Below, one piece after another: positions 1 through 19,571 of a stretch of 19,571 nt of DNA. Under the pieces are notes generated by a model. That model was not told the origin of the DNA. It saw only the letters and a list, made by a program, of their open reading frames with translations, and searched no databases. Numbering within the stretch: position 1 is the stretch's first letter; each line of letters begins with the position of its first letter. A program made the position numbers and the translations under genes. Origin of the DNA: Xenococcus sp. MO_188.B8 (lineage in GTDB: Bacteria > Cyanobacteriota > Cyanobacteriia > Cyanobacteriales > Xenococcaceae); assembly GCA_030065615.1 (NCBI GenBank), contig JASJDR010000158.1:1-19571 (forward strand), read 5' to 3'.

Positions 1-2236
1 TTTCTAGTTTGTCTTGCTCTTGAATATTTGGCAAACTTTCAATTCTATTTGCTTCTCTTTCTGTTTTTCTAATTTCTGATTTTCTTTCATTGTTTAGCAG
101 ATTTTTAAACTCTATTCTGTCTTGATTAAATTGGACAGCTTCTTCAGTAATATCTGTAATATCTCTAGTTATTCTATTTAGACTATCCGCTTTTTCGTCA
201 GCATTTTCTAAAGCGTTAAAAACTTTATTTATTCGGCGTTTTCCTTCAGGCATGTAACTATAACTATCTGCTTCTACAGTATGACTATCTCTTAAAGCAT
301 TACCTATATGAGCAACATTAATACCTGTTTCTTCGGCGATATCTTCAGCAGAAGCAAACATACTTCTTACACTTGAATACAGATTAGCTGTGGCTTGATA
401 GGTGCGTATTCGAGACTTAATTTTTTGTTCATAAGCTGTGTAATTAGCCTGTCCTACAATACCTACGATCCAATTTTTAACCGTGTTGCCAATTACTTGA
501 TTAACGTTGATTGCTTGACCTTGACTGTCTTTAATTCCCAAGCTACTTAATACTAAAGAAGCCGTATCTCCTACTGTGTCAGCAATGTTTGAACCGAGAA
601 AAATAGCGTTATTTACGAGCAAGACTGTATTGAGCATCTGTAGAGCTTTATCGGCGTGAGTGGCTTTCCAAGCTATGTCAGCAGCGTTTTTAATAGCTTT
701 AAGTCCATAGGTGCCATGGGAGACAATTTTGTTAGTAACCGTAGTAGTTTTTTGGACTACATTGACGGTTTTTTGAATGGCTGCATTTTGCGCTGTATTG
801 ACTGCTTGTAACTTTAGGGTAGTCGCACCATTAGCTTTAGCTTGAGCAGCTACAGGAGGCACTAAAGAGGGGGCTTGGCAGGTCGATTTCAAGCCATTCT
901 GTTTAATTTGTCGGAGGATATCTAATCCGCCTACAGCTAGAGCAATGGTAGCGGGGTCGGGCAATCTAGATATTTTATTATCTAATTTGTCTAGCTTGTT
1001 GTTAATGTCTTGAACTTGTTTTTGATCCACTTGATTATCTTGAGGTATAATTTGGTCTACTAAGGTTTCGATTTTTACTTCATTATTTTTGATTTCATTG
1101 ACTCGTTTTTCCAAGTCTTTAGCCTGTTTAATTACTTCTAGATCTCTAGCTTTTATACTGCTTTCCAGATCTTTACTATTAGATTTTAAGCCTTGAATGT
1201 CTAAGTCATAGTTAGTAACCTTATCGTTTAAATTTCTAATTTTGACATTCTCGTTAACTTCTTTATTGACTTGTTTTTCGACTAATTTTTCCAGGTTTTC
1301 CGAGTTAACTTTTTCTAAATCTTTCACCTGAGAATTAACTCTCTGTTCTAGTGCTTCAAATTTTAAGTTATTGTCTTTGATTTGAGAATTAATCTTTTGG
1401 ATATCACTATTACTTTTAGTGATTTTTTGTTGTAAATCAGAATTAGTTTTTATTAAAGAGTCTATTTGCCCCTGATATTGTTTCTTTAAACTTTCTACTT
1501 GTTGTTCGGTGCTTGCTTTAAAAGCAGCTATGTCACTAGTATTTTTGGCTATTTGGGCTTGTTGTAAACCAACTTGATAAGCTAATTCTCTATGCTGAAT
1601 ATCTCTTATTCTATTAGCTTGATTGATTGTATCAATTTGACTCTGCTGTCTACCGTTAATCAAGCTGTTTTCAACACTTCTAATTCTATTTTGCTCAATC
1701 TTTTTGGTATTAAGGATTACTGCCTTGTTTAATGCTGCAACCTGCTTAGTTAAATAAGCTAAGGCTGTGGTAGTAGCAAAACTAGAAAGAATAGAATATA
1801 TGTTGGCGATTAAATTTAAAGCTCTTAATGCTTGTTTGCCTACCGTAGCGATTCTATTAGCATTACTAGCGGCTCTAGAAGCAGTATAAAGATTTTGATA
1901 ATTAGCTTTTTTAGCTGCTAAAGTAGCATTTAAAGCCTGTGCGTTAGCGTTTCCAATATTAACAGCATTAGTATTAACCGCGCTTTTGACATTAGCTAGA
2001 GAAGCAGCATTTTGTCCAACAGAAACAGCAGCATTTTTAATTGCTGATTTATTTTGAGTTACTGCTTGCTGTATGCCTAATGTTTTTACAGCAACAATAC
2101 TTGATACACCTGCCAAAGCTTGACCAATAATATTTGGTACAGCACTAGTCGCGACTTTTTGCTCTAGCTCTCTTTCTGTTTCTTTTTCAAGAGCAGCTAA
2201 CTGTTGTTTAGTAGCTAAATCTGGACATAAACTCAT
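1..2236 (-). CDS. Large coiled-coil protein of unknown function. Only the N-terminal 745 codons are in the window; the C-terminus runs off the left edge. Composition is tape-measure-like.
   Basis: My own reverse-complement translation. ATG at 2236..2234 follows the TAA of the upstream gene by 1 nt (TAA-C-ATG). The frame reads MSLCPDLATKQQLAALEKE... and was checked again at the window edge (...KTEREANRIESLPNIQEQDKLE) with no stop. The N-terminal part is Ala/Asn/Gln-rich and the central part is Lys/Glu/Asn/Asp heptad-like (KDLEKVNSENLEKLVEKQVNKEV...). It is absent from the ORF track, presumably because it is open-ended. No catalytic motif was recognised. Confidence 0.75.
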   Translation of the reverse strand, partial: MSLCPDLATKQQLAALEKETERELEQKVATSAVPNIIGQALAGVSSIVAVKTLGIQQAVTQNKSAIKNAAVSVGQNAASLANVKSAVNTNAVNIGNANAQALNATLAAKKANYQNLYTASRAASNANRIATVGKQALRALNLIANIYSILSSFATTTALAYLTKQVAALNKAVILNTKKIEQNRIRSVENSLINGRQQSQIDTINQANRIRDIQHRELAYQVGLQQAQIAKNTSDIAAFKASTEQQVESLKKQYQGQIDSLIKTNSDLQQKITKSNSDIQKINSQIKDNNLKFEALEQRVNSQVKDLEKVNSENLEKLVEKQVNKEVNENVKIRNLNDKVTNYDLDIQGLKSNSKDLESSIKARDLEVIKQAKDLEKRVNEIKNNEVKIETLVDQIIPQDNQVDQKQVQDINNKLDKLDNKISRLPDPATIALAVGGLDILRQIKQNGLKSTCQAPSLVPPVAAQAKANGATTLKLQAVNTAQNAAIQKTVNVVQKTTTVTNKIVSHGTYGLKAIKNAADIAWKATHADKALQMLNTVLLVNNAIFLGSNIADTVGDTASLVLSSLGIKDSQGQAINVNQVIGNTVKNWIVGIVGQANYTAYEQKIKSRIRTYQATANLYSSVRSMFASAEDIAEETGINVAHIGNALRDSHTVEADSYSYMPEGKRRINKVFNALENADEKADSLNRITRDITDITEEAVQFNQDRIEFKNLLNNERKSEIRKTEREANRIESLPNIQEQDKLE

Positions 2237-2237
2237 G

Positions 2238-2939
2238 TTATTTATAGATAAGTTTTTTTACTTTTCCGTCTTTTCCGTAGCAGCAAATATAATGAGGATT
2301 ACAATCACAGCTACATGTTCCTGGTGGGCATTCTTCACGAGGAAAAACACAATAATCGTCTATTGTTGGTATCTCTTTAAATGTTTTTGAAAAGACGAAC
2401 CCTCGTTCATCAAATACTTTAAATTCATATTCGTAACCGCCCGTTATCGGGATAATATCTTCAATTTTTACTGAACCAGGATAAGCAGCAGAAGGATGAT
2501 AGATGCTGCACTCAGTTTTTGATTGCAAAGCACGATTACCTGTATTTGGATCGGTCAATACTTGCTTGCTAACATATCCGTTTATATTTTCAACGGATAT
2601 CTTATAAGTGGCGACTGCTTCATAAGATTCTTTAGTTAGAACAATGCCTAGTATCTTTCCTTTTATAAGATTGTAATGACCGTCTTTTTGTGTTCTAAAA
2701 ACCAAAGCTTGTACAGTTTGTCCGCAAGCTAATGCTTGACCAGCTATCCCAGTATTTTGATAAGTAATTGATACCCAATATTGTCCTTGTGGTTCATTCT
2801 TAACGAGTTCCACAATTTCCCAGCGAACATTAGGAAAAGGGGTATAGAATTTAATTGATTCTGCCCCTTGTGGAAATATTGTTAGATAAGTTTTATCTGC
2901 ACCTGGACAAACATTATTGCCTTGTCTAACTATTTTCAT
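2238..2939 (-). CDS. Hypothetical 233-aa protein with an apparently beta-rich body and a Cys-rich C-terminal tail
   Basis: ORF track. Its ATG (2939..2937) overlaps the TAA of the upstream gene by 1 nt (TAATG). The stop lies 1 nt before the next ATG. The last ~40 aa carry 8 Cys (CVFPREECPPGTCSCDCNPHYICCYGKDG). No signal peptide or known motif was recognised. Confidence 0.75.
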   Translation of the reverse strand: MKIVRQGNNVCPGADKTYLTIFPQGAESIKFYTPFPNVRWEIVELVKNEPQGQYWVSITYQNTGIAGQALACGQTVQALVFRTQKDGHYNLIKGKILGIVLTKESYEAVATYKISVENINGYVSKQVLTDPNTGNRALQSKTECSIYHPSAAYPGSVKIEDIIPITGGYEYEFKVFDERGFVFSKTFKEIPTIDDYCVFPREECPPGTCSCDCNPHYICCYGKDGKVKKLIYK

Positions 2940-3304
2940 TAGACAACGTTATCAGGGTCAAAACTACTTGTATCTATCGTATAGATGGCGAAATCAAAGT
3001 TATTTCTAATCTGCGATTGTCCGTCTCTAGTTTCGTAAGTTTTAATCGTGAAATTATCTTGAGCGACGATCGCCTGGGTTTTATCTTGAATTGGCTGACT
3101 ATTTTCGTCGGTTTTTTCCTTGGTGCTATGGTGCAGCCAGGCTAGCCAAGCAGTAGCAGCTTGAGCAGGAGTAGCAGTAAGTGGATCGTTTAAATAAGGA
3201 GTGCCGTTTGTGTCCACAAAATCATTAAGTTTAATCTGGATTACACCGTCTTCTTGAGTAGCAGAAGTGCCAAATAATTCTTTTAGTCCTTGTGCCATTT
3301 TCAT
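2939..3304 (-). CDS. Hypothetical 121-aa protein, first gene of the three-gene operon
   Basis: This is the track ORF 2939..3520 trimmed to the ATG at 3304, which is preceded by AGAGGTA (MKMAQGLKELFG...). The longer version would overlap the vapC 3' end by 83 nt and is Arg/Ser-rich and low-complexity. The start choice is uncertain; an alternative ATG lies at 3298. Confidence 0.55.
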   Translation of the reverse strand: MKMAQGLKELFGTSATQEDGVIQIKLNDFVDTNGTPYLNDPLTATPAQAATAWLAWLHHSTKEKTDENSQPIQDKTQAIVAQDNFTIKTYETRDGQSQIRNNFDFAIYTIDTSSFDPDNVV

Positions 3305-3402
3305 TACCTCTAGATCACTAAGCTCAATGTACCCATTTGAGCTATTCGAGCGATCGCTCTTGGGAATTAAAGTTTTAAGGCATGTCGATGAACCAAGAAT
3401 CC

Positions 3403-3419
3403 CCGTCGTTCTACGACGG
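3403..3419 (-). terminator. 7-bp GC-rich hairpin 19 nt downstream of the vapC stop; possible terminator without a U-tract
   Basis: CCGTCGT-tct-ACGACGG is seen directly. On the minus strand it is followed by GGGGATTCTTGG, a poor U-tract, so confidence is low. Confidence 0.25.
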
Positions 3420-3437
3420 CGGAGCGTCAACTGCGCC

Positions 3438-3824
3438 TTACCAGATAAGATCAACATCATAGAGAGAAAACTTTTCATCTGCTGTAATGATCGGCAGATT
3501 TTTAATTCTCCCTTGAGCAATTAAAAGGCGATCGAATGGGTCTTTGTGGTGATTCTGTAAATTACTAATTTCAAGAACATCGTTTATGCCAATAGAGAGA
3601 CGAACAAAATCATAATGCTGAACGCGATCTGGAATGTATGATTTTGCCGGTTCGGGTAAAGGAAGTTTGCCAAGCTGGTATTTAATCACAATCTCCCATG
3701 CACTAACCACACTGAAAAAGACAATATTTTCAGGATTGCTGATGATAGAACGGGCTGTAGCTGAAAGCTTGTCGTCATCAGTGACCCACCAGAGAAAGGC
3801 GTTAGTATCTAAAAGTACCTGCAT
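3438..3824 (-). CDS. vapC: PIN-domain toxin, VapC-type (type II toxin-antitoxin)
   Basis: 128 aa. N-terminal LLDTNAFLWW with the first PIN acidic residue, SVVSAWEIVIK, and C-terminal DPFDRLLIAQ...ITAD. This is the typical VapC layout. It lies 8 nt downstream of a small antitoxin-like ORF. Confidence 0.9.
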   Translation of the reverse strand: MQVLLDTNAFLWWVTDDDKLSATARSIISNPENIVFFSVVSAWEIVIKYQLGKLPLPEPAKSYIPDRVQHYDFVRLSIGINDVLEISNLQNHHKDPFDRLLIAQGRIKNLPIITADEKFSLYDVDLIW

Positions 3825-3832
3825 TGATGTGA

Positions 3833-4099
3833 TTATCCTTCACCTTCAAAAGCAGCAAGAATATCTGAAGGAAGAGGATCGTCAAAATCATCAGGAACGA
3901 CAAAACGACCTTTATCAATTCCTGGCACTCGCATTTTAGATGTTCTTGAACCTGAGTCATCAGGAACTTTAGGGGAAGGAACTAACCGAGCCTTTTCTTC
4001 CCCGTTTGAAAAAATCACAATTTCCTCTCCCTGAAGCACTTGAGAGAATAATTGTGAAAACTGTTGTTCAGCCTCTCGACGGTCTACATGAATGGTCAT
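3833..4099 (-). CDS. Type II antitoxin partnering VapC, with a Phd/YefM-like N-terminus
   Basis: 88 aa. The N-terminus has the pattern IHVDRREAEQQFSQLFSQVLQGEEIVIFSNGEEKARLVP. The C-terminus is acidic (DDFDDPLPSDILAAFEG). It sits immediately upstream of vapC in the same orientation. Confidence 0.8.
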   Translation of the reverse strand: MTIHVDRREAEQQFSQLFSQVLQGEEIVIFSNGEEKARLVPSPKVPDDSGSRTSKMRVPGIDKGRFVVPDDFDDPLPSDILAAFEGEG

Positions 4100-4115
4100 A
4101 GGTCAGTTAAGGTCA

Positions 4116-4160
4116 ATAGCTCCTATGTTCTACTATACTGTCAACAAGATTCGGTGGTAA
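4116..4160 (-). promoter_or_regulatory. Candidate sigma70-type promoter for the antitoxin/toxin pair
   Basis: The minus strand reads TTACCA-17 nt-TATAGT (4160..4155 and 4137..4132). A consensus TTGACA (4144..4139) lies within the spacer as an alternative -35. A CATAGG/CCTATG inverted repeat lies next to the ATG. Sequence-only prediction. Confidence 0.3.
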
Positions 4161-4275
4161 AAATAATTTTGAGTTAAAAAAAGCTTGATTTCTAAGGCTC
4201 AAAAGCACCTGTTGCCATCTGCCACCCCGAATCAATGAAATTCCTCTGGACAATTTTGCTCCTTTCTGACCCGAT

Positions 4276-4292
4276 ATGTGATCGGTGGGGGG
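4276..4292 (-). repeat. Copy 1 of the 17-nt repeat CCCCCCACCGATCACAT (reverse orientation), 40-56 nt downstream of the rep gene stop
   Basis: The plus strand reads ATGTGATCGGTGGGGGG, the exact reverse complement of the 17-mers at 6836 and 9397. Confidence 0.9.
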
Positions 4293-4331
4293 GTGCTCTG
4301 CTTTTCTCTCCCCCCAGGCTTGCCCGTAATA

Positions 4332-7286
4332 CTATATAGAAATCCCTTGACACGGTACTGAAATCTCATACTCCCCTTGGTCTTTCTCCAGCCAGTTACT
4401 AAAGATTTCCTCACGATCGCTGATAGATCGCTTGACACCAGAGTAGTAAGATTCTCGATTTCCTCGACTGCCGTATCTTCCGCGATAGGTTAATTTAACT
4501 CCCAGTTTTCTCAAGAGTGATTGAGCCGCCGTAATCGGATTCGATTCTGGCGAAATCCAGACACCGAGTATCGCTTTGATGTCATAGCGAAGAGCCACGA
4601 TTTTGTTAAACCAGTCCTCTAAGTCAGATTTAGAGAAAGTTTTCTCCTCGCCAAAGAATTGATTAATCTCCAGAGCCTCTAGAGCCAGGATTTTACTCGT
4701 GATCAAGTCTCGGTTCAAATCTGGAGTAAACAGAGCGCGCGCCTTGTCCTTCTCTGGCGGATGGTCTGCCAGTTGATTAAGTCTCTTGGAGTCCCGATGA
4801 TTTAAAAAAGCTCTGCCGACGGTCAAGAAATAGTGCAGCCGTAATTGGCTATACCAGCCCTTATCATCCTTCTCGATCAGTTCTGGGGTACATTCAACCC
4901 CATATTTCTTCTCGATCACCGCTTTCTTCAGGATCTGTTTTTCCGCTACAGATAACGAGTGTTTCTCTTGCAGCTTCTTGAGCTGACGCTCATCAATGTT
5001 GGGGCGTAAACTTGTCTCGATTCTTTCCTCCTCGTAGGCTTCCTCTTTGATGATGCCAATGCTCTCCTTGATCTCATCGCAGTAAGCCAAGGGGTTGATC
5101 GTCCGCTCTCTGGTATATCCCTCACGGATTAGCTTGTCGATAATCGTACCCTTATATTGATACATCCCTTGATTGACCACACAGGCACGACGCGACCAAT
5201 AGATTAAGGACTCTTGACTAAAATTCTGGTCAAGGTTGTCAAAGTCTAGCTCTGAAAGGTCGGCCGCCGTTAAACGTTGAATGTTGACCCTCGCTATTTT
5301 CTCCTGGGTTTTTAAGAGGGACGATGGCGAAGTTTCCCCCGCTCCCACAAAGGACAGCCCCCGCTCTGGAGCATAAAGATATCGGGGTACATCATCACGA
5401 ACCCTTTCCATGGTCTGAACCACAGCATCAACAGTCTGCACCCCACTAGCCAAACAAAGTACAGCATCAAAATGACCTTTAACGTCGATTGATAACCCTG
5501 TCTCAAGAGAAGGGCTAGCCAGAACGAGATCGTATTGACTAACAACATCATTAATGTGTTCCACACAACGAAAAGCAGGGTGAGTGTGATCAGCGATTGA
5601 TTCTCCATCGATTCTTAAGATTTTTTTATCGGGAAAACGTGATTTAAATAATTCCTCTAGATTTTGGGTGGACCAGCGACTAGATTTTTTTTGTGCCCCC
5701 AGAGCCAGATAAATTTTTTGATTGGCTTCTAGTTGGGTAAAGGCGATATCAATCAGATGTTTTTGCTCCTCGACGACAAATAGTTTTCGTTTGCCTTGAT
5801 TGGGGTTGAAATAATTCTTAACAATATGCGTTTCCACCTCACGACCGACTAAAGCCTGGACATATTGGATCGCCATGGGGGACAAGTCCGCATCAGAGAG
5901 ATAGATTTTCCCCCCTGTGTTAATCACCGTCTGTAGAGTCTCCTTGAGAGTATTCAGGATCTTGATTCTGTTATCTTTACAAGTCGATGAGTTCAACAGA
6001 TGCCAGAAGACTTGTTCACACTCATCGAGGATCACGATCGCCTCTGACCAGTCCGTCGGTCTAATTCTGGCTTTGGAGAATGGATGTAATGAATCTATAC
6101 ATAGCCCATAGCCTAAGATTCCCCCCGTCTCGCTGTCGCGAATTTCTTCAATGTGATCAATGCCGAATCTCTCGCATAATGTCCTGGTTAATTGGATACG
6201 GTGAGTAACCAGCAGAACAGGTATACCTTTCTGGTTTGCTTCTTGTACTATCTGAGTTAAACTCTCGGTTTTTCCTGTGCCCTTGGCACTCTGTAAGCCA
6301 ATGAGTTGAGCCGTTTGGGGAATCTCTAACTTGCCCAGATATCGCTGGTTGACTTTTTGGTTCACTAAGGGATTAAGATCCGTTAGAGCCTGTAGCTTAA
6401 AATCCGCTAGGCTAACCGCGTTATCGATGAGGTGTTGAAAATAGATTGACCCACGGGCATATAAAAGGTCATCTACCCCTTTAAATTTACTAGACCACTG
6501 AATTACACTTACCTTTGCCCCCTCCCGTTCTAGAAGCCATCCTGTTCGGTTGAGAGCTTTTCTGACATGCTTAATTGTCTTCGGCTTTTCGTCAGAATCA
6601 AAAGCCAAATAAATCTGTCTATTTGGTGCCAAAGCCTTTAGCTCAGGGATTAGCTGGTGAAAGTCTCCTAGCTTTTTCGCACCGTTCCAAACCCCAGGAA
6701 GTCCGATCGCCAAGCAACCCTCTGATACCAATGAGGATGCCTTTTTCGCCCCCTCCGTAATAAAGAGGGGGATTTGAGAATTAGCGCGAGCATCTTCCCA
6801 GAAAGAGACACAAGAGGTAACAGAGAGCCTCGATACCCCCCACCGATCACATATGGCGTTAGCAGTTTCTTGACCTATCTGGGGAGCGAATACTCGTGTC
6901 GGCGTTTTGGGGGGAGTCTCGTACTTAATCTTTTTTTGTCTGGAGAGATCATAACGGGGGCGATCGGGCTTGAAACAACCCCACTCAGATAAAGAATTTG
7001 ATAATAAATCAACCCCTGAAAACCACCAGCCACCTTCATAACAATGCTCATATTTTTTCAAGAAACGACTGCGAACTACTCCGCCATTGCGACGGTCGGA
7101 GTCGGGCAAAGCAAAAAATAGCCTCTCGTGGGGTTCATATTCGGACAGCGAAGAAAAATTAAGTTTAATTATTTCTTCAGATATCCCACTCTGTAAAAGC
7201 TCTGTGCAGTGTTGTTCAGTAAGGCTAGAATAAACACTTGAAAAGACCTCTGTAGTTGGTCTACAATCATCAGTAAAATTACTCAT
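4332..7286 (-). CDS. Plasmid replication protein with an N-terminal Toprim/primase-like domain (DUF3854-like) and a P-loop helicase domain (CyRepA-type)
   Basis: 984 aa. Toprim-like ITEGAKKASSL...GLPGVWNG and YLAFDSDEKPKT. Walker A is SAKGTGKTESL and Walker B is VILDECEQV. The architecture matches what I recall of the cyanobacterial plasmid Rep family described for Synechocystis plasmids. Family assignment is from memory, not from a search. Confidence 0.85.
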   Translation of the reverse strand: MSNFTDDCRPTTEVFSSVYSSLTEQHCTELLQSGISEEIIKLNFSSLSEYEPHERLFFALPDSDRRNGGVVRSRFLKKYEHCYEGGWWFSGVDLLSNSLSEWGCFKPDRPRYDLSRQKKIKYETPPKTPTRVFAPQIGQETANAICDRWGVSRLSVTSCVSFWEDARANSQIPLFITEGAKKASSLVSEGCLAIGLPGVWNGAKKLGDFHQLIPELKALAPNRQIYLAFDSDEKPKTIKHVRKALNRTGWLLEREGAKVSVIQWSSKFKGVDDLLYARGSIYFQHLIDNAVSLADFKLQALTDLNPLVNQKVNQRYLGKLEIPQTAQLIGLQSAKGTGKTESLTQIVQEANQKGIPVLLVTHRIQLTRTLCERFGIDHIEEIRDSETGGILGYGLCIDSLHPFSKARIRPTDWSEAIVILDECEQVFWHLLNSSTCKDNRIKILNTLKETLQTVINTGGKIYLSDADLSPMAIQYVQALVGREVETHIVKNYFNPNQGKRKLFVVEEQKHLIDIAFTQLEANQKIYLALGAQKKSSRWSTQNLEELFKSRFPDKKILRIDGESIADHTHPAFRCVEHINDVVSQYDLVLASPSLETGLSIDVKGHFDAVLCLASGVQTVDAVVQTMERVRDDVPRYLYAPERGLSFVGAGETSPSSLLKTQEKIARVNIQRLTAADLSELDFDNLDQNFSQESLIYWSRRACVVNQGMYQYKGTIIDKLIREGYTRERTINPLAYCDEIKESIGIIKEEAYEEERIETSLRPNIDERQLKKLQEKHSLSVAEKQILKKAVIEKKYGVECTPELIEKDDKGWYSQLRLHYFLTVGRAFLNHRDSKRLNQLADHPPEKDKARALFTPDLNRDLITSKILALEALEINQFFGEEKTFSKSDLEDWFNKIVALRYDIKAILGVWISPESNPITAAQSLLRKLGVKLTYRGRYGSRGNRESYYSGVKRSISDREEIFSNWLEKDQGEYEISVPCQGISI
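6836..6852 (+). repeat. Copy 2 of the 17-nt repeat, inside the rep coding sequence
   Basis: CCCCCCACCGATCACAT. On the gene strand it encodes ..CDRWG.. of the Rep protein. The 20-mer ATACCCCCCACCGATCACAT (6833-6852) is identical to 9394-9413. Confidence 0.9.
7238..7267 (+). promoter_or_regulatory. Candidate promoter antisense to the 5' end of the rep gene
   Basis: TTGAAA (7238-7243), an 18-nt spacer, then TACAAT (7262-7267) on the plus strand. It lies inside the first codons of the minus-strand rep ORF. Confidence 0.35.
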
Positions 7287-7390
7287 ACGAGCTAACTAAA
7301 ATGTTGCGGGTTCAGTATGTGTCGGTAAGCAAAAGTCAGAAGTTGCTCACCATGAAGCCCCAGACTATCTGTTTTGATAGCTGGGGTTTC
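7274..7390 (+). ncRNA. Predicted ~115-nt countertranscript RNA complementary to the rep start codon and 5' leader
   Basis: It lies downstream of the candidate promoter and has two stem-loops. SL1 pairs 7324-7332 with 7343-7351 (9 bp, one mismatch). SL2 pairs 7358-7369 with 7376-7386 (CCCCAGACTATC/GATAGCTGGGG, 11 bp, one bulge) and is followed by TTTC, which is terminator-like only on the plus strand. Prediction only. Confidence 0.35.
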
Positions 7391-7662
7391 TAAATCTTCA
7401 CACCTTATGGGCAATCAAACTCGAAATTAAAGGGTTATTTTGTAGTTTCCCCGACTCTACGACTTGGTCACGTCGAGAATCTATGCTTGTATTACAAACT
7501 GTGCCTGGGTTTTTGAAATATAAAGAAACTACCTGCATACCGCTTTAATTGAGCAACCGCCTAGTAAAGTGTGGACAGGCTCACCACGACATCTATAGAC
7601 CGAGATATAAGCTACAATCTAAGCGCGTGCTAAACCGCGCGACGCAGCCAAGTTTGGGCAGT

Positions 7663-7752
7663 CTTCTTGTCGCAAACAAAACTCCTGCCCTTCTTGGCTC
7701 AACTTGATTCAGTTGTACAGAAGTATTGATTAACTCTCTACTTCTTGTCGCA
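7663..7752 (+). repeat. Iteron-like direct repeats upstream of rep
   Basis: CTTCTTGTCGCA is perfect at 7663-7674 and 7741-7752. A related CTTCTTGG lies at 7690-7697. An AT-rich stretch follows at about 7780-8000. Confidence 0.4.
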
Positions 7753-8320
7753 CGTTTATTATAGTCATTCTCTTTTCGTAACAGTAGTAAGAATGGCTGA
7801 AATTCGTTAATTGATTGGAAAATAAACACAGGCAAAATAGAATAACTTCCTGATAAGTTTGTAGAATTATGCATTTTGCAACAAAACTTTGCAGTTGAAC
7901 CATGATGAATCAAGCAATCAAGATAAATTCAGACACAGCAAATAGGGATTTGCTCTCAAGCAATTCTATTTGTTAATTTTCGTAAATTACTGGTTAATTA
8001 TGTGACGCGATAATTAATCTACTAGCCGATTGATCCAGAGCAGAAGCTTCGTACTGTCTTTGGTAAACATCATCTCAAGTGCTGAAAGCAAAGTGATCAT
8101 AGTGATGTGTATTGTTTACTAAGTGGGTTATAGATTCCTTTTGTCTCTTTGTACTTAATTCACTATCGGATTTGTTGCTTAGTTTTTCCTGAGTATTTAA
8201 TATGCTTGAACTGAGTTTGATAGCAAAAATGGATTTCTTTATTTTTTCTTTATTCATCAGGGTTCTAGCAAGGGAATGCAATTAAAAACATCACCAAAAA
8301 CCAATGTATTTCTTTAAATG

Positions 8321-8509
8321 AAGGCAGAAGGCAGAAGTTTAATTGTTCGGATGGGGATGCGCGACCCCAACCGAACCCTACAACCTTTAGAGGATGGGGA
8401 ATTAAACCCTAAAAGAATGAAAGATGAAGGTAATAAATTACCTTCTGCCCTCTGCCCTGACGCGAAGCTAATCCTTTAGGGCTGCCTTCTGCCTTAAGGG
8501 CGAAGCCCG
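8321..8509. mobile_element. MITE-like, highly structured 189-bp insert flanked by 7-bp direct repeats
   Basis: TTAAATG occurs at 8314-8320 and 8510-8516, flanking the element. A 14-bp perfect inverted repeat pairs 8321-8334 with 8482-8495 (AAGGCAGAAGGCAG). A second, imperfect arm lies at 8442-8458. Internal hairpins lie at 8346-8375 and 8426-8445, plus GGGC-GAA-GCCC at 8498-8508. Composition is GC-richer than the flanks. Confidence 0.45.
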
Positions 8510-8608
8510 TTAAATGTAAATGTTGGTCTGCGATAAGATATGAGCCAAGTGCGTCAGTGAACCATCAAGTATTTGGGTTCAGTCTCATCCAGTAATGGAG
8601 TTCAAGAA

Positions 8609-9181
8609 ATGGTTACTAACCCCACCAAGGAAAAAATATCTTTTGAAGAATATCTAAATTATGACGATGGTACAGATAACCGTTATGAATTGGTGGATGG
8701 AGAATTAGTAGTAATGAACCCGCCAGCTAAAAGACATTTTAAAATCAGTCGTTTTTTAGTGAGACTGTTTGAGGAGTTTATATCTCGACAAAAATTAGAT
8801 ATTGAGGTGTTTACAGGTATCGGAGTAAGAACGGGGTCAAATAAAGCTCGTATCCCTGATGTTAGCGTGATTGAAGGTGAAGTATGGCGCAGTATCCCTG
8901 ATGATGCCTCGGCAGTAGTTCAAGTACCCCTGATGCTAGCTGTGGAAGTAGTAAGCGCAGGTGCGGAACAGAGAGAAAGAGACTATACCGATAAAGCGAT
9001 AGAGTATCAAAATACAGGAATTCCTGAATACTGGATTGTTGACCCCATCGAGCAAAAAATAACAGTCTTGATGTTAGACAAGGGGAGTTACACCAAAACT
9101 GTATATATGGTCGATGAAGCGTTAAAGAGTGCGACATTCCCAGGATTAAAGGTAACGGCGGGTGAAATAATATCTCCGTGA
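8609..9181 (+). CDS. Uma2-family (DUF820) restriction-endonuclease-fold protein
   Basis: Motifs are FEEYLNYDDGTDNRYELVDGELVVM, IPDVSVI, LAVEVVS...D and EYWIVDP. The start was moved from the track's TTG 8573 to ATG 8609, which has GGAG 8 nt upstream. Confidence 0.85.
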   Translation: MVTNPTKEKISFEEYLNYDDGTDNRYELVDGELVVMNPPAKRHFKISRFLVRLFEEFISRQKLDIEVFTGIGVRTGSNKARIPDVSVIEGEVWRSIPDDASAVVQVPLMLAVEVVSAGAEQRERDYTDKAIEYQNTGIPEYWIVDPIEQKITVLMLDKGSYTKTVYMVDEALKSATFPGLKVTAGEIISP

Positions 9182-9219
9182 GTTTTTTCCTAGAGCCAAT
9201 AAAAAGGAGAGAAGAAGAT

Positions 9220-9426
9220 ATGAGCAACAATCAGTTTAGTCTCGATATGTCACCTGAAGAACGACATCGTAAATTAGTCAAGATGTCAGATGAAGACATA
9301 GACTATTCAGATATTCCTGAGCTGGATGAGGACTTTTTGGAAAATGCCAAATTAGTCATCATCAACGAGACTCAAGACAACACAAGTCCGAGCATACCCC
9401 CCACCGATCACATTCGGCACATTTAA
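9220..9426 (+). CDS. Small acidic protein (68 aa), possibly a truncated BrnA-like antitoxin N-terminal fragment
   Basis: ATG 9220 is preceded by AAGGAGAG; the track's GTG 9178 start is rejected. The segment MSDEDIDYSDIPELDEDFLENAKLV resembles, from memory, the N-terminal segment of BrnA-family antitoxins. No C-terminal DNA-binding part is present. The last 10 codons are the 17-nt repeat element. Confidence 0.5.
   Translation: MSNNQFSLDMSPEERHRKLVKMSDEDIDYSDIPELDEDFLENAKLVIINETQDNTSPSIPPTDHIRHI
9397..9413 (+). repeat. Copy 3 of the 17-nt repeat
   Basis: CCCCCCACCGATCACAT. It forms the 3' end of the small ORF 9220-9426. Confidence 0.9.
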
Positions 9427-9444
9427 TTTCTGATTTTGTCTTTG

Positions 9445-9470
9445 AGTATCACAATGGGTAGTGTGATACT
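9445..9470 (+). promoter_or_regulatory. 9-bp perfect inverted repeat between the small ORF and the 9495 gene (operator or terminator-like)
   Basis: AGTATCACA, an 8-nt loop, then TGTGATACT. No U-tract follows. Confidence 0.3.
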
Positions 9471-9494
9471 GGTAGTAAGTAGAGTAGTCAGACT

Positions 9495-9965
9495 ATGAGG
9501 CGTGTAGTTTGTTCAGATGAAATCTGGGAATTGCAACCAATTCCAGGGGCGGTAAGGCTTACAAGCTTGGAATTTGAGAAATGGATCAAACATGGATATA
9601 ATTTCAGCTTTGTGAGTCTCTCAGGTAGCGTTAGTTTATTGTGTGACTCAAGGGGGTATTACACCGCATCGAAAAAAGTGGATGGCAACCTGCGAAGGAA
9701 AAGAGTAGGGAAGTTTCCCAGCGATATCAGGCGAGGTTTAATCGGAGCGACAGAGATATTATGCGACAATGCTAAATGGCTAAAATATCAAGAGGAGCAA
9801 CGAGCCAAGCGAAAGCCCAAACAGTCGGAACAGGAAGAGACGATCGCCAGCTTGAGAGAATTTATTCAGAAGCAAAAGCAGACTATTCAAGAGTTAAAAC
9901 AGAGAAATACTGATCTGGCGATCGAGCTAGCTCAATACAAATATGCGGATGAGGATGATTTTTAA
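9495..9965 (+). CDS. Hypothetical protein (156 aa) with a C-terminal coiled-coil
   Basis: ORF track. The basic central part reads KKVDGNLRRKRVGKF. The C-terminal heptad-like segment reads IASLREFIQKQKQTIQELKQRNTDLAIELAQ. No family was recognised. Confidence 0.6.
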   Translation: MRRVVCSDEIWELQPIPGAVRLTSLEFEKWIKHGYNFSFVSLSGSVSLLCDSRGYYTASKKVDGNLRRKRVGKFPSDIRRGLIGATEILCDNAKWLKYQEEQRAKRKPKQSEQEETIASLREFIQKQKQTIQELKQRNTDLAIELAQYKYADEDDF

Positions 9966-9996
9966 GCAAAAAGTAATGTAGCTAGTACCGTACATT

Positions 9997-10176
9997 GCTC
10001 AATTACTCAATAATTCATTTACTCAATAATTCATTTATTCATTACTTCAATTGTTCAATTGAACATGATAAGCCAGTAGTTCTACGGTGGTCATGTAGAG
10101 CCTTTACTCTTACTCTTTTGAGTAAATGAATCACTACTCATTACTTCTAAACATCATTACCTCATTTACTCATTTG
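9997..10176. repeat. Repeat array upstream of parA; candidate centromere/operator
   Basis: Tandem 16-mers ACTCAATAATTCATTT lie at 10005-10020 and 10021-10036. TTCATTTACTCAA at 10014-10026 is perfectly inverted at 10118-10130 (TTGAGTAAATGAA). CATTTACTCATTTG lies at 10163-10176. TTCAATTG occurs twice at about 10046-10063. Confidence 0.55.
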
Positions 10177-10181
10177 AAAAA

Positions 10182-10823
10182 ATGACCAGAATTATTAGCG
10201 TCCTCAACCAAAAGGGAGGCAGTGGAAAAACCACTATATCAAGCAATCTAGCTCATGCGATCGCTCTTGATGGTCACAAGGTTTTGCTAGTCGATTCAGA
10301 TCCTCAAGGCAGTCTGAGAGATTGGAATGAAGCAAACGGAGGGGAATTATTACCCGTCCTTGGATTGGATAGAGAGACATTACCCAAGGATCTAAAAGCA
10401 GTATCGGATGGCTATGATTACGTGATTATCGACGGCGCGCCACAGATAGCCAAGATGTCAGCAGCAGCAGTCAAAGCAGCTAATTTAGTACTTATCCCCG
10501 TTCAACCTAGTCCTTACGATATTTGGGCTTGTGCGGATTTAGTGGATATCATTACTGCCAGACAAGAGGTTACAGAAGGTTCACCACTGGCTTACTTTAT
10601 AATCAGTAGAGCTATTAAAAACACCAAGCTTGGTAATGAAATAAAACAAGCATTGGGAGATTATGAGCTTCCAATTATGAAGACATCTACTACTCAAAAA
10701 GTTGCCTATCCCACCACCGCAGCCGAAGGGACAACAGTATTTAGCGAACTTGGATGTAGTGCAGCTAAAGAAATTAGTGCAATCAAAACTGAAGTCATGG
10801 AGATTTTAAACTATGGTGCTTAA
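10182..10823 (+). CDS. parA: ParA-family partition ATPase (small, type Ib-like)
   Basis: The deviant Walker A is LNQKGGSGKTT. Other motifs are VLLVDSDPQGS and YVIIDGAP. It is 213 aa and is followed by an overlapping small DNA-binding gene. Confidence 0.92.
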   Translation: MTRIISVLNQKGGSGKTTISSNLAHAIALDGHKVLLVDSDPQGSLRDWNEANGGELLPVLGLDRETLPKDLKAVSDGYDYVIIDGAPQIAKMSAAAVKAANLVLIPVQPSPYDIWACADLVDIITARQEVTEGSPLAYFIISRAIKNTKLGNEIKQALGDYELPIMKTSTTQKVAYPTTAAEGTTVFSELGCSAAKEISAIKTEVMEILNYGA

Positions 10824-11028
10824 AGCGAAGAAAACCCGACGCGATCGCCCTGACAAGGAACAGGCTATTAATGAGGCAACTAAACCCGATACGAAGAGAT
10901 TGAATGCAGAGATACCTAGAGAGCTACACAACAAATTAAAAACCTTTGCTGCCCAAGAGGAAACTAAGATAACTGAAGTGGTGATTGAGGCAATTAGCGA
11001 GTATTTGAGTAAAAATTCAAATGAGTAA
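10813..11028 (+). CDS. Ribbon-helix-helix centromere-binding protein (ParG/CopG-like partner of ParA)
   Basis: 71 aa, overlapping parA by 11 nt. The N-terminal tail is basic. The segment KRLNAEIPRELHNKLKTFAAQEETKITEVVIEAISEYL fits a strand-helix-helix pattern. Confidence 0.75.
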   Translation: MVLKAKKTRRDRPDKEQAINEATKPDTKRLNAEIPRELHNKLKTFAAQEETKITEVVIEAISEYLSKNSNE

Positions 11029-11074
11029 ATTAAATAGATAATGAATGAGTATTTGAATTTTTATTCATTTGAAT
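11018..11074. repeat. Second cluster of par-type repeats at the 3' end of the partition operon
   Basis: CAAATGAGTAAAT at 11018-11030 is the inverted match (13 of 14) of 10163-10176. Related pieces are AATGAGTA at 11044-11051 and TTCATTTGAA at 11065-11074. Confidence 0.4.
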
Positions 11075-11201
11075 TAATGAAGTTAAGCCAGACTATCTAA
11101 AAACCGAGCTTGGGGAATAAAATTAGAGCATCTCCCCCGAATACCAATCAAAGGGGATGCTCAATTAAATCAAATCAGATCTAATAGGAGTAGATCAATC
11201 A

Positions 11202-11468
11202 TTGGATAATCCAGTCATTCAAACTGACATAGTAGACGTATTAGGACAAATCAATCAGAAGCTAGATAAGATAGATGATCGCTTGGGCAAATTAGAGGTA
11301 GGTCAAGCTGAAATTAAGGGCGATATCAAAGCTTTAGATACTAAAGTAGAACAATTAGACAAGAGAGTAGGCAATCAAGAATTTACCAATCGTGGCGTAT
11401 TAGTTGGGTTGATTGTAGTGATCTTGGGTAGTGCAGCCAAATTTTTCGGCATGGTAGGCAATCCTTGA
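11202..11468 (+). CDS. Small coiled-coil protein with a C-terminal transmembrane anchor (88 aa)
   Basis: The TTG start has AGGAG 11 nt upstream, and there is no in-frame ATG. The coiled-coil segment is INQKLDKIDDRLGKLEVGQAEIKGDIKALDTKVEQLDKRV. The hydrophobic segment is GVLVGLIVVILGSAAKFFG. I recall this as a common cyanobacterial small-protein type. Confidence 0.6.
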   Translation: MDNPVIQTDIVDVLGQINQKLDKIDDRLGKLEVGQAEIKGDIKALDTKVEQLDKRVGNQEFTNRGVLVGLIVVILGSAAKFFGMVGNP

Positions 11469-11543
11469 TCGATAGGAATCAATCAAAGAAGTATTGATGT
11501 TTAGGATTGGCTTTAATATTTTGGAGTATTTTGTCGTGAACTA

Positions 11544-11570
11544 CCCCAATCTGCTTCGCTGAGATTGGGG
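11544..11570 (+). terminator. Hairpin downstream of the 11202 gene
   Basis: CCCCAATCT, a 9-nt loop, then AGATTGGGG (9 bp perfect), followed by CTTCTAAAAT, a weak U-tract. Confidence 0.4.
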
Positions 11571-11778
11571 CTTCTAAAATCAACTCAATCGTGTCAGTCT
11601 AGGGTATATCCTATCCAGATATCAGGTAGACCCTCTGATTTGTGTCGGGATAGGGTAATTTCTAGAATTTATTGACACTTCTCTTCAAGGGTCATAGACT
11701 ACTTTCTGACACTTTTAGTCAAAATAGTATTTTGAGTGGGAGTGAGTATTTCCGCCCGACCGAATCTGTTAACTTTCA

Positions 11779-11826
11779 CCCCTAAATAGCTTCCGATAAT
11801 AAGGATTATCGGAAGCTATTTAGGGG
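11779..11826. repeat. 48-nt perfect palindrome (22-bp stem, 4-nt loop)
   Basis: CCCCTAAATAGCTTCCGATAAT-AAGG-ATTATCGGAAGCTATTTAGGGG, verified base by base. No U-tract follows. TTGACA-17 nt-TAGACT lies at 11672-11700 upstream on the plus strand. Confidence 0.9.
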
Positions 11827-11964
11827 AAGCTGAGAAAATCAAGTATTAAAGAAATATTCCCTCTTTAATGAATTTTGTAGACTTGATGATAATATGCCTA
11901 AAGTACTTAATAATCTATTTTAGATAACGTCAGCTCGATAAAAACATCAATTTCTAGACTTTCT

Positions 11965-12005
11965 ACGAAAGAATAATGGTTTCAGCCCACGAAAGAATAA
12001 GGTTT
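11965..12005 (+). promoter_or_regulatory. Tandem direct repeats upstream of the 12043 gene (candidate operator)
   Basis: ACGAAAGAATAATGGTTT at 11965-11982 and ACGAAAGAATAAGGTTT at 11989-12005, with a 24-nt period. They end 38 nt before the ATG. Confidence 0.35.
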
Positions 12006-12042
12006 AAAAGCTCCGTCGAGTTCACGTTAGATAATCTTCGAG

Positions 12043-12756
12043 ATGGCTAATCATCAGGGAGCAGGGAGAATAGATCCTGCACAAATGTCTCTGAGAGACT
12101 TTTTTTTTAGTTTACGTCCTGGACAGCTTTGGACTCTAGGCGGTTCTATCGTTACAGTCATTGGCACTGCATTTACTATTGGCGTTTGGACTGAGTCCAA
12201 TTTCTCTATTTCATCGATTCTACCTTTTTTCTCAAATCCAGTCTTAATTGCCGAAGCACCGTCTGAATTACCAGATCAAATTCAACAGTCTAGAGAAGTT
12301 TGGATAGTTGCACAACGTGGAGATCAGCTTCTTAATAAATATTATGACGATTATTTAGAGGTTCTCAATAATCGCGGCACCCTCAACGTTATCTTGACGA
12401 ATCCTGATAGTGAGGAACTTCTCAAATACATTGGAAAACAAACTTCTAATCCTGATACTGCTAATGACGTGAGAAATGATTTGCAAAGGTCTTTCAACAA
12501 ATTGTCTGATATGGCAGCATCTACTGATGATAGGTCTAGAATTCATACAAAAGTACTAGATGCAGTAATTCCTTTTGCTGCGGTGTTCTGCGATCCAGAC
12601 TTAGATACAGGTAATGGCTATGTAATAGAATATAGATATAATGAAAAACTTCAACGCATAAATTTAGATAAGAATAAACATTCTCAATGGTGGGCTGTTT
12701 TTTTTCCACAAGTACAAAAGATGTGGGAGTCTGGACAAGATTATCAAATACAATAG
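12043..12756 (+). CDS. Membrane-anchored protein of unknown function (237 aa)
   Basis: ORF track. The hydrophobic segment is LWTLGGSIVTVIGTAFTIGVW, with a weaker second one. The ~150-aa C-terminal alpha/beta-looking domain includes EVWIVAQRG, TLNVILTNPDS and RIHTKVLDAVIPFAAVFCDP. No confident family assignment. Confidence 0.7.
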   Translation: MANHQGAGRIDPAQMSLRDFFFSLRPGQLWTLGGSIVTVIGTAFTIGVWTESNFSISSILPFFSNPVLIAEAPSELPDQIQQSREVWIVAQRGDQLLNKYYDDYLEVLNNRGTLNVILTNPDSEELLKYIGKQTSNPDTANDVRNDLQRSFNKLSDMAASTDDRSRIHTKVLDAVIPFAAVFCDPDLDTGNGYVIEYRYNEKLQRINLDKNKHSQWWAVFFPQVQKMWESGQDYQIQ

Positions 12757-12866
12757 TCTAAAGTCTATTGACCATGATTTAACTCAACATGAATTTAACA
12801 GTTAATATCATGTTGCCATATGTATCTTAAAAATCCAATAATTTTTTGACTATTATCCTTGCTGAG

Positions 12867-12900
12867 AAAGTCTACTAGAATGTTCATTTCAGTAGACTTT
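12867..12900 (+). terminator. 10-bp perfect hairpin downstream of the 12043 gene
   Basis: AAAGTCTACT, a 14-nt loop, then AGTAGACTTT, followed by TCC. The T-run is partly within the stem. Confidence 0.4.
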
Positions 12901-13017
12901 TCCAGAGCAATTTCGGCGATCGCTTTTTCAAGGCTAAAAAGTATACTATTATGGTTTACTTAATCTAAGTATATTTTTAGTATCATCATATGAGTTAAAT
13001 ATATTTTATCAGCCAAT

Positions 13018-13611
13018 ATGCTCCTCGGTTATCATCGCGTCAGCACTAAAGATCAAAGTCCACAACTTCAGATTGATGCTCTGCAAGAATATGGTTGTGA
13101 ACGATTCTATTCTGATGTGGTCAGTGGGGCAAAAGCGTCGCGTCCTGGTCTTGACGAGATGCTCAAAGAAGCCCGACCCAAAGATGTCATCGTTGTCTGG
13201 AAACTTGACCGCCTGGGGCGATCTCTCAAGCATCTGGTTGATCTGGTTGGAGAACTCAATGAACGTAAAATCGGATTGAAAAGTCTCAACGACCCTATCG
13301 ACACCACTACCCCTCAAGGAATGCTGGTGTTTAACATCTTTGCTGCCTTGGGAGAGTTTGAGCGCGAACTGATACGCGAGCGTACTAATGCGGGATTAGC
13401 CGCCGCTAGAGCCAGCGGCAGAGTCGGTGGACGTAAACCTGGACTCTCGCCAGATGCTGAACGTAAAGCTCGTATCGCTGCCTCCTACTATGAAGAAGGC
13501 ATGACCATAAAGAAGATTCTGACTGACTTGAGTATATCGAGACGGACACTCTACAAGTATCTTGACCATCGTGGCGTGAAAACTAGAGCTTACAAAAAGC
13601 AAAGCGATTAA
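13018..13611 (+). CDS. Serine recombinase (resolvase/invertase family)
   Basis: 197 aa. The catalytic-Ser motif is GYHRVSTKDQ. Other motifs are VWKLDRLGRS and FAALGEFERELIRERT. The C-terminal HTH reads ISRRTLYKYL. Confidence 0.92.
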   Translation: MLLGYHRVSTKDQSPQLQIDALQEYGCERFYSDVVSGAKASRPGLDEMLKEARPKDVIVVWKLDRLGRSLKHLVDLVGELNERKIGLKSLNDPIDTTTPQGMLVFNIFAALGEFERELIRERTNAGLAAARASGRVGGRKPGLSPDAERKARIAASYYEEGMTIKKILTDLSISRRTLYKYLDHRGVKTRAYKKQSD

Positions 13612-13774
13612 GTGTGACGACCCAAAATCATAATCGGCTCAATAGAAAAATTTTTGAAGCAGACAATTCTAAATATCCAATCCAAATCCAAAAGATGTAA
13701 GATGTTTAGCAGCTTTTAGAATAATTTTGTAAGATTAAAGCAGAAATAATACTTACAAACTTAATCATTGATAT

Positions 13775-14209
13775 ATGAGTCATGAGTTATTAACTGCCCA
13801 AGCCTTATTGAATATTGCTTTAGGTGGAATCGTAGGAAACGCTGCAAGTGATGGTGTCAGAAAATTAGGAAAACAATTATGGCAGAGAATAAGAAACCGT
13901 TTGTTGCAAAATCAACCCACTATAGAAGCAGAAATAGTTAATTTTGAACAAAGCCCTATTGCAGAGAATACAAAACTGCTAGAAGATTTTCTTCAAGTCG
14001 AAATGCACAAAGACAAAGAATTTGCCGAAGCAATTAGCAATTTAGGCAGGGAAATTTCTCATGCTAATGGAGGTAGTATAACTAATAAAAATATTAAAGC
14101 AGAAGGTAATGCGGTTGCTGCTGCAATGATAGATGCACCGAATTCTAGAATAGGAGGATCGGATAATCATTATCACTTGGGAAAGGAACAAGCCCAGATG
14201 AAATTCTAG
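13775..14209 (+). CDS. Helical N-terminal module (144 aa) that is probably the N-terminus of the downstream STAND NTPase
   Basis: ORF track, frame 2. It overlaps by 43 nt the frame-1 reading frame that carries the NB-ARC domain. No catalytic motif was recognised. Confidence 0.65.
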   Translation: MSHELLTAQALLNIALGGIVGNAASDGVRKLGKQLWQRIRNRLLQNQPTIEAEIVNFEQSPIAENTKLLEDFLQVEMHKDKEFAEAISNLGREISHANGGSITNKNIKAEGNAVAAAMIDAPNSRIGGSDNHYHLGKEQAQMKF

Positions 14210-16701
14210 AGACTATTCATAGAATACAACGGGCTAATTCTCAAACTTCTGTTTCTACAAATATTTATACTAACCCACCGAATTTAGAAAACTGGGTAGA
14301 AAGAAAACAAGAAATAGAGACGATTAAAGCTTGGTTAAATAATCCACAAATTACTACAGTAGGAATTACTCAAGCTAATACTTTAGGAATTCAAGGTTTG
14401 GGTGGTGTAGGCAAGTCTGCTTTAGCTGCTTATTTGTATCATTCTCTAGATTTTGAAGCTAAATTCTGGGCTGATGTTAGTTTAAAACCAGATTTTACAG
14501 TTTTTGCCGAACAAGCAATTAGAGCGTTAGGAGGAAGAGTTTTTTATCCTATTGATGTAACTCAATTAATAAATAATTTACTTCACCTATTAAGTCAGCA
14601 TCGTTGTTTATTAGTAGTTGATAACTTAGAAACTCTTTTAGACAATAATAGAAATTGGCAAGATGAAAACTACGAGCAATTTTTTAATTGTTGGCAACAA
14701 CAGGGTATAAACAGTACTCTCTTAATTACTACTCAAGACAAACCGAAATGTTTTCCAGGGTTACAACAATGGTATTCCTTGGGAGGAATGAAACTTGAAG
14801 AAGGAATGAGCTTACTTAACAAATTAGCCATCAAAGGAACATCAAAAGAACTTAAGACATTTGTTAAATATGTAGATGGGCATCCTTTAACTATTAAATT
14901 AGTAGCTGGATATCTAAATGAATATTGCGACGGCGAGTTAAACCAGGTTACAGAATTAGGTCTAGAACAGTTCGATTTAGCTTACGTAGAAGCAGAAGGA
15001 TTACATCGTAATAAACAAGATGCTCGTCTATCTTGGATTATTCAGCAACACTTAAACAAACTGAATTTAGAACAATTAGAATTTTTGATTAATTTAAGCG
15101 TATATCGTTTGCCTTTTAATCGCAAAGCAGCAAATTATATATGGGGTAAGTCAGAAATAAATGGCTCTGTAATCCCAAAAAAACTACAAGAATTTTGTAA
15201 TCGTTCTTTGCTCATTAAAACTAGAGATAATAAATTTCAATTTGAGTCTCTAGTACAAAGATATATTCAAAAGCAAGTCAGCAATTTTACTAATGCTCAC
15301 AATAAAGCTATCGAATATTATATAGCTTCTTTCAAAAGTGAAGAAAATTGGCAAAATCTAGAAGATATTAAAGAATATCTAGAAACAATACATCACTACA
15401 ATGAATTAAAAGAATACGCTTTAGCTAATGAAGTATTGTGCCAATGTCAAGATTTTCTGATGTTAAAAGGTCATTATGCAATTTTAGTTGAAGCTCTTCA
15501 AGATATTGTAGTTGAATGGAAAAATATTGATAACAATAATGATTCAAACTTTGCTTATGCACTAAATTTATTAGGATGTTCACATATTCGTTTAGGGAAC
15601 TATTCCCAAGCAATTGAATATTGCCAAGAGTCTTTTAATATTTTCCAAGAAATCAATAGTATATACGGAATGATAAGGTCTCTAGGAAATATAGCAGGTA
15701 TTTTTGTATCTTTAGATAAATATCAACAAGCGAAAAACTGTGTTCTCCAATCATTAGAGATTCAGCAAAACATTGATGAGAATCCTGATAGAGCGAAGTC
15801 TTTAAATACTCTAGGGATAATTTGCAGGAAACTTGGAGAGTTTGATGCTGCTATCAACTATTTTAATCAATCATTAGTAATTCTTCAAAATTTTCAAGAG
15901 AGATACTTTGAATCAATTGCTTTGAATAACATAGGAGACACTAATTTAGTAATTAATAATATAGATGATGCAATAGAAAATTATCAAAGGGCATATAATA
16001 TTCAACAAGAAATTGGCGATAGAGATGGTATTGCCAGAAGCAAAAGCTCTCTTGGAAATGCTTATCTTAAAATCGGTGATTTTAGACGAGCTATAGAATT
16101 ATTTCAAGAATCTTTGTTTATTAAACAACAAATTGGCTCAAAACCTGGTGAAGCAGTAGCATTGGGAAGTTTGGGGGATGCTCATTATTTTTCTGGGGAG
16201 TATGAAAGAGCAATTGATTGCTATGAGCAATGTTTAAGCATTCAACAGAATATGGGCGAAATTTCCAATGTCAGTCAAACGTTAGGAAAGTTGGGCAACA
16301 CTTTAGGTCTTTTGAAACAATATGAAGATGCCATTGCTCGCTTTGAACAATCACTATCTATTTCACAACAAATTGGCGACGATAAATGTGCAGGTACAAC
16401 GTTAAATAACTTAGGTGATATATTCTATAAATTAGGTAGGTATGATAGCGCAATTAAATATTATTACGATTCATTGGATGCTAAACAAACTGCTAGACAA
16501 AAAATTGGAAATACTCACATTCTGGATGAACCTATTGCAAGTACTTGGTTCAATATAGGAGATACCCAAACACAATTACAGCGATCTTTTGAAGCTATAT
16601 CAGCATATAGAAACGCAAAAAGAATCTATCAAATTTTAGAACTAGAAGAAAATATAAAAGATTGCGATCGTGCTATTCAAGAATTAGAAGATATTGAGTA
16701 A
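14167..16701 (+). CDS. STAND NTPase with NB-ARC (AP-ATPase) and TPR repeats; this reading frame has no usable start of its own
   Basis: Frame 1 is open from 14167. The P-loop is TLGIQGLGGVGKSALA and Walker B is CLLVVDNLE. The RNBS-B-like motif is LLITTQDK and the GLPL-like motif is DGHPLTIKLVAGYL. About nine 40-aa TPR units of the LNNLG..Y...G.Y..AI.YY..SL type follow. The track's TTG 14398 start falls inside the P-loop strand, so the true N-terminus must lie upstream. Confidence 0.85.
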   Translation, partial: SLSLGKGTSPDEILETIHRIQRANSQTSVSTNIYTNPPNLENWVERKQEIETIKAWLNNPQITTVGITQANTLGIQGLGGVGKSALAAYLYHSLDFEAKFWADVSLKPDFTVFAEQAIRALGGRVFYPIDVTQLINNLLHLLSQHRCLLVVDNLETLLDNNRNWQDENYEQFFNCWQQQGINSTLLITTQDKPKCFPGLQQWYSLGGMKLEEGMSLLNKLAIKGTSKELKTFVKYVDGHPLTIKLVAGYLNEYCDGELNQVTELGLEQFDLAYVEAEGLHRNKQDARLSWIIQQHLNKLNLEQLEFLINLSVYRLPFNRKAANYIWGKSEINGSVIPKKLQEFCNRSLLIKTRDNKFQFESLVQRYIQKQVSNFTNAHNKAIEYYIASFKSEENWQNLEDIKEYLETIHHYNELKEYALANEVLCQCQDFLMLKGHYAILVEALQDIVVEWKNIDNNNDSNFAYALNLLGCSHIRLGNYSQAIEYCQESFNIFQEINSIYGMIRSLGNIAGIFVSLDKYQQAKNCVLQSLEIQQNIDENPDRAKSLNTLGIICRKLGEFDAAINYFNQSLVILQNFQERYFESIALNNIGDTNLVINNIDDAIENYQRAYNIQQEIGDRDGIARSKSSLGNAYLKIGDFRRAIELFQESLFIKQQIGSKPGEAVALGSLGDAHYFSGEYERAIDCYEQCLSIQQNMGEISNVSQTLGKLGNTLGLLKQYEDAIARFEQSLSISQQIGDDKCAGTTLNNLGDIFYKLGRYDSAIKYYYDSLDAKQTARQKIGNTHILDEPIASTWFNIGDTQTQLQRSFEAISAYRNAKRIYQILELEENIKDCDRAIQELEDIE
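14179..14185 (+). promoter_or_regulatory. Candidate -1 ribosomal frameshift heptamer G_GGA_AAG joining the two STAND segments
   Basis: The zero frame reads TTG GGA AAG, giving an X_XXY_YYZ pattern. It lies after the last -1-frame stop (TAA 14164-14166) and before the zero-frame stop (TAG 14207-14209). AGGAGG lies at 14152-14157. No convincing downstream structure was seen. It may instead be a 1-nt indel. Confidence 0.4.
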
Positions 16702-17017
16702 CGAATTTATAGTATTGCTTTCAGGTGTTGGTATAGCAACGGAGAAATTTTGGTCGGTAAGGGATTTTTTGATGCCAACTGTCCCACTTTTGATGATTGG
16801 ATATTGAATAAAATATCGTCTGTAATAACCATTTAGCAATAGTTTCAGAAAAAACTGTCCCAGTAAAAGGCTAAAGTGGGACACTAGCTGAAGAACGATT
16901 ATTTTTGTTATGAGCTGATCGCCAGCAAATTTGATTCTCAAAATTGAACTCCTTTATTTATAAGGGTTTCAGAACTTACAGCCGTTTTCAATTGAATAGA
17001 CTACGCTTTTAATTAAT

Positions 17018-17052
17018 TAGCTCGTAGCTCTAAGCTATAAGCTGTAGGCTTT
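17018..17052 (+). repeat. Five imperfect tandem heptamers
   Basis: TAGCTCG TAGCTCT AAGCTAT AAGCTGT AGGCTTT, read directly. Confidence 0.6.
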
Positions 17053-17073
17053 AAATAAACGAAGTTATTGGTT

Positions 17074-17148
17074 GAGCTGTGTACTTGGAGACTTGTTCGC
17101 ACAGTTCTTAGGGGGCGACGCGGGAGCAATCCCGCCGACCTACCCGAT
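17074..17148 (+). mobile_element. Group II intron 3' remnant (domain V and domain VI), with no reverse transcriptase ORF
   Basis: A 34-nt domain V-like hairpin spans 17074-17107: GAGCTGTGT/ACTTG-GAGA-CTTGT/TC/GCACAGTTC. It has the AGC triad, a GNRA loop and a 2-nt bulge; the upper helix has two U-U mismatches. A domain VI-like helix spans 17111-17145 with a GCGGGA-GCAA-TCCCGC tip. A bulged A in CCTACCC (17142) lies 7 nt before a ..GAT end at 17148. Confidence 0.5.
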
Positions 17149-17247
17149 CTACAATAAGTTTTTCTGGTAGCTGAATCTATCGCCAAGCTTGGAATTTACC
17201 GATGTCAGTACTGACCTGCACACACTTATTGGCTAATCTGTTTGTTC

Positions 17248-19011
17248 TTACCTACCTTCTTCTGGAATTTCTATTTTATATAAGTTCCTTACTCTCATCT
17301 CATTTAATGGGTTTTGCTTTGCTATTCTGATAAGTGCATTTTCAGTATTTTCTTTTATTGTTTGATATTTTTGAGAACTATCTTCATTTGTGCTTGCTAA
17401 ATTATTAAAAATCAAAAGCCCTTTTTTGATTTTATAAACCATATTTTTAGGGTTTGATATCATCCAATCATAGAGTTCATCCTCACTGAGCGAACTTAAA
17501 TAATTAAGGTGTTTTATACTCCATCCTTGAGTTCGTGCAATTTCATCAAGAATTTTATCAAGGTTAAAAATTTCTGAAGCACCTAAAATGTCTTTGATTT
17601 TACTGCGTAGGCTTGAGTTCTTTATCTCAGGTACTATCCAGAATTCATCTGGATCATCCTCAAGTAAAGCCTGTCTATGAAACCCTAAATAGTTTTCAAT
17701 ATAAGCAGATACGTCATCACCAAATTTCTCAAGAAAATTTATTGTATGATCAAATTGTGAAAGACTTATTTTACCTAAACTATCATCCAATACACCTCGC
17801 ATGGCTGATTTTATCTCATCTAAGTTTGGCTCAAATGAATTACGATAAAGTAGCCAAACACAACTAAGTTGAGCATCAGCATTTTTGCTCTGGTGGTCTT
17901 GATTGATTTTCTTTATTTCCTCTTTAAAAACTTGTTCATCTAAGTATCCATTCATAAATAGCCCAATAAGACAATCATCATAATTTTGTGGATAAAGAGT
18001 CAGCTTACGAGCAATTTCATTCCATTCTTCTTCCACTTCAGACAATTGTTGCTTCTTCTCATCATTTGATGAAAATGAATACCAAGTAGTATTTTTTATG
18101 CTCTTACTTATAAATGATAGAGATAGATTATTTTCTGAATTAAAGAATGCCCAACAAAATACCGTAAGTTTTACTAATACTTCTTTTTGTAAACTAGGTT
18201 CAGTATCTTTGATCAAGTCCCATATCTTATCTTTACCCCACTGAAGTTTTTTAAATATACGAATATTCGATATATTTAGAATACGAAGAACATCGAGCAG
18301 TTCCTCAAAATATGTATCTTGAGGTTTAAATACTACGGACAGATTATCTCTTATTGTGGGCTTGTATTCAATTTCCAGATCGACAATTTTTTCCCGATAC
18401 TTATTAAAATCTTTTAGCTCATCACCTTCTAGTGTTTTATAATTAAATATCAGGATAACCTTGCACCCTTTTCTATGACAAAGTTCGTCAACTAAGCCCA
18501 TTATCTGCTTTATAGTTAAATCTTTTTCTTTCCGCTCAATATCATCCAAACAAATAAGGTACTTATTGATAAGTCCATACTCAGCTAAATTAAGTATTGA
18601 AGAGAGTTGATTTGATTTAGGTAATATCTTTGCTATTTGTGAAAATGAACCCAGTGTTCTTAGAAAGTTTTTCCCTTTTGATTGTCCTCTAAGAATTAAC
18701 TCCCAAGTCTTATTTTCGTTTCTGGAATAGGCTTCAAGTTCACTAACAAAGTTCTCTGGAGGCTTTAATGGTTCACCCACAGAAAAAATCTTGGATTTTA
18801 ATTGTGATAAATCATGTAAACCAAATAATGAAACATAAGAATAAGCCGTTTGGTTTAGTGCTTTATTAGCCTTATTCTCTACTTTTTCCTGAACGTATTC
18901 GTCCCAAAAGTATGTTTTTCCAATACCCCATGCGCCTCTTAAAACAAGAACCGACAGTTTTTCATCATAAATAAATGAATTCAGTGTCTCTTCTATAATC
19001 GATTTATTCAT
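17248..19011 (-). CDS. KAP-family P-loop NTPase (587 aa)
   Basis: Walker A is LRGAWGIGKTYFW, the GxWGxGKT hallmark of KAP NTPases. Walker B is YLICLDDIERKE. I could not see the transmembrane insert described for many KAP members. The C-terminal ~400 aa have no recognised motif. Confidence 0.85.
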   Translation of the reverse strand: MNKSIIEETLNSFIYDEKLSVLVLRGAWGIGKTYFWDEYVQEKVENKANKALNQTAYSYVSLFGLHDLSQLKSKIFSVGEPLKPPENFVSELEAYSRNENKTWELILRGQSKGKNFLRTLGSFSQIAKILPKSNQLSSILNLAEYGLINKYLICLDDIERKEKDLTIKQIMGLVDELCHRKGCKVILIFNYKTLEGDELKDFNKYREKIVDLEIEYKPTIRDNLSVVFKPQDTYFEELLDVLRILNISNIRIFKKLQWGKDKIWDLIKDTEPSLQKEVLVKLTVFCWAFFNSENNLSLSFISKSIKNTTWYSFSSNDEKKQQLSEVEEEWNEIARKLTLYPQNYDDCLIGLFMNGYLDEQVFKEEIKKINQDHQSKNADAQLSCVWLLYRNSFEPNLDEIKSAMRGVLDDSLGKISLSQFDHTINFLEKFGDDVSAYIENYLGFHRQALLEDDPDEFWIVPEIKNSSLRSKIKDILGASEIFNLDKILDEIARTQGWSIKHLNYLSSLSEDELYDWMISNPKNMVYKIKKGLLIFNNLASTNEDSSQKYQTIKENTENALIRIAKQNPLNEMRVRNLYKIEIPEEGR

Positions 19012-19197
19012 CAGGTCGCGACAGGTTTTATGGATTAAAGTTGATTCAGCGGCACTGTACCAACTTGTAAAACTAAAGCCTAACTTTCAAATTCTGAGAT
19101 GTCGATCAAGATATTAATAAACCCAAGTAGATAGTCACAGTCACTCTCGAAAAAAGTTTTCAATACACTTGGTAGAAAACAAAATCACCTTGACCCC

Positions 19198-19243
19198 TGC
19201 CCCCACGACGCGATTCAATAAAAAATGCGGTGCTATGGGGGCA
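19198..19243. repeat. 8-bp perfect inverted repeat just upstream of the recombinase start
   Basis: TGCCCCCA at 19198-19205 and TGGGGGCA at 19236-19243, separated by 30 nt. It sits at the point where the sequence becomes GC-richer. Confidence 0.4.
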
Positions 19244-19250
19244 AACGGCA

Positions 19251-19571
19251 ATGAAAATAGACCGTCACGGTCGCGCCAAGATTCTCACCCAGTACGAAAT
19301 TCAACTGTTATTCAACGAAGGTTTCACCCTTAACCCCATAAGAGACAGAACTCTATTCGCCATCTGTCTCTATACCGCCTGTCGCATCAACGAATGCGTC
19401 ACTCTCCACACCAGAGACATCTACGACAGCCGCAAGCATGTCCGCCCTCACCTTCTAATCCGCAAAGGTCACACCAAGGGCAAACTGGCAACCCGCACCA
19501 TCCCCATCATCGAAGACTTAAAAGTACGCCTCAAACAATACAAACCACCCCAGCCCAAAGGCTATCTGTTC
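19251..19571 (+). CDS. Tyrosine recombinase/integrase, N-terminal 107 codons (runs off the right edge)
   Basis: My own translation from ATG 19251 reads MKIDRHGRAKILTQYEIQLLFNEG...RDRTLFAICLYTACRINECVTLHTRDI...IRKGHTKGKLATRTIPI...GYLF. This matches the box I region of the catalytic domain, with the conserved Arg in TACRINE. It is absent from the track because it is open-ended. Confidence 0.85.
   Translation, partial: MKIDRHGRAKILTQYEIQLLFNEGFTLNPIRDRTLFAICLYTACRINECVTLHTRDIYDSRKHVRPHLLIRKGHTKGKLATRTIPIIEDLKVRLKQYKPPQPKGYLF

Follow-up and report, generated by a model that had tools for sequence, protein, structure and literature searches.

The locus described here raises the question of whether two large P-loop NTPase genes, lying side by side in an AT-rich block with a recombinase gene on either side, form one defence system or several. 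The window, that is, the whole 19,571-nucleotide stretch that was analysed, belongs to a plasmid-like contig of a Xenococcus (Pleurocapsales) MAG, on which the block forms a patch of accessory genes of defence type. The original prediction had read this block as a horizontally acquired, possibly mobilisable two-NTPase module. Our analyses indicate that it probably comprises two independent single-gene units and a scrap of a group II intron, with the first unit, a STAND NTPase, being made via recoding.

Table 1. Coordinates of features in and around the two-NTPase block of the window.
Feature	Position	Strand	Remarks
Small serine recombinase (resolvase), 197 aa	13018..13611	+	Pfam Resolvase 2.4e-46, HTH_7 3.9e-07; left of block
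0-frame ORF, free N-module, 144 aa	13775..14209	+	Product of standard decoding
Slippery heptamer G_GGA_AAG, proposed -1 ribosomal frameshift site	14179..14185	+	X_XXY_YYZ register of 0 frame (codons TTG GGA AAG)
-1-frame continuation: linker, NB-ARC, winged-helix region, TPR array	14185..16701	+	
Candidate stimulatory stem	14191..14235	+	AGCCC (14191-14195) pairs with GGGCU (14231-14235); starts 5 nt past heptamer
546-nt spacer	16702-17247		Between convergent NB-ARC/TPR and KAP gene ends
Group II intron domains V-VI, orphan 3' remnant	17072..17148	+	Rfam RF00029, 46.7 bits (cut-off 40)
KAP-family P-loop NTPase, 587 aa	17248..19011	-	Pfam KAP_NTPase 4.7e-08, 33.1 bits (cut-off 20)
KAP upstream region	19012..19126	-	77% identity over 115 nt to L042 1852-1963, directly 5' of L042 KAP gene
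8-bp inverted repeat	19198..19243	.	TGCCCCCA at 19198, TGGGGGCA at 19236; just 5' of recombinase start
Tyrosine recombinase fragment	19251..19571	+	Pfam Phage_integrase 2e-06; cut by contig end

The predicted gene positions held up (resolvase, 144-aa ORF, NB-ARC/TPR ORF, intron scrap, KAP NTPase and cut tyrosine recombinase), and Pfam confirmed both the recombinase genes on the two sides and the placement of the NTPases in conflict-type families (NB-ARC/TPR and KAP). The tyrosine recombinase ORF begins at the catalytic domain, position 2 of the Phage_integrase profile falling at residue 11, and no continuation of it was present at the window start. The resolvase may have a plasmid resolution function or mark adjoining defence genes; a 2026 study describes small serine recombinases as markers of neighbouring antiphage genes (PLoS Biol, PMC13552941). 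The intron remnant suspected in the spacer was recovered by RF00029, with domains V-VI only. There was no domain I-IV family or other Rfam match at E<=1 in 16500-17400, and no open frame of any length on the plus strand 5' of the remnant.

The block (13612-19250) has a G+C content of 33.0% versus 40.1% in the remaining window, with 31.7% for the NLR-like (NB-ARC/TPR) gene, 31.4% for the KAP gene, 48.5% for the resolvase and 49.8% for the integrase fragment. The predicted contrast exists, but it is modest: the contig is AT-rich elsewhere too (34.7% at 1-2200; 35.3% in a 233-aa ORF), and the GC-rich outliers are both recombinase genes and DUF3854 (45.1%). The 8-bp inverted repeat reported near the GC shift is present but unremarkable, because the window holds 71 such repeats versus about 21 in shuffles.

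That the STAND and KAP proteins co-act as a horizontally acquired defence module, with a recombinase at either end to mobilise it, is suggested by their adjacent, convergent genes, the AT-rich block, the flanking recombinase genes and the known association of small serine recombinases with defence genes (PMC13552941). Convergent orientation, however, rules out co-transcription, and in a tblastn search of about 45 related NLR loci, several with 8-10 kb flanks, homologues of the KAP, resolvase and integrase genes were absent from all. The closest NLR relative (L050, Pleurocapsa) lies in a chromosomal SbcCD/BipA context, and no NB-ARC gene stood beside KAP homologues at the three KAP loci with long flanks, where contexts varied. 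The KAP homologues stand alone and match a single-gene candidate, and no direct or att-like repeats were found flanking the block, so that its mobility as a unit is at best putative. A STAND-KAP module thus fails the co-occurrence test, the two genes not being neighbours at any related locus compared, and we accord it next to no probability.

The KAP protein pairs a soluble P-loop domain with a C-terminal region that is entirely helical and about 300 aa long (AF2 pLDDT 85), with generic AAA+ proteins as its only structural matches and no transmembrane segment (maximum hydropathy 0.94). PADLOC matched it to the already listed candidate PDC-S49 (1.5e-22), only the N-terminal two thirds aligning with the profile. 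We found 181 full-length homologues across cyanobacteria and proteobacteria, and 143 plasmids carry KAP homologues. These have 31-34% G+C whatever their flanks (39-55%), which is as expected for a horizontally moving gene and fits the predicted horizontal acquisition, though not as a two-gene module. The upstream region, conserved with that of the closest homologue (L042), marks where the KAP cassette ends on the right. The 2026 study also shows phage protection by KAP P-loop NTPases whose C-terminal regions are unknown (PMC13552941). Like these proteins and PDC-S49, the window's KAP protein joins its NTPase domain to a C-terminal stretch of about 300 aa that matches no known fold and has widespread full-length homologues, plasmids included; like the antiphage proteins, it is encoded by a single-gene unit near a small serine recombinase. 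It differs from EF_KAP and classic KAP proteins in lacking transmembrane helices. By analogy, its gene would be a stand-alone one of defence type, and the second unit (17248-19126, minus strand) would be a soluble KAP NTPase of the recently shown phage-protecting kind, acting alone.

The original prediction overlooked that a single gene, with a -1 frame change inside it, comprises both the 144-aa and the NB-ARC/TPR ORF. The NB-ARC ORF as listed starts within its own Walker A motif (GGVGKS, 14401-14418), which is preceded by a conserved linker of about 60 aa. From 14167 the -1 frame is free of stops, and it stays open for 840 codons; its first ATG, GTG or TTG is the Leu codon inside Walker A, 73 codons past the heptamer. 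Conceptually, the N-module and the -1-frame continuation form a 975-aa NLR-like fusion, and Pfam identified NB-ARC (26.8 bits, cut-off 23.5) and TPR_12 (2.9e-61) on the -1 ORF.

The same -1 split recurs in 31 non-identical loci that span several cyanobacterial orders and include the isolates Hyella patelloides LEGE 07179 and Crocosphaera chwakensis CCY0110; because most split loci come from one order with shared ancestry, locus counts are not independent events. By tblastn, the N-module frame passes to the NB-ARC frame by -1 in every two-part locus, save one fused sequence and the loci with an in-frame stop, and the permitted shift window is often just 16 nt. An in-register heptamer occurs in 27 of the 31 (G_GGA_AAG in 16, A_AAA_AAG in 9, C_CCA_AAG in 2), these being the three most efficient -1 motifs in E. 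coli (PMC4066793); a canonical heptamer is missing from L009, L017 (GGTAAAG), L026 and L031 (both GGGGGAG). The background rate elsewhere in the same genes is 0.00055 per codon (11 in 20,126 codons), and the codons needed are minority choices (Leu ending in G, 24%; Val ending in G, 13%; GGA, 38%; AAG, 30%). With dS at 1.0-2.9, synonymous sites outside the heptamer are saturated, and dN/dS is 0.14-0.24 for the NLR part (window versus 10 relatives) and 0.14-0.29 for the N-module. The 0-frame stop lies 0-1 codon past the heptamer in most loci, unlike in the window, where it lies 7 codons past. In the L001 lineage the N-module and NLR are fused in a single frame. In L021, L047 and L052 (from a finished plasmid), three loci that are more distant, an in-frame UGA takes the place of the -1 shift, and the conserved linker or P-loop has no start codon ahead of it; this UGA is a putative second route to the same two products.

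A STAND pseudogene, or a 1-nt indel introduced by assembly or sequencing in the GGGAAAGG run, would be in keeping with a metagenome-assembled contig and with fast turnover of NLR repertoires. Several relatives (L011, L015, L016, L023 and L031) have clearly decayed NLR parts, and individual copies can therefore be pseudogenes. Cross-locus comparison nevertheless contradicts this explanation, which we regard as highly improbable: the 31 sequences with this junction come from many assemblies and two isolate genomes and carry three different heptamers, the -1 ORF is intact over 690-1006 codons in 12 loci, and dN/dS is about 0.15-0.25 while dS exceeds 1.

The frame could also change at the RNA level, if RNA polymerase slipped on an A-run and added one base to the mRNA. 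In some bacteria, dnaX and IS elements are known to undergo transcriptional slippage (PMC5009743), and A_AAA_AAG gives nine loci a run of 6-7 A. In most loci, the window among them, the run is just AAA within GGGAAAG or CCCAAAG, however, which is too short for efficient polymerase slippage, and the X_XXY_YYZ register that is kept is relevant only to tRNA re-pairing; we judge this route very unlikely. As for stimulators of ribosomal slippage, the candidate stem gave folding z-scores of -1.6 and -2.3, and about 12 of 27 loci have an equivalent stem, which occurs in two registers and shows no compensatory changes. RNAalifold found no consensus downstream structure, and neither a pseudoknot or stem-loop nor a well-placed internal Shine-Dalgarno stimulator could be shown to be conserved among related loci, unlike in dnaX, IS and retroviral systems.

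The N-module was modelled by AF2 as a five-helix domain (residues 8-97; pLDDT about 85-90 in helices) ahead of a disordered tail, about 45 aa long (pLDDT <50). Its 54 close homologues are almost all stand-alone proteins of 129-145 aa, 47 of which end in [GPKVE]K plus 0-2 residues. No match was found in Pfam, NCBIfam, PADLOC or Foldseek, and Pfam EAD models gave nothing beyond a weak EAD10 match in 1 of 52 family members (E = 0.051). Precomputed Pfam lists assign TIR, caspase, trypsin, CHAT or HTH domains to other NLRs of the family, the HTH being N-terminal in the two checked; the N-module therefore occupies an effector or adaptor slot. That it is the effector is a guess, because its fold and family are not recognisable.

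Two separate genes without any frameshifting, a small Bell/BASS-like gene and then an NLR gene with its own start, would agree with what is described in filamentous bacteria (Dyrka et al. preprint), where genes for small helical domains lie directly 5' of NLR genes and often overlap them, and with the wider N-module family of about 135 aa, which is almost entirely stand-alone with varied C-terminal motifs. Such a start could be a non-canonical codon (a conserved ATT or ATA lies about 8 codons past the heptamer) or arise by termination-reinitiation, and P0002 is annotated by NCBI with an ATT start. Yet ATG, GTG and TTG are absent for 47-73 codons in almost all loci, with none 5' of the P-loop in the window, L004 and L021, and amino acid conservation in the -1 frame starts right at the heptamer (GKGLSP[DE]EI...). 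Reinitiation would leave the in-register keeping of three different canonical heptamers unexplained, the L001 lineage has both parts in one frame, and the small-protein tail is not repeated at the NLR N terminus, such a repeat being the defining feature of BASS pairs. We consider two genes unlikely. Comparison of the loci shows that the gene is split, in which direction the frame changes, that slippery motifs stand in register, that the NLR part lacks a start of its own and that both parts are under purifying selection; we infer programmed recoding, which would give a free N-module and an N-module-NLR fusion.

The proposed site resembles those of known -1 frameshift systems (E. coli dnaX tau/gamma, IS3/IS911 OrfA-OrfAB, retroviral gag-pol) in its X_XXY_YYZ heptamer ending in A_AAG and the 0-frame stop beside it. 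As with OrfA/OrfAB and gag/gag-pol, standard decoding would yield the short product and the shift the long fusion. The L001 variant appears to have the reversed arrangement known from dnaX, and the UGA of distant relatives recalls gag-pol, with MLV using readthrough and HIV frameshifting. Unlike those replication, transposition and viral genes, this one encodes a cellular immune-type STAND NTPase, and its frameshift is a predicted one. With the amyloid-signalling Bell/BASS pairs (Dyrka et al. 2020), the locus shares a helical domain, about 100 aa in length and ending in a short C-terminal tail, an ORF for it immediately 5' of and collinear with the NB-ARC/TPR gene, occurrence in cyanobacteria of multicellular or aggregate habit, and the idea of an activated NLR templating a small death-effector protein. 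It differs in that the NLR ORF lacks its own start and a second copy of the tail motif, and would bear the entire small protein N-terminally through recoding. In EAD coupling (Kaur, Burroughs, Iyer, Aravind 2020), NTP-dependent conflict systems likewise place a small helical adaptor on the core NTPase and on a separate, neighbour-encoded product, with homotypic interaction proposed; here, by contrast, the free N-module has no further effector domain, both copies would come from one gene and EAD models do not match. The predicted likeness to Avs-type sensors and bacterial NACHT proteins is architectural (N-terminal effector or adaptor, central STAND NTPase, C-terminal TPR-like sensor). PADLOC returned generic TPR models only and no Avs match, the NTPase is an NB-ARC that belongs to the cyanobacterial NLR radiation, no enzymatic signature marks the N-terminal domain, and expression would be by recoding.

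In the mechanism we propose for the first unit (13775-16701), normally decoding ribosomes would make the free helical N-module and stop at 14207-14209, while a fraction would slip -1 on the heptamer and continue into the linker, NB-ARC and TPR array to yield the 975-aa fusion. The frame change would presumably be ribosomal and productive and would set the proportion of the two products, with free N-modules many and NLR fusions few. More speculatively, the TPR sensor may meet a trigger, upon which NB-ARC would oligomerise and cluster the N-modules; these could recruit or activate the free pool through homotypic contact, and that pool would act as effector, its hydrophobic N-terminal helix possibly bringing it to the membrane. 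In the literature we found no report of ribosomal frameshift dependence in this class of NLR-like immune sensor genes. The block thus represents two unrelated defence-type genes, not one two-part system, and, judging from the conserved split, one of them, a bacterial NLR-like immune sensor, seems to be made in full only through a ribosomal frameshift that is itself conserved.

The NB-ARC/TPR gene in the window is an NB-ARC-type STAND/NLR-like NTPase, in which a P-loop and a Walker B motif are followed by a repeat sensor. Its NB-ARC part scored 26.8 bits against the Pfam NB-ARC model (cut-off 23.5), the NTPase motifs GGVGKS and LLVVDNLE were present, and TPR_12 was matched at 2.9e-61. The original prediction had likened this gene to Avs-type sensors; the STAND/NLR layout with NB-ARC and TPR regions stood, but PADLOC matched it to no Avs family model, returning only the generic TPR models PDLC01169, PDLC01171, and C3a198. 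The TPR array has a periodicity at the DNA level (see the table) that is consistent with the internal repeat conservation described for NLRs of bacteria and fungi.

As listed, the NB-ARC ORF opens on MGGVGKS and so begins within its own Walker A motif. Its frame, which is -1 relative to the upstream 144-aa ORF (the N-module), is open back to 14167, with no ATG, GTG, or TTG ahead of the Walker A Leu codon. The two ORFs overlap by 43 nt (14167-14209), the stop of the 144-aa ORF lying at 14207-14209, and this overlap contains the heptamer G_GGA_AAG (14179-14185), spelled by the 0-frame codons TTG GGA AAG and lying exactly in X_XXY_YYZ register. A -1 slip there would yield a 975-aa protein composed of N-module, linker, NB-ARC, and TPR regions. 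From comparison with related loci, we consider it likely that the gene carries a conserved recoding site that is genuine and productive, a feature of a bacterial NLR gene that stands out in this stretch.

Related loci were taken as DNA from genome and metagenome collections and via protein look-up. In tblastn searches, every locus with both parts had the NB-ARC region in the -1 frame with respect to the N-module, except for one fused sequence and the loci with an in-frame stop. Canonical in-register heptamers lay within the overlap at 27 of the 31 non-identical -1 junctions: G_GGA_AAG in 16 loci, A_AAA_AAG in 9, and C_CCA_AAG in 2. The four without one were a deletion variant (L009), a Hyella locus with G_GTA_AAG (L017), and two metagenome contigs with G_GGG_GAG (L026 and L031). 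These three canonical forms are the most efficient -1 heptamers reported in E. coli (PMC4066793). In many loci the overlap was only 16 nt, and the 0-frame stop mostly followed the heptamer by 0 or 1 codon. The site was found in the isolate genomes of Hyella patelloides LEGE 07179 and Crocosphaera chwakensis CCY0110 and also outside the Pleurocapsales, for example in Symploca.

Some genomes held at least two paralogous N-module-NLR genes (L010 and L015, L014 and L016, L017 and L018). Each paralogue had its own slippery site, sometimes of a different heptamer type, so the arrangement persists through duplication.

In the rest of these genes, such heptamers occurred at a background of 11 in 20,126 codons (0.00055 per codon), and the codon choices that make [LV]-G-K slippery are in the minority (13-24%, 38%, and 30%). 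Between the window and ten relatives, dS was saturated at 1.0-2.9, with dN/dS of 0.14-0.24 after the shift site and 0.14-0.29 for the N-module. By these sequence comparisons both ORFs are judged to be under purifying selection, with the site and the frame arrangement kept across diverged homologues. The -1 ORF was open for 690-1,006 codons in the twelve complete loci. Sequencing error or simple pseudogenization would also split an ORF in this way, but for the family as a whole neither is tenable, because of the rarity of the heptamers, the saturated dS with low dN/dS, the long open -1 ORFs, and the presence of the site in isolate genomes. Single copies have decayed nonetheless, as in L011, which has a stop in the P-loop. 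Transcriptional slippage was weighed as another reading and set aside.

Translation of the NLR part could also begin at a non-canonical start or by reinitiation, with no frameshift involved. The first ATG, GTG, or TTG of the -1 frame lies 47-73 codons past the heptamer in nearly all loci (in the window, inside Walker A), and protein-level conservation of the linker sets in at the heptamer (GKGLSP[DE]EI...STNLITTPPNLDNWVERKEEIE), so that the first canonical start falls beyond the conserved linker in nearly all loci. Independent initiation of this kind would leave the maintained slippery motifs unexplained, and we regard it as improbable.

Stimulatory elements for the putative frameshift were sought around the heptamer. 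Downstream of the slip site RNAalifold gave no consensus structure (zero pairs). Per-sequence folds combined with a column test predicted a stem in about 12 of 27 loci, beginning 5-6 nt past the heptamer; it occurs in two registers, shows no compensatory changes, and takes the form GCCCAGA/UCUGGGC or, as in the window at 14191-14195/14231-14235, AGCCC/GGGCU. An upstream GGAGG lies 15-24 nt from the heptamer and varies among loci. In most relatives a 0-frame stop adjoins the heptamer and may provide the main context; in the window this stop is gone, TAA having become CAA.

Two further arrangements were observed among the relatives. At about 1410-1440 of L001 (identical in L002, L003, and L036), N-module and NB-ARC are fused in one frame; this variant keeps the heptamer as GAG GGA AAG, and its -1 frame meets a TGA at once (GGG AAA GGG TGA). 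In this lineage the shift would thus be needed for the other product, an arrangement known from dnaX; the case is only anecdotal because the NLR there is truncated at 453 aa. In three more distant loci the N-module ORF ends at an in-frame UGA and the NLR continues in the same frame, the context being TGA-CTG in two of the three. No ATG, GTG, or TTG precedes the conserved linker in these loci, and in L021 and L052 none precedes the P-loop. In these loci, readthrough of the stop codon may play the part that the -1 frameshift plays elsewhere; with three cases, they are suggestive of selection for two N-terminally coincident products.

Close homologues of the N-module formed 54 clusters, almost all stand-alone ORFs of 129-145 aa, 47 of which end in [GPKVE]K plus 0-2 residues, and many shared contigs with NB-ARC/TPR homologues. 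An exhaustive profile search extended the family to 107 representative clusters, nearly all of 120-155 aa and stand-alone. The K-type tail was present in 19 of the 90 clusters of typical length (100-165 aa), the remaining clusters having other short C-terminal motifs such as ..NVSF and ..IGGS. This family of about 135 aa (P0282-P0386 in our protein numbering) groups by C-terminal motif into ..HEKK with ..INLGK, ..VGKIEGDNVSF, ..IGGS, and ..NPP.., groups that may reflect different modes of coupling to neighboring NLRs.

An AF2 structure prediction from 52 sequences gave five helices over residues 8-97 (pLDDT ~85-90) and a disordered tail at 101-144. The N-terminal segment LLTAQALLNIALGGIVGNA is the most hydrophobic stretch of the N-module, with a Kyte-Doolittle mean of 1.42, which is below the usual transmembrane threshold. 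Pfam (with the single protein and with all 52 members), NCBIfam, and PADLOC returned nothing usable, and neither did a Foldseek search of the AF2 model against the PDB (best E = 2.2). Because no database or structure search gave a usable match, the labels Death-like, HeLo/MLKL-like, and EAD were dropped.

In precomputed Pfam lists, TIR, caspase, trypsin, CHAT, or HTH domains are assigned to related NLRs, and the HTH was confirmed as N-terminal in two of them; on this basis the N-module is assigned, from sequence comparison, to the effector or adaptor slot of the NLR. The arrangement resembles the Bell/BASS-NLR pairs of filamentous bacteria, in which a small protein with a helical domain of about 100 aa and a short C-terminal motif is encoded just upstream of an NLR. 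The likeness is one of architecture and gene order, Pfam having given no match on the N-module. Unlike in Bell/BASS pairs, the tail motif (..KAEGNAVAAAKIDAPNSRFGGSD..) is not repeated in the NLR linker (GLSPEEIV...STNLITTPPNLDNW), as judged by eye, and the NLR ORF lacks an independent start.

The genes listed for the surrounding block, from the resolvase to the tyrosine-recombinase fragment, were all present where they had been placed (see the table).

Features of the block and neighboring contig, and of loci with an in-frame UGA
Feature	Sequence	Position	Strand	Remark
Coiled-coil-like ORF	window	1-2200	minus	>700 aa; exits left contig end; 34.7% GC
PIN toxin and Phd/YefM antitoxin pair	window	3438-4099	minus	
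Palindrome	window	12862-12905		near-perfect, 21 nt; arms 81% complementary, 2-nt gap; between 237-aa ORF and resolvase gene
Resolvase	window	13018-13611		
144-aa ORF (N-module)	window	13775-14209		
NB-ARC/TPR ORF	window	end at 16701		
TPR array	window	15600-16400		120-nt DNA periodicity; copies 65-85% identical
546-nt spacer	window			contains group II intron domain V-VI match, 17072-17148
KAP NTPase	window	17248-19011	minus	
Tyrosine-recombinase fragment	window	from 19251		19251-19571 begins at catalytic domain (profile position 2 = residue 11), without N-terminal core-binding domain
In-frame UGA	L021, uncultured cyanobacterium	8406-8417		
In-frame UGA	L047, Aerosakkonema funiforme	2905-2916		
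In-frame UGA	L052, finished plasmid pMIC7113.04 of Allocoleopsis franciscana PCC 7113	3229-3240		

The window is nearly the entire 19.6-kb contig, which was metagenome-assembled from a Xenococcus sp. (Pleurocapsales, cyanobacteria); its KAP and 144-aa proteins are on record as hypothetical proteins of Xenococcus sp. MO_188.B8. By gene content it looks plasmid-like, encoding a 984-aa DUF3854 protein, ParA, a PIN/Phd pair, and Uma2. Toxin-antitoxin pairs also flank the related NLR loci L001, L004, L047, L048, and L049. A check for circular closure found no continuation of the right-end integrase ORF at the window start, and the left contig end cuts another ORF; with one ORF cut at the right end and another at the left, the contig is not closed. 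The break inside the tyrosine-recombinase ORF may reflect a repeated element in the assembly. Upstream of the resolvase gene, the palindrome could be a res-type site or a terminator.

The claim that the block is AT-rich was borne out: 13612-19250 has 33.0% GC versus 40.1% in the remainder, a contrast that is real but modest because further stretches of the contig are likewise AT-rich. The GC-rich outliers were the two recombinase genes (48.5% and 49.8%). The 8-bp inverted repeat taken to coincide with the right boundary does exist (19198/19236) but is unremarkable, and it was rejected as a boundary mark, there being 71 comparable repeats in the window. A search for direct or att-like repeats bracketing the block gave chance-level matches only, a search of the plasmid collection found neither near-identical DNA nor a closely related contig, and a scan for promoters and terminators gave signals not above those of shuffles. 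Parts of the block were found apart from each other in other loci, which bears on its reading as an integrative or mobilizable island. The group II intron sequence in the spacer is a remnant consisting of domains V-VI only; a permissive-threshold search for the remaining domains found nothing further, and the plus strand upstream of the match contains no ORF.

The KAP NTPase scored 33.1 bits against KAP_NTPase over residues 18-239 (Pfam cut-off 20), and GxWGxGKT and DDxER were invariant across 50 homologues. Transmembrane helices in or beside the P-loop domain are common, not universal, in the KAP family; no transmembrane segment was detected in this protein (highest 19-residue Kyte-Doolittle mean, 0.94), and the insert at 110-135 was modeled by AF2 with low confidence and is not hydrophobic. 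The AF2 model (pLDDT 85) comprises the P-loop domain and an all-helical C-terminal region. Foldseek returned only generic AAA+/ORC/TnsC matches, all to the P-loop part, and a sequence search of the PDB with the C-terminal region gave nothing. In PADLOC the protein matched the candidate defense profile PDC-S49 (E = 1.5e-22, residues 19-374 against profile positions 25-363 of 624), leaving the C-terminal third unaligned.

Homologues of the KAP protein are about 580 aa long and well conserved, with 50-74% identity in cyanobacteria and about 30% on plasmids of Pseudomonas, Salmonella, and Klebsiella. They occur on their own, in diverse settings rich in mobile elements and without a neighboring NB-ARC gene. 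In three homologue loci (L042, L043, and L045) the gene has 31-34% GC with flanks at 39%, 46%, or 55%, and this constant GC despite differing flanks is a sign of recent horizontal movement. At L043, genes for a large serine recombinase and an intact group II intron reverse transcriptase lie within 6 kb. Because the 115 nt upstream of the gene are conserved with the closest homologue, the KAP cassette spans about 17248-19126.

The original prediction had joined the STAND and KAP genes into one acquired two-NTPase module bracketed by two recombinases, and this was not supported. In tblastn searches, no KAP, resolvase, or integrase gene was detected in about 40 related NLR loci, several with 8-10 kb of flanks, and the two NTPase genes co-occurred neither there nor in the KAP homologue loci. 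The closest NLR relative, from Pleurocapsa and with 78% identity in the N-module, is surrounded by SbcCD, LspA, and BipA genes, and other related NLR loci adjoin toxin-antitoxin pairs. In a recent study, small serine recombinases marked nearby antiphage genes, and KAP NTPases carrying uncharacterized C-terminal regions gave protection against phage (2026; PMC13552941). Given this marking and the PDC-S49 match, "defense islet beside a recombinase" is a fair and reasonable reading of the block. The KAP part is a member of this already known KAP antiphage type, with predicted activity, and the KAP NTPase, intron scrap, and recombinases are ordinary defense-island content.

For the NLR gene itself, we infer that ribosomal -1 slippage at G_GGA_AAG would produce mostly free N-module and a smaller amount of N-module-NLR fusion. 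Speculatively, the activated, oligomerized fusion could nucleate or activate the pool of free N-module by homotypic contact, in parallel with EAD coupling, Bell/BASS signaling, and CARD or PYD nucleation. Alternatively, the shift might merely keep a toxic sensor scarce, or the free N-module might act as a brake. Our tentative proposal, which we hold to be possible rather than probable, is that recoding (by -1 frameshift in most lineages and UGA readthrough in others) makes both executioner and nucleator from one gene: abundant free N-module would be the latent death effector or adaptor, and the rare, triggered fusion would seed its assembly. In prokaryotes, such a gene would on its own correspond to the amplification step of ASC/CARD or HET-S/NWD2. 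In a bolder variant, the efficiency of the shift at A_AAG, which depends on tRNA-Lys, would respond to infection and tune the sensor level.

Among cellular, non-mobile bacterial genes, conserved programmed frameshifting is rare and confined to dnaX and a handful of others. In the limited literature searched, surveys and reviews of bacterial frameshifting did not mention NLR, NB-ARC, or STAND genes, and papers on bacterial NLR/STAND proteins did not mention frameshifting of the host gene; this absence is not proof of novelty. If the recoding site is real, current annotation of these loci, as a "hypothetical protein" followed by a 5'-truncated "tetratricopeptide repeat protein," would be wrong, and surveys of NLR N-terminal domains and of overlapping-ORF Bell-NLR pairs may therefore miss the fusions. 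That related lineages use an in-frame UGA in parallel would separately point to selection on the ratio of the two products. An NLR clade found in several cyanobacterial orders would then have a built-in two-product logic, in which a free effector-slot domain is made alongside a sensor-bound copy.

What the first reader, a model, noticed from the sequence alone, without database searches (positions are those of the whole stretch)
13775..16701. The STAND (NB-ARC/TPR) NTPase is split exactly at a canonical -1 slippery heptamer, G_GGA_AAG
The 144-aa helical ORF (13775-14209, frame 2) overlaps the frame-1 reading frame, which is open from 14167 to 16701.

That frame-1 segment has no ATG, GTG or TTG before TTG 14398. 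That TTG lies inside the P-loop strand (TLGIQG-L-GGVGKS). The conserved pre-P-loop region (NLENWVERKQEIETIKAWL...) can therefore only be translated by ribosomes arriving from the upstream ORF.

Inside the 43-nt overlap the zero frame reads TTG GGA AAG (14179-14185). This is an X_XXY_YYZ heptamer with the shift-prone A_AAG A-site tetranucleotide known from dnaX and IS3-family frameshifting. It sits after the last -1-frame stop (TAA 14164-14166) and 22 nt before the zero-frame stop.

A -1 slip would give a 975-aa protein (N-module plus NB-ARC plus TPR) alongside a 144-aa short form. That would make two isoforms of a candidate immune sensor from one locus.

A perfect AGGAGG lies 21 nt upstream, which is farther than the spacing I recall as optimal. 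I see no convincing downstream hairpin.

The mundane alternatives are a 1-nt indel in the GGGAAAGG run, either as a true pseudogene or as a sequencing error.
Basis: partly seen in the sequence, partly recalled or inferred. Interest (0 to 1): 0.75.

Follow-up and report, generated by a model that had tools for sequence, protein, structure and literature searches.

The report
Frameshift joins death effector to sensor
On a cyanobacterial plasmid-like contig, an NLR-type immune sensor can apparently be made in full only when ribosomes slip back one base at the end of a small upstream cell-death-effector-like gene; the slip site is kept in dozens of relatives and in front of three sensor classes, so one locus probably makes a free effector plus an effector-sensor fusion.

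Summary
The interpretation, programmed -1 ribosomal frameshifting (PRF), is strongly supported by comparative evidence.

- In every related locus holding both parts (about 30 loci, 27 distinct upstream ORFs), the STAND NTPase lies in the -1 frame of the ~135-aa upstream ORF.
- 23 of the 27 ORFs carry G_GGA_AAG, A_AAA_AAG or C_CCA_AAG in their last codons. These are the three most efficient bacterial -1 heptamers. Only 4 occur at 3,480 inner codon positions.
- A zero-frame stop usually follows within 0-1 codons, and the overlap is often 13-16 nt.
- The first ATG/GTG/TTG in the NTPase frame lies 24-143 codons downstream. The stretch before it still evolves as -1-frame coding sequence.
- The same cassette precedes NB-ARC-TPR, nSTAND1-pentapeptide and NACHT NTPases.
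- An in-frame fusion homologue exists.

The upstream ORF resembles a Bell domain with a disordered amyloid-motif-like tail. A distant family member forms a classical effector/NLR pair that shares the tail motif. PRF-type NTPases lack their own copy.

Sequencing error and pseudogene are excluded. No conserved RNA stimulator was established. I found no report of this in the literature searched. Efficiency and function are untested.

The parts
13775..14209 (+). ORF1, zero frame, 144 aa. It is the short isoform and the N-terminal module of the long isoform. Publicly annotated as a hypothetical protein (P0075, Xenococcus sp. MO_188.B8 MAG).
   Evidence: It has 54 homologous 90% clusters, all 89-145 aa (most 129-145), and 103 representatives at 50% identity, nearly all 120-150 aa.
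13775..14065 (+). Helical domain (residues 1-97) with a hydrophobic N-terminal helix. Bell-domain-like.
   Evidence: AF2 with a 41-sequence alignment gives helices 8-19, 26-46, 48-59, 63-79 and 81-97, with block-mean pLDDT 71-91. It has no Pfam, PDB or Foldseek match.
14075..14185 (+). Disordered C-terminal tail (residues 101-137, ...GGSITNKNIKAEGNAVAAAMIDAPNSRIGGSDNHYHLGK). Candidate amyloid-signalling (BASS-like) motif.
   Evidence: pLDDT is below 50 from residue 101. The tail is conserved in the family. A distant family member, L059, has its tail motif repeated at the N-terminus of the neighbouring NLR (z = 15.9).
14153..14158 (+). AGGAGG, a possible internal Shine-Dalgarno-like stimulator. 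Doubtful.
   Evidence: It lies 20 nt 5' of the heptamer. In relatives GGAGG lies 15 or 21 nt upstream and is replaced by GGCGG, GGGGG or GGTGG in several. It also encodes a conserved Gly-Gly.
14164..14166 (+). TAA, the last stop in the -1 frame. It is the 5' limit of the shift window.
14179..14185 (+). Slippery heptamer G_GGA_AAG in zero-frame register, the inferred -1 shift site.
   Evidence: Its position is conserved in 23 of 27 distinct homologous ORFs as GGGAAAG, AAAAAAG or CCCAAAG. These are the three most efficient bacterial motifs (PMC4066793).
14186..14240 (+). Predicted imperfect hairpin. Its AGCCC/GGGCU core starts 5-6 nt 3' of the heptamer. Candidate stimulator, not conserved as such.
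   Evidence: -14.2 kcal/mol, z = -3.0. RNAalifold finds no consensus structure across 18 relatives. Lineage-specific stems are seen.
14207..14209 (+). TAG, the zero-frame stop. In most relatives the stop is TAA 0-1 codons after the heptamer. Here that codon reads CAA, so the zero frame runs 7 codons on.
   Evidence: typical ...GGGAAAG GAT TAA GCC CAG; window ...GGGAAAG GAA CAA GCC CAG ATG AAA TTC TAG.
14185..16701 (+). The -1-frame part of the long isoform (838 aa): a linker (GTSPDEIL...TNPPNLENW), then NB-ARC, then TPR repeats.
   Evidence: NB-ARC Pfam match is at about 14368-14919 and the TPR matches at about 15540-16490. The stretch evolves as -1-frame coding sequence (synonymous fraction 0.55, against 0.24 and 0.09).
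14398..14418 (+). TTG, the first canonical start in the -1 frame and the publicly annotated start of the 767-aa protein P0002, followed by the P-loop GGVGKS.

Best explanation
Window 13775-16701 is one recoded gene, not two genes and not a broken one.

Ribosomes start at ATG 13775 and translate a ~100-residue helical, Bell-like domain followed by a ~40-residue disordered tail. Most terminate at TAG 14207 and release a 144-aa short isoform. A fraction slips back one base on G_GGA_AAG (14179-14185): the P-site tRNA moves from GGA to GGG and the A-site tRNA-Lys from AAG to AAA. These ribosomes continue in the -1 frame to 16701 and make a 975-aa long isoform, Bell-like module + tail + NB-ARC + TPR.

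What is shown here:
- the ORF architecture;
- the absence of any canonical start for the conserved pre-P-loop part of the NTPase;
- family-wide conservation of an optimal bacterial slippery heptamer at exactly this junction, usually followed at once by the zero-frame stop;
- -1-frame coding constraint downstream of the site;
- the same cassette in front of three different STAND classes.

What is inferred:
- that slippage is ribosomal and produces both proteins in a set ratio. The efficiency is unknown. From E. coli data on these motifs I expect a few per cent or less, unless a stimulator acts.

What is hypothesis (about 35-40% likely):
- the long isoform is a rare sensor. On activation and oligomerisation it clusters its N-terminal Bell-like module and tail. 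This nucleates the abundant free short isoform, by amyloid-like or other homotypic templating, into a membrane-damaging cell-death effector.
- Frameshifting would then replace the duplicated amyloid motif that classical Bell/NLR gene pairs carry on the NLR N-terminus.
For: 1. Architecture in the window.

2. Layout in relatives. tblastn and junction scripts on 25 genome loci and 18 metagenome loci show the NTPase in frame x-1 in every locus that holds both parts. The overlap is often only 13-16 nt.

3. Enrichment of the slip site. 23 of 27 distinct upstream ORFs have GGGAAAG, AAAAAAG or CCCAAAG in register in the last codons, against 4 at 3,480 inner positions. The X triplet changes between G, A and C while the slippery pattern is kept.

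4. These three motifs are the most efficient bacterial -1 heptamers (PMC4066793).

5. Start codons. The first ATG/GTG/TTG in the NTPase frame is 24-143 codons after the heptamer across the loci scanned. In most it lies beyond the conserved TSTNLxTxPPNLxNW segment and close to the P-loop. Public gene calls therefore start inside or near the P-loop (MGGVGKS...).

6. Coding constraint. Among codon pairs differing by one base, the synonymous fraction downstream of the heptamer is 0.55 in the -1 frame, 0.24 in the zero frame and 0.09 in the +1 frame.

7. All 54 clusters of ORF1 homologues are short. Most end [G/P/K]-K-(x)-stop.

8. Distant Bell-like homologues carry ...GAA AAA AAG (x) TAA followed in the -1 frame by other STAND classes:
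- an nSTAND1-pentapeptide NTPase (L048), with the -1 frame open 86 codons before any start;
- a NACHT NTPase (L053), open 110 codons before any start;
- an NB-ARC-TPR NTPase (L055).

9. An in-frame fusion homologue exists. P0001 is 67% identical over the whole junction, which shows the fusion protein is a viable product.

10. Evidence for the functional model:
- AF2 gives a helical domain plus a disordered tail.
- Family member L059 is a classical pair with its tail motif repeated on the NLR N-terminus.
- In 16 of 18 PRF-type loci tested, the NTPase-frame linker has no detectable similarity to the tail (z about 0). Two are marginal. The L059 control gives z = 15.9.
- Bell/BASS signalling is described in 10.1101/2020.01.06.895854 and 10.1101/2024.11.07.622273.
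Against: - No protein, ribosome-profiling or reporter data were available. The transframe product is inferred.
- No conserved stimulatory RNA structure was found. RNAalifold predicts none, there is no Rfam match, and the A_AAA_AAG-TAA subgroup has AU-rich, unstructured downstream sequence. Without a stimulator these motifs give only about 0.3% frameshifting in E. coli, and up to about 3.7% with the best 3' context.
- The SD-like GGAGG is 15-21 nt upstream. By my recollection of dnaX and IS911 work, that is further than the effective spacing. It is also not strictly conserved.
- A few loci lack a canonical heptamer: L014 has G_GTA_AAG, and L033 and L038 have G_GGG_GAG.
- Whether these cyanobacteria have a tRNA-Lys(CUU), which would damp A_AAG slippage, was not checked.
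- In the window the nearby stop has been lost (TAA to CAA), so its site is an atypical member of the family.
- Bell-domain membership rests on features and on a family link, not on a match to a curated Bell model.
- Amyloid formation by the tail is untested.
Confidence: 0.8

Rival explanations
1. Two ordinary adjacent genes. The 144-aa protein and the NTPase are translated separately. The NTPase would start at TTG 14398, at a near-cognate codon, or by termination-reinitiation after the ORF1 stop. The heptamer would be incidental.
For: - Classical Bell/NLR pairs are separate genes that often overlap by a few bases (10.1101/2020.01.06.895854).
- L059 in this family is such a pair.
- Public annotation calls two genes.
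- Near-cognate codons (ATT, ATA, CTA) occur in the -1 frame after 14185.
Against: - Starting at TTG 14398 would delete the conserved pre-P-loop region. That region matches the NB-ARC profile from position 5 and evolves as coding sequence.
- The -1 frame stays open back to the heptamer for 71-110 codons without a canonical start in the window, L048 and L053.
- Reinitiation does not explain why the last codons are kept as one of the three best slippery heptamers while the encoded dipeptide varies among GK, KK and PK.
- It also does not explain why the offset is always -1.
- The NTPase frame lacks the motif copy that separate-gene pairs need.
Confidence: 0.08
2. The frame change is made at the RNA level. 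RNA polymerase slips on the A/G run and produces a fraction of mRNAs one base longer or shorter, which encode the fusion in one frame.
For: - About half of the family has a run of 6-7 A (AAAAAAG, GAAAAAAAG).
- Transcriptional slippage on A runs is a known route to transframe proteins (PMC5009743).
Against: - The window and many relatives have only AAA flanked by GGG or CCC (GGGAAAG, CCCAAAG).
- From general knowledge, efficient bacterial transcriptional slippage needs runs of about 8-9 or more identical bases.
- What is conserved is the in-register X_XXA_AAG pattern, not run length. That is the signature of tandem tRNA re-pairing.
Confidence: 0.05
3. A broken gene. A 1-nt indel, either a real mutation (pseudogene) or an assembly error in the GGGAAAGG run, split an originally uninterrupted Bell-NB-ARC-TPR gene.
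For: - An uninterrupted homologue exists (P0001).
- Some family members are clearly degenerate: L026 and L039 have an internal deletion, L040 has a stop in the P-loop, L004 has an extra frameshift, and L037 is disrupted.
Against: - The same -1 split occurs in every one of about 30 loci from independent assemblies and species, with different heptamers.
- Both parts stay under coding constraint.
- All 54 ORF1 homologue clusters end at the same place.
- P0001 keeps the G/A run unchanged and differs by an indel further downstream. It is the derived state.
Confidence: 0.02

Closest known systems
IS3-family (IS911, IS3) OrfA/OrfAB and retroviral Gag/Gag-Pol -1 frameshifting
   Same: A short upstream ORF ends just after an X_XXA_AAG-type heptamer. 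The long downstream ORF is in the -1 frame, has no functional start of its own and is made only as a fusion. The short product is expected to be in excess. The heptamers are the same as the best IS motifs (PMC4066793).
   Different: - The gene class is different: a cell-death-effector-like module fused to a STAND/NLR sensor, not transposase or polymerase.
- No conserved pseudoknot, stem-loop or well-spaced SD was found.
- The zero-frame stop is usually adjacent to the heptamer.
dnaX (tau/gamma) -1 frameshifting
   Same: A cellular gene produces two N-terminally identical isoforms at an A_AAG-type site. The derived homologue L001 has the dnaX layout: the long form is in the zero frame, and a -1 slip on the retained G_GGA_AAG meets TGA at once.
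   Different: In the window and nearly all relatives the polarity is the reverse, with the long form needing the slip. The dnaX stimulators, an SD 10 nt upstream plus a strong hairpin (from my knowledge of the system), are not evident.
Bell-domain/BASS effector + NLR gene pairs of multicellular bacteria (Dyrka et al., 10.1101/2020.01.06.895854). Also E. coli Bab/Agp (10.1101/2024.11.07.622273) and fungal HET-S/NWD2.
   Same: - A ~120-140-aa protein with a hydrophobic N-terminal helix, a small helical domain and a ~25-40-residue G/N/Q/V/I-rich unstructured C-tail.
- It is encoded immediately upstream of, and collinear with, an NB-ARC/NACHT + repeat NTPase in cyanobacteria.
- A distant member of the same sequence family (L059) is a textbook pair with the tail motif repeated on the NLR N-terminus.
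   Different: Here the NLR ORF has no start and no motif copy of its own. It would obtain the whole effector plus motif by frameshift fusion. None of these papers mentions frameshifting (0 occurrences; no relevant paper). The reported rare 'all-in-one' Bell-NLR proteins make no separate free effector.
CsoS2A/CsoS2B of alpha-carboxysomes and phage tail assembly chaperones G/GT
   Same: Non-IS bacterial or phage genes in which -1 PRF gives two co-functioning isoforms that share an N-terminus and act in one assembly (PMC5009743; PMC13581612).
   Different: The proteins and the biology are unrelated.

Membership tests
Bacterial -1 programmed ribosomal frameshift site (X_XXZ_ZZN type) | Slippery heptamer in zero-frame register that allows re-pairing of the P- and A-site tRNAs in the -1 frame | tested here: met
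   TTG GGA AAG at 14177-14185 gives G_GGA_AAG. It is one of the three most efficient E. coli motifs.
Bacterial -1 programmed ribosomal frameshift site (X_XXZ_ZZN type) | Downstream ORF in the -1 frame, overlapping the upstream ORF, with conserved coding sequence that no initiation codon can reach | tested here: met
   The overlap is 43 nt. The first start, TTG 14398, is 71 codons after the site and sits at the P-loop. The -1 frame shows coding constraint.
Bacterial -1 programmed ribosomal frameshift site (X_XXZ_ZZN type) | Conservation of the shift site and the two-frame layout among homologues, beyond what the protein sequence requires | tested here: met
   About 30 loci all have the -1 layout. 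23 of 27 distinct ORFs carry GGGAAAG, AAAAAAG or CCCAAAG at the 3' end, against 4 at 3,480 inner positions. The encoded dipeptide varies among GK, KK and PK.
Bacterial -1 programmed ribosomal frameshift site (X_XXZ_ZZN type) | Stimulatory element (3' hairpin or pseudoknot 5-9 nt downstream, or 5' SD-like sequence) | tested here: inconclusive
   - The window hairpin has z = -3.0.
- Lineage-specific stems start 6 nt 3' of the site in some loci.
- A hand-picked stem is 78% paired, against 26-38% for slid controls, but it was derived from the same sequences.
- RNAalifold finds no consensus and Rfam finds nothing.
- The SD-like motif is 15-21 nt upstream and not strictly kept.
- An adjacent zero-frame stop is present in most loci but not in the window.
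Bacterial -1 programmed ribosomal frameshift site (X_XXZ_ZZN type) | Transframe protein demonstrated, with measurable efficiency | not testable with these tools
   This needs a reporter assay, a western blot or mass spectrometry.
Bell domain + BASS amyloid-signalling effector (Dyrka et al. 2020) | Short (~120-140 aa) protein with an N-terminal hydrophobic helix and a small all-helical domain | tested here: met
   144 aa. The N-terminus is MSHELLTAQALLNIALGGIVG. AF2 gives 5 helices over residues 8-97. The family members are nearly all 120-150 aa.
Bell domain + BASS amyloid-signalling effector (Dyrka et al. 2020) | Sequence homology to the reference Bell domain profile | not tested
   No Bell model is in Pfam, NCBIfam or PADLOC as searched, and no reference sequence was in hand. 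There is only an indirect link: the profile of this family reaches P0203 (E = 6.5e-5), which forms a classical motif-sharing pair.
Bell domain + BASS amyloid-signalling effector (Dyrka et al. 2020) | C-terminal ~25-residue amyloid-forming motif | tested here: inconclusive
   The tail is conserved and predicted disordered (pLDDT below 50), and it looks G/N/A/I-rich by eye. No amyloid predictor or experiment was run.
Bell domain + BASS amyloid-signalling effector (Dyrka et al. 2020) | The same motif present at the N-terminus of the adjacent NLR, as a separate gene product | tested here: not met
   The NTPase-frame linker shows no similarity to the tail in 16 of 18 PRF-type loci tested. The window gives z = 0.78. 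The classical pair L059 gives z = 15.9. This is the feature that frameshifting would replace.
STAND NTPase, NB-ARC + TPR (bacterial NLR-like) | NB-ARC domain with a P-loop, followed by TPR sensor repeats | tested here: met
   Pfam NB-ARC scores 33.5 bits (cut-off 23.5). The P-loop GGVGKS is at 14401-14418. TPR_12 has E = 6e-61.
Known anti-phage defence systems (PADLOC) | Match to a model of a described defence system (Avs, bNACHT and others) | tested here: not met
   Only generic TPR models match. ORF1 has no hit.

The most novel reading that the evidence does not exclude
A modular recoding cassette, consisting of a Bell-like effector ORF, a V_VVA_AAG heptamer and a stop, has been coupled repeatedly to different cyanobacterial STAND sensors (NB-ARC-TPR, nSTAND1-pentapeptide, NACHT).

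Each locus would then make a rare effector-sensor fusion and an abundant free effector with an identical N-terminal module and amyloid-like tail. The activated fusion would nucleate the free pool. This would be a one-gene, inflammasome-like amplifier in which frameshifting replaces the duplicated amyloid motif of classical Bell/NLR pairs.

Some lineages may reach the same end by UGA read-through (L012, L057) or by the inverse, dnaX-like layout (L001).
Probability: 0.3. Interest if true: 0.9.

Novelty: new variant of a known kind. Interest (0 to 1): 0.82.

Why it matters
- Known bacterial non-mobile genes that use -1 PRF are few. The 2016 recoding review covers dnaX, copA and csoS2, and none of the search terms for NTPase or STAND found a case there.
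- Full-text searches for Bell domain plus frameshift, and for PRF plus cyanobacteria or NACHT, returned nothing relevant.
- If confirmed, this would be the first recoding event found in prokaryotic NLR-type immunity or cell-death genes. It would also be widespread: dozens of loci and three sensor classes.
- It means that many database entries for these NLRs are mis-annotated as N-terminally truncated proteins starting in the P-loop, next to orphan 'hypothetical' 135-aa genes.
- It offers a simple, testable way for a sensor and its executioner to be made in a fixed ratio with a guaranteed identical interaction module. This bears on the open question of how amyloid or homotypic signalling between NLRs and effectors evolves between 'all-in-one' and two-gene architectures.

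Tried and rejected
- Pfam and PADLOC on ORF1 gave no hit.
- Foldseek of the AF2 model against PDB gave nothing with E <= 0.001. The best hits were generic helical bundles.
- An HMM search of PDB sequences gave only a weak, partial match (6g6o Ika8, residues 18-53). I judged it uninformative.
- Rfam on 13600-14600 gave no match.
- RNAalifold on 18 downstream regions gave no consensus structure.
- I proposed two stems by eye: GCCCAGA/UCUGGGC, and GUAGAAGU/ACUUCUAC with an apparent GUA/UAC to GUU/AAC compensation. The counts are better than slid controls. However, the stems occur in different sublineages and were derived from the same sequences, so I do not claim a conserved stimulator.
- The SD-like AGGAGG is not claimed as a stimulator, because of its spacing and incomplete conservation.
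- The terminator and promoter scan around the locus was uninformative. It found no terminator between the ORFs, and promoter-like hits were at chance level.
- I first read L012 (Argonema) as an in-frame fusion from tblastn. Inspection showed an in-frame TGA between the two parts.
- I looked for a second copy of the tail motif in the NTPase-frame linker of PRF-type loci. It was absent.
- One context look-up returned no DNA (P0153), and one contig was too short (L047).

Full report
OBSERVATION

- ORF1 runs from ATG 13775 to TAG 14207-14209 (frame 2, 144 aa).
- Frame 1, the -1 frame, is open from 14167 (after TAA 14164-14166) to 16701.
- Its first ATG/GTG/TTG is TTG 14398, the leucine directly before the P-loop GGVGKS (14401-14418).
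- The zero frame reads TTG GGA AAG, so G_GGA_AAG (14179-14185) is in the register needed for tandem -1 slippage.
- A slip gives ...HYHLGK|GTSPDEIL... and a 975-aa protein.
- Pfam finds NB-ARC above its curated cut-off, plus many TPR repeats, in the -1 ORF. On the conceptual fusion the NB-ARC match starts at profile position 5, well upstream of the first start codon. ORF1 has no Pfam or PADLOC match.
- Public annotation treats the locus as a 144-aa hypothetical protein (P0075, Xenococcus sp. MO_188.B8 MAG) and a 767-aa protein that begins MGGVGKS (P0002).

COMPARATIVE TEST OF THE SPLIT

I searched with the conceptual fusion. One homologue, P0001 (67% identity), spans the whole junction in one frame. 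Many other homologues have called starts in or next to the P-loop, which suggested that the split recurs.

I fetched DNA for 25 genome loci and 18 metagenome loci. I then located both parts by tblastn and by walking the frames.
- In every locus that holds both parts, the NTPase is in the frame one base behind the upstream ORF.
- The zero-frame stop lies 0-1 codons after a slippery heptamer in most loci.
- A -1-frame stop often lies directly before the heptamer. The window in which the frame must change is then only 13-16 nt and holds little besides the heptamer.
- The heptamers are GGGAAAG, AAAAAAG and CCCAAAG, with GGGAAAC once.
- The exceptions are L014 (G_GTA_AAG, which keeps the A_AAG tetramer), L033 and L038 (G_GGG_GAG), and clearly degenerate copies.

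Among 27 distinct upstream ORFs, 23 carry one of the three X_XXA_AAG motifs in register in the last codons. Only 4 occur at 3,480 inner codon positions. The encoded dipeptide changes among Gly-Lys, Lys-Lys and Pro-Lys while slipperiness is kept. This is what selection on the RNA signal, rather than on the protein, predicts. Sharma et al. (PMC4066793) report exactly C_CCA_AAG, G_GGA_AAG and A_AAA_AAG as the most efficient -1 motifs in E. coli.

IS THE REGION AFTER THE SITE TRANSLATED, AND FROM WHERE?

- Across the loci scanned, the first canonical start in the NTPase frame is 24-143 codons after the heptamer. It usually lies beyond the conserved ...SQVATSTNLITTPPNLDNWVER... segment.
- Among 17 aligned relatives, codon pairs differing by one base are synonymous in 55% of cases in the -1 frame. 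The figures are 24% in the zero frame and 9% in the +1 frame.
- All 54 clusters of ORF1 homologues are short. Most end [G/P/K]-K-(x)-stop.
- The uninterrupted homologue keeps GAG GGA AAG unchanged. It regains the frame through an indel about 25 nt downstream. It is therefore a derived fusion, not the ancestral state broken in the window.
- In the window the family-typical TAA one codon after the heptamer reads CAA. This explains the unusually long 43-nt overlap.

BREADTH

A profile of ORF1 homologues finds 103 representatives at 50% identity. Nearly all are 120-150 aa with G/N/Q-rich tails, and many end in ...EKK. I looked up contexts of distant members.
- P0144 (profile E = 1e-9) ends GAA AAA AAG TTG TAA. 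It is followed in the -1 frame by an nSTAND1-pentapeptide NTPase whose frame is open 86 codons before any start.
- P0163 (E = 5e-7, Prochloraceae MAG) ends GAA AAA AAG TAA before a NACHT NTPase in the -1 frame, open 110 codons before any start.
- P0133 (E = 2e-19) ends GAA AAA AAG CCT TAA before an NB-ARC-TPR NTPase.

The cassette is therefore tied to the effector-like ORF rather than to one sensor class.

WHAT ORF1 IS

- AF2 with a 41-sequence alignment gives five helices over residues 8-97 (block-mean pLDDT 71-91) and a disordered tail from residue 101.
- There is no structural or sequence match in PDB.
- Size, the hydrophobic N-terminal helix, the small helical domain, the unstructured conserved tail and the position directly upstream of an NLR-like NTPase in cyanobacteria all fit the Bell-domain/BASS effectors of Dyrka et al.. 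They also fit Bab of E. coli.
- One distant family member (P0203, L059) is a textbook pair. Its tail ...MKQTNRDNSKGYQVKANQVSHIGD... is repeated at the N-terminus of the neighbouring NB-ARC-TPR protein (MKQSNRDNSKGYQTSANRVEHLGD...).
- In 16 of 18 frameshift-type loci tested, the NTPase-frame linker shows no similarity to the tail (z about 0; the window gives 0.78). Two loci are marginal. The L059 control gives z = 15.9.

In this family the sensor therefore has no motif copy of its own. It would obtain the whole effector module only through the frameshift.

MECHANISM

Shown:
- the architecture;
- conservation of an optimal heptamer;
- a -1-frame coding region with no start;
- recurrence across sensor classes.

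Inferred:
- tandem -1 slippage on G_GGA_AAG produces a minority 975-aa fusion alongside a majority 144-aa protein.

Stimulators remain unresolved.
- The window has a hairpin 3' of the site (-14.2 kcal/mol, z = -3.0).
- Some relatives have a GC-rich stem starting 6 nt after the heptamer, and others have a different stem.
- No consensus structure exists.
- The A_AAA_AAG-TAA subgroup has no structure at all. There the adjacent stop may be the only context element.
- The SD-like GGAGG lies 15-21 nt upstream and is not strictly kept.

Hypothesis (about 35-40% likely): the activated, oligomerised long isoform clusters its N-terminal module and tail and nucleates the free short isoform into a membrane-damaging effector. 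This would be analogous to NWD2/HET-S or Agp/Bab, with frameshifting taking the place of motif duplication. An alternative is that frameshifting merely sets a low level of an all-in-one Bell-NLR and the short form is a by-product or a modulator.

RIVALS

- Separate initiation or reinitiation does not explain the conserved slipperiness, the constant -1 offset or the long start-less conserved stretch.
- Transcriptional slippage is unlikely on AAA flanked by GGG or CCC.
- Indel, pseudogene or assembly error is excluded by recurrence in dozens of independent assemblies with different heptamers.

NOVELTY

- Dyrka et al. do not mention frameshifting.
- Full-text searches combining Bell domain, NLR, NACHT or cyanobacteria with frameshifting found nothing relevant.
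- In the 2016 recoding review, searches for NTPase and STAND found no such case.
- Both the mechanism and the protein families are known. Their combination, and its spread, appear to be new.

CONTEXT

The 19.6-kb contig looks plasmid-like.
- It carries a DUF3854 replication-type protein (4332-7286, minus strand), ParA (10182-10823) and a serine resolvase (13018-13611) immediately upstream of the locus.
- It also carries a PIN toxin (3438-3824, minus strand), a Uma2 endonuclease (8573-9181) and a KAP-family NTPase (17248-19011, minus strand) just downstream.
- No tRNA genes were found.

Noticed in passing
L001-L003 (P0001), heptamer at L001:1424-1430: In-frame fusion homologue. It keeps GAG GGA AAG, but the next -1-frame codons read GGG TGA. 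A -1 slip there would give the short form, the inverse dnaX-like layout. Its ORF also stops early, at residue 453, just after the winged-helix region and before any TPR.
   Followed up: partly
L012:4379-4381 (Argonema antarcticum) and L057:815-817: The Bell-like ORF ends in TGA and the NB-ARC reading frame continues in the same frame directly after it. In L012 the conserved SPPSLKDW segment lies upstream of the annotated GTG start. This may be stop-codon read-through in place of frameshifting. There are only two cases, and an in-frame layout is expected in one third by chance.
   Followed up: partly
L026:4381-4405 and L039:3381-3405: Two assemblies share a variant in which the sequence from the heptamer position to about residue 343 of the fusion (the whole P-loop half of NB-ARC) is deleted. 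The upstream ORF is joined to ...LLNKLAIQG... in the -1 frame.
   Followed up: no
L005, L009, L031, L001 (codon 9 of the upstream ORF); L053 (codon 21): A second in-register G_GGA_AAG sits near the 5' end of some upstream ORFs, at the conserved A-G-K. A slip there would abort translation early. It may be incidental.
   Followed up: no
L033:3396-3402 and L038:711-717: The site reads G_GGG_GAG instead of G_GGA_AAG, a run of five G, while the two-frame layout is intact. It could be a single-tRNA slip site or a decaying copy.
   Followed up: no
L040 (about 70 codons after the heptamer), L004:442-445, L037:700-1480, L051: Degenerate family members. L040 has a stop inside the P-loop (GIQG*GGVGKS). 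L004 has an extra frameshift inside the upstream ORF. In L037 and L043 the upstream ORF is followed by unrelated sequence (in L037 possibly a transposase-like ORF, not checked) instead of the NTPase. L051 has a deletion after the linker.
   Followed up: no
L059:3420-4060: The ~770-nt spacer between the classical Bell gene and its NLR contains a short unit repeated about three times. The repeat shows up in translation as ...GFSSRGLAVGV*Q*...
   Followed up: no
window 17248-19011 (-), 3438-3824 (-), 8573-9181 (+), 13018-13611 (+): The locus sits among other defence- or mobility-linked genes: a KAP-family P-loop NTPase convergent with the NLR, a PIN-domain toxin, a Uma2 endonuclease, and a serine resolvase 160 nt upstream of ORF1. 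This suggests a mobile defence cluster on a plasmid.
   Followed up: partly
L001:226-938: A PhdYeFM antitoxin / YoeB toxin pair lies directly upstream of the in-frame fusion homologue.
   Followed up: no
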